Of a stretch of 64,000 nucleotides of DNA, positions 1 through 64,000 are shown piece after piece. Both the position numbers and the translations under genes were made by a program. Each line of letters opens with the position of its first letter. Positions within the stretch are counted from its first letter, which is position 1. The stretch lies in contig CAVXLC010000002.1 in the NCBI GenBank assembly GCA_963762545.1, positions 1,191,384 to 1,255,383 on the forward strand. Direction: 5' to 3'. The notes under the pieces were generated by a model. That model was given only the letters and a program-made list of their open reading frames with translations. It was not told the DNA's origin and did not search any database. The DNA comes from an uncultured Gemmatimonadales bacterium. Its GTDB lineage: Bacteria > Gemmatimonadota > Gemmatimonadetes > Gemmatimonadales > GWC2-71-9.

Positions 1-1
1 G

Positions 2-595
2 GACTCCTCGCTCTTCGCCACCGGACGATCGCAGCCGAAACGCACGCCGCCGGTCCTCCTGTTCGCCGGCAATCTGGTTCCCACCAAAGGGGTGGATGTG
101 CTGCTCCAGGCGGTGGCCCGGCTGCGCGCCGAGAACGTCTCGTGCCGGCTCCGCATCCTCGGGGAGGGGCCGAGCGAAGCCGGGTTACGCGACCTCGCCC
201 AGCGCCTGGGGCTCACCGATGTGGAGTGGAGTCCCTTTCTGCCTCAGGATCGAATGCCGGCCGAGTACGGCGCCAGCACCATCACCGTCCTGCCTTCCCG
301 GGGCCGCTCCGAAGGGCTTGGTCTCACCCTGGTCGAAGCCTTGCTGGCCGGATCCGCCGTCGTGGGGTCGGCAGTCGGCGGTATTCCGGAGGTCGTCGTT
401 GACCGGGTGACCGGCCTCCTGGTCCGGAGCGGAGACGCCGACGATCTGGCCGGTGCGCTTCGCGAGCTGCTCCAGGACCCGGCCCTTCGGAATCGGCTCA
501 GCGACGCGGGGCGGGCCTTCGTCACGGACATCTACGGGGCGGATACCGCCGCGGACGCCTTCCTCGAGCTGTATGCCCGCACCGATCACCGTTGA
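2..595 (+). CDS. Glycosyltransferase family 4 (5'-truncated by window)
   Basis: Frame open from base 2 (LLFAGNLVPTKGVDVLL); GT4 motif SEGLGLTLVEALLAG...VGGIPEVV. Confidence 0.9.
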   Translation, partial: DSSLFATGRSQPKRTPPVLLFAGNLVPTKGVDVLLQAVARLRAENVSCRLRILGEGPSEAGLRDLAQRLGLTDVEWSPFLPQDRMPAEYGASTITVLPSRGRSEGLGLTLVEALLAGSAVVGSAVGGIPEVVVDRVTGLLVRSGDADDLAGALRELLQDPALRNRLSDAGRAFVTDIYGADTAADAFLELYARTDHR

Positions 596-1625
596 CGTGG
601 CCGCCGACCCGCCCGCCGATTGGGCGGAGCTGGCCCGCCGCGCCGGCGGCTTCTACCACGATCCGGCCTGGGTGCTGGCGCTGCGGGAGACCTACGGGTT
701 CCGACTGCATTGTCTCTCGGCGCGGGCGGGAGACGGGCTCGCCGGCCTTCTGGCCCTGATGGAAGTCCCCCGGCTCGCCCGAACGCCTCGCCTCGTGAGC
801 CTGCCGTTCAGCTACGCCGCCGGTCCGCTGGCCGATGACGCCGCGGTTTCGGTGGCCCTGTTCGAGCGCGCCCTGGGACTGGCCCGGGAGCGGAAGGTCC
901 ATCGACTCGAAATCAAGATGCGGGCTCCGGTCACGCCACCGCTTGAGGGATTCGAGCGGGTTCTGCGGTATAATACGTACCGGATTTCCCTCGGGGGCGG
1001 TGAAGAATCGGTGTGGGGCCATCTGCACGCCGAGAGCACGCGCCGGAGTATCAAGAAGGGCATGCGGGAAGGTGCCACCGTCGAGCGTGCCGAGGGCGAG
1101 GCGGCCTGGACCGACATGGCGGAGCTGAACGAGCGCACCGCCCACCGTCATGGGACACCCGCGCCGCCCCGCCGGTTCTTCGTGCGCACCTGCCGGGAGC
1201 TCCAGGGCGCCGGCCGCGCGGATCTCTACCTGGCCCGCGCGCCGGACGCCGTCCTGCTCGGGGGCATCGTGGTGTACAAGGGACCAGCCGAGTGGATTCA
1301 TGCCTTCGGGGCGAGCACTCCGGCGGCGTCTCCGTATCGGGCCACTCATCTGTTGTTGTGGCGCGCGATCCGGGATGCCATTGCCGCGGGGATTCCGGTG
1401 TTCGACCTCGGCCGGGCCTCGCCGGACCAGGAGGGACTGGTCGAGTTCAAGCGGCGATGGGGCGGCGAGCCGATCCCGCTCGCCTATGACTGCTGGCCCG
1501 GCGCGGGCGGGCTGCACTCGGAACCCCGGGCCCATGGCGGACTCGCCCTCGCCGCAACGCTGTGGCGGCTGCTCCCGTCGCCCCTCGCCCGGGCGGGCTC
1601 CTTTCTCTACCGGTATCTGGGATAG
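573..1625 (+). CDS. FemAB/FemX-like GNAT-family transferase
   Basis: LVSLPFSYAAGPL, RRSIKKG, FDLGRASPDQEGLVEFKRRWG motifs; ATG 573 overlaps the GT4 end. Confidence 0.75.
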   Translation: MPAPITVDVAADPPADWAELARRAGGFYHDPAWVLALRETYGFRLHCLSARAGDGLAGLLALMEVPRLARTPRLVSLPFSYAAGPLADDAAVSVALFERALGLARERKVHRLEIKMRAPVTPPLEGFERVLRYNTYRISLGGGEESVWGHLHAESTRRSIKKGMREGATVERAEGEAAWTDMAELNERTAHRHGTPAPPRRFFVRTCRELQGAGRADLYLARAPDAVLLGGIVVYKGPAEWIHAFGASTPAASPYRATHLLLWRAIRDAIAAGIPVFDLGRASPDQEGLVEFKRRWGGEPIPLAYDCWPGAGGLHSEPRAHGGLALAATLWRLLPSPLARAGSFLYRYLG

Positions 1626-1628
1626 ACC

Positions 1629-2093
1629 ATGGGTCTCTGGCGGCGGGTCCGACGGAAGGTCTTCAAGCGCTGGGCGAGAAACGCCTTTTTCCCCGCCTGG
1701 CGTCTGACCCTGCTGCGCTGGTGCGGAGCGGAGATCGGGGCGCAAGTCTACATCGCCGACGGGCTGATGATCGTGGAGGAGCTCGACGGGGATGAGCGGG
1801 TCCGCATCGGAGACCGGGTGAGCATCGCCCCCCGGGTGACGCTGGTGATCTCGTCCCATCCCAACCACTCCGCGATCCGAAGCTTCGCTCCGGTGAGCCG
1901 CGGGGACATCCTGATCGAAGCGGACGCCTGGATCGGGGCCGGCGCCGTGATCCTTCCCGGCGTTCGGATCGGACGCGGGGCCGTCATCGGCGCCCTGACC
2001 GTCGTTACGGAAGACGTCCAACCCTACCACGTCATGGCCGGGCATCCCGCGCGATCGGTGCGGGTGCTCCAGCCGAATCCGCCACTCTCGTGA
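1629..2093 (+). CDS. Hexapeptide-repeat sugar O-acyltransferase
   Basis: Left-handed beta-helix repeats IEADAWIGAGAVILPGVRIGRGAVIGA; C-terminal AGHPAR. Confidence 0.85.
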   Translation: MGLWRRVRRKVFKRWARNAFFPAWRLTLLRWCGAEIGAQVYIADGLMIVEELDGDERVRIGDRVSIAPRVTLVISSHPNHSAIRSFAPVSRGDILIEADAWIGAGAVILPGVRIGRGAVIGALTVVTEDVQPYHVMAGHPARSVRVLQPNPPLS

Positions 2094-3526
2094 TTCGGGT
2101 TGCCGTTCCGGAAGGGACGCTCTCGCCCCGGACCCGGTTCGGGCTCGAGACGTTGCTCGATGCCTCGCGACTGCTCCGGGTCGACGATGCGACCGCGCCG
2201 GTCGTGGAGCTCCGGGTCGATCCCGCGGATCGGCGAACGCCGCTGAGCCAATCGTTCCACGGTGGCGACGGGTTCGTGGTGCTGGGTGCCGGTCTGCTGG
2301 ACGAGGTCACCTGGGTTGCGGGTGCCGCCGCCGAACAGCGGCGGTCGGAGCGGGATTCCCACGAGCGCCTGCCGGCCGGAGCCAATCCACTGGTCGAGCA
2401 GGGCATCGAATCGATGCCGGTCGTGTCGGAGACCGCGGCCCGGCTGCGGGGGTCCGTGATGGGTGCCGCGGGCAAGCGGGGGATCCGGCTGCTCGCGCCC
2501 TGGCCGGCCGGGAAGCGGTGGGCCGTCGGCCTGAGTCACGATCTGGACGTCGTGGAGTGGTGGCCGCTGTTCACCGCCCGCCGGGTGGCCGAGTTGCTCG
2601 CCCACGGCGCCCCGGGCCGGGCCGCCCGGGTGATCGCAAGCGCGCTGGGCCACCTGGTCCGGGCGCCGGTCGAGGCCGGTATCGCGGCGCTGCTGCACCT
2701 GGAGGCCGAGGCGAAAATACGGAGCACCTGGTTCGTGATGTGCGGAGAGCCATCGATCCGCACGCTGCTCGCCGGGGACCTCACCTATCACCTCGACCGG
2801 CCGCGCGGACGGCGCATCCTCGAGCGGATTGTCCGGGGCGGACACGAGCTGGGGCTGCACGGCAGCTTTGCCACCATGGTGGACCACGTGCGGTTCGGGA
2901 GCCAGCGGGACGGCATCGCGGCCCTTGCCAAGGTTCCGGTCACCGGCGTGCGCCAGCACTTTCTCCGCTTTCGGCCCGGCCGCACCCAGCGCGAGATGGC
3001 CGCGGCGGGCTTCGGGTTCGACGCATCCTATGGCTTCCCGGATCGCACCGGATTTCGTCTGGGCGTATCCGACGTCGTGCCGGGGTGGGACGAAGAACAC
3101 GGCCGGCAATCGCCGCTGGAGGAAGTGCCCCTGGTCTGGATGGACCGCGCCGCCAGCAAGTACCAGCGGGTGGAAGATCCCCACCGGTGGGTGGACGAGG
3201 CGCTCGCCAGCGCCGCGATCTGCCGCCGGATGGAGGGCCTCTGGGTCGGGCTCTGGCATCCCAACCTCACGACCCCGCTCGGCTTTCCCGGGGCGCTGGA
3301 CGCCTACGAACGGCTGGTGCGCGCCCTCTCGCCGCAACAAGCCTGGTTCGCGCCCCTGACGGAGGTGGTGGACTGGCGCCGCGCCCGGCGGTCGGTGCGC
3401 GCCGTGCAGGTGAACGATCAGGCCATCACCCTCGAGGGAACGGCCGGAAGCGCCTATCCGATCGTGATCGAAGACGCCAACGGCCGGCCGGTCCCCGCGG
3501 TCCATGCCGAGAGGGCGCATGCCTGA
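2090..3526 (+). CDS. Polysaccharide deacetylase-like (CE4/NodB-type) protein
   Basis: LSHDLD, HELGLHGS, GVRQHFLR, FDASYG and LWHP motifs. Confidence 0.7.
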   Translation: MIRVAVPEGTLSPRTRFGLETLLDASRLLRVDDATAPVVELRVDPADRRTPLSQSFHGGDGFVVLGAGLLDEVTWVAGAAAEQRRSERDSHERLPAGANPLVEQGIESMPVVSETAARLRGSVMGAAGKRGIRLLAPWPAGKRWAVGLSHDLDVVEWWPLFTARRVAELLAHGAPGRAARVIASALGHLVRAPVEAGIAALLHLEAEAKIRSTWFVMCGEPSIRTLLAGDLTYHLDRPRGRRILERIVRGGHELGLHGSFATMVDHVRFGSQRDGIAALAKVPVTGVRQHFLRFRPGRTQREMAAAGFGFDASYGFPDRTGFRLGVSDVVPGWDEEHGRQSPLEEVPLVWMDRAASKYQRVEDPHRWVDEALASAAICRRMEGLWVGLWHPNLTTPLGFPGALDAYERLVRALSPQQAWFAPLTEVVDWRRARRSVRAVQVNDQAITLEGTAGSAYPIVIEDANGRPVPAVHAERAHA

Positions 3527-3585
3527 GCGACATCCTCGGTTACGTTTCGTAGCGCCGTTCTTCACCCACGGGAGAGGGACCCTCT

Positions 3586-5949
3586 GTGTCGCCACCTGAC
3601 GAGCCGTCCGCCTCCTTCGAGCCGAGGCATGCCGCCCTTCTGGCCGCGGCCATCTTCATTGCCGCCGTGCTCACGCTGGCGTGGCCGGCCCTTCAGGGAC
3701 ATGTGCTGGCCGGAGACGACTATCAGCTGGCCGGCTGGGCCTTCCGGAGGTTCGGCGCGGAATACTGGCGACAGCACCACGCGATCCCGCTCTGGAACCC
3801 GTACATCCTGGGCGGCGTGCCCTATGTCGGCGGCATGGCCGGAGACATCTTCTACCCCACGGCGTGGCTTCGCTACGTCCTCCCGCTCGACGTGGCGACC
3901 AACCTGGCCTTCGCCGGGCACCTCGTCATCGCGGGTCTCGGCATGTATGCGTTTCTCCGGGGCCTGGGCACCACCTGGACCGCAGCGGTCACCGGAGGAC
4001 TGGCCTACGAGCTGACCGGAATCGTGGCGTCGCAGATCAGCCCGGGGCACGACGGGAAGCTGTTCGTCTCCGCGATGACCCCGTTTCTGTTCCTGGGACT
4101 GCTGCGCGCCATTCGCGGCCGGAAGATGACCGGGTACGCCACGGTCGCCCTCACCGTCGGTCTCGCGCTGCACGGTCACCCGCAGACGGCCTACTACCTG
4201 CTGGTCGCCGCGGGAGTCTGGGCGCTCTTTCTGATCTTCGGCGACCCCGCCGGCCCCCAAGGCACCGACCGCTGGCGGGCCCTGGGCGCGAGCGCGGCGA
4301 TGGTCGTGATCGGGTTCGGGCTCTACGCCATCCAGCTGATGCCATTCTATGCCTACGTGCCCTATTCGCCGCGTGGGGAAGGAGGGCCCAGCGGGGGATG
4401 GGAGTATGCCACCGGCTACGCGTTCCCCCCGCGGGAGCTGTTCTCCACCTTCCTTCCCGAGATCAACGGGATCCGGGACTCATATTCCGGCACCAATTTC
4501 CTCAAGACCCATACCGAATACCTCGGCCCACTGGTGATCATCCTGGCCGCCTGCGGCATCGGCGGGCAGAAATGGCGCCGCGAGCGGCTGGCGCTCGGTG
4601 GCATCGGCCTGCTCTTTCTCCTGGTGGCGTTCGGGGGACACACGCCGTTCTATCGCGTCTGGTACGAGCTGATGCCGATGATGAAGAAGGTCCGCGCCGC
4701 GGGGATGGCGTTCTTCCTCCCGGCGATGGCGGTGTCGGTCTTCGCCGGCATCGGGGTGGACCGGCTCCTGTCGGGTCAGGTGCCGCTGCGCCGGATCCTG
4801 ATCGGGGCGGGGTTCTTTGCGGTGTTCGGAGTGCTGGGCGCCGTCGGTGGACTGGACGGCATCGCCATGGCCCTGTCCGCGCCCGAGATGGTTCAGCGCG
4901 CGGTCGAGGCGGCTCCCGAGTTGCACGCGGGAGCCTTGCGGCTGTTTCTGGTGGCCGCGGCCGGTGGAGCGGTGTTGTTCGCCATAGGCACCTCGCGGCT
5001 CATGGGACGGTCCGCCGCCGCGGCGCTCTTCATCGTGGTCACGGCCGATCTCTGGAGCCTGGACCGGAAATTCTTCGACTTTCCAGGAACCGCCCAGGCG
5101 CTGTTCGGAGACGACGAGATCACCTCGACGATCCGGAAGACGCCGCTGCCGTACCGGGTCTGGGACCCGAAGGGCGGGGGGCTCGATCAGGCGCTCGGCG
5201 TCTATCCCGGGTCATGGTTGATGGGGCGGGACATCCCCCAGCTGCTGGGGTACCACGGGCAGGAGCTCCTGCGGTTCGACGAGCTGCTGGGCGGCAAGAA
5301 CGTCTGGTCCAATCAGGTCAACCTGGGGATGCTCCAGCTCTTCGGTGTCCGGTATGTGGTTCTCCAGCAGAAACAGAGCCTGCCGGGGTATCACGAGGTG
5401 CTCGGGCCGGTCGCCACGACCACCGGGCACCCCGCGATTCTCTATGCGGCGGATACCGTTCCGCCCTATGTCCGGCTGATGCCCGGAGCGGTCAAGGCAC
5501 CCGAAGGCCAGGTGGCGGAAATCGTGGCCGACGCGCGCTTCCCGCTGCTGTCGGTCGCGATCTACCCGGACAGCGAAAAGGTCTCCCCGGCGCCGCTCGG
5601 GAACCAGCCTCCGGTACCGGCGACCGCCACCGCGAGCATCACCTCCTGGGAGCCCGGCAGGATGCGGGTGGCGATTCAGGGGCGTGATGAGCGTCCCCTG
5701 TACCTGGTCGTGGCGGAGAACTGGTACAAGGACTGGCGGGCCACCGTGGACGGCGCGGCGGTTCCCGTACTGCGGGCCCAGCACACGCTGTTATCGGTGG
5801 TCGTCCCGCCCGGCGCCAAGGAAGTCGGGCTCGACTTCCAGTCTCCCGAGTACCAGCGCGGCCGCCTGATCACCCTCCTGTCGGCGGTCCTGGTGGCCGG
5901 CCTCTTCCTGCTGCCGGTGCTGCGAAAGGGAAGCCGCGCCGATGCCTGA
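3586..5949 (+). CDS. YfhO-family multi-pass membrane protein (GT-C glycosyltransferase-like)
   Basis: PLWNPYILGGVP...IFYP N-terminal motif, many TM segments, C-terminal LVVAENWYKDWRATVDG...VPPG. Confidence 0.8.
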   Translation: MSPPDEPSASFEPRHAALLAAAIFIAAVLTLAWPALQGHVLAGDDYQLAGWAFRRFGAEYWRQHHAIPLWNPYILGGVPYVGGMAGDIFYPTAWLRYVLPLDVATNLAFAGHLVIAGLGMYAFLRGLGTTWTAAVTGGLAYELTGIVASQISPGHDGKLFVSAMTPFLFLGLLRAIRGRKMTGYATVALTVGLALHGHPQTAYYLLVAAGVWALFLIFGDPAGPQGTDRWRALGASAAMVVIGFGLYAIQLMPFYAYVPYSPRGEGGPSGGWEYATGYAFPPRELFSTFLPEINGIRDSYSGTNFLKTHTEYLGPLVIILAACGIGGQKWRRERLALGGIGLLFLLVAFGGHTPFYRVWYELMPMMKKVRAAGMAFFLPAMAVSVFAGIGVDRLLSGQVPLRRILIGAGFFAVFGVLGAVGGLDGIAMALSAPEMVQRAVEAAPELHAGALRLFLVAAAGGAVLFAIGTSRLMGRSAAAALFIVVTADLWSLDRKFFDFPGTAQALFGDDEITSTIRKTPLPYRVWDPKGGGLDQALGVYPGSWLMGRDIPQLLGYHGQELLRFDELLGGKNVWSNQVNLGMLQLFGVRYVVLQQKQSLPGYHEVLGPVATTTGHPAILYAADTVPPYVRLMPGAVKAPEGQVAEIVADARFPLLSVAIYPDSEKVSPAPLGNQPPVPATATASITSWEPGRMRVAIQGRDERPLYLVVAENWYKDWRATVDGAAVPVLRAQHTLLSVVVPPGAKEVGLDFQSPEYQRGRLITLLSAVLVAGLFLLPVLRKGSRADA

Positions 5950-6661
5950 ACGGTTCCTCGTCATCCTGCCCACCTACAACGAGAGCCAGAACCTGCCGAG
6001 AATCGTCCCCCCGATTCTGGCGCAGGATCCGCGGCTCGAGATTCTGGTGGTGGACGACAATTCGCCCGACGGGACCGGCCGGCTCGCGACCGACCTCGCG
6101 GGAGTCAACCCCCGGGTGCACGTCCTGCACCGGGCCAAGAAGGAGGGGCTGGGCCGGGCCTACCTCGAGGGCTTCGCCTGGGGGCTCGAACGCGGCTTTG
6201 ATCTGATCTTCGAGATGGACTCGGACTTTTCCCACGACCCGAAGTTTCTGGTCGATCTCATCGCCGCAGCCCAGGACGCCGATCTGGTTGTGGGGTCCCG
6301 GTACAAGAGGGGCGTCAATGTCATTAATTGGCCGATGTCCCGATTGCTGCTGTCCTACGGGGCCAACCTGTACGCCCGCTGGATCACGGGGCTGCCGCTC
6401 ACGGACGCGACCGCCGGGTTCAAGTGCTTTCGACGCGAAGTCCTGGCCGCGATCCCGCTCGAGAAGGTCCGCTCCAACGGGTATGCGTTCCAGATCGAGA
6501 TGAACTACCGGGCGTGGAAGAAGAAGTTCCGGCTTGCGGAGGTCTCCATTGTCTTCACCGATCGGGTCGAGGGAAGCAGCAAGATGAGCAAGGCGATCGT
6601 CCGGGAGGGAGTCTGGATCGTGTGGTGGCTCCGGATCAACAGCCTGGTGGGGCGCCTGTGA
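5942..6661 (+). CDS. Polyprenol-monophosphosugar synthase (DPM1-like GT2)
   Basis: ILPTYNE, VVDDNSPDGT, EMDSDFSHDP, DATAGFKCFR, GYAFQIEM. Confidence 0.9.
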   Translation: MPERFLVILPTYNESQNLPRIVPPILAQDPRLEILVVDDNSPDGTGRLATDLAGVNPRVHVLHRAKKEGLGRAYLEGFAWGLERGFDLIFEMDSDFSHDPKFLVDLIAAAQDADLVVGSRYKRGVNVINWPMSRLLLSYGANLYARWITGLPLTDATAGFKCFRREVLAAIPLEKVRSNGYAFQIEMNYRAWKKKFRLAEVSIVFTDRVEGSSKMSKAIVREGVWIVWWLRINSLVGRL

Positions 6662-7527
6662 GCCTTTCCTTCTACAAGATGACCGGCTCGGGCAACGACT
6701 TCGTCTTCGTGGACGGCCGCTCGTTCCCGGCGTCGGGGTGGTCAGCCCCGGAAATCGCGGACATTTGTGACCGCCGGACCGGGGTAGGCGGCGACGGCCT
6801 GGTCGTGGTGGCTCCTCAGGGTCCCGACGGGGTCCGGATGGTCTATTTCAATGCCGACGGTTCCCGCGCCGGCATGTGCGGCAACGCGGCGCTGTGTACC
6901 ACCCGATTGGCGGCCCGGCTGGGACTGGCCCCGGCGACCGGCATGCTGCTCCACAGCGACACCGGAATCCTCCGGACCCGGTGCGTTGGCCCGGGTTGGG
7001 GGGCGGAACTGCTCCTGCCGGATTTCGGTCTCCCGGAGCCGGTCGACGTCAAGCTCGAGGCCGGCGAGAACTGGATGGTTCTCGCTACCGTCGGGGTGAC
7101 GCACCTGATCGTGATGGTGGACGACCTGGCGGCCGTGGACGTGGTCGCTCGGGGCCGGGAGCTCAGGTTCCACTCCGCATTTCAGCCCAAGGGGTTGAAC
7201 GTGAATTTCGTGGGCCCGGCGGTCCGGGGCGGGGACGCGACGTGGGGCGTCCGGACCTACGAGCGAGGGGTCGAGGCTGAGACGCTGGCTTGCGGCACCG
7301 GGACCGTCGGGGCGGCGTTCGCCCTGGCCGACCGCGGGCTGGAGCGACTGCCGGCTCGGATCACCTCCTGGAGTGGCAACGTCTATTCAGTCGCCGGCCG
7401 GCTCGAAGGGAGAATGGCCCGCGAGCCATGGCTCTGTGGCGAGGGCAGGCTGGTATTCGAAGGCACCTGGCCCGATCAGGGCCAGGTTTCGCACATCAGC
7501 GGAACACCAAACACATCAAGCGTTTAG
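6658..7527 (+). CDS. dapF: Diaminopimelate epimerase
   Basis: FYKMTGSGNDF, NADGSRAGMCGN, RTYERGVEAETLACGTG; GTG 6658 overlaps the upstream stop (GTGA). Confidence 0.93.
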   Translation: MSLSFYKMTGSGNDFVFVDGRSFPASGWSAPEIADICDRRTGVGGDGLVVVAPQGPDGVRMVYFNADGSRAGMCGNAALCTTRLAARLGLAPATGMLLHSDTGILRTRCVGPGWGAELLLPDFGLPEPVDVKLEAGENWMVLATVGVTHLIVMVDDLAAVDVVARGRELRFHSAFQPKGLNVNFVGPAVRGGDATWGVRTYERGVEAETLACGTGTVGAAFALADRGLERLPARITSWSGNVYSVAGRLEGRMAREPWLCGEGRLVFEGTWPDQGQVSHISGTPNTSSV

Positions 7528-7568
7528 GCGTCAGGGAATCTGCCATTTCCACATTTATCCACTATTGT

Positions 7569-7596
7569 AGTTAACATAATACATCTTATACGCACT
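7569..7596 (-). other. dif site (XerC/XerD recombination site)
   Basis: - strand AGTGCGTATAA-GATGTA-TTATGTTAACT versus E. coli dif GGTGCGCATAA-TGTATA-TTATGTTAAAT; AT-rich gap between convergent genes. Confidence 0.88.
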
Positions 7597-7612
7597 ATTC
7601 CATGCGCTCACG

Positions 7613-7646
7613 AAAACGGGCCCGACGCCGACCGCACCCCGGGCCC
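7613..7646 (-). terminator. Probable intrinsic terminator after the TPR gene
   Basis: GGGCCCG...CGGGCCC stem followed by GTTTT on the - strand. Confidence 0.5.
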
Positions 7647-7668
7647 TGTCGTTACCGCCTCGAACGAC

Positions 7669-8349
7669 CTACAGCGCTCCCTTGGTCCATTCCGCCAGCC
7701 GAACCTCGGCTTCGGCCTCGCCCGGGACATCCCGGCCGAACTTGGCGATGATGCCCCGAAGGACGTCGGTGGCTTCCTTTTGCTTTCCGGCCAGCCGGAG
7801 CGACCGGGCCTGGCCAAGGAGGGCATCGACCTTTCGGTAGCTTTCCTGGGCCAGCTCGGCCGCTTTGGCGTAGGACTGCGCGGCGTCATCGTACTTCTTG
7901 AGGTTCTCGAGCGCCCCGCCTCGCATGCTCCAGGCCCCGGAGGCATAGAACGCCGGAGGGTTCCGCTCGGCGAACTTCTTGAGCTCATCGGCGGCGATCT
8001 GGGTCTGGCTGGAGGCGAGCCGGACCTCGTTGAGCGCGAGCTCCGCCGCATACCCGGCTTCGGTCCCGCTGAACGACTGCGCCACCCGCTGGAACTCGCC
8101 CGCCGCCACCGGAAGGTTGCCTGCTTCGAACGCGGAGCGTGCCCGATCCAGCGCCTCCAGGCCGGCCGCCTCCTTCCTCCTACCGGTCTCGATGATCAGC
8201 CAGGCGCCTACCGCCACGACCGCCACTGCGACAGCCGTGTAGGTCACGATCTTCCGGTTCTTCTCGAACCAGGCCATCAGCGCTGATTGATCCGCTTCGG
8301 CGGACGCGGGCTTTGGCGCGGTGACGCTGGACTGCACTGTCGAAGCCAT
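7669..8349 (-). CDS. Membrane-anchored TPR protein (YfgM-like)
   Basis: WFEKNRK plus one TM helix, then TPR-like helices. Confidence 0.7.
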   Translation of the reverse strand: MASTVQSSVTAPKPASAEADQSALMAWFEKNRKIVTYTAVAVAVVAVGAWLIIETGRRKEAAGLEALDRARSAFEAGNLPVAAGEFQRVAQSFSGTEAGYAAELALNEVRLASSQTQIAADELKKFAERNPPAFYASGAWSMRGGALENLKKYDDAAQSYAKAAELAQESYRKVDALLGQARSLRLAGKQKEATDVLRGIIAKFGRDVPGEAEAEVRLAEWTKGAL

Positions 8350-8379
8350 CTGGATCCTTGTTCGGGTTTCGGGGTCGAG

Positions 8380-8453
<74 letters not shown>

Positions 8454-8463
8454 CAAGCCATTG

Positions 8464-8493
8464 AATCTATCGGACTTGCGTGGGTCGGGTCAA
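8464..8493 (-). promoter_or_regulatory. Sigma70-like promoter of tRNA-Arg
   Basis: TTGACC-N18-TAGATT, 10 nt upstream of the tRNA. Confidence 0.55.
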
Positions 8494-8508
8494 TGAGGGA
8501 AGTCCGGA

Positions 8509-8778
8509 CTACCGGATCTCGAAGGTGATGAGCCGTTGAGCCTCATCAAGACTATCAACGATGTGTAGATAGGTGACGGAAGCACTGGGCGGTCCCTGCC
8601 TGAGGGCCCGCTCGAATTCCTCCAATTGCTCCGCGGTGCCCTCGGCCGCGGCCTCCACTCGCCCATCCGGGAGGTTGCTCACCCAGCCCGTCACGCCGAT
8701 ACGCTGCCCTTGGCGCCACGCGTAATGCCGGAATCCGACGCCTTGCACCGCCCCGGATACCAGATAGCTCCGTCTCAT
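8509..8778 (-). CDS. acyP: Acylphosphatase
   Basis: VSGAVQGVGFR, GWVSNLPDGRVE, GPP. Confidence 0.92.
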   Translation of the reverse strand: MRRSYLVSGAVQGVGFRHYAWRQGQRIGVTGWVSNLPDGRVEAAAEGTAEQLEEFERALRQGPPSASVTYLHIVDSLDEAQRLITFEIR

Positions 8779-9416
8779 CCGGCCCGGGTCCGCCGGTCGT
8801 TGACGAGACCGATGATCATCGGGAGCAGCGACAGACCGATGATGCCGAGGACCACCAGTCCGAAGTTCTGCCGCACGAAGGGCAGATTCCCGAAGAAGTA
8901 GCCGGCCCAGACGAAGGCGCTCACCCAGAGGGCGCCGCCGACGACACTGTACGCCAGAAATCGGGGATAGGTCATCGCGCCGATACCGGCCACGAACGGC
9001 GTGAAGGTCCTGACGATCGGGATGAACCGGGCCATGACCACGGTCTTGCCGCCGTGCCGGTCGAAGAAGGCGCGGGTCCGATCCAGGTATTCCTTCCGGA
9101 AGAAGCGCACTTCCCCGCTGAACGCCCGGGGCCCGATGTACCGGCCCACCCAGTAGTTGACGTTGTCGCCGGCCAGCACGGCGGCAAAGAGGAGCAGGTT
9201 CAGGAGTCTCGGGTCGAGCGACCCGAGGGCCGCGAACGTCCCGGCCGCGAAGAGCAGCGAGTCTCCCGGGAGGAGCGGGGTCACCACCAGTCCGGTTTCG
9301 CAGAAGACGACGCCGGCGAGGATGCCATAGGTCCAGGTGCCGTATTGCGCGATGATCTCGCTCAGGTGCCGGTCCAGGTGCAGAAAGAAATCGATCGCGT
9401 GCTTCAGGAATTCCAC
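8775..9416 (-). CDS. DedA-family membrane protein
   Basis: FCETGLVVTPLLPGDSLLFAAG, ARFIPIVRTF. Confidence 0.93.
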   Translation of the reverse strand: MEFLKHAIDFFLHLDRHLSEIIAQYGTWTYGILAGVVFCETGLVVTPLLPGDSLLFAAGTFAALGSLDPRLLNLLLFAAVLAGDNVNYWVGRYIGPRAFSGEVRFFRKEYLDRTRAFFDRHGGKTVVMARFIPIVRTFTPFVAGIGAMTYPRFLAYSVVGGALWVSAFVWAGYFFGNLPFVRQNFGLVVLGIIGLSLLPMIIGLVNDRRTRAG

Positions 9417-10094
9417 TCAGCGTTCCCCTTTGGCGTCGAAGCCGAATTCCCCGAGCAGCGGGACGAATCGCACGTCGGAGACCGTGGTGGTCTCAACCTG
9501 GCCGCCATGCTTCTCCCCCAGGGTCAGCACCTGATGGCTCTGGTCGCCCAGCGGGATGACCAGCCGCCCCCCCTCGGAGAGCTGCTCGATCAGGGGGGCT
9601 GGAACCGAAGGCGAAGCCGCGGCCACCACGATCGCGTCGTAGGGCGCGTAGGCCCGCCATCCCAGGGTTCCGTCGCCCACCACGACGCTGGCGTTTCCGA
9701 TGCCTGCGGCCGCCAGGGCATCCCGGGCCCCGCGGGCCAGCTCGGGTATCCGTTCCACGGCCAGGACCGTGCTGGCCAGCGACGCGAGCAGCGCGGTCTG
9801 ATACCCGGAGCCGGCGCCGACCTCCAGCACCCGGTCGGTGCCCTTGAGCCGGAGCAGCTCCAGGGAGCGGGCCTGGACGTATGGCTGGGAAATGGTCTGC
9901 CCGGCGCCGATCGGGAGCGCGGAGTCTTCGTAGGCCCGGTGCCGCGCGGACGCCGGCACGAAGAGGTGCCGGGGCACCATGGAGACGGCATGGAGCACCG
10001 CCAGGTCGCGAATGCCCTTGTCGCGGAGCGTCTCGACCAGCAGCGCCCGATATCCCCCGTAGCTGTCCCCTTCCCCTACCCTTCGAGCGCCCAT
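9417..10094 (-). CDS. pcm: Protein-L-isoaspartate O-methyltransferase
   Basis: VPRHLFV, GQTISQPY, VLEVGAGSGYQ, APYDAIVVAA, VRFVPL. Confidence 0.95.
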   Translation of the reverse strand: MGARRVGEGDSYGGYRALLVETLRDKGIRDLAVLHAVSMVPRHLFVPASARHRAYEDSALPIGAGQTISQPYVQARSLELLRLKGTDRVLEVGAGSGYQTALLASLASTVLAVERIPELARGARDALAAAGIGNASVVVGDGTLGWRAYAPYDAIVVAAASPSVPAPLIEQLSEGGRLVIPLGDQSHQVLTLGEKHGGQVETTTVSDVRFVPLLGEFGFDAKGER

Positions 10095-10825
10095 TCACGC
10101 ACCGTCTCGACCAGGTCGTAGCTGGTGAGATCCATGTGAAGCGGGGTGATCGAGATGTACCCGTCGTGGACCGCCTGGTGGTCCGACTGGGCGTCGCCGG
10201 TCCAGGTGATCTCTCCGCCACCGATCCAGAAGACTTCCTTTCCCCAGGGGTCCCGCATCCGGGTGAGTCCTTCGGAGAAGAAGCGGCTGCCCAGCTTGGT
10301 CACCCGGACGCCCCGGACGTCCCGCGCGTCGATGCCGGGGAAATTCACGTTGAGAATCATGTTACGGGGAAAGGTCGGGACCTCCACGATCCGGCGCACC
10401 AGCGCGGCCAGCAAATCGGCATAGGAGCCGAGGACCTCGATCTCCCGGCTGGCAAACGAGAAGGCGATGCCCGGGATGCCCAGGGTCACCGCCTCCATGG
10501 CGGCGGAGACGGTGCCGGAGTAGAGGACATCCTCGCCCATGTTGGGTCCGTGGTTCACGCCAGAGAACACGAAGGCGGGCCGTTCCGGCATCAGGGCGCC
10601 CACGGCGAGGAGCACGCAGTCGGTGGGCGTGCCGTCCACCTGGTACGAGCCGTCGTGGAGCCGGATGGGCCGCAGCGGCCGGTGCAGCGTGAGCGAGTGC
10701 GAGGTGCCGCTCTGTTCCCGGTCCGGGGCCACGACGGTCACCTCTCCCACCTCGCGGCACGCCGCCGACAGCAGCGTGATGCCGGGGGCAAGCACCCCGT
10801 CGTCGTTGCTGACCAGGATGTTCAC
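10076..10825 (-). CDS. surE: 5'/3'-nucleotidase SurE
   Basis: ILVSNDDG, GTPTDCV, SGVNHGPNMG, YSGTVSAAMEA. Confidence 0.96.
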   Translation of the reverse strand: MNILVSNDDGVLAPGITLLSAACREVGEVTVVAPDREQSGTSHSLTLHRPLRPIRLHDGSYQVDGTPTDCVLLAVGALMPERPAFVFSGVNHGPNMGEDVLYSGTVSAAMEAVTLGIPGIAFSFASREIEVLGSYADLLAALVRRIVEVPTFPRNMILNVNFPGIDARDVRGVRVTKLGSRFFSEGLTRMRDPWGKEVFWIGGGEITWTGDAQSDHQAVHDGYISITPLHMDLTSYDLVETVREWALEG

Positions 10826-11193
10826 AGGGCCTCCGGGGGCCGCGCGCCATCGAGCAGCTCGAGCACCTCGTCGAGCTGATCCCGGAGCTCGCGCAGCGTG
10901 GTCCGCGACGCCGCCCGCGAGGCCTGCGCCTTGAGCTCACCGGTCTTCCGGTATTGCTCGATCCGGAGGCGGGCGCCCTCGATGGTGTATTTCTCGTTGT
11001 AGAGGAGGTGCTTGACGAGCATGATGAGCTCGACTTCCCGGCTCTTGTAGACCCGGTTGCCGGATCGGTTCTTGGCGGGATTGAGAAACCGGAACTGGCT
11101 TTCCCAATAGCGCAGCACGTGGGGCTTGAGATCGGTGAGGGCACAGACCTCTCCGATCGAGAAGAACTCCTGGGTGGGCCGCGGCAGAGTCAC
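10822..11193 (-). CDS. MerR-family HTH regulator
   Basis: FSIGEV...HVLRYWESQF...SGNRVY...YTIEGAR; GTG 11193 overlaps the gpsA stop. Confidence 0.88.
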   Translation of the reverse strand: MTLPRPTQEFFSIGEVCALTDLKPHVLRYWESQFRFLNPAKNRSGNRVYKSREVELIMLVKHLLYNEKYTIEGARLRIEQYRKTGELKAQASRAASRTTLRELRDQLDEVLELLDGARPPEAL

Positions 11194-12188
11194 GTCCACT
11201 GCTCCGGCTTGGGAGTACGTTCCATGAGCTCCATGATGGCCTGGCGGGGCGGCTTGGCCTCGAACAGGCACTGGGCGACTTTGCGCGCGATCGGCATCTC
11301 GACCCCCGCCTGTTCGGCCATCCGGAGGGCCACCCGGGCGGTGTAGACGCCCTCCACCACCGAGCGCTGACCGGCGGAATGGCCCTCCAGCGTCGCTCCC
11401 CGGGCCAGCGCGACGCCCAGGGCCCGGTTCCGCGACAGCGCCCCGCAGGTGGTCAGCACCAGGTCGCCGACGCCGGCCAGCCCGGAAAAGGTCCGGGGGT
11501 CAGCGCCGAGGGCCACGCCCAGCCGGGTGATCTCCGCCAGCCCGCGGGTGATCAGCGCCGCCCGCGGATTGTTGCCGAGGCCGAGTCCGTCGCACATGCC
11601 GGCCGCGATGGCAATCACGTTCTTGAACGAGCCGGCCAGCTCGGTGCCGATCACGTCCCCGCTGGTGTACACCCGGAAGGTGGAGGTAGTGAGCAGGGTC
11701 TGGGCCCGCTCCGCCGCGTCGCCACTCTCTGACGCGGCCACCACCGCCGTGGGTTGTCCCTGCGCCACTTCTTCCGCGAAGCTCGGGCCCGAGAGAATCA
11801 CGTAGGGCCGGCCCGGCAGCTCTTCCGCGCAGACCTCCGACATCCGCTTGAGGGTGTCGGTCTCGATCCCCTTGCTGGCCCCGATCACCAGGGCGTCGCG
11901 CGGCACCACCCGGGCCAGCCGCGAGAGGACCCCGCGCACGTTCTGACTGGGACTCACCGACAGCAGCACCGGCCGCCCGCGGGCCGCCTCCGCCGGATCG
12001 GCCGTCGCGCGGAGCGTCGGGGGGAGCCGGATCCCCGGCAGATAGAGCGGGTTCTCGTGCCGGCGGTTGATCGAATCCGCCACCTCGGGTTCGTGCGACC
12101 AGAGCAGCACATCCGCGCCGCTCCGCGCCAGGTGGTTCGCGAGCGCGGTACCCCAGCTCCCCGCCCCCAGGACCCCGACCGCGATCAT
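11190..12188 (-). CDS. gpsA: NAD(P)H-dependent glycerol-3-phosphate dehydrogenase
   Basis: GAGSWGTALA, SKGIE, SGPSFAEEV, KNVIAIAAG, GDLVLTT...SRN. Confidence 0.96.
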   Translation of the reverse strand: MIAVGVLGAGSWGTALANHLARSGADVLLWSHEPEVADSINRRHENPLYLPGIRLPPTLRATADPAEAARGRPVLLSVSPSQNVRGVLSRLARVVPRDALVIGASKGIETDTLKRMSEVCAEELPGRPYVILSGPSFAEEVAQGQPTAVVAASESGDAAERAQTLLTTSTFRVYTSGDVIGTELAGSFKNVIAIAAGMCDGLGLGNNPRAALITRGLAEITRLGVALGADPRTFSGLAGVGDLVLTTCGALSRNRALGVALARGATLEGHSAGQRSVVEGVYTARVALRMAEQAGVEMPIARKVAQCLFEAKPPRQAIMELMERTPKPEQWT

Positions 12189-12787
12189 GTGGGCCGCTGC
12201 CCGAACCGGTTTTCCGTGCCCGCCAGGAGCCGCCGAATGTTCTTCTGGTGCAATCCGATGATCAGCGCCGCGAGCAGGATGAACAGCCCGATCATCGGCC
12301 GCCGATCCGGATGCAGCAGGTACACCGCCGGCGGCAGCACCGCCGCCGCGATCACGCTGCCCAGCGACACGTAGCCGCTCACCTTCACCACCAGCGCCCA
12401 GGTCGTCAGGGCCGCCAGAAACGCCAGCGGCGCCAGACCGAGCACGACGCCGGCGCCGGTGGCGACGCCCTTGCCGCCACGAAATCGGAGGAACACCGGG
12501 AAGACATGGCCGATCACCGCGGCTGCCCCGAGCGCCAGGGCTCCCACGGCTCCGCCGCCTGCCTGCGGAGCGTAGACCAGCACGGGAACGGCGCCCTTCA
12601 GCACGTCGAACAGGCCCACCGGTACCGCGTAGCGCCAACCCAGCACGCGGAAGAGATTGGTGGCGCCGAGATTGCCGCTCCCCAGGAGTCGCAGGTCCTG
12701 CCCCGTGACGATCCGTACGACCAGGTAGCTGGTGGGAATGGCCCCGCCCAGATAGGACAGCAGGAGCCAGGGGAGGAATCGGCTCAC
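12185..12787 (-). CDS. plsY: Glycerol-3-phosphate acyltransferase
   Basis: GSGNLGATN, GHVFPVFLRFRGGKGVATG, HQKNIRRL. Confidence 0.95.
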   Translation of the reverse strand: MSRFLPWLLLSYLGGAIPTSYLVVRIVTGQDLRLLGSGNLGATNLFRVLGWRYAVPVGLFDVLKGAVPVLVYAPQAGGGAVGALALGAAAVIGHVFPVFLRFRGGKGVATGAGVVLGLAPLAFLAALTTWALVVKVSGYVSLGSVIAAAVLPPAVYLLHPDRRPMIGLFILLAALIIGLHQKNIRRLLAGTENRFGQRPT

Positions 12788-14106
12788 CGGCGGCCGCTCT
12801 TCAGCGAGAACTTGAGCCGGACCGGCGCGCCGGTGAATCCCCAGGCGCTGCGAAAGCCGTGCATGAGGTAGCGCTGGTACGCCTCCGGCACGTCGTCGGG
12901 GCGGTTCGACACGATGGCGAATGCCGGTGGCGCCGTCCCGATCTGGGAGGCGTACACCAGCTTCACCTCCTCGCCCTGCTTCTGGGGCGGCTGCTGCCGC
13001 TGAATCAGCGCCTCCAGCACCTGGTTCACTTCCGCGGTATTGATCCGGTGCTCCCGGGCCTCGGCCACTTCGAGCGCCACGTCGAGCACCTTGCGGGTCC
13101 GCTGGCCGCTGAGCGCGGAGATGTACACGAAGGGCACGTACTGCAGGAAGGGCGCCTTCGCGATCAGCTGCTCCTCGCCGCGCTTGGCGGTATTGGCGTC
13201 CTTCTCCTCGATCAGATCCCATTTGTTGACGGCGATGACCAGTCCGGCGCCCTGTTCCCAGGCTTCGGTGGCGATGCGGAGATCCTGATTGTGGAGTCCG
13301 AGCGCCGCATCCACGACCAGAATGCAGACCGCGGCCTGCTCCATGGCCCGCTTGGTGCGGAGTGTGGAGTAGAACTCGACGTCGTCGTCCACCTTGGCGG
13401 TGCGGCGGAGGCCGGCGGTATCGATGAAGCGGATGACCTTGCCCTGATAACGCAGGATCGAGTCCACCGCATCACGGGTGGTGCCGGCCACCGCGTCCAC
13501 CACGTAGCGCTCCTCCCCGAGCAGCCGGTTGGCCAGGGAGGACTTGCCGGCGTTGGGGCGGCCCACGATGGCGATGTCCACCGTCGGCTCCTGCTCGGCC
13601 TCGGTGGCCGCCGGGAGCCGGGCCACGATGGCATCGAGCAGATCTCCGCTGCGGGTCCCCACGGTGGCGGAAACGGCCTGAGGCTCGCCGAAGCCCAGCG
13701 AATGGAACTCGTGGGCGTAGACCTGATCGCCTCCCTGGTCCAGCTTGTTCACGGCCAAGACGACGGGACGCCCGGCGCGGCGCAGCTTCTCCGCCACCGC
13801 CTGATCCACCGGGTTGAGCCCTTCCTTGCCGTCCACCACGAAGAGGATGAGATCCGCCTCGGCCAGCGCCAGCTCGACCTGCTGGCGAATGGCCCGGTCC
13901 ATCGTCACGTTCGAATCGGGCACCAGGCCCCCGGTATCCACCAGCCAGAAGGCGCGGCCGGCCCACTCGGCCTCGCCGAAGTGCCGGTCCCGGGTGGTGC
14001 CCGCATGTTCCGAGACGATGGCGGCGCGGCCGCCCAGGATCCGGTTGAAGAGGGTCGACTTTCCGACGTTGGGACGGCCCACGATCGCGACAGTCGGCTT
14101 GCTCAC
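12784..14106 (-). CDS. der: Ribosome biogenesis GTPase Der (EngA)
   Basis: Two G domains GRPNVGKS and GRPNAGKSS, DTGG/DTAG, NKLD/NKWD; GTG start 14106. Confidence 0.97.
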   Translation of the reverse strand: MSKPTVAIVGRPNVGKSTLFNRILGGRAAIVSEHAGTTRDRHFGEAEWAGRAFWLVDTGGLVPDSNVTMDRAIRQQVELALAEADLILFVVDGKEGLNPVDQAVAEKLRRAGRPVVLAVNKLDQGGDQVYAHEFHSLGFGEPQAVSATVGTRSGDLLDAIVARLPAATEAEQEPTVDIAIVGRPNAGKSSLANRLLGEERYVVDAVAGTTRDAVDSILRYQGKVIRFIDTAGLRRTAKVDDDVEFYSTLRTKRAMEQAAVCILVVDAALGLHNQDLRIATEAWEQGAGLVIAVNKWDLIEEKDANTAKRGEEQLIAKAPFLQYVPFVYISALSGQRTRKVLDVALEVAEAREHRINTAEVNQVLEALIQRQQPPQKQGEEVKLVYASQIGTAPPAFAIVSNRPDDVPEAYQRYLMHGFRSAWGFTGAPVRLKFSLKSGRR

Positions 14107-15380
14107 GCGGCGGCTCCGGCTTCCAGCGCGTCGCTGAAGTCCTTGCTGAACCGGAGCGGCACGGGCACCGCGGCAGCGAGCTCGTCGGCGCTCATGTTGT
14201 CGATGAACAGGAAATCGTCGTTCAGGGACTCGCCCGGAAGGAGGATCAGGTCGAGGTCGTTGCGGGCCGCGAGGGCCTCGGCGATCGATTGGCCGGGCAG
14301 CAGGCCGGCCGTCGTCACCCGGGGCCCGAACAGCCCGTTGGACACGACGATCAGCTCGAGCCGGGCACCGGACGCCTCCTCCAGCGGCGCCATCACCTGG
14401 GGCATCAACCGTCCCATGGACGTTCCGGTGACGACGCCGATGCGCCGGCCGGCCCAGTCGCCGAAGCGGCCCGCCTCTTCCCTGATGCGGCGCTGGAGGA
14501 ACCGGACCGAGCCTACACCGTTCTCGACCTGCTCGAAATCTCCGTAGGACGCTTCGGGCGGCAGCGGCAGGTCGGCGCGGAGGTAGAGCTCGTCGGCGCC
14601 ATAGACCCAGGGCGCCCCGCGCTCCCCCAGCGCCCGCTCCTGCCAGACGTTGAGCTGGGCGACGGCGGTCCGGCACTCGTCGGTGGTGGGTTCCCGCACC
14701 CGGCTGTGCTTGCTGAACTCGGTCAGGCCGACCGGCACGATCGAGACCCCGAGGATGGGGGCCCCGAAGGCATAGAGATCGGAGAGCGTCCGGTCCAGCA
14801 CGGCGCCGTCGTTTACTCCGGGGGACATCACGATCTGAGTCTGGAACCGGATGCCGTGATCGGCGAAGCGCCGCAGCTGTTTCAGGATGTCGGGCGCGGT
14901 CGGATTGCGCAGCAGCCAGCGCCGGATCACCGGGTCGGTGGCATGCACCGAGACATACAGCGGGGAGAGCCGGTACTCGATGATCCGGGCCTCATCGGCG
15001 GGCTTGAGGTTGGTGAGGGTGGCGAAGTTGCCGTACTGGAACGACAGCCGGTAGTCGTCATCCCGGATGTAGAGCACGTCCCGGAGCCCCTCCGGCAGGC
15101 CGTCCACGAAGCAGAAATCGCAGCGGTTGGCGCAGCGCCGGATTCGAGCCGGCTCGACCGCGGCACCCAGAGGCTCGGTGAGGGGGCGCTCGATGTCGAA
15201 CTCGATTTCCTCGCCGTCCGGCTGACGGACGTGGAGGCTGAACTCCTCGTCGGCGGTGAGGAACTGCCAATCGAGGAAATCGTCGAGCTCGCGCCCGTTC
15301 ACCGAGAGGAGCTCGGTGCCGGGCCTGAGACCGAGCTCATCGGCGATGGAACCGGGCTGGACCTGGGTGACCTTGATCAT
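14103..15380 (-). CDS. DUF512 PDZ / radical-SAM-like protein
   Basis: N-terminal PDZ-like segment, CANRCDFC (CxxxCxxC), DDDYRLSF..GNF.TLTN, ENGVG. Confidence 0.85.
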   Translation of the reverse strand: MIKVTQVQPGSIADELGLRPGTELLSVNGRELDDFLDWQFLTADEEFSLHVRQPDGEEIEFDIERPLTEPLGAAVEPARIRRCANRCDFCFVDGLPEGLRDVLYIRDDDYRLSFQYGNFATLTNLKPADEARIIEYRLSPLYVSVHATDPVIRRWLLRNPTAPDILKQLRRFADHGIRFQTQIVMSPGVNDGAVLDRTLSDLYAFGAPILGVSIVPVGLTEFSKHSRVREPTTDECRTAVAQLNVWQERALGERGAPWVYGADELYLRADLPLPPEASYGDFEQVENGVGSVRFLQRRIREEAGRFGDWAGRRIGVVTGTSMGRLMPQVMAPLEEASGARLELIVVSNGLFGPRVTTAGLLPGQSIAEALAARNDLDLILLPGESLNDDFLFIDNMSADELAAAVPVPLRFSKDFSDALEAGAAA

Positions 15381-15610
15381 CGGGGGAAAGATGTCTCTAA
15401 TAGCCTCAAATATCAAGAGTTAGGCGTTCACAAATCATCTCATTTGGCAGCCAGATTTGGCAAGAACGGCCGGACAGCACCCCGAATGTGGTTGCAGGGG
15501 CACCTGTAGAGTGTGTTGGGAGGCCGGAAACAGGCGGTGTCGCGGAGCGGGAGGGTCGAGTGCGCCGGCGAGAAGAGGCCTGGCGACCCAGGGTCCCAGG
15601 CGCCTCTCAC

Positions 15611-15637
15611 AAGAAGGCCACCCGATTCGGGTGGCCA
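15611..15637 (-). terminator. Intrinsic terminator after tRNA-Gly
   Basis: Perfect GGCCACCCG/CGGGTGGCC hairpin followed by TTCTT on the - strand. Confidence 0.6.
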
Positions 15638-15665
15638 TTGGGCATTGCAGGGCCCCTGACTCGAG

Positions 15666-15737
<72 letters not shown>

Positions 15738-15749
15738 AGACCGGGGAGG

Positions 15750-15779
15750 AGTATGTCCCCGGGGCCCGACTCCCGTCAA
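15750..15779 (-). promoter_or_regulatory. Sigma70-like promoter of tRNA-Gly
   Basis: TTGACG-N18-CATACT. Confidence 0.55.
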
Positions 15780-15792
15780 CCGAGCGGCCAGC

Positions 15793-17304
15793 CTACCTGG
15801 CGTGGTATCGCCATCCACTGATCCCGGAGCCCTTGGCGTCGACCTGGAAGCTGTGCTTGGCGCCATCCGCGAGCACCGGGATGGTCACTTCCTTGGTATC
15901 GATGACCTTTCCGGTAACGTCCACGAATTCGACGACCAGGGTAACCGGGGCCGTCTTGAGCGGCTTGCCGGCGGCGTCCTGCGCAACCCGGCCGGTGGCG
16001 TCGGCGCTGAGCCGCGCGGTCGACTGCCCCATCTGGAAAGTGCTCACATCCACCGTGAACGGCAGCGCCACCAGCTTTTCGGCGGTCTTGAGCACCGCTT
16101 CGTCCTGCTTCTGGGCCCGCTGGCCCTGGGCCAGGAGGCGGAGCGCGTCCTGATTCATGGGCTCCATGTCGAGGAGCTTCTGCGCCTCCGCGATCAGGCT
16201 GAGGTCCTGCGTCGTGGCGATGGCGTCGTAGGCCGCGGCGCTGTCGGCCTGCTTGGCCTTGCGGAACCCGTCGGCCTTCTCATGCGCCGCGCGGGCCATG
16301 GCAAAATAGGTATTGGCCAGGTTGTAATGCGCGTCGCGGCCGTAGGGATTCCGGGTCACCGCCTTGGCGAAGACGACCTCCGCGTCGGGAAAGCGCTGGG
16401 AATTGAAGGCCGCCACGCCGACCGCCATCATGTCCTGAAGGTCGAGAGAATCGAGGTTGGTTTTGGCGAACTGCGCAACCATGGCGTGTTCCATCGCGTC
16501 GGCACTATCGGCCATGCCGGAGTTCCGGAATGCGACGGCCAGGGACCGCTGTGCGTCGGTGTCATTCGGCTTCCAGGCGAGGTACTTCCGGAACATCGCG
16601 ATCGCTTCCGGATTCCGGTTGAGTCGCTGGTACATCACCGCGAGGTTGAGCGCCGCCCCGTTCCGGTCCTCCACCAGGGAGGTGTCCTTCTCCGCAATTT
16701 CCAGCGCCTTCTTGAAATACACCGCGGCGCTGTCCTCCCGCTGGGTGTTGGCGAAGACGACGCCCATGTTGGAATAGACGTGGGGCAGCTGGCGGAACAG
16801 GAGGTTGGCGTCGCGGAACAGCGCGAGCGCGGAGTCGATGTTTCCCTTCCGCTGGAAATCGATGGCAGTATTCGCGAGGTTCGCCCAGCTGTTCTGGCGG
16901 TACTGGGTGATGTCGATTTCGCAGGTGGGCACCAGCTCCTGGGCCTTGGTGAACCCGGAATCGGCCTCGGCCGCGTCGCCGCGAAGCAGGGCCACCCGCG
17001 CCAGATAGTACCAGGAGGCCGCATTGGTACCCTGGGCTTCCTGCGTAATGGCCGTCACCAGGTTCTGGCGAGCCTCCTCGAGCAGCGCCTTCTTCTCGTC
17101 GGGAGTCTTGGCGTCGTACGACTTCCGCAGCGTCTCCTCGCCCTTCTTCACCTTGGCATTGATGGCCTTGAGGGGACAGAGGGGCGGCGTGTACTTGGCC
17201 GGCTGCGCTGCGGCGAGGCGCTGGTTGATCGCGCCCTGTTGCGCCGCGAGCGGAGCTCCCGCCAGTGCGGTCGCGACAACCAGGATCGTGATACGCGTCG
17301 TCAT
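15793..17304 (-). CDS. Exported TPR protein with C-terminal beta-rich domain
   Basis: Signal peptide ending PLAA-QQ, many TPR-like repeats, beta-strand C-terminus ending GWRY. Confidence 0.75.
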   Translation of the reverse strand: MTTRITILVVATALAGAPLAAQQGAINQRLAAAQPAKYTPPLCPLKAINAKVKKGEETLRKSYDAKTPDEKKALLEEARQNLVTAITQEAQGTNAASWYYLARVALLRGDAAEADSGFTKAQELVPTCEIDITQYRQNSWANLANTAIDFQRKGNIDSALALFRDANLLFRQLPHVYSNMGVVFANTQREDSAAVYFKKALEIAEKDTSLVEDRNGAALNLAVMYQRLNRNPEAIAMFRKYLAWKPNDTDAQRSLAVAFRNSGMADSADAMEHAMVAQFAKTNLDSLDLQDMMAVGVAAFNSQRFPDAEVVFAKAVTRNPYGRDAHYNLANTYFAMARAAHEKADGFRKAKQADSAAAYDAIATTQDLSLIAEAQKLLDMEPMNQDALRLLAQGQRAQKQDEAVLKTAEKLVALPFTVDVSTFQMGQSTARLSADATGRVAQDAAGKPLKTAPVTLVVEFVDVTGKVIDTKEVTIPVLADGAKHSFQVDAKGSGISGWRYHAR

Positions 17305-18593
17305 TCCGACTCCTTGGGGACGGTGGTTCGGGCGGCCGGCGCGCCCACGGGAGCGTGAGCCTGCCGTCCGGCCAGTTCTTGAAACTCTCGGGCCAGCTCA
17401 TGCGCGGGACGGCCGGTCCGCCGCGCCTCGGCCACGACATCATCGAATTCGGGCTTGGCCCGCGGGCCGCCGGGCGCATCTACGGTCTTCATCCGGACGG
17501 CCCCGCCACCCGGTGTGCGCAGGTCCCATTGCCGGCGCGACAAGGTAATGCGCTCCGCTATGGACCGCCGGATTCCCGCGGTGGTGCTGTGGCGGAACAT
17601 GGCGTCGGCGACCGCGTCAGCGCGATCCGGGGAGCACATGACCTCCACCCTGAACCCGATCCGGCCCTTCTTCATCTGGGTGGGCCAGATCTGCACGTCG
17701 AGGGCGCCGGCGATCGTGGCCGCCTCGCGCAGCGGCTCCAGGTACTCGGGGCTCAGGTCGTCCACGTCGGTGGCGAGCAGCACAACCTGCCCGGCCTCGG
17801 CGGCGCCGCTCGCCAGGATCAGCCGCAATGCGTTGGGCCAGGCGCCCGGATTCCGGGTTCCCGCCCCCCACGCGGTACGAACCGGCCGCCAGTGGCCCGG
17901 TGGCGCACCGCCGGAGAGGACCCGCAGCAACACCGCTCCCGTGGGGGTCGTGGCCTCTCCGGTGATGAAGCCGCCGGTGCTCACCGCGAGTCCTTCAGCG
18001 AGGATGGCGGTGGCCGGAGCGGGTACCGGGAGCAGACCATGCGCCGCCTCGATCCAGCCCGACCCCAGGGCAGCGGGCAGCGAATAGACCCGATCGATGC
18101 CCAGCTGCTCGAACCCTTCGATGCCGCCGACGATGTCCACCAGCGCATCGTAGGCGCCGACTTCGTGCAGCGACACGCGGTCCGGGGCGATCCCGTGTAC
18201 TCTGCCCTCGGCCTCCGCGACCAGCTGGAAGGCTCGGACGGCGAGCTCCCGGGTGCGAGCGGACAGGGGTGCGTTTTCTATCAGCCCGATCAACGCCTTC
18301 ACATGGCGGTGAGGGCCGTGGCTCTGGTGATGCCGGTGTCCGTCCTGATGATCGTGGCCGGCATCGCCAGGCTGCTCTACCCGACCGTCCGGAAGCCTCA
18401 CGGCGACTTTGCGGCAACGGATGCTGCAGCGCATGACCGATTCCGTCTCGATCGTCACCTCGGGGATACCCAGGCGTGCGGGAAGTCCGGTGAGCCATTC
18501 GAGCGGGGCTCCGGCGTCCAGCAACGCGCCCAGCACCATGTCTCCGCTGATTCCGGCGGCCGGATCCAGAATAGCGAACTCGTGACCGGCCAT
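17301..18593 (-). CDS. larC: LarC-family nickel insertion protein
   Basis: GISGDMVLGALLDAG, His-rich loop, HEVGAYDALVDI, AHGLLPVPAPAT, TPTGA, MKKGR, KPEFDD. Confidence 0.9.
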   Translation of the reverse strand: MAGHEFAILDPAAGISGDMVLGALLDAGAPLEWLTGLPARLGIPEVTIETESVMRCSIRCRKVAVRLPDGRVEQPGDAGHDHQDGHRHHQSHGPHRHVKALIGLIENAPLSARTRELAVRAFQLVAEAEGRVHGIAPDRVSLHEVGAYDALVDIVGGIEGFEQLGIDRVYSLPAALGSGWIEAAHGLLPVPAPATAILAEGLAVSTGGFITGEATTPTGAVLLRVLSGGAPPGHWRPVRTAWGAGTRNPGAWPNALRLILASGAAEAGQVVLLATDVDDLSPEYLEPLREAATIAGALDVQIWPTQMKKGRIGFRVEVMCSPDRADAVADAMFRHSTTAGIRRSIAERITLSRRQWDLRTPGGGAVRMKTVDAPGGPRAKPEFDDVVAEARRTGRPAHELAREFQELAGRQAHAPVGAPAARTTVPKESE

Positions 18594-18614
18594 AGAGTTA
18601 AATATCGCTCCGAT

Positions 18615-19781
18615 TTACCCCCGGGGCAATTCCGACGGGTGTCGATAGAGCCATCCGGCTCCGGTGTTGAAAAGGACGACTCGATCCTCGGGAACCAGCA
18701 CACCCGCCGCCCGGAGGGCCCGGGCGGCGGCAATCGCGGCGCCTCCCTCCGGGGCGAAATCGACTCCCTCGAGGCGGCTGCCCGCAACGGCCTCGGACGC
18801 AAGGGCTGCGTCACTCACCGCGATCGCGCCGCCGTGACTTTCCCGGAGCGCGCGCAGCATCAAGCGGTCACCCAGCGCGCCGGGGACCCGCAAGCCGCTT
18901 GCGATGGTCCGGGGGTCGGGCCAGGGCTCGCAGTGATCCGCCCCATCGAGGAAGGCCTTGACCACCGGGGCGCAGCCCTCGGCCTGCACCGTGTACATCC
19001 GGGGGAGCGGCCCGGAGGTCCAGCCCGCCGCCGCCAGCTCTTGAAACACCTTCCACATGCCGATGAGCCCGGTACCGCCGCCGGTCGGGTAGATGATGAC
19101 GTCGGGCAGGCTCCAGCCGAGCTGCTCGGCCAGCTCCAGGCCCAGCGATTTCTTTCCCTCGATGCGATAGGGCTCGCGGAGGGTGGAGAGATCGAAGGCA
19201 CCGCTCTCGGCGGCATAGGCGCGACTGGCCTTGCCGCAATCCCCGATGTGGCCGTCGAGCAGCCGCAGATCGCCCCCGTAGCTCAGGATCTGGCTCAGGA
19301 TCGTGGCCGGCGTGGTCTTGGGCGCGTAGACGCGAACCGGAATGCCCGCCCTCGCCCCGTAGGCCGTCGCGGCCACGCCCGCGTTGCCGGCGGTGGGGAG
19401 GGTGAAGGCCTGCGCGCCCCCGGCGACCGCGCGGGTGATGGCCGCCGAGAGACCCCTGGCCTTGAAGCTGCCGGTCGGATTGGTTCCCTCATCCTTCACC
19501 AGGACGCCCGGCAACCCGATTCGCGCCCCGATTCGCGGCGTGGCGAGGAGGGGCGTATCGCCTTCGCCCAGGGTGACCGGCAGTTCATCGTCCCCGAGCG
19601 GCAGAAAATCCCGGAAGCGCCACATTCCGCGGCCGGCCGCGACTTTCTGGCGGTTGGCGGGGTCGGGGCGCCGTTTCGGGTAGCGCACCAGCAGCGGCTG
19701 GCCGCATTCGCACACGGTCGGAAGCCCGTCCGTCGAAGCGCCCTTGCCGCAGAGCGAGCATTCCAGCACCCAGTCCATCAC
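18615..19781 (-). CDS. thrC: Threonine synthase (PLP, fold type II)
   Basis: TLGEGDTPL, KDEGTNPTGSFKARG, PYRIEGKK, PTGGGTG; N-terminal CxxC zinc knuckle. Confidence 0.85.
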   Translation of the reverse strand: MMDWVLECSLCGKGASTDGLPTVCECGQPLLVRYPKRRPDPANRQKVAAGRGMWRFRDFLPLGDDELPVTLGEGDTPLLATPRIGARIGLPGVLVKDEGTNPTGSFKARGLSAAITRAVAGGAQAFTLPTAGNAGVAATAYGARAGIPVRVYAPKTTPATILSQILSYGGDLRLLDGHIGDCGKASRAYAAESGAFDLSTLREPYRIEGKKSLGLELAEQLGWSLPDVIIYPTGGGTGLIGMWKVFQELAAAGWTSGPLPRMYTVQAEGCAPVVKAFLDGADHCEPWPDPRTIASGLRVPGALGDRLMLRALRESHGGAIAVSDAALASEAVAGSRLEGVDFAPEGGAAIAAARALRAAGVLVPEDRVVLFNTGAGWLYRHPSELPRG

Positions 19782-21607
19782 GGGTCACTCCTTCCCTTCA
19801 GGTGACCGAGCACGCGGGTCGCGAGCTCGGTGGAGAATCCGGGCAGCTCGGCCAGCTCCGCCACGGTGGCGCTCCTGACACCGGCCAGGCTGCCGAACCG
19901 TTCCAGCAGGCGCCGACGCCGTTCGGCACCCACGCCGGGGATTTCCAGCAGGGCCGAGGTGATGGTACGCGCCGACCGGCGCACCCGGTTGTAGGCCACC
20001 CCGAATCGGTGGGCCTCGTCGCGCGCGCGCTGCAGCAGCCGAAGCGACGGGCTGCGCCGGGAGAGTCGCAGCGGATCGGGACGGCCCGGGAGGAAGATCT
20101 CTTCGTCCCGCTTGGCCAGACCGACGAACGGGATCTGGGACAGGCCCAGCGCCCGGGCGGCTTCGACCGCCGCGCCGAGCTGCCCTTTCCCGCCGTCGAT
20201 CACCATGAGATCGGGGAGCGGCTTGGCGTCGTCCCTGCGGCGGGTCAGGTAGCGGGTGACGACCTCGTGGATGGCGGCGTAGTCGTCCTGCTGCCCCTCG
20301 ACCCCCTTGATCTTGAACTTCCGGTATTCGTTCTTCTTGGGCCGGCCACCCTCGAACGTCACCAGCGAGCCGACCGTGTCCCGGCCCTGATTGGTCGAGA
20401 TGTCCACGCACACCAGCGTGCGGGGCACGGCGGCGAGGCCGAGGTCGCGGCCCAGGGCGTAGACGGGATCGTCGGCGCGCTCGTCCGACTCGAACGATTC
20501 GAGGCGCAGGCTTTCGAGGAGGTGGCGGGCGTTGCGCTCGGCCAGCTCGAGCCAGTTCCGCGCGGTGCCCCGCTGGGGAATCGCCCAGGTGGACTCGGGC
20601 GCCAGCGCGGCGATCTGCTCCGGTTCGGCCGGCGCAAAGGGCAGGATCACGCGGCGGGCGCGGCCCTCGAGGGGGAGGTAGTAGCGGACCAGGAACGCCT
20701 CGAGGATGGTGTCGTCTCCCTCTTCCTCCACGTTCTCGAGGAAGCGGTGTTCGCGATGGACCACCCGGCCGTCCCGCACCCGGAACAGGACGCCCACCGC
20801 GTCGTCGCCATCCCGGGCGTAGCCGACGACGTCCGCGTCTCCCGTGCCCACCACCTCGACGGTCGCGGGCGCATCCACCTGATCGAGCCAGCGGAGGGAA
20901 TCCCGCAGGTCCTTGGCGCGCTCGAAGTCCTCCCGGGCGCTGGCGTCCTGCATCATGGTTCGGAGGCGGGTCCGGACATCCACCGTACGTCCTTCGAGAA
21001 AGGCCACGACATCGGCGATCATGGCCCGGTAGGGCGCTTCATCCTGCCAGCCAACACAGGGTGCCCGGCAGCGCCCAATGTGGAAGTCGAGACAGGGCCG
21101 CTCGCGGCGCTCGCGGGGGATGTCATCGCCGCAGCTCCGCACCGTGAAGATGCGCCGCACCAGGGCCAGCGTGCGGCGCATTTCCCCCACGTCGGTATAG
21201 GGGCCGAAGTACCGGGCTCCCGGAAGGTCCCGCCGCCGGGTGACCAGCACCCGGGGGAACGGCTCCTTGAGCGTGACGACGATGGAGGGGTAGCTCTTGT
21301 CGTCCTTGAGCGACACGTTGAACCGCGGCTGGTACTCCTTGATCAGGTTGTTCTCGAGGAGCAGCGACTGGGTCTCGCTCCCCACGACGATCGTCTCGAC
21401 GTCGGCAACCAGCCGCATCAGGAGCTGGTTCTTGGGGCTTCCGGCGTGATCGTTGAGAACGTAGCTCCGCACCCGGCTTCGCAGGTTTCGCGCCTTCCCC
21501 ACGTACAGCACCTTCCCGGCGGCATCCTTCCAGAGGTACACGCCGGGGCCGTCGGGGAGGGAATCCAGTTTTCGCTGGAGGGCGTCGGGTATTCCGGGAA
21601 AGGTCAT
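19778..21607 (-). CDS. uvrC: Excinuclease ABC subunit C
   Basis: GIY-YIG (PGVYLWKD..YVGKA), UVR, RNase H-like DISTNQG/IDGGKGQL, C-terminal HhH. Confidence 0.97.
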   Translation of the reverse strand: MTFPGIPDALQRKLDSLPDGPGVYLWKDAAGKVLYVGKARNLRSRVRSYVLNDHAGSPKNQLLMRLVADVETIVVGSETQSLLLENNLIKEYQPRFNVSLKDDKSYPSIVVTLKEPFPRVLVTRRRDLPGARYFGPYTDVGEMRRTLALVRRIFTVRSCGDDIPRERRERPCLDFHIGRCRAPCVGWQDEAPYRAMIADVVAFLEGRTVDVRTRLRTMMQDASAREDFERAKDLRDSLRWLDQVDAPATVEVVGTGDADVVGYARDGDDAVGVLFRVRDGRVVHREHRFLENVEEEGDDTILEAFLVRYYLPLEGRARRVILPFAPAEPEQIAALAPESTWAIPQRGTARNWLELAERNARHLLESLRLESFESDERADDPVYALGRDLGLAAVPRTLVCVDISTNQGRDTVGSLVTFEGGRPKKNEYRKFKIKGVEGQQDDYAAIHEVVTRYLTRRRDDAKPLPDLMVIDGGKGQLGAAVEAARALGLSQIPFVGLAKRDEEIFLPGRPDPLRLSRRSPSLRLLQRARDEAHRFGVAYNRVRRSARTITSALLEIPGVGAERRRRLLERFGSLAGVRSATVAELAELPGFSTELATRVLGHLKGRSDP

Positions 21608-23139
21608 GCTCGCTGACGAAATCGGTCATACAACCCGCGGGCCTGCGGCACCCGCAGCAGCGCGGTTCCCACCAGGTAAATAATAGCGAAGGGGGTCAGG
21701 ATCAGGGCGGCCCGCGGGATCGGCCCGTAGAGGTCCTGGATGAAGTGGAGGATGAGGTACCCCACCGCCCCAGCGGCCAGCGCGGGCCCCCAGAGCCGGG
21801 CGAGATAGGCGAACGGGATCGAGGTCTTGCCGATCCGTCCGTGGAGGCCGTTCCGCAGCATCGCGAATTCCACCCAGCCGGCCAGGCCCGCGGAGGCGGT
21901 GAGGCCCACGGCGCCCCACCGGGGGGCCAGGCCGACCAGGGGAGGCAGCTTGACCGCGGCCACATAGCCCAGCACCGTGGTGAGCGCCACCCGGATCGCG
22001 GCATACTTGAGCGGGGTTCGGGTATCGTTGAGCGCGTAGAACGCGGACGTATAGAGCCGGCCCAGCGTGCCGGCCAGGAGGCCGAACGTGGAGCCGGCCA
22101 GGATGGCCCACACATACCGGGCGTCGTTCCAGCTGAACCGGCCGGTCTGGAAAAAGAGCGACGCCACGACCTGGCCGAGCACCGTGAAGGCCACGACACA
22201 GGGCACGACGAAGAAGGCGACCCGCCGCATCGCGCTCTCCAGGCGCTCCCGGAGCACTCCATGGGCGGACTCTCCCCCCACGGCGACTTCGGACAGCTCG
22301 GGCAGCTCCGCCGCCGCGATCGACATCCCGAACAGGCTGACCGGAAGCGTGTAGAGGGTCTGAGCGTTGGCGAGCGCGGTGACCGAGCCGTAGGGCAGCA
22401 GGCTCGCGATGATGCCATCAATAAACGCGCTGATCTGGGAGACTCCCCGGCTGACGAACGCCGGGGCGAAGTTCGCGAAGACCAGGCGGACCTTCTGGTT
22501 CCCGACGTTGAGGGAGAGCCGGAGGCCCCGGGTTAGCGTGAGCACCGTCGGCAGCTGAATGAGGAATTGCAGCACGCCGCCGATGACCGCGCCCCAGGCC
22601 GACCAGACGGTGATGGCTTCGCGGGGGGCGTCTCCCCCCGGCAGCAGAGTCGCCACGATGATGGCGATGTTCCAGATGACCGGCGCGGCGTAGGAAAGAA
22701 AGAACCTGCGGTGGCTGTTGAGGACGCTCAGGCACCAGGCCGACAACACCAGCACCCCCACGCCCGGAAAGAGGATCCGTACCAGCCGGATGGTGAGCGC
22801 CCGGGTGTCTCCCGCGAATCCGGGCGCCAGGATCTGCACCAGCCATGGCGCGAAGGTGACGCCCAGCGCCACCACGATGGCAACGGCGAGGGAGAGAATC
22901 CCCAGCACCGCGCCGGCCAGCCGCCGAGCCTCCTCCTCCCGCCCCTCGGCGCGGAGCTGGGCATAGGCCGGTATGAAGGAGGCGGAGAGCACACCCTCGC
23001 CGAAGAGATTCTGGAGAAAGTTCGGAATCCGGAACGCGGCGTTGAATGCGTCAGCGGAACCGGAGAGCCCAAGGACGTGGGAGAGAATCCGCTGCCGAAC
23101 CAGCCCCGCGATCCGACTCAGGAAGATGCCCGCCGCCAC
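21604..23139 (-). CDS. murJ: Lipid II flippase MurJ (start may lie upstream, about 23172)
   Basis: SRIAGLVR, DAFNAAFRIPNFLQNLFGEGVLSASFIP, AFYALNDTRTP. Confidence 0.93.
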   Translation of the reverse strand: MAAGIFLSRIAGLVRQRILSHVLGLSGSADAFNAAFRIPNFLQNLFGEGVLSASFIPAYAQLRAEGREEEARRLAGAVLGILSLAVAIVVALGVTFAPWLVQILAPGFAGDTRALTIRLVRILFPGVGVLVLSAWCLSVLNSHRRFFLSYAAPVIWNIAIIVATLLPGGDAPREAITVWSAWGAVIGGVLQFLIQLPTVLTLTRGLRLSLNVGNQKVRLVFANFAPAFVSRGVSQISAFIDGIIASLLPYGSVTALANAQTLYTLPVSLFGMSIAAAELPELSEVAVGGESAHGVLRERLESAMRRVAFFVVPCVVAFTVLGQVVASLFFQTGRFSWNDARYVWAILAGSTFGLLAGTLGRLYTSAFYALNDTRTPLKYAAIRVALTTVLGYVAAVKLPPLVGLAPRWGAVGLTASAGLAGWVEFAMLRNGLHGRIGKTSIPFAYLARLWGPALAAGAVGYLILHFIQDLYGPIPRAALILTPFAIIYLVGTALLRVPQARGLYDRFRQRA

Positions 23140-23168
23140 CAGGGTGGCGGCACCGCGCGCGGGGGCTT

Positions 23169-23441
23169 TCAGGGCGCTTGCCGGGGCGGCCGTCCTCCAC
23201 CCTCCTCGAGGAGCCGCTGCATGAATTGATTCTCTTCCTTGAGGGTCTCCACGGCGCGGGTCAGGTCGTCCACCTCCCCGGAGAGAAGCTCCACCCGCTG
23301 GGCCAGCTCGGCCAGCTCCGGGGGCGGCGCGTTGCGTCCCTCGAGGCGCCGGGCCAGGGCCCGTCCCAGCGGCGAGTCCGTCAGGATGGCGAAGATCGGG
23401 ATCAGCAGGATGAGCAGGAGTACGATCTCGAGGACGCCCAT
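23169..23441 (-). CDS. Small membrane-anchored coiled-coil protein
   Basis: N-terminal TM helix, DSPLGRALARR, coiled-coil C-terminus; fills the operon gap. Confidence 0.75.
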   Translation of the reverse strand: MGVLEIVLLLILLIPIFAILTDSPLGRALARRLEGRNAPPPELAELAQRVELLSGEVDDLTRAVETLKEENQFMQRLLEEGGGRPPRQAP

Positions 23442-23450
23442 GGTCCGAGT

Positions 23451-24980
23451 CTACGCGCTCGGTGGGACGGCTTCAAGAGCCCGGGCATACCAGGTGTCGA
23501 TGTGGAGGGAGAGCGTCTCCAGCAGATCCCAGCCGTAGCGGCCGAGGAACCCGGCCATGGAAAGCACCCGTTCCTGGGGTTTGCCCTCGGGGCGGACCGA
23601 CACCCGGGCCCTGGCGACCTGCTGCAGCTCGGTGGCTTCCCGCTTTCTGGCGTGCTGCAGCAGCTTCTTCTCGAGCTCCTGGATGCCGAACAGCGCCTGG
23701 GCGCGGGCCGAGGCCGCGGGGCGCTCGAGGGTTGGATCCACCTGGGCCGCGAGGCGGACCACCGGATCGAATCCCGCCTCGATCGCGGCGCGGAGCTCAC
23801 GGAAGGCGTCCTCGGTTCCCGGGGGCAGCGCCTGACGGGCCAGCCGGGCCTCCAGCCCCCCCGCTTCCTCCATCAGCTCGTCGATCGTGGCGGAGAACTT
23901 GGCGAGCACCCGGGTCACCCGGGGCTCGATCAGCAGACCGGACCATCGTGGTACCGGGCGCTGGCGCGGGACCCCGAGGCGCTGGTACAGCGGCGCCGCG
24001 AGCGCGAGATAGCGGAGCTCGCCCGGGCCGGCGACGTAGGCCGCGGTCGGGAGGAGGAAGCTCTCCAGCACCGGGCGGAGCAGCACGTTGGCGGACAGGC
24101 GTTCCGGCTGCTCCCGCGCGATGGCGTCGAGCTCCGCCGGGGACACGGCGCGCCGGCCCCGGCGGGTCTGGAGCCCGCCCCCCTCCAGGACCAGCCGGTC
24201 CCGTCCCTCGGCGTCCTCGAGGAAGACCAGCGCCGCCCCTTCTCCCACCGGCACGCCCGGATCGGTGCCTTCCGCCTGGAGCCGGTCCGCGCGGGACGCG
24301 AGCTCCCGGTCGATGGCGCCGGCATCGCGCAGGGAGCCGAGCAGCAGCGGGGCGGCGGCGGCCTTTACGACAGCGTGGGTCGAATCGAAGCAGGCGACCC
24401 CCAGGGGCGCGAGCAGCTCGGCCATTGCCGCGCCGAACGCTCCCGCCACGGTGTGCTCGGGGGTGTAGTGGCGCCGGAGCCAGTCCACGGTCCGGTCCCG
24501 CCCTTCGGACGCCGGCAGCGACTGCTCGAAGGCTTCGAGCGCGGTCAGGACGCTGCTCCCGAGCGGCTGCCGCGACATGGGGGTGAGCGGCGCATCCGCC
24601 GGCCGGGCTTCCAGCGTCGCGCGCATGAGGCCCCCGTCCCCGGCCAGCCAGGCGGCCGACGCCGCCTCCTCGAAATCGTGATCGTCTCCGGGAATCCAGT
24701 ACAGCGGAATGACCGGCCGTCCCCAGCGCCGCTCAAGCACCAGGGCCAGTGCCCGGGCCGACAGCGCCTTGGACACGGTGTACGCGGGCCCGGTGAACAA
24801 GCCGGGCTGCTGTCCCGTCGTGACCACGAGCGCGCCCGGCTGCCGGAGACGGCTCAGGATCTCCGCTGCGCCGGACGCGGGAATCAATGCCGCGGTCAGC
24901 GCCTCGTTCCAGCCGCCTTTGCGCGGCTCGGGCACACCAGGGGACTGGGCCAGCGGCGTGTCATGGATCGGCAGCGTCAT
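23451..24980 (-). CDS. bshC: Bacillithiol biosynthesis cysteine-adding enzyme BshC
   Basis: VVTTGQQPGLFTGPAYTVSK, DDHDFEE, SANVLLRP, YVAGPGELRY, PQERVLS. Confidence 0.92.
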   Translation of the reverse strand: MTLPIHDTPLAQSPGVPEPRKGGWNEALTAALIPASGAAEILSRLRQPGALVVTTGQQPGLFTGPAYTVSKALSARALALVLERRWGRPVIPLYWIPGDDHDFEEAASAAWLAGDGGLMRATLEARPADAPLTPMSRQPLGSSVLTALEAFEQSLPASEGRDRTVDWLRRHYTPEHTVAGAFGAAMAELLAPLGVACFDSTHAVVKAAAAPLLLGSLRDAGAIDRELASRADRLQAEGTDPGVPVGEGAALVFLEDAEGRDRLVLEGGGLQTRRGRRAVSPAELDAIAREQPERLSANVLLRPVLESFLLPTAAYVAGPGELRYLALAAPLYQRLGVPRQRPVPRWSGLLIEPRVTRVLAKFSATIDELMEEAGGLEARLARQALPPGTEDAFRELRAAIEAGFDPVVRLAAQVDPTLERPAASARAQALFGIQELEKKLLQHARKREATELQQVARARVSVRPEGKPQERVLSMAGFLGRYGWDLLETLSLHIDTWYARALEAVPPSA

Positions 24981-25693
24981 GCCACCTGCCCTGCCAGGAT
25001 CAGCCGGGGAGAATCGGCGGTGAGGGGGCCCCCGTCGTAGTCGCCAAACCGGTGGCGGATCGCGCAGCCTGCCAGGGAGATCAAACGCTCCAGCTCCTTT
25101 GCGGTGAACAGCCGGACCCGTTCGACGAACCGGCGGCCGTCCGCGGTGGTGATGCTCTTGAACACGTATTCACCGGCCGGATCGAGCCAGCGGTCGATTC
25201 GAACCGGGGCGCCGCCGAGGTCGCCGTCTTCCCGGGCCACGAGGTCCGAGGGAACCCGGAGCGCGTTGAGGAAATCGATGGCAAACCACCCCGAGGGCTT
25301 GACGGTACCGACCATCTCGCGCATCGCGCCCGCGTGCTCCGCGTCGGAATCGAAGTAACCGAAGCTGGTGAACAGGTTCACGGTAAGATCCATGGTTCGG
25401 GCGCGGACCGGAATGTGGCGGAGGTCGGACCGGATGACCGGAACCCGAGCCGATCCGTGGGCCCGTTGCAACAGGTGCTGGGACAGGTCGAGACCCATGA
25501 CCCCCGCGGCCCGGACCCGAAAGGCCGCGGCGTGCCGTCCGGTGCCGCAGGCCACATCCAGCACCCTCCACCCCGGCAGCAGCCCGACGGTACGGCAGAG
25601 GAGGCTCACCAGCCGCTCGGCATCTTCCTCATCCCGGTGGGGATAGAGGAGGAGGTACTCCTCGCCGAAGTACTCCTCGAACCAGTCGGGCAC
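24977..25693 (-). CDS. Class I SAM-dependent methyltransferase (candidate NmbA-like)
   Basis: WFEEYF..Y..LYPHRD, VLDVACGTGRH, NLFTSFGYF, ERVRLF, SPRLI; stop overlaps the bshC start. Confidence 0.85.
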   Translation of the reverse strand: MPDWFEEYFGEEYLLLYPHRDEEDAERLVSLLCRTVGLLPGWRVLDVACGTGRHAAAFRVRAAGVMGLDLSQHLLQRAHGSARVPVIRSDLRHIPVRARTMDLTVNLFTSFGYFDSDAEHAGAMREMVGTVKPSGWFAIDFLNALRVPSDLVAREDGDLGGAPVRIDRWLDPAGEYVFKSITTADGRRFVERVRLFTAKELERLISLAGCAIRHRFGDYDGGPLTADSPRLILAGQVA

Positions 25694-25701
25694 GTCTCAG
25701 G

Positions 25702-26166
25702 TCACCGCTCACCCTTGTGGTACGGCTCTCCGCGGAGAATCGTCCAGGCCCGATACCATTGCTCCAGCACGATCACCCGGGCCAGCTCGTGGGGCAGCGT
25801 CAGCGGACCGAGGCTCCAGCGGACGCTGGCCCGCGCCCCGAGCTCCGGCGCCACGCCGTGGGCTCCGCCGAGGACGAGTGCGACCGGCGCCGCCGCCACC
25901 CGCCAGCGCTCGAGCTGGCGGGCCAGGTCCTCACTGGACCAGCCGGCGCCGGCCCGGTCCAGCAGGACAACCGTGCCCCGGGCGGGCAGCGCGGCGGCGA
26001 GGCGGGCCGTTTCCTCCTTGACGCGCGCGGCGGGCGTCGCGGTCTTCGCCTCCCTGATCTCGCGCTCGGTCACCGGGCCATAGCGCGAGAGCCGCCGGAG
26101 ATAGTCGTCGCACGCCTCGCGGTAGCAGGGCCGGAGCCTTCCCACGGCGAGGAGGAGCGTCTCCAT
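25702..26166 (-). CDS. rlmH: 23S rRNA pseudouridine-1915 methyltransferase
   Basis: [39 protein letters not shown]. Confidence 0.95.
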
Positions 26167-27465
<1,299 letters not shown>

Positions 27466-27502
27466 GAGGTATCTCCGCTCGGATCGTGCTGCGTCGTTGA
27501 AG

Positions 27503-28543
27503 TTAGAGTCGCTCCACCGGAGTGACGATCGCGTCCAGTCCGGCCGTAATGGCGGCTTCGCCATGCTCCCAGGTGAAATCCAGCACCGCCACCAGCGGTT
27601 CGGGCACGCTCGCCGGCCACCGGTCCCGGAGCTTCACCGCGTCCTTCTGGGTCACCACCACGAAATCCGCCTTGCGCGCGGCCTTGGCGAGCCAGGCCAG
27701 GTCCTGATCCCGGAACTCGTGGTGGTCGTTCCAGGTGGCCACCTGGACCTGCGCCCCGGTCGCCTTGGTCTGGGCCACGAATGCGTCCGGATCGGCGATG
27801 GCGGAGGCCGCCACGACGCGCTTGCCCTGGAGCGCCGAGGCGGCCATCACCCGGTGCGACACCAGCCCCTCGTACCGGCTCACGCCGAGGCAGACCACGC
27901 CGACCGGTCCGCGGATTCGCGGGGCCAGCGCGCTCGCCAGGGCGAGCGCGGCCTCCGCATCGGCCCGCTTCCGGGTGACGATCAGGGCATCGGCGCGGCG
28001 CAACGAATGGAGTCCTTCGCGCCAGGGGCCGGCCGGAAGGGACCAGTGCACCGCCCGCGACGCATCGGCACTCATCACCGCGATATTGTAATCCCGCCAT
28101 ACGTCGCGGCGCTGGAATGCGTCATCCAGCACGAGCACCTCGGCCCCTTCCGCCCGGGCGCGCTCGGCGCCGGCCAACCGATCGGGATCGGCGATCACCC
28201 TGGCCTCGGGCACCTGGTACCGATGCACCAGCACTTCATCCCGGCCATAGCCGCGCAGCAGGATGCCGGGCACCAACCCCCGGGAAGCGTAATGGGCCGC
28301 GATCCAGCTCGCGATCGGCGTCTTGCCCGATCCGCCGACGGTGAGATTCCCCACCGCGACCGCCGGCAGGGGCAGCTCGCGCACGGTGTTCCAGCCGCGG
28401 TCGAACCCGAGATTCCGCGCGGCCATGCCGGCCCGCCAGACCGCGGAGAACGGCAGCAGCGCGAGGCGGGCGAGCCGAGCGTCCACCCTGCGGCTGGTCC
28501 AGAGCCAGCGGATCAGGCGGTGTGCGTCGCCCCGTCGTCCCAT
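27503..28543 (-). CDS. lpxK: Tetraacyldisaccharide 4'-kinase
   Basis: [38 protein letters not shown]. Confidence 0.92.
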
Positions 28544-29169
28544 TGCACCTCCCGTACGGCGCCGTCCAGCTCGGCCTCGGCGCGGATGCGCGCGGCCGCC
28601 ATGCCCTGCTCGCCCGGACCCACCTCGAACGGATGGCCGTACACGATGCGCACCCGCGCGAACGGCTTGGGCACCAGAAAGCGGTCCCACGAGGCGAGCC
28701 GCCAGGCGCGGTCGGCGCCGGCATGGAGGGGCACCACCACCGCCCCGCCCCGCTGCGCGGCCAGCAGAGTGCCGCCCTTGAATTCCCGCCGCGGGCCGCG
28801 AGGCCCGTCCGGCGTGAAGGCCGCCACGCCTCCGGCCCGAAGGGCCTTGACCACGCCCATCAGGGCCCGCACGCCCCCTCGGCTGCTCGAGCCGCGGGCC
28901 TCGCGATAGCCGAGGCGGCGGGCGTACTCTGCAAGGTACCGGCCATCCTGCGCCTCACTCACCACGATCGTGATGCCGCGACCCCGGTGCCACCAGAGCA
29001 GCGGGAGCAGCGCGTCGTGCCAGAGGAGGAAGACGTGGGGGCGCCCGGCCTCGACCACCGCCCTCCAGCGTTCGGCGTGCACGGTCTCCACCCGCCAGGT
29101 GCGGGCGAGCGTGGACACCAGGGGCCCCAGGACCCGCGCCGCGACGCCGGGCGGGATGGCGAGCTTCAA
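28513..29169 (-). CDS. DUF374 lysophospholipid-acyltransferase-like protein
   Basis: FLLWH, RGSSSRGG, TPDGPRGP, SWDRFLVPKPF; TTG start overlapping the lpxB stop. Confidence 0.85.
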   Translation of the reverse strand: MKLAIPPGVAARVLGPLVSTLARTWRVETVHAERWRAVVEAGRPHVFLLWHDALLPLLWWHRGRGITIVVSEAQDGRYLAEYARRLGYREARGSSSRGGVRALMGVVKALRAGGVAAFTPDGPRGPRREFKGGTLLAAQRGGAVVVPLHAGADRAWRLASWDRFLVPKPFARVRIVYGHPFEVGPGEQGMAAARIRAEAELDGAVREVQWDDGATHTA

Positions 29170-30281
29170 GCGAGCAGCTCCGCGGCGATGGCGGCGACCC
29201 GCGCCGCCGCACCGCCGCCGCCCAGCCGCTCGCGCACCAGGCGGAGGCCTTCCCGCTGCGACCGGGTCTTCGGGTCGCTCGGATCGAGCAGTGGGGTCAC
29301 CGCGTCGGCCAGGCGCCGCGGGGTGACCGAGCCCTGGGTCAGCTCCTCCACCACCGGGGATTCCGCGACCAGGTTGACCAGACTGATCCAGGACACCGTG
29401 ATCAGCCGCCGCGCGAGCCAGGATGTCGTCGCGTGCACCCGGTAGGCCACCACCATCGGCACATCCGCGAGCGCCGCCTCGAGCGTCGTCGTGCCCGACT
29501 TGGCCAGGGCCGCATCGGCCGACGCGAAGACGTTGTCCGGCGCTCCACGGTGGAGCAGGAAGCGCTCCGCCCCGGGATAGCGTCCCTCGGAGGTGCCCGC
29601 CACCACCACCCGGTCGGCGGCCCCCGCCGCGAGCAGCCGCAGTGCCGCGTCCCGAAACGGAGACCAGAGCCGGGCGATTTCCTGGGGCCGGCTGCCCGGA
29701 AAGAGGCCCAGGACCCGCTCGCCCGGCCCGATGCCCAGCATCGCCCGGGCCGCCTCGCGGGACGGCGGCGGGGGCCGGTCGAGCAGCGGGTGGCCGACGT
29801 ACTCGGCCCCGATGCCGTGCCGGGCGAAGAACGCAGGCTCGAACGGCAGCACCACCGCGAGCCGGTCCACGGCCCCTGCCAACCGCCTGGCGCGCTCGGG
29901 CCGCCAGGCCCAGAGCTGCGGCGCGATGTAGTACAGCACCTTGACCCCGTGGCGGTGCGCCGCCTCCGCGACCCGGATGTTGAACCCGGGGTAGTCGATC
30001 AACAGCGCGAGGTCGTAGGCTCCGGAGCGGAACTTCCGCTCCAGCAGCCGCAGCAGCCGGAGGTGCGCCGGGATCTTGCTCAGCACCTCCACGAAGCCCA
30101 GCACGGTATACCGCTCCATCGGATACCGAACCGCCGCACCGGCCGCGGCCACCCGGGGGCCGCCCAGGGCGTCAATGGAAATGCCGGGGAACCGGGTCTT
30201 GAGCTCCCGGACGACCTCGCCGCCGTGGAGGTCGCCCGACGGCTCGCCGGCCGAGAGAAACACCCGGGGTGGGCGGGACAC
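29166..30281 (-). CDS. lpxB: Lipid A disaccharide synthase
   Basis: AGEPSGDLHG, IDYPGFN, APQLWAWR, PGSRPQE, KSGTTTLE. Confidence 0.96.
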   Translation of the reverse strand: MSRPPRVFLSAGEPSGDLHGGEVVRELKTRFPGISIDALGGPRVAAAGAAVRYPMERYTVLGFVEVLSKIPAHLRLLRLLERKFRSGAYDLALLIDYPGFNIRVAEAAHRHGVKVLYYIAPQLWAWRPERARRLAGAVDRLAVVLPFEPAFFARHGIGAEYVGHPLLDRPPPPSREAARAMLGIGPGERVLGLFPGSRPQEIARLWSPFRDAALRLLAAGAADRVVVAGTSEGRYPGAERFLLHRGAPDNVFASADAALAKSGTTTLEAALADVPMVVAYRVHATTSWLARRLITVSWISLVNLVAESPVVEELTQGSVTPRRLADAVTPLLDPSDPKTRSQREGLRLVRERLGGGGAAARVAAIAAELLA

Positions 30282-30299
30282 GGCGGTGGCCCGGCCCGC

Positions 30300-31274
30300 C
30301 TACCGGTGGAGTCCGTGCACCGGGGCCCGCTGGACCGCCTCGGTCACCTCGAGAGCGAGCGCCAGAGCGGCACGGCCCTCGGCTCCGGTCACGACCGATT
30401 CGACCGCTCCAGCGGCAACCCGGACGAAGCTGGCCAGCTCCAGCGCGAGCGCGTCCGCTTCCGGCGCGGTCAGCACCACCCGCTCCACGATTTCCTCGAG
30501 CCGCTGTCCCCCCGATTCGCGCCACCCCGCCCGAAGCCGCATGAATTCGCCGGTGCCGTCGCCCAGATCGAGCGAGAGATAGCCGTCGGGCTGGAAGATC
30601 CGGAGCCGGCGGACCCGCTCCCGCGCCATCCGTGACGCGGTCACGTTGGCCACGGCGCCGGTCGGGAACTCGACCCGGGCGTTGGCCATGTCGAGGTAGG
30701 GAGACAGCACCGCCACACCGCTGGCCCGCACCTCCACCGGCGCCGCGCCGCCGGTCAGGTGGAGAATCAGGTCGAGATCGTGAATCATGAGATCGAGGAC
30801 CACCGCCACGTCGGTCCCGCGGAGCTGAAAGGGGGCCAGCCGGTCGCTCTCCAAATAGCGGGGATCCCCGAGGTAGGGACGGGCCGCGCGGATGGCCCGA
30901 TTGAAGCGCTCCACATGCCCCACCACCAGGGGAACCCGGTGCCGGGCCGCCACCGCGAGCAGGGCATCCGCCTCGTCCAGCGTGGCGGCCAGCGGCTTTT
31001 CCATGAGCACCGCGCGGCCCTGCGCCAGCGCCCGGAGCCCGACCTCGGCGTGCGCCGGCGTGGGCACGGCGATCGAGACGGCCTCGACCTCACGCAGCAG
31101 CGCGTCGAGATCGGCGTAGAAGCGGGTGCCGCAGCTCTCCGCCACCTCGCGTCCCCGGACCGCATCGGCATCGTGCACCCCCACCAGCCGGGCATCCGGC
31201 GCGGCCGCGAGGTGCCGCGCGTGGTGGCGCCCCAGCGCGCCGACGCCGATCACCCCGATCGGGAGGGCCGCCAT
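30300..31274 (-). CDS. Gfo/Idh/MocA oxidoreductase (GnnA-like UDP-GlcNAc 3-dehydrogenase candidate)
   Basis: GVGALG, EKPLA, GHVERFN, DVAVVLDLMIHDLD; sits between lpxA and lpxB. Confidence 0.8.
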   Translation of the reverse strand: MAALPIGVIGVGALGRHHARHLAAAPDARLVGVHDADAVRGREVAESCGTRFYADLDALLREVEAVSIAVPTPAHAEVGLRALAQGRAVLMEKPLAATLDEADALLAVAARHRVPLVVGHVERFNRAIRAARPYLGDPRYLESDRLAPFQLRGTDVAVVLDLMIHDLDLILHLTGGAAPVEVRASGVAVLSPYLDMANARVEFPTGAVANVTASRMARERVRRLRIFQPDGYLSLDLGDGTGEFMRLRAGWRESGGQRLEEIVERVVLTAPEADALALELASFVRVAAGAVESVVTGAEGRAALALALEVTEAVQRAPVHGLHR

Positions 31275-31276
31275 GG

Positions 31277-32053
31277 TCAAGCCGGAACGCCGCGCTGTGA
31301 GCTCGAAACGAATTCGAGGAAGTGCTCCACCTCCGGCAGCGGAGGCAGCTCGGTCCGGGCGCGGTCGACGGCCTGGGACAGATTGAGCTCGGAGTTGAAA
31401 ATGAGGCGGTAGAGGCGCTTGAGGGCGGTCACGGTGTCCGCGGAGAACCCCGCCCGCTGCAGGCCGATGGTGTTGAGCCCGTACAGCTCGATCGGATTCC
31501 CGACCGCCTTCACGTAGGGCGGGATGTCCTGATTGACCCGGGACATGCCGCCCACGAACGCGAAGGAGCCGATGGTGGTGAACTGGTGCACCGCCACGAG
31601 TCCGGACAGGCTGGCCCGGTCGTGAATGGTGACGTGCCCGGCGAGCTGGGTGCCGTTGGCGATGATGACCCCGTCGCCCACGTGACAATCATGGGCCAGG
31701 TGCACGTAGCTCATGACGAAGCACGAGCGCCCCACCCGGGTGATGCCCGACGCGGCGGTGCCACGATTGATGGTGGCGTACTCGCGGATGACGGTGCCCT
31801 CGCCGATCTCGACCCAGCTCTCCTCGCCCCGGTACTTGAGATCCTGGGGATCCCCTCCGAGGATGCTGCCCTGCCCCACCCGGACGTCCGCGGCAAGCCG
31901 GACGTTGCGCTCCAGCGTGGCGCGCGGGGCGATGCGGCACCGGTCTCCGATCGAGGTCCCGGGACCCACGATGGCAAAGGGGCCGATGTCCACGTCGCGG
32001 CCCAGCTCCGCGCCGGGGTCCACGATGGCGGACGGGTGAATGCAGGTGGTCAC
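31277..32053 (-). CDS. lpxA: UDP-GlcNAc acyltransferase
   Basis: IHPSAIV, GGDPQDLKY, HLAHDC, VHQF, GLNTIGLQR. Confidence 0.96.
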   Translation of the reverse strand: MTTCIHPSAIVDPGAELGRDVDIGPFAIVGPGTSIGDRCRIAPRATLERNVRLAADVRVGQGSILGGDPQDLKYRGEESWVEIGEGTVIREYATINRGTAASGITRVGRSCFVMSYVHLAHDCHVGDGVIIANGTQLAGHVTIHDRASLSGLVAVHQFTTIGSFAFVGGMSRVNQDIPPYVKAVGNPIELYGLNTIGLQRAGFSADTVTALKRLYRLIFNSELNLSQAVDRARTELPPLPEVEHFLEFVSSSQRGVPA

Positions 32054-33322
32054 CGGTCCATCACCCGGGCCAGCATCTCGGCCTCCGCCACCACCTGGCC
32101 CTCGACCAGCGCCACGCCCTTGAGCCGGCAGGTGCGGCCGCGGAACTGGATCATCTCGACTTCCAGGCGAAGCTGGTCTCCGGGCACCACCGGCCGCCGG
32201 AACTTCACGTTGTCGAGCGACATGAAATAGACCACCTTGTCCTCGGGGGACTGCAGCTCGTCCATGAGCAGCATCCCGCCCGCCTGGGCCATCGATTCGA
32301 TGATGAGGACCCCCGGCATGACCGGATGGCCGGGGAAATGCCCCTGGAAGAACGGCTCGTTGATGGTGACGTTCTTGATTCCGACCACCCAGCGGCGGGG
32401 CTGGAGCTCGAGGATCCGGTCCACCATGATGAAGGGGTAGCGGTGCGGGATGATCTCGAGAATCCGGTTGATGTCGAGGATCTGCCCGCCGGTCCGGTCC
32501 GCCATGCGGGTTATGGCCCGGGCCACCGCCACGTTGCCCTGATGGCTGGGCCGGTTGGCGATCAGGTGCGCCTTGACCCGGCCGCCCACCAGGCCCAGGT
32601 CGCCCAGGATGTCGCCCGCCTTGTGCCGCACGAATTCATCCGGCCAGCGCAGCGGACTGCCGACGACGTCGGTATCCGAGAGCACCACCGCCGAGGCCGT
32701 CGAAGCGCCCTTGAGCAGGCCGCGGCTGCGCAGCGCCTCCACCTCGCGGGTGAAGCCGAAGGTGCGGGCCCCCGCGATGTCCCGGCGGAAGGTATCGAGG
32801 TCGATGTCCCAGGAGCCGGTTTGCCGGCCGATGAGAGGATGGCTCCATTCGATGGTGGTGGTGAGCCGGAGCCCACTGGCCGGCGAGACGACGTAGGTCG
32901 CGTCGCCCTCGCTGACGGTGAACGGGGCGGTGACCCGATAGGAGATGGGCTCGCCTTCGATCGATCCGATGCCGGCGCCCTCGAGGAGGGCCAGGTACGG
33001 CGCGAACGAGCCGTCCAGAATCGGGGGTTCGGGGCCGTCGAGCTCGATGACCAGGTCGTCCAGCTCCAGGGCCACCACCGCGGCCAGCAGGTGCTCGACG
33101 GTATGAATGGTGGTTTCGCCGCGGCCGATGGCGGTGCGGCGCTCGGTGGCCTCGACTTCGCTGACGCGGGCGGGAATTTCCGGACGCGATTCGAGGTCCA
33201 CACGCCGAAACACGATGCCCTGTCCGGAGGCGCCCGGCTGGCAGGTCAGCCGGGTGCAGGCCCCGGTGTGCAGGCCGATGCCCGAGATCTCCGCATTCGT
33301 CCGCGATCGTCCGCCTAGGCAT
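32050..33322 (-). CDS. lpxC: Bifunctional LpxC-FabZ fusion (apparent 1-nt insertion near 33301)
   Basis: GIGLHTG, TVEHLLAA, PPILDGS, RHKAGD.LGD (LpxC); IPHRYPF, GHFPGHPVMPGVLIIE (FabZ). ATG 33322 gives MPRRTIA, then one extra base before the AEISGIGLHTG frame. Confidence 0.9.
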
Positions 33323-34355
33323 CGCCACTCCGCGCTTTCACGAGGTCCTCGAGCTGATCGGTGATGCTGGCCAGCCGGTACAGGGCCGCCTGGGCCCGGA
33401 GAAATTCCCGGTGCGGCCGGGCCGGGAATCCCGACACATCGGTGCCGTCGGGCACCGAGGCGGTCACACCGGCCTTGGCGCCCACCCGGACCCGATTGCC
33501 GATCCGGATGTGGCCCGCGACGGCCGTGTGTCCCGCCAGGATGACGCCGTTCCCGATCTCGGCGCTCCCCGCGATGACCGAGCCACCCATGACCAGGCAC
33601 CGCGAGCCGAGCCGCGCGTTATGCCCGACATGGACGTGGTTGTCGAGCTTGGTCCCAGGGCCGATGACCGTGTCGTCGATGCTGCCCCGGTCCACGCAGC
33701 TGTTGGATCCGACCTCCACCTCGTCTCCCAGGACGCACCCGCCGACATGGGGAATCCGGGTGTGGCCGTCCCGCCCCGAAATGTAGCCGAACCCGGCTCC
33801 GCCGAGCACCGCGCCCGCCTTCACCAGACAGCGACGGCCCAGGACCGTGCCGGCGTAGCAGGTGACATGGGGGCCCAGCTCGGTGTCGTCTCCCACGACG
33901 ACCCGGTCCTCGAGCACTACCCCGGCGCCCAGGCACACCCGGTCTCCCACCACCACGTGCCGCCCGAGCACCACGTGGGGACCGATGGCGACGTCGATCC
34001 CGAGGATGGTCCCGGCGCCGATCCGGACGGTGGCGTCGATGCCGGGCGGGACCCGAACCGCCGGAAACATGGCCACCAGGACCCGGGTCATCGCGGCGTG
34101 GGGATCCGGGACGACGATCCTGATCGGGGGACCGTCGGGCTCGGCTTCGTGCTCGGTGCGGAGGAGCACCACGCCGGCGGCGGACTGCCGGAATTCGGGG
34201 AGGTACCGCGTCGAGCCGAGGAAGGAAAGGGTACCGCCGTCGGCCCCTTCGAGCGGGCCGACGGCGGTCAGCAGGCGGGTCCCGTCACCGATCAGGCGAC
34301 CCGCCACCAGCTCGGCGACCGCCTGCGAGGTGAGCGGGACGGTCGCCGGGGGCAC
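33315..34355 (-). CDS. lpxD: UDP-3-O-acyl-glucosamine N-acyltransferase
   Basis: Hexapeptide repeats, GFGY, IPHVG, DRGSIDDT..G.GTKLDNHVHVGHN. Confidence 0.95.
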   Translation of the reverse strand: MPPATVPLTSQAVAELVAGRLIGDGTRLLTAVGPLEGADGGTLSFLGSTRYLPEFRQSAAGVVLLRTEHEAEPDGPPIRIVVPDPHAAMTRVLVAMFPAVRVPPGIDATVRIGAGTILGIDVAIGPHVVLGRHVVVGDRVCLGAGVVLEDRVVVGDDTELGPHVTCYAGTVLGRRCLVKAGAVLGGAGFGYISGRDGHTRIPHVGGCVLGDEVEVGSNSCVDRGSIDDTVIGPGTKLDNHVHVGHNARLGSRCLVMGGSVIAGSAEIGNGVILAGHTAVAGHIRIGNRVRVGAKAGVTASVPDGTDVSGFPARPHREFLRAQAALYRLASITDQLEDLVKARSGDA

Positions 34356-34357
34356 GA

Positions 34358-34927
34358 TCAGTTGCTCTGGAGGAGCCTGCGCGCGACGCGCTCGGTGATG
34401 TCCAGCGACTTGTCGTAGGAGACGATGAAGCCCCCGATCTGCGGGTTACCCAGATCGATCACCAGCCAGTAGTTCCCCTCGGCCCGGACCCCGTCGATGA
34501 TGGCCGACAGGCGCTGCTGCATCGGGGCCAGGAGCTCCCGCTCCCGCGCGGCGACCCGGTCCTGCAGGCTCTGGAGCTTGGCCTGCAGCGAGTCGTTCTG
34601 GACGCCCAGCGCCTTTTCCCTCGCGCTGCGCGCCGACGGCGAGAGCATTGCCTGGGTCTGCTGGTAGGCCGCCACGGTCGAATCCCAGGCGGCCTGGAGC
34701 CTCTGGCCCTCGCCCTGGGCCGCCGTCAGGTCCTTGGTATACAGGCTCTCGGCCTTGGCATAGCCCGTCATGCCCTGCAACAGGGCCCGTGCATTGACGA
34801 AGGCGATGCGCCCCCCGGTCGCCTGGGGGGCGGCTCCGCCCGCGGGCCCCTGAGCCGACAGGGTGCTCACTCCGGCCAGCAGGCCAAGCGCGAGGCCGGT
34901 CACCAGCCTCCGAACGACGACGGTCAT
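34358..34927 (-). CDS. skp: OmpH/Skp periplasmic chaperone
   Basis: GGAGGA RBS, signal peptide, IAFVN, coiled coil, LDITERV; between bamA and lpxD. Confidence 0.88.
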   Translation of the reverse strand: MTVVVRRLVTGLALGLLAGVSTLSAQGPAGGAAPQATGGRIAFVNARALLQGMTGYAKAESLYTKDLTAAQGEGQRLQAAWDSTVAAYQQTQAMLSPSARSAREKALGVQNDSLQAKLQSLQDRVAARERELLAPMQQRLSAIIDGVRAEGNYWLVIDLGNPQIGGFIVSYDKSLDITERVARRLLQSN

Positions 34928-34974
34928 TCCCGATTCCTCCATCAGAGTATGCTGCACGCACTGAGCTCCGGGGC

Positions 34975-37359
34975 TCAGAAGAAATTGCCGAGACGGAAGT
35001 GAAGCTGCCAGCTCGGCTTGGGCCGGCCGGCCAGGTCCGTCTTGTCGAGGCCGTAGCCCAGGTCCAGCCCGATGGGGCCGAGCGGGGAGATGACCGCCAG
35101 ACCCGCGCCGACGCTGCGGAACAGCCGCGTCGGGTTGTACTCCCGCACCCGACGATACACGTTGCCGGCGTCGGTGAAGACGTTGAAGTAGAGCGCCTGG
35201 CTGATCCGGGCCCCCGCCTCGACCGTGAAGGCGGCGTAGGACTTGCCGAACGAGCCCGGCTGCGCCTGCGAGCCGCCCGCGTTCACGTCGAACCCGCCGG
35301 GGGTGATGGCGAATTCCTCGTACCCGCGCAGCGGAATGCCGTACTGGACGCCGCCCATCGAATAGAGCTCGGGGTAGAACGGCCCCACGTCGCCGACGAT
35401 GAACCCGGATTTGACCGTGAGCCCCAGGGTGAACTGGACGCCCCCGCCGAACTGGTCGGCGCCGCCCAGCCGTCCGAGCGGGGTGTACCAGCGCCCTTCC
35501 AGATCGATCTTCTGGTAGTTGCCGGTGCCGCCCAACACGCCGCCGTTCTGCTCGACACTGAGCGTCGTCGAGGAGCCGGCCACCGCGAACGGCAGGCCGA
35601 TCCGGGTGTCCCGGGCCACGCTCAGCCCGAGGGAGGAGCGGGTGCAGTTGTCGCAGGCGAACTGTTGCCGCAGGTCCGGGGCGGCATCGCTGTACCGGAT
35701 CTGCTGCACCCCGCTGGACAGATAGACCCGGGTGTAGCGCGAGCCGAACAGCGGGAATCCGAACTGGGCCTGGACGCCGCGCTGCCGCTGCTGGCCCAGG
35801 TCGCCGATGGTGTAGTGGCGGCGGGAATTGAACAGGGTCAGCGTGCCCGAGGTCCGGCTCTCCAGAATCGAGGGGTCGGTATAGCTCAGGTTGAAATCGT
35901 TGATGTTCTGGCCGAACTGCCACTGCAGCTTGCCGCGCTTGGCCTTCCCGAAGAGGTTGGGCTCCTCCAGCCCGATGAAGCCGCCGACCCCGACCCCCTG
36001 CCCCACCGAGGCCCCGAAATTCACGTTGCCGGTGCGCTTCTCGGTCACCCGGAAGGTCACGTCCACATCCACCCCGTTGTCGGAGGGGTTGACGTCGGGC
36101 GACGGCATGGGCGCCTGGAAGAAATTCAGGTTCGAGATGTTCTCGTAGGAGCGGATCAGCAGGTCCTTGTTGAAGGTCTGCCCGGGAAGCAGCACGATGG
36201 CCTCCCGGATGACCCGCTCGTGGGTGACGTCGTTGCCGACGATGATGATCCGGTTGATGGTGGCCGGCTGCCCCTCCCGGATCACCCACTTGAGATCGAC
36301 GTAGGAGAGGCTGTCCGGGCCGGTACGGCGGCTCTCTTCGGGAACGATCGAGGAGTAGATGTAGCCGCTGTTGGCGTAGAGATTGGTGACCTTCTCGGTG
36401 GCCGCGCTCCAGGCGGCGCGGCTGAACGGCTCGCCGATCGTCTTGCCGTCTCCCGCCACGACTTCCTTGCCGAAGGGGAAGTAGGCGCTCAGCTCTTCGG
36501 CGGAGTAGCGCCGGTTCCCGGTCACCTCGAAGCGCCCGACCTTGTAGGCCTTTCCCTCGTCCACCTGGATCCGGACGATGGCCTTCCCGGGCACGCTGTC
36601 CGCGATCAGGGTATCGCTCAGCACCCGGAGGTCCACGTGGCCCCGGTCGGCGTACCAGGAGGGAATCGAATTGCGGACGTCGTCGTCCACCTTTTCCTCG
36701 CTGTACTCGCCCTTGCGGAACCACCAGAAGCCTTCGGGGCGGCTCACCATCCCCTTGACGATGTCCTGGTCCTTGAACGCCTGGTTGCCCTCGATCTGGA
36801 CCTGGCTCACGACGACCCGCGGCCCCTCGTTCACCTCGAAGACCAGGCGGACCTGGTTGTTCTCCTGGGGCAGCTCGAGCGTCTTGACCTGGACGGCGTA
36901 GTACCCGCGCTTGCGATAGAGCGAGTCGATGGCGTGGCGGGACTTCTCCACCGCCGCCCGGTCCAGGGGCCGGCCCTCCGGCACCGAGATCTTCCGCCGC
37001 ACGGTGCCCTCGTCGACCCGCTCGACCCCCTTGAGGGCCCATTTCTGCAGGAGCGGGCGTTCCTTGACGACGATCACCAGCACCTGTTTCCCGCGGACCT
37101 GCCGGAGCTCCACCCGCACGTCGTCGAACTGGCCGGTGGCGAAGAGGCCCTCGATCGCCCGCTGCACGTTGCGGTAGGTGGCCGGCTGGCTGGTCTGCAG
37201 CGCCGAGAAGGAGATGACCTGCCTGGCGCTGTTCCGGACCGCCCCTTCGACCGCGATGCTGTCGACCGTGGGCGGGGCATTCACGTCCTGCGCGGCCGCC
37301 CGCCCCGCTCCGAGGAGCAGCGCGAGGCCGGCGGCGAGGGGGCGGAGGCAGCGACGCAT
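34975..37359 (-). CDS. bamA: Outer-membrane protein assembly factor BamA
   Basis: Signal peptide, POTRA repeats, LRGY loop motif, SPLGPIGLDLGYG, C-terminal F. Confidence 0.96.
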   Translation of the reverse strand: MRRCLRPLAAGLALLLGAGRAAAQDVNAPPTVDSIAVEGAVRNSARQVISFSALQTSQPATYRNVQRAIEGLFATGQFDDVRVELRQVRGKQVLVIVVKERPLLQKWALKGVERVDEGTVRRKISVPEGRPLDRAAVEKSRHAIDSLYRKRGYYAVQVKTLELPQENNQVRLVFEVNEGPRVVVSQVQIEGNQAFKDQDIVKGMVSRPEGFWWFRKGEYSEEKVDDDVRNSIPSWYADRGHVDLRVLSDTLIADSVPGKAIVRIQVDEGKAYKVGRFEVTGNRRYSAEELSAYFPFGKEVVAGDGKTIGEPFSRAAWSAATEKVTNLYANSGYIYSSIVPEESRRTGPDSLSYVDLKWVIREGQPATINRIIIVGNDVTHERVIREAIVLLPGQTFNKDLLIRSYENISNLNFFQAPMPSPDVNPSDNGVDVDVTFRVTEKRTGNVNFGASVGQGVGVGGFIGLEEPNLFGKAKRGKLQWQFGQNINDFNLSYTDPSILESRTSGTLTLFNSRRHYTIGDLGQQRQRGVQAQFGFPLFGSRYTRVYLSSGVQQIRYSDAAPDLRQQFACDNCTRSSLGLSVARDTRIGLPFAVAGSSTTLSVEQNGGVLGGTGNYQKIDLEGRWYTPLGRLGGADQFGGGVQFTLGLTVKSGFIVGDVGPFYPELYSMGGVQYGIPLRGYEEFAITPGGFDVNAGGSQAQPGSFGKSYAAFTVEAGARISQALYFNVFTDAGNVYRRVREYNPTRLFRSVGAGLAVISPLGPIGLDLGYGLDKTDLAGRPKPSWQLHFRLGNFF

Positions 37360-37421
37360 CAGGGTCCGGGAGCGGCCCGGGACCCGCGAGGGTCCAGAGC
37401 CGGCACTGCGGGAGGCCGGGA

Positions 37422-39896
<2,475 letters not shown>

Positions 39897-39906
39897 GCTT
39901 GCCGTT

Positions 39907-41019
39907 TCACCTCTGGGTCGGAGGCGCCTGTGCGGAAGGCCCGCGACGCCCCACTTCCTCCTCCAGCACCTGGCGGACATATGCGGCTCGGCGCACCGGC
40001 ACCTCGTCTTCCGTGAGGGTGCGGCCGTGGGCGGCGGCGAGATGCGCGGGCTGGGTGAACACCAGCAGCTTGTTCAGCGCATACATACCGACGTTCGGAA
40101 TGAGCCCGAGCCCCACACCGAGCCGAACGCCGCTCAGGAGGTTCATCGTTTCCTCGAACGACAGGCTGCGCGCATACCGGAGGAGCCCGTACGCCCGCCA
40201 CACCTTGTCCTCGAGGATCGCCGTCGCGTCGCGCAGGAGAATCTGGCGCGCGCGCTCCTCGTGCTCCATCACCTGCCGAACCAGCTTGCCGAGGTGGTCC
40301 AGCAGCTCCAGCTCCGACTTGCCGAGGGTGGTCTGGTTCGACAGCTGGAACAGGTTGCCGACCACCTCGCTGCCCTCGCCGTACAGCCCCCGGAAGGTCA
40401 AGCCGACCTGGGTGAGGGCCTGGAGAATCTTGTTGATTTCCTTCGTCAAAACGAGGCCCGGGAGGTGCACCAAAACCGAGGCCCGGAGCCCGGTTCCGAC
40501 GTTGGTCGGGCAACTCGTAAGGTAACCGAACTCCGGGTGAAATGCGAAGGCAAGTCGTTGCCCCAGTTCGGCGTCCAGCGTTGCGACCAGGCTCCAGGCG
40601 GCCTCCAGAGCGAACCCGGAACGGAGCGCCTGGATCCGGAGGTGGTCCTCCTCGTTGACCATCACGCTGGCCTGGTCCTGGACCAGCAAACCGCCGGCCG
40701 GCCGGGGCCCGGGGCTTCCGTCCGGACCGGCCAATTCCCGGCTGACCAGGTGCCGCTCGTGCAGCAGCTGCCGATCGGGCAGATCCAGCCGATCCACCCT
40801 GAAATGGACGGCGTGCCCGAGGCCGGTGGTGCGCGCGGCGGCGGCCTCGACTTCGGCGAGGATGGCCTCCCGCTCGGCGGGGTCGCTCCGGGTCGCGAAC
40901 CGGTGGCCCGTGAGGTTCCGCGCCAGGCGAATCCGGGTCGACACCACCAGGTGGCTTCCCGGCCCGCTGGCTTCGAGCCAGGCCATGCCCCCGTCGGGGA
41001 GCAGACTGAGATCGATCAT
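39907..41019 (-). CDS. mcsB: Protein arginine kinase McsB
   Basis: STRIRLARN, VNEEDHLRIQ, GYLTSCPTNVGTGLRAS, RGLYGEGS, QLSNQTTLG. Confidence 0.95.
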   Translation of the reverse strand: MIDLSLLPDGGMAWLEASGPGSHLVVSTRIRLARNLTGHRFATRSDPAEREAILAEVEAAAARTTGLGHAVHFRVDRLDLPDRQLLHERHLVSRELAGPDGSPGPRPAGGLLVQDQASVMVNEEDHLRIQALRSGFALEAAWSLVATLDAELGQRLAFAFHPEFGYLTSCPTNVGTGLRASVLVHLPGLVLTKEINKILQALTQVGLTFRGLYGEGSEVVGNLFQLSNQTTLGKSELELLDHLGKLVRQVMEHEERARQILLRDATAILEDKVWRAYGLLRYARSLSFEETMNLLSGVRLGVGLGLIPNVGMYALNKLLVFTQPAHLAAAHGRTLTEDEVPVRRAAYVRQVLEEEVGRRGPSAQAPPTQR

Positions 41020-41519
41020 TCGCGCTCCCGCAGCCGATCGCGGAGCTCGGCGGCCAGCTCGAATTGCTCGCGCTCCACCGCGCGGCGGAGCTGTTCCCGG
41101 AGCTCGAGGTCGGTCTGGCCCGGCTCGGCCCGGGGCCCCGGCGCCTCGCCGCGATCGTACTGCATCCCGGTGTGATGCGTGGAACCATGGAGCCGTCGCA
41201 GCAGCTCGCGCAGGGTGGCATCGAAGGTCACGTAGCACTCGGCGCATCCCACGCGCCCGGTCTCCCGGAAATCGCGCAGCGTGGCGTTGCATCCCGGGCA
41301 GCGGGCCTCCAGCGCGGCCATCACGGGCGCGTCCGGATCGGCGCCCTCGCCCAGCTTGGCCAGGAATCCGCCCAGCGGGGTGTCCGCCATCGCGAACCCG
41401 GTCTCGATGCCCTTGTCCGCGGCGCACTGGGCGCAGAGACTCGAGGTATGCACCTCGCCCTCCTTCACCTGGGTGAGGCTCACGACCCCCTCGCGCTCCC
41501 CGCAGTTGCTGCATTTCAT
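41016..41519 (-). CDS. mcsA: McsB activator McsA
   Basis: Four CxxC motifs, GCAECY..F, HGSTHHTG, C-terminal UVR domain. Confidence 0.93.
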   Translation of the reverse strand: MKCSNCGEREGVVSLTQVKEGEVHTSSLCAQCAADKGIETGFAMADTPLGGFLAKLGEGADPDAPVMAALEARCPGCNATLRDFRETGRVGCAECYVTFDATLRELLRRLHGSTHHTGMQYDRGEAPGPRAEPGQTDLELREQLRRAVEREQFELAAELRDRLRERE

Positions 41520-42226
41520 CCGGGGAGCACCTCGGCTCCGAACCCGCTGGCCGGCGCCAGCACTCCCTCCGAGAGCGTCAGCACCCGGTCGGCCCGTCCG
41601 GCCAGCGAGCGGTTGTGGGTCACGATGACCATGGCGGTGCGGAACTCGCGTGCCAGCCCGGAAAACAGCGCATGCAGGTGCTCCGCGTTGTGCTCGTCCA
41701 GGTTGCCGGAGGGCTCGTCCGCCAGGAGGAGGGCCGGCTGCACCGCCAGGGCGCGGGCCACGGCGGCCCGCTGCTGCTCGCCGCCGGACAGCTGCGCCGG
41801 GAGATGGCTGCTCCGGGCGCCCAGTCCCACCGAGCTCAGCAGGTCCCGGGCCCGGCCCAGGGCCTCGCGGGGGGCCGTGCCCCCGATCAGGAGCGGCAGG
41901 GCCACATTCTCCTCGGCGGTGAAATCGCGGAGGAGATGGTGGAACTGAAACACGAAACCGATGCGCCGATTCCGGAGCTCCGCCAGCCCCGCGGCGTCGA
42001 ACTCGTCGTAGGCGGTGCCGCCGAGGCGCACCTGGCCCGAGGTCGGGAGGTCCAGCGCGCCCAGCAGATGCAGCAGCGTGCTCTTGCCCGATCCGCTCTC
42101 CCCGGTCACCGCCACGAACTCCCCGGTTTCCACGGCAATGTCGACCCCCCGCAGGACCTCGATGGTCCCGCCGTCACCGCCGCGGAACGACTTGCGGAGG
42201 TCGCGCGCTTCGAGGACCATGCTCAT
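41516..42226 (-). CDS. lolD: Lipoprotein-releasing ABC transporter ATPase
   Basis: GESGSGKS, GFVFQFHHLL, LSGGEQQR, ADEPSGNLD. Confidence 0.9.
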   Translation of the reverse strand: MSMVLEARDLRKSFRGGDGGTIEVLRGVDIAVETGEFVAVTGESGSGKSTLLHLLGALDLPTSGQVRLGGTAYDEFDAAGLAELRNRRIGFVFQFHHLLRDFTAEENVALPLLIGGTAPREALGRARDLLSSVGLGARSSHLPAQLSGGEQQRAAVARALAVQPALLLADEPSGNLDEHNAEHLHALFSGLAREFRTAMVIVTHNRSLAGRADRVLTLSEGVLAPASGFGAEVLPG

Positions 42227-43485
42227 TCGTGCCGGATCGCCTCCACCGGCGTCAGGCGCGCCGCCGCCCGGGACGGGTGCAGCGTGGCCACGACCGCCAC
42301 CAGGAAAGTGAACACCACCACCGCCCCGACGTCCAGCAGCTCGACGTGCACCGGGAGGTGATCGATGAAATACACCGCCGGGTCGATCTTGATCAGGCCC
42401 GACCGGTCGATGGCGAACGCGAGGGCCAGGCCGCCGGCCAGCCCCAGCACCGTGCCCACCGCGCCGATGATCGCCCCCTGCGAGAGGAAGATCCGCCCGA
42501 TCCCGCCGGGCGTGATCCCCATCGCCTGGAGGATGCCGATCTCCTTGGTCTTTTCCGCCACCACCATGGTCAGGGTGCCGATGATGTTGAAGGCCGCCAC
42601 CACCATCACGAAGCAGATGATGATCCCCATGGCGAGCTTCTCCAGCTGGAGCGCGCTGAACAGGCTCGCATTCTGGCTCTGCCAGTCGTAGGACCGGAAC
42701 GGATAGCCGAGCCGCTTCTGGAGACTGTCTCCCACCTCCGGCGCCTTCCAGGGGTCCTTCACCCGGATCTGAATGCCGGTCACGGCGTCGCCCAGGCCCG
42801 CGAACCGCTGCGCCGTGGTCATGTCCATGACGGCGAAGCCGTCGTCGTACTGGTACATGCCGGTGTCGAACGTCCCGGTGACCTCGAAGTACCAGACCTG
42901 GGGCATCATCGTTCCGGTGGCCCGGTTGGGCTTGACCGACATGGGGGAAATCAGCCGCACCACGTCGCCGGGATACGCCGACAGCCGGGAGGAGAGCCGG
43001 TACCCGAGCACGATGCCGCCATCCACGCTGTCGACGTGGGTGCGGAACGAGAGGCTTCCCGGGGTGACCTTCTGGGACAGCGTCGTCACCGCGATCCGGC
43101 CGGTGTCGGGATCGAAGCCGACTACGTCCACGGCGGCGGGATAGTCGGCCTGATTCACGATGATCGACTTGGTCAGCACCTCGGGCCCCGCCGCCACGAC
43201 CTCCGGGTAGGAGCGAATCTGGTCGAGGGCCTCGCGCCAGTTGTCGATCCGGAGGGTGGGCCCGTAGGTCAGGATCCGGAGGTGCGGGTTGGCCACCAGG
43301 ATGCGGTCGCGCAGATCGTCCCGCAGCCCGTTCATGACGCCGAGCACCACCACCAGCGCCATCACCCCGATCGCCACTCCGCCGATCGCGATGATGGTGT
43401 TGAGCGAGGCGAAGCGCGACTGCTTGCGCCCCCGCATGTAGCGCAGCGCGATGTTCCGCTCCAGGGGCGACGGGATGCGAATCAT
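42223..43485 (-). CDS. Lipoprotein-releasing ABC transporter permease (LolC/E family)
   Basis: IALRYM, VLGVMNG, VAAFNI.GTL.M.V.EK.KEIGIL, PSRAAARLTPVEAIRHE. Confidence 0.9.
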   Translation of the reverse strand: MIRIPSPLERNIALRYMRGRKQSRFASLNTIIAIGGVAIGVMALVVVLGVMNGLRDDLRDRILVANPHLRILTYGPTLRIDNWREALDQIRSYPEVVAAGPEVLTKSIIVNQADYPAAVDVVGFDPDTGRIAVTTLSQKVTPGSLSFRTHVDSVDGGIVLGYRLSSRLSAYPGDVVRLISPMSVKPNRATGTMMPQVWYFEVTGTFDTGMYQYDDGFAVMDMTTAQRFAGLGDAVTGIQIRVKDPWKAPEVGDSLQKRLGYPFRSYDWQSQNASLFSALQLEKLAMGIIICFVMVVAAFNIIGTLTMVVAEKTKEIGILQAMGITPGGIGRIFLSQGAIIGAVGTVLGLAGGLALAFAIDRSGLIKIDPAVYFIDHLPVHVELLDVGAVVVFTFLVAVVATLHPSRAAARLTPVEAIRHE

Positions 43486-45005
43486 CCGGACTCCCCCTCT
43501 TCGGGGCGCAGGGCGGGAAACAGAATCACATCCCGGATCGAGGCCTGCCCGGTGATCAGCATGATCAGACGATCGAGCCCCAGCCCCATGCCGCCGGTGG
43601 GGGGCATGCCGTACTCGAGGGCCCGGATGTAGTCGGCGTCGAGGGGTTGGGCCTCTTCGTCGCCGGCGGCGCGCTGCCGGGCCTGGTCGGCAAAGCGGGC
43701 CCGCTGCTCGTCGGGGTCGTTGAGCTCGCTGAAGGCGTTGGCGATCTCCTTGCCGGCCACGAAGAGCTCGAACCGTTCGGTCAGGGCCGGGTCCTCCCGG
43801 TGCTCCCGCGCGAGCGGGGACAGGGCCTTGGGATAGTCCACCACGAACGTCGGCTGGGTGAGCCGCGGCTCGACGAACACCTTGAACACCTCGTCCATCA
43901 GGCGGCCGCCGGCGAGCGGCTCGGCGTCCTCGCGGGAGACGCCCGACCCGGTGAGTTTGGCCCGCAGCTCGGGCTCGGCCGCCGTCCGGATGTCCAGGCC
44001 GGTCTGCTCCCGGATCGCGGCGACGAACTCGAGCCGGCGGAACGGGGGCGTGAAGTCGAGGGCCGCGCCCTGATAGGTCACGCCGGGACCGCCGGTGGCA
44101 TGCTGCACCACGCCCGACACCATCGCCTCGGTCAGCGCCATGATGTCGTGATAGTCGGCGTAGGCCTGGTAGCATTCCAGCATGGTGAATTCCGGATTGT
44201 GGGTGCGGTCCATCCCCTCGTTCCGGAAATCGTGCCCGATCTCGTACACCTTCTCGAACCCGCCCACGATCAGCCGCTTGAGGTAGAGCTCATCGGCGAT
44301 CCGGAGGTAGAGCGGCATGTCGAGGGCGTTGTGGTGGGTGACGAACGGCCGGGCCATCGCGCCCCCGTACAGCGGCTGGAGCACCGGCGTCTCCACCTCG
44401 AGAAACCCCCGCTCGTCCAGGAAGCGGCGCAGATAGCGGATCGCCTCGGCGCGGGTCTCGAACACCCGGCGGACCTCGGGGTGCACCGCCAGATCGGCGT
44501 AGCGCTGCCGGTAGCGCACCTCCGGGTCGAGCAGGCCGCCGAAGGTCACCGCGCCCGATGCGGTCTGCTGGGTCTTGCCCCGGGGGAGCGGGCGGACGCT
44601 CTTGGCCAGCAGCTCGATGACGAGCGCGCGCACCGTCACCTCGCCGGTACGGGTGCGAAACAGCGTCCCGGTGATCCCGACATGATCGTCGAGATCGAGC
44701 AGCCGGGCGGTGTCCCAGCCCGCGCCGAGGGCATCCTGGCGCAGGTAGACCTGGATGCGGCCGGACGCGTCTTCCAGGTGCCCGAACATCGTCTTGCCCT
44801 GGAGCCGGAGCGCCGCGAGGCGCCCGGCCACCGCCACCATGGGGCCCTGGTCTCCCATGGCATCGGTGTACAGCGCCAGCGCCTCCGCGGCGGTGTGGGT
44901 GCGCTCGTACCGGTAGGCGTAGGGCCGCACCCCCAGCGACGCCAGCGCGGCGCGGCTGGTCCGCCGCGCCTCCTCTACGTAGCTCCGTTCCCCGTCACCG
45001 CTCAC
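43482..45005 (-). CDS. lysS: Lysyl-tRNA synthetase (class II)
   Basis: RYRQRY.DL, GGAMARPF.THHN, LRIADELYLKRL, FRNEG, YGMPPTGG.G.GLDR. Confidence 0.97.
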   Translation of the reverse strand: MSGDGERSYVEEARRTSRAALASLGVRPYAYRYERTHTAAEALALYTDAMGDQGPMVAVAGRLAALRLQGKTMFGHLEDASGRIQVYLRQDALGAGWDTARLLDLDDHVGITGTLFRTRTGEVTVRALVIELLAKSVRPLPRGKTQQTASGAVTFGGLLDPEVRYRQRYADLAVHPEVRRVFETRAEAIRYLRRFLDERGFLEVETPVLQPLYGGAMARPFVTHHNALDMPLYLRIADELYLKRLIVGGFEKVYEIGHDFRNEGMDRTHNPEFTMLECYQAYADYHDIMALTEAMVSGVVQHATGGPGVTYQGAALDFTPPFRRLEFVAAIREQTGLDIRTAAEPELRAKLTGSGVSREDAEPLAGGRLMDEVFKVFVEPRLTQPTFVVDYPKALSPLAREHREDPALTERFELFVAGKEIANAFSELNDPDEQRARFADQARQRAAGDEEAQPLDADYIRALEYGMPPTGGMGLGLDRLIMLITGQASIRDVILFPALRPEEGESG

Positions 45006-46106
45006 GTGGCGCTCCCCGCGAACCGCTTGAGATAGGCCTGGATGAACTCGTCGATGTCGCCGTCCATCACCCGCTGGACGTCGGTGACCTTGAGCTCGGT
45101 GCGGTGGTCGTTGACCATCGTGTAGGGCTGGAAGACGTAGCTGCGGATCTGGTTGCCCCACGAGTTGTCGGTCTTGGTGGCCTCGACCAGGGCCCGGGCC
45201 GCCTCCTGCTCCTCCAGCTTCTTCTGGTAGAGCGCCGCGCGCAGCATCTTGTAGGCGGTCGCCTTGTTCTTGCCCTGACTGCGCTCCTGCTGGCAGGCCA
45301 CCACGATCCCGGTCGGAAGGTGGGTCAGGCGCACCGCCGAGGACGTCTTGTTGACGTGCTGTCCGCCGGCGCCGGAGGCCCGGTACACGTCCATCTTGAT
45401 GTCCTCCTCGCGGAGATCCACCTCGATGGTGTCGTCGATGTCGGGATAGACGAAGACCGAGGCGAACGAGGTGTGGCGCCGCGACTGGGAATCGTAGGGT
45501 GAGATGCGCACCAGCCGGTGCACGCCCTTCTCGGCCTTGAGGAACCCGTAGGCGTACTCGCCCTTGATCTCCATCGAGATCGACTTGATGCCGGCCTCCT
45601 CGCCGGGAATCAGATCCAGCACGCCGATCTGGTACCCCTTCCGCTCGGCCCAGCGGCGGTACATCCGGGAGAGCATCTCGGCCCAGTCCTGCGACTCGGT
45701 CCCCCCGGCGCCGGGGTGGATGGTCAGGATCGCGTCTCCGGGGTCGTCGGGGCCGCGCAGCAGCATCTTGAGCTCGAACGATTCGAGCACGTTCGCCACG
45801 CTCTCCACCTCCGCCGCGAGCTCGGTGGCCAGCCCCTCGTCCGGCTCGGCCTCCAGCAACTCGCTCATGCCGCGGGCATCGGCCAGCCGGGCGCGAATAC
45901 CGGCCGCGGGCACTATCCAGCTCTTGAGCGCCTTGACCTCCTGCACCAGGGCGCGGGCGCGATCCGGGTTCGACCAGAACCCGGGGTCCGCCTGGTCGCC
46001 CTCGAGCGCCTTGAGCCGGGCTTCCTTGGCGGGGAGGTCAAAGAAACTCCGAGAGCTCGAGGATCCGCCGTTCCAGCTCATCCAACCGCTCATCCAGACT
46101 GGCCAT
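45002..46106 (-). CDS. prfB: Peptide chain release factor 2 (programmed +1 frameshift at 46043-46037)
   Basis: 22-codon first ORF MASLDERL...SEFL ending CTT TGA C with GGAG just upstream; GGQ motif, SPY recognition loop. Confidence 0.96.
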
Positions 46107-46203
46107 CGCCGGAATCTCTCAGGTTGAGGGTCCGTTTGTGATGCGAGCCGCCCCCCGCCAGCGGCGAAGAGACGGCTCGCTTCTACCACCGGGAAATATA
46201 ATC

Positions 46204-46989
46204 CTACGGGAAGACGGGCTGGCCGTCCGCCAGGATCTCGTTGAGGGCATCGGTGAAGAAGGTGGTGGCTTCGGCGAGCTGCTTGCCGACCTGCTCGACA
46301 TACTCCTCCCAGCTCTTCCGGATCTCCTCCTCGAACAGGAGCTTGAGCGACCCGTCGCGGAGGCCGTCGCGCCGCTTGGCGGGATGGTAGACCACGATGT
46401 CGCTGACCAGGGCCCGGGCCAGGCGACGGGCCCGCGCCTCAGGATCCTGGGACAGGAAGGGGTTGGTGGGCCGCTTGGGACGCGCCGCGGGGGGCGCCGC
46501 GGGCGTCGCCGACGCGGCGGCGGGGACAGCCACGGGTGCGGCCACCGGAGGCGGAACCGGGACCGCAGCCGGGAGAGGCGCGGGCGGCGGCACCGGGGCC
46601 GGAGGTGCGGCCGGTCGAGCGATCGGAGCCGTGAAGGCCGGGGCCGGGGGACTGGCGGGCCGGTACGACGGCGGCGGCCCCCCGGGCGCCGCGGGAGGCA
46701 CCACGGCGGGCCGCGCGATGGCCGGGCCGCGGGGTACCGCCGGCGGCGGCGCTACCGGCAGGGGCTGCGGCGCCGGCTCGGCCCTCGGGGGGGGACGCAC
46801 CGGAGGCGGCGCGGCGGGCGGAGCCGCCGCCTGGACCGGAGCCGCCACTGGAGGCGCCCCGGCCTCGGGAACCCGGCGGACCCAGAAGACCCCGGAACAC
46901 ACCGAGCAGCGGGCCCGGACCCCGTCCGCCGGAACCTTGGCGGGATCGACCCGGAAGACGGTCTGGCACTGGGTGCAGGTGGCATTCAT
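46204..46989 (-). CDS. MJ0042-type zinc-ribbon protein with Pro/Ala linker and helical C-terminal domain
   Basis: CTQC...VRARCSVC; about 145-aa Pro/Ala linker; ARRLARALVSDIVVY...IRKSWEEY domain. Confidence 0.8.
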   Translation of the reverse strand: MNATCTQCQTVFRVDPAKVPADGVRARCSVCSGVFWVRRVPEAGAPPVAAPVQAAAPPAAPPPVRPPPRAEPAPQPLPVAPPPAVPRGPAIARPAVVPPAAPGGPPPSYRPASPPAPAFTAPIARPAAPPAPVPPPAPLPAAVPVPPPVAAPVAVPAAASATPAAPPAARPKRPTNPFLSQDPEARARRLARALVSDIVVYHPAKRRDGLRDGSLKLLFEEEIRKSWEEYVEQVGKQLAEATTFFTDALNEILADGQPVFP

Positions 46990-47987
46990 GGCTTTTCACC
47001 GGCCGCTTCCCGCTGCGACGGCGACCCGGTGGGCCGCTCTTCGTCGGTGCGGCCCTGGCGGCGGTCCACGACATACACCGATCCCGGCAGCGTCTTGGCG
47101 TAGCTCTTCATCTCGGTGGCCAGCTCGCTCACTTCGGCCGGATGCGCGAAGGTGCGGTGACGGTTGGTCACGATGCCCACCGAAAGCGTCATCAGGGGAA
47201 CTCGATGCAATTGCCCTCGCCGATCCTTGCCGAAGAAGTATCCAGCCCGCCGGTCCTGCTCGTTGTACTGGAACGGTACCAGGGAATCGAACACCGCGAG
47301 TATCTCGCCGCAGACCGGGCTGATGTCGGCCGCGGGGATGATGAAAATAAAGTCATCGCCCCCGATATGCCCCACGAAGCCGCGGTTCCCCAGCAGCCCC
47401 TTGACGACGTCGTGGAGGATGCGCGACAGGATGTAGATCACCCGGTCCCCGTCGTAGTAGCTGTAGCGGTCGTTGTATTCCTTGAAGTGATCGAGATCGG
47501 CGTAGCAGACCGCAAATTCCTGGGCGCCTTCCAACCGGCGGCGAATTTCCCGCTCGATTTCCGTGGTGCCCGGCATCCGGGTGCTCGGGTGCACCGACAC
47601 GTCCCGCTGGGTGCGGACCAGCAGGGCATCGAGACGGGCCCGCTGCTCCTCGAGCGGGAACAGGCCGGTCAGGATTTCGTCGGCCCCCGCGGCAAACCAG
47701 CCCTGAATCTCGTCGGCGTCGTGGGACCCGGCCAGAATGAGCGAGGGAATGATGGCGGTAAAGGGGTCGCTCTTGAGCCGGCGAACCAGCTGAAGGCCCG
47801 ACTGCCCCATGCGATCTGCGTCGATGAACAGGAGGCAGGGATGCCCGCGGAGGACGATGGACTCGACCTGGGCAGCGTCCGCGTGAACCTCCAGGGGGAA
47901 GCTGCGCCCGAGAGCCCACTCGCGAACCAGGTCCGGGACAGGCTCCCCGACCGGTCCGAAGAACAGAATGGTCGGACGAGTCCGCAC
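46986..47987 (-). CDS. Pseudo-receiver + GGDEF diguanylate cyclase
   Basis: DLDHFKEYND, HIGGDDF, TLSVG; degenerate REC domain (ILFFGP, LLFID, GADEILTG). Confidence 0.88.
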   Translation of the reverse strand: MRTRPTILFFGPVGEPVPDLVREWALGRSFPLEVHADAAQVESIVLRGHPCLLFIDADRMGQSGLQLVRRLKSDPFTAIIPSLILAGSHDADEIQGWFAAGADEILTGLFPLEEQRARLDALLVRTQRDVSVHPSTRMPGTTEIEREIRRRLEGAQEFAVCYADLDHFKEYNDRYSYYDGDRVIYILSRILHDVVKGLLGNRGFVGHIGGDDFIFIIPAADISPVCGEILAVFDSLVPFQYNEQDRRAGYFFGKDRRGQLHRVPLMTLSVGIVTNRHRTFAHPAEVSELATEMKSYAKTLPGSVYVVDRRQGRTDEERPTGSPSQREAAGEKP

Positions 47988-48020
47988 CCGGTGATCTTTC
48001 GTAAGAGTTTATGCCCAAGC

Positions 48021-48049
48021 AACTTAGGGCGGTGCAGCCCCGGAGTCAA
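48021..48049 (-). promoter_or_regulatory. Sigma70-like promoter upstream of the GGDEF gene
   Basis: TTGACT-N17-TAAGTT. Confidence 0.5.
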
Positions 48050-49702
48050 TCAGAGGAAGAACGCCGCCGCCCCCACCATCCCGTAGAGCGCCAGCAGCTG
48101 AGCGCCCTCAAACCAGTGGGATTCCCCGTCCAGGGTGATGATGGCCACCACGATGGTCGAGACCGCCAGGGCCACCACTTCCAGCGGCGTGAACACCAGA
48201 TTGACCGGCACGTGCAACACCAGGCCCGCCAGCACCAGCAACGGCGCGACCAGCAGCGCCACCTGGGTACTCGACCCGAGTGCAATCTGCAGCGCGAGGT
48301 CGGTCTTCCCCGCCCTGGCCATGACGACGGCGGTGGCGTGCTCGGCCGCATTCCCGATGATGGGAATGACGATCAGGCCGAGGAAGGTCTGAGACACTCC
48401 CAGCGTCGTGGTTACCCCCTGGATCGCATGAACCAGCAATTCCGATTCCACCACCACGCCCGCGGTCGCCAGCGCAAGCACCAGCACGGCCTGACCCACG
48501 CTCCAGGTGGCGCCGTGGGGCGTCGCGTTGGGATCCACCCCGAAGACCGTCTTGTGGGTGTAGAGCGAGAACAGGAGCGAGAGGCCGTAGGTCACCGCCA
48601 GGATGATCGCGACCGCTTCGGACAGCTGCAGCTCGGTGAACGCCAGCCGGCTGGTTTCGGTCCCGGGGTGAATGCTGTGGAACAGCGCCGGAAAGATCAG
48701 CCCGACCACCGCCAGCGCCAGCATGGCGGAGCTCATGCCGGCGGCGGTGCGGTTGAAGCGCAGGATCGGGGCCTTGACGCCTCCCACCACGAGCGACAAT
48801 CCGAGGATCAGGAGCAGGTTTCCCAGGATGCTGCCGGTGATCGAGGCCTTGACCAGATCCACCAGCCCGGCACGGAGCGCCACGATCGCGATGATCAGCT
48901 CGGCGGCATTGCCGAACGTCGCGTTGAGGAGGCCGCCGATCGTCGGTCCGGTTTGCTCGGCGATCTGCTCGGTGGCTTCGCCCATCAGCCCGGCCAGCGG
49001 CAGCACCGCGAGGCATGCGGTGACAAAGAGCAGCAGCGGGGAGGCGTGCTGCCAGTTCAGGACCACGCTGGCGGGAACGGCCAGGAGCAGGAGCAGCACG
49101 GGAGAGAATCTCCGGCTGCCTCCGCGCCGCTTCGGGCGGGAGCGGTCCAGGTGGGGTGGCAACCGCCGCTCGCTCCGCGGCGGCTCCTCGTCGGAGGGTG
49201 CGCTCTCCAGCGGAGCCGGACGGCGGTCCCGCTTGCCCCGGGTCGGATCGGGGACAGGTGCGGGCCGGTCCGGGCGGGCCTGCTTCGGCTGGTGAGGCTT
49301 CGGGGCCCTGGGGGGACGCCCGGGCTCGGCGGCCTTCCGGAGTTCCTGGAGGTTTACGCCCCGGCGGCTCAGGACGCTGGCCACCCGGCCCTTCGGCGCG
49401 CGCAGCAGCACGGCGAGCAGGTTCCCGTCGGCGCGCTCGGCGTCGGCCACGGCGCGCTCGGCAAACCGGCTCATGGGTGGCGGCGCCGAACCTCCCGCCT
49501 CCGCGACGGGAAGCCCGCTCAACAGCTCCTCGGCCAGGCCGTCCAGCGACACACCGGCGGTTGCCAGCGCCCGAGCGGCGACGCCCTCGGGCTCGGTGAG
49601 CGCGGCGGCCAGCAGATGCTCGGTGCCGACGAACGCATGGTTGGCCGCGGTGGCGGCCCGCCGTGCCGTCTCGACGACTCGCGAGATGTCCGGTGCGCTC
49701 AC
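48050..49702 (-). CDS. Ca2+/H+ exchanger (CAX/ChaA type) fused to an N-terminal Clp-N domain
   Basis: [27 protein letters not shown] (Clp-N); [40 protein letters not shown] (CaCA alpha repeats); GTG 49702 overlaps the Trm112 stop. Confidence 0.88.
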
Positions 49703-49866
49703 ACCGGCTTCGCCTCGTCGATCAGCATGATCGGGATGTCGTCTTCGATGGGATAGGCCAGGCGGCAGGCGGGGCAGACCAGCACCCCTTCGGCGGGCCG
49801 ATAGTCGAGATCGCCCTTGCACTTGGGACAGACCAGGATTTCGAGCAGCTCGGGGGCCAGCGTCAT
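49699..49866 (-). CDS. Trm112/YcaR-family small protein
   Basis: [14 protein letters not shown]...[22 protein letters not shown]. Confidence 0.92.
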
Positions 49867-50735
49867 GGGCGCTCCGCGGGAAGGTCGGGGAATCCGAATC
49901 GGGCGAGCTGGGCCGGGTCGCGGCGCCATTTCGGAAGCACGCTCACCCAGGTATCGAGATACACGCGCCGGCCCAGCAGCTGTTCGAGCCGGCGGCGCGC
50001 GTGGGTGCCGATCGCCTTCAGCGTGCGGCCACCTTCGCCAATCAGAATGCGTTTCTGGGTCTCGCGCTCGACGAAGAGCGACGCACGAATGTACACCGGA
50101 TCGGTCGCCTCGCGGAACTCCTCGATCTCGGCGGCGAAGGCGTACGGCAGCTCGTCGTCGAGATGGAGGAACGCGGCTTCCCGCAGGAATTCCGTGGCGA
50201 AGAATCGGGTCGGCTGGGTGCCGAGGTCGTCCGCGGCGTAGGCGAATTCCCGCTCCGGCAGGTGGGCCACGATGGCGGTGAGGAGCTGGTCGATGCCCAT
50301 CCCGGTCCCGGCGGAGACGACGATGGCTTCGCTCGCCAGCTGGGCGAGCCGGGGCGGGGCGAGCAGATCGCCCTTGGTGTACACCACGATGACCGGTGCC
50401 CGGGGCGGCGCGTCGAGTCCCGCCATGCGGGTGAAGTCGGGCGCGGGCGCGTCCGGCGCGGGGTGGAGATAGAGGATCACGTCGGCCTGGCGCACGCCTT
50501 CCAGCGCGAGGGCCCGCATCCGGGCCTGGAGAGCGTACTCGGGATCGAGGAGGCCGGGCAGGTCGTGAAAGACGAACTGGACCTCGCCCTCGGTGCGGAG
50601 TCCGGTGACCGGCAGCCGGGTGGCCTGGGCCTTGGCGCTGACCAGGGCCAGGTGCTCGCCGACCAAGGTATTGAGGAGCGAGGATTTGCCGACGTTGGGT
50701 TTGCCGGCGAGGGCGATGTGGCCGGACTTGGTCAT
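49863..50735 (-). CDS. era: GTPase Era
   Basis: [24 protein letters not shown] domain [19 protein letters not shown]. Confidence 0.93.
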
Positions 50736-50870
50736 ACCAAGAAGCTAGCTGGACGGTGAGGACGATGAGGACAAGCCGGGCCGGCTTCCATTGTCCCCCC
50801 TTCCGGCTTTGCACACCGTGGCCTACCGTTGAGACGGTGACTCGACCCTACTCCCTTCCGGAGCGTTTCC

Positions 50871-52310
50871 TTGCCTCTCAAGCTGGGCGCGTTGTTGTCG
50901 TGGAGGCTTCTCGGCGTCGCTGCACTGGCGGCGGCGTGCGGGACCACTTCGACGTCCGGCCCGCAGCCAGCGGTTCGTCTCGTATTCGTGGATCAACCGG
51001 ACTCGGTCCCCGCGGGTAACCCGATCCGACCCCTGCGCGTCTCGGTCCAGGATGCCCACGGCAACCCGGTCGCCGAGCCGGCGCGGGTGGTTACGGTGAG
51101 TCTCGTTCCGGGCACCGGACCGGGAGTACTGGGAGGCTCTCCCACCGCCACGGCCATTGCCGGGACGGCCACCTTTACGGCACTCACCGTCAGTGTGCCT
51201 GGCTCGCACTATCGGCTTACGGCGACGTCCCCGGGGCTAACCGCCAGCGAAACCAATCCGTTCGTAGCGGCGCTTCATTTCACCTCGCTGCGTTCGGGCG
51301 GAAACGACAGTTGTGGAATCGCGTCGGGCGCGCTGTACTGCTGGGGCGAGCACGGCGCACTCCTCTCCGGCACTGGGACCGGGTCGACCACTCTACCCAC
51401 CCGGCGCGAGAGTCCGCCCTCGTTCGCGGACGGGTTCCTCGCGATGGGCAAGGGAAATATTTGTGTACAGACCGGCATCGACATGTATTGCTGGGGCGCC
51501 GGTTTCGGCAATTCGTCGCCGGCTCTCCTGCCCGGCGGACATCTATTCGCCCGCTTCCAGGTGTCTGCGCACGCATGCGGATACGAGGGGGGAGGCCTGG
51601 TATGGTGCTGGGGGGCCAACCAGGACGGGCAACTCGGTCACGGAACCGTGGGAGGGCCGGAACCCATTCCTGCGCTGGTCGCCGGCAACATCAATGGTTT
51701 CAACGTCACCGTCGGCGCGGCGCATGGCTGTGCGCAGGGCGACCCAAACGGCACAGCTTACTGCTGGGGCGGCAATGCGGAGGGCCAGCTCGGCAACGGC
51801 AGCCTGGTCTCGTCGTCGGTTCCCGTGGCGGTTCAGACTTCGCTCCGGTTCCTCGCTATCGACGCGGGGGGTGAGTTCACCTGCGGGTGGACCGCGGCGC
51901 GGGCCACCTACTGTTGGGGGCGGAACGACGAGCTCCAATTGGGAAACCCCCAGGCCGGGCTTCGCAGCACCACGCCGGTGTTGGTGGGAGGCGATCTGGC
52001 GGTCACCGCACTCTATCTGGGCGTGGCGCACGCCTGTATGACCCTGGGATCCGGTGAAGCGTATTGCTGGGGCAGGAATGCACACGGCGAGCTGGGCGCG
52101 GGCGCGAGCGGGCCGGCGAGCGGCATCCCGGTCAAGGTGAAGGCCATCGGGCACGAGGTATTCGAGGCGCTGGCGCCGGGCGACAGCCACACCTGTGCGC
52201 TGACCACAAGTGGTTTGGTCTACTGCTGGGGCGCCAATGCGCAGGGCCAGCTCGGGAATGGGACGACGACTCCGAGCGTTGGTCCGGTGATGGTGCTGCC
52301 GCCACCCTGA
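50871..52310 (+). CDS. RCC1/BLIP-II-repeat lipoprotein with N-terminal Ig-like domain
   Basis: Lipobox ALAAA-C; repeated H.C....G..YCWG.N..GQLG.G units. Confidence 0.85.
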   Translation: MPLKLGALLSWRLLGVAALAAACGTTSTSGPQPAVRLVFVDQPDSVPAGNPIRPLRVSVQDAHGNPVAEPARVVTVSLVPGTGPGVLGGSPTATAIAGTATFTALTVSVPGSHYRLTATSPGLTASETNPFVAALHFTSLRSGGNDSCGIASGALYCWGEHGALLSGTGTGSTTLPTRRESPPSFADGFLAMGKGNICVQTGIDMYCWGAGFGNSSPALLPGGHLFARFQVSAHACGYEGGGLVWCWGANQDGQLGHGTVGGPEPIPALVAGNINGFNVTVGAAHGCAQGDPNGTAYCWGGNAEGQLGNGSLVSSSVPVAVQTSLRFLAIDAGGEFTCGWTAARATYCWGRNDELQLGNPQAGLRSTTPVLVGGDLAVTALYLGVAHACMTLGSGEAYCWGRNAHGELGAGASGPASGIPVKVKAIGHEVFEALAPGDSHTCALTTSGLVYCWGANAQGQLGNGTTTPSVGPVMVLPPP

Positions 52311-52326
52311 GGACCGCAGGGCGGGC

Positions 52327-52358
52327 AACAAAAAGCCCGAGCTCTGGTGAGCTCGGGC
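52327..52358 (-). terminator. rRNA operon terminator (possibly bidirectional)
   Basis: 10-bp stem GCCCGAGCTC/GAGCTCGGGC, then TTTTTGTT on the - strand. Confidence 0.8.
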
Positions 52359-52373
52359 CCTTTGATTGGGAAT

Positions 52374-64000: not shown

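Follow-up and report, generated by a model that had tools for sequence, protein, structure and literature searches.

The N-domain of ClpC, a double repeat folded into eight helices (B. subtilis ClpC with bound pArg, 5hbn; M. tuberculosis ClpC1, 3wdc and 6ucr), carries two pockets for phospho-arginine (pArg). In the excerpts of PMC12583610 on which we draw, pocket pArg1 comprises E106 and T7 with R9 nearby, pocket pArg2 comprises E32 with R122 nearby, and of the two, pArg1 is the more important for activating ClpC. These excerpts also describe contacts of the pArg pockets with MecA and the M-domain, and a hydrophobic groove of Clp N-domains that binds unfolded chains (PMC12583610). Outside unfoldases, the only worked Clp N-domain sensor that we met in the literature searched is ClpC2 of Actinomycetota, in which a homologue of the Clp N-domain is joined to a DNA-binding part and one pArg site is kept. 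According to the available part of that account, ClpC2 binds pArg at about 5 µM, a Thr-to-Ala substitution abolishes binding, and pArg releases the repressor (PMC13345244).

Among CAX proteins, B. subtilis YfkE (4kjr) and yeast VCX1 (4k1c) have both GNAAE motifs and a leading helix before a ten-helix core. In plant CAX1, the first 36 residues are autoinhibitory, as described in the accessible portion of PMC13591097. Here we describe a bacterial protein in which a Clp N-domain precedes a CAX exchanger. Both component domain families are known. The literature searched yielded no published account of a Clp_N/ClpC-CAX fusion, in line with the sequence-only reading of this DNA, which knew of none, nor any bacterial CAX to which a folded regulatory domain is joined.

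The window, i.e. the whole stretch of DNA analysed, comprises 64,000 nt from an uncultured Gemmatimonadales bacterium (GWC2-71-9; assembly GCA_963762545.1, contig CAVXLC010000002.1, positions 1,191,384–1,255,383, forward strand). The host is a Gemmatimonadales bacterium from soil. The fusion gene lies on the minus strand at 48050..49702, with its stop codon at 48050–48052, and encodes 550 aa in the order Clp_N, linker, CAX. Coordinates were verified by translation, and residue numbers refer to the 550-aa protein. The open frame itself runs uninterrupted over 48050..49822 (minus strand), or 590 aa when counted from an upstream GTG. The gene itself begins at a second GTG, at 49702, which overlaps the stop of an ORF for a 55-aa Trm112p-like zinc ribbon (49699..49866, minus strand; Pfam E 2.2e-17) by GTGA. 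The ATG of the latter overlaps in turn, by ATGA, the stop of the era GTPase gene (49863..50735, minus strand), so that era is the first gene of an overlapping string, with the Trm112p-like ORF between it and the fusion gene. The database gene call (P0002) likewise has 550 aa, and the 550-aa query aligned with relatives without stops. The 590-aa reading from the GTG at 49822 was rejected, the extra 40 codons holding a stop in relatives. The coupled GTG, the gene call and the relatives thus bear out the single continuous frame of ~550 aa, starting at 49702, that had been read from the letters, and every string quoted in that reading (GTEH, both GNAAE motifs, the linker) is present. Databases label the protein simply 'calcium/proton exchanger'.

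This label fits residues 198–550 (48053..49111, minus strand), the exchanger core, with 11 predicted membrane helices. Pfam finds Na_Ca_ex (PF01699) there in two stretches (E 8.8e-39, 133.3 bits), and the NCBIfam equivalog TIGR00378 'cax' matches over model positions 1–349 of 349 with 338.8 bits, relative to a cut-off of 211.15. VCX1 (4k1c, E 6.1e-72) and YfkE (4kjr, E 1.8e-68) align with the core end to end, and plant CAX1 (9vsa) matches it with E 1e-57. GNAAE motif 1 (residues 264–268; 48899–48913, minus strand) and GNAAE motif 2 (residues 450–454; 48341–48355, minus strand) are both in register with VCX1 and unchanged in 85 sequences. As judged from these alignments, the protein contains a complete CAX, a Ca2+/H+ exchanger of the working type, and the earlier claim of a complete transporter with both motifs stands. 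An AlphaFold2 (AF2) model of the full-length protein, built with 85 relatives, has a mean pLDDT of 71.6, with values of 81–94 for the blocks of the N-domain, and shows eleven membrane helices (one leading plus ten) from residue 201 to residue 549. YfkE, unlike the fusion protein, starts at its first membrane helix, residue 3 of the core query corresponding to residue 7 of the YfkE chain.

On which side of the membrane would the N-domain lie? No signal peptide was found at the N-terminus of the fusion protein, a run of basic residues stands just ahead of membrane helix 1, and in CAX proteins, according to the structure papers on VCX1 and YfkE, the leading helix reportedly begins in the cytosol. 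For these three reasons, the N-terminus, and thus the N-domain, should be cytoplasmic.

Residues 1–128 (49319..49702, minus strand) form an N-domain of the ClpC type with eight helices, based on Pfam, AF2, Foldseek and a phmmer search of PDB sequences. Clp_N (PF02861) is found in two stretches with E 4.6e-17 and 62.4 bits (cut-off 20.7). Pfam detects neither an AAA family nor a DNA-binding family in the fusion protein; in place of the AAA+ ATPase of ClpC, the CAX follows the N-domain. Folded alone with 27 family sequences, the N-domain gives eight helices at pLDDT 91.9 and pTM 0.87. Foldseek returned 46 PDB matches for this model at E ≤ 0.001; those listed are all Clp N-domains and include ClpC with pArg (5hbn), ClpC2 (8ad9, 8b9o), ClpA and ClpB. 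TM scores to ClpC1/ClpC N-domains are 0.70–0.78, with 3wdc at E 1.2e-5 and 6ucr at TM 0.78. Hence the claim that the N-terminus folds as Clp-N is upheld by the model. All 36 PDB sequence matches of the N-domain (E ≤ 0.001) are Clp proteins, ClpC1 scoring E 3.4e-18 versus 3.6e-5 for ClpB, and identity to the ClpC N-domain of the same genome is 37%. By sequence, then, the N-domain is ClpC-like. None of the solved CAX proteins matched it in the PDB sequence search, and it shows no likeness to plant CAX1 there at E ≤ 0.001, plant CAX1 chains included.

The two repeats of the N-domain have fared differently. Repeat 1 retains GTEH (49616–49627, minus strand), which, together with the pArg2 Glu, is common to the fusion protein and the ClpC N-domain; the ClpC string quoted for comparison in the sequence-only reading is indeed the first repeat of the ClpC whose gene occupies 37422–39896. 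Repeat 2 (49319–49483, minus strand) is degenerate, as that reading had it, GTEH being missing through a deletion of ~10 residues. Across the family, A13, A17, G26, E28, H29 and A81 are invariant in the N-domain, and G26, E28 and H29 are unchanged in 27 N-domains from 18 genera-level lineages. We take these six residues to be the general Clp_N signature of the Pfam profile, with no extra patch, and at the family level the N-domain keeps nothing past that signature. Searching a whole sequence library with the N-domain gave 11398 matches at E ≤ 0.001, the top non-fusion ones carrying 4–12 Clp_N stretches. This search says little about the donor of the N-domain, because the scores of 4–12 stretches add up.

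N-domain and core are joined by a disordered, Arg/Pro-rich linker of net positive charge, residues 129–197 (49112..49318, minus strand), in which pLDDT is below 50 at 129–182 and 184–197. Its 69 residues (22% R, 26% P) correspond to the Arg/Pro-rich stretch noticed earlier and put at ~75 aa. Linker length ranges from ~43 to 216 aa across genera, and in 29 of 30 fused rows the linker is net positive, with 13–24% Arg and 12–33% Pro. One caveat here is that the prevalent linker residues (R, P, A, E) are those that a genome of 70% G+C would tend to yield in disordered stretches in any case. About 20 residues ahead of the first membrane helix lies the motif ERRLPPHL (residues 178–185; 49148..49171, minus strand). 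The motif hardly varies in the genus; in 85 sequences, P182 and P183 are invariant, and R179, R180, L181, H184 and L185 are at least 90% conserved. To look further, we derived the pattern [RKP]R[ILVA]xP from the genus and sought this pattern in the last 45 linker residues at fused loci of other genera. It occurs in 8 of 19 loci, where shuffling predicts 2.65 and a count this high comes up in 9 of 2000 shuffles. Together with a preceding acidic-Pro piece, it occurs in 6 of 19 (1.3 expected; reached in 0 of 2000 shuffles). Related rows are not independent, and we therefore regard the motif as a lead rather than proof.

The fusion is real and no assembly artefact. A search with the N-terminal part (residues 41–245 of the 590-aa frame; 8000 candidates scored) returned 100 matches, 86 of them protein clusters that carry both PF02861 and PF01699. 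These two-domain matches measure 365–582 aa and derive from several sources; all four that bear an organism name are labelled Gemmatimonadales. The remainder comprises one protein with Clp_N only, one with Na_Ca_ex only, eight ClpC-type ATPases, three Clp_N proteins of ~410 aa and one Clp_N-T2SS ATPase. In a sample of 25 genomes of the genus (G000 included), the 590-aa query has a single match from residue ≤13 to 590 in 16 genomes, and in G005 it matches as two pieces inside one 577-aa frame. Another five genomes have partial matches, four of which end within ~50 bases of the contig's first base, and three have no match (G008, G018 and G023; 72, 84 and 59% complete).

At the family level, 151 genomes were drawn evenly from 78 genera; 81 of them have a CAX match at E ≤ 1e-20, and 26 of these align from residue ≤43. 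Seven more proved fused upon reading the loci (L024–L029, L049). At least 33 of the 151 genomes, in 19 of the 78 genera drawn, are thus fused; these are minimum figures, the first step of the search having been stricter. In a draw of 251 genomes of the phylum, matches covering the N-domain are confined to this same Gemmatimonadales family. CAX matches of four other families begin at about residue 100–209, and all four loci checked there are plain CAX (L033–L036; L034 comes from the unpublished genome G281). The genus, phylum and family-McsB tallies (the last given below) include the unpublished genomes G010, G053, G107, G172 and G281.

Sixteen sequencing runs of DNA type contain sequence words searched for, the best of them 0.29 of the words, and there is no RNA run among those listed. 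Contigs from the runs (X1–X4) cover the gene in short pieces; two X1 contigs span 49469–49822 without differences, and none of the contigs bridges the linker at 49036–49248. Of the read support called for in the sequence-only reading, at 49100–49350, the continuity across the linker did not materialize, and what the contigs provide is the exact match over 49469–49822. Because no run contig bridges the linker, the single-gene fusion proposed there rests on the many independent assemblies in which it recurs.

Not all members of the family carry the N-domain. Sixteen family loci have a plain CAX of ~350 aa (L030–L032, L039–L048, L050–L052), and several of these genes directly follow the Trm112-like gene, as the fused gene does. 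Two separate genes in relatives, the outcome named in advance as speaking against a fusion, were looked for and not found: a Clp-like (G-x-E-H) frame is absent within ~2.4 kb upstream in 13 plain loci, and no separate small Clp_N gene occurs in five plain genomes, where Clp_N is present only in ClpC-/ClpB-type frames of ~830–980 aa. We therefore rejected a split gene for the loci examined. Long open frames upstream of plain CAX (L033, L043, L052) are chance frames of high G+C, not N-domains.

We then built a maximum likelihood tree of the core (IQ-TREE, quick) from 47 rows, 28 fused and 19 plain. Left out were L007 (contig end), L022, L023 and L034 (no complete core by pattern) and L037 (no CAX motif). 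Fused and plain cores intermingle: 8 changes are required on the best tree, and well-supported branches force at least 2. As an example, fused L049 is sister to plain L045–L047 plus L050 with support 97. The N-domains can be aligned with each other, and one gain with several losses is therefore the simplest reading of this tree, which is not a rooted species tree. The repeated loss shows that cells manage well without the N-domain. Collectively, these data describe a fusion that is old, selected and repeatedly lost, and that is confined, among the genomes sampled, to one Gemmatimonadales family.

Going beyond the observed anatomy, fold, distribution and selection, we propose that the N-domain is probably an accessory module, tethered to the CAX exchanger on the cytoplasmic side, with a role in binding and regulation. 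That its role is accessory, outside the transport machinery proper, is suggested by its being dispensable, given the plain CAX at the same spot, the lack of a small Clp_N gene in five plain genomes and the intermingled tree. The N-domain would have been gained once, early in one Gemmatimonadales family, at a fixed place (era, trm112-like, cax), maintained in many genera by purifying selection, and dropped in others. On its tether, it would bind a protein or peptide and so tune the activity or the lifetime of the exchanger, possibly by way of a partly kept ClpC-like pocket (T27, E28, S78). It may have an outside protein for a partner, or else the conserved acidic-Pro/Arg-Arg motif in its own linker; if the latter, the N-terminus could form an on/off switch with a logic comparable to that of the plant CAX1 autoinhibitor. 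The prediction of a complex between the N-domain (1–128) and the linker motif plus core (170–550) gave ipSAE 0.00 in both runs, which were made without controls, and is evidence neither way.

Two known systems help to place this proposal. ClpC2 offers a precedent by analogy for a Clp N-domain sensor outside AAA+ machines (PMC13345244, as far as the available text goes). Like ClpC2, the fusion protein has its Clp N-domain outside an unfoldase. One of its pockets is partly kept (E28, T27, S78), with a Thr that varies in 4 of 17 loci from other genera. In contrast to ClpC2, as described in that text, its output is a membrane transporter rather than a repressor, a long disordered tether follows the N-terminal domain, and the phylum is a different one. 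Plant CAX1 and the fusion protein both extend N-terminally into the cytosol ahead of the first helix, and this extension may act as a switch, a likeness of analogy only: in plant CAX1 (in the accessible portion of its description) the extension is a short peptide, whereas in the fusion protein it is a folded domain of 128 residues followed by a tether of 69. The fusion bears on how bacteria control calcium export. The family also amounts to a natural experiment, with fused and plain exchangers at the same locus in sister lineages whose genomes nearly all have McsA, McsB and ClpC, and the protein offers a simple, purifiable test case for whether Clp N-domains are portable readers of pArg or other signals.

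Could the signal be pArg itself? We compared the pockets using the residues named in the excerpts of PMC12583610, an ungapped alignment to ClpC1 and the family alignment. T7 and R9 of pArg1 align to A3 and D5 of the fusion protein, and the region of E106, with the second GTEH, is deleted. On this alignment, pocket pArg1 is gone altogether, so that the caveat attached to the sequence-only reading, that a canonical pArg pocket may be lost, was right and can be put more strongly. On the pArg2 side, E28 aligns without gaps to the pArg2 Glu, E32 of B. subtilis and S. aureus ClpC, and T27 and S78 are kept as well; F80 and S109 stand in place of R83 and R122 of ClpC. S78 aligns to ClpC T81, which we assign to pArg2 from the two-fold symmetry of the domain. 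T27 and S78 are conserved in the genus. Among 17 loci of other genera, 13 have T or S at the position of the pocket Thr, and the other four (L015, L025, L026, L029) have V, A, A and L. Thus, as far as the alignment and those excerpts allow, one of the two pArg pockets of ClpC is partly kept. The ClpC of the same genome has both canonical pockets.

The enzymes for such a signal are encoded in the window: mcsA (41016–41519), mcsB (~39907–40990, start not fixed) and clpC (37422–39896), all on the minus strand, which we give as context and do not count as part of the feature. That the genome has McsA, McsB and ClpC was therefore read correctly. Their nearness is another matter. The mcsA-mcsB-clpC region (37422..41519, minus strand) lies ~8–10 kb from CAX, with seven other genes, lysS and prfB among them, separating CAX from mcsB/clpC, and CAX lies at the same ~8–10 kb from mcsB/clpC in genomes with plain CAX (G090, G066). 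McsA, McsB and ClpC are nearly universal in the family; McsB, found in 143 of the 151 family genomes, turns up just as often in those that lack the fusion. Since fused and plain genomes are alike in both respects, neither proximity to McsB nor co-occurrence with it carries weight, and both fall away as the argument and the check that they had been in the sequence-only reading.

Of the alternatives to a binding module of unspecified ligand, a pArg switch survives best: McsB would mark Arg residues under protein-damage stress, and the N-domain, reading its own linker or damaged proteins, would open or close the exchanger. It is consistent with the presence of mcsA, mcsB and clpC, with McsB in 143 of 151 family genomes, with a linker of 13–24% Arg, and with the invariant E28 at the position of the pArg2 Glu and the T27 and S78 kept in the genus. 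The G-x-E-H signature, though, is found generally in Clp N-domains as well for which no pArg binding is known, and McsB is equally common where the fusion is missing. ClpC2, a pArg-sensitive regulator with a single pArg site left, lends the switch a model, but the Thr-to-Ala substitution that kills pArg binding in ClpC2 (excerpts of PMC13345244) has its counterpart in the hydrophobic residue or Ala at the pocket Thr in 4 of 17 other-genus loci, and the pocket most relevant to ClpC activation in the available text of PMC12583610, pArg1, is the one that the alignment shows as gone. On balance we hold a pArg switch to be possible but unlikely. A little less likely still is the specific form in which the N-domain, as a one-pocket reader, recognizes pArg or an acidic mimic in its own tether and thereby switches the exchanger, with McsB writing on the linker or on damaged proteins. 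If true, this would be an intramolecular switch of the SH2 type that works through phosphorylated arginine. Signals of protein damage would then feed directly into ion homeostasis in a phylum of Gram-negative type, and pArg signalling would reach beyond proteolysis and transcription.

It is improbable, in our estimation, that the N-domain or its tether serves as a handle for turnover, bringing in ClpC/ClpP or an adaptor to clear the exchanger from the membrane when required. The disordered N-terminal tether is long and would make a good entry point for an unfoldase, and the corresponding surfaces of ClpC contact MecA and the M-domain (PMC12583610, in the excerpts used here). Against this, no adaptor gene accompanies the fusion in the loci examined. 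We also know of no Clp N-domain that docks to ClpC in trans.

Clp_N is found in many settings outside AAA+ proteins, including arrays of 4–9 repeats and proteins in which it is combined with GerE or with T2SSF and T2SSE. This breadth would suit an exchanger that is a mere membrane anchor for an N-domain acting on other proteins, e.g. by holding unfolded or marked ones as the N-domains of ClpB and ClpC or ClpC2 do, and so would the groove by which Clp N-domains bind unfolded chains (in the excerpts of PMC12583610). However, among the matches seen when this N-domain served as query, it always sits on the same exchanger at the same locus. Such constancy speaks for a tie to what the exchanger itself does, and makes an anchor very improbable.

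Substitution rates indicate that the N-domain is maintained. Within the genus (Nei-Gojobori, 11 genomes, 55 pairs), the N-domain has a dN/dS of 0.19, close to the 0.16 of the core and below the 0.46 of the linker, and is thus under purifying selection at this level. Between genera, N-domains are 23–31% identical, compared to 63–72% for the core. That the N-domain is a mere relic of an old fusion, without function and on its way out, is hardly credible, for although its repeated loss and its fast divergence between genera would fit, a dN/dS of 0.19 over the 55 pairs, intact frames and fold signature in at least 19 genera and a confidently predicted fold all speak against it.

The exchanger gene (48050-49702, minus strand), which encodes the fused Clp_N-linker-CAX protein, begins at the end of a tightly packed string. 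Within 49699-50735 of the minus strand, era, a 55-aa ORF for a Trm112p-like zinc ribbon and the exchanger start codon follow one another, with consecutive genes overlapping at their stop and start codons, first as ATGA and then as GTGA. Plain CAX genes of relatives, which encode the exchanger without the N-domain, are likewise preceded by a Trm112-like gene, and hence this neighbor is not tied to the N-domain.

One genome of the same genus (G018) gives no exchanger match and retains just a C-terminal remnant of 33 residues (G018:C6:38823-38921, 73% identity), which adjoins the Trm112-like region; the whole exchanger gene looks to have been recently deleted there. A member of the same family carries a fused form (L049, on G060:C7) with a linker of only ∼43 residues, which is not Arg/Pro-rich and lacks the juxtamembrane motif, the ERRLPPHL-type stretch ahead of the first membrane helix. 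In the maximum-likelihood tree, the exchanger core of L049 is sister to plain forms.

Clp_N is widespread outside unfoldases, as seen in database matches (P0102, P0104, P0109, P0095, P0091). Architectures among these matches include proteins built from four to nine Clp_N stretches, arrays in which Clp_N is joined to a DNA-binding domain of the GerE/LuxR kind, and Clp_N ahead of T2SSF and T2SSE. Others are Clp_N proteins of ∼410 aa that bear the source label 'prophage maintenance system killer protein'.

A complete mcsA-mcsB-clpC operon lies at 37422-41519 (minus strand), in a phylum of Gram-negative type, and its mcsA product contains zinc fingers and a UVR motif. The McsB kinase domain was found in 143 of 151 genomes of the family, but in only 1 of 14 control genomes, that of B. 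subtilis.

Sixty-two bases downstream of the exchanger gene, a minus-strand gene (46986-47987) encodes a protein with a receiver-like N-terminus; its match to GGDEF is weak (E = 2.9e-11) and covers just positions 17-92 of the 161 in the profile. Further along the same strand is a release-factor-2-like gene (45002-46189); the first ∼45 residues of its listed frame do not resemble protein, and this may be the programmed +1 frameshift site that prfB usually carries.

On the other side, between era and an rRNA operon, a plus-strand gene (50871-52310) encodes a 479-aa protein in which an Ig-like N-terminal part precedes RCC1-like repeats (Pfam WD40_RLD, 191.6 bits; RCC1, five stretches). The rRNA operon is full (52374-57257, minus strand), comprising 16S (55746-57257), 23S (52617-55567) and 5S (52374-52490) genes, and it is the source of the coincident dip in G+C (0.58-0.62 versus ∼0.70).
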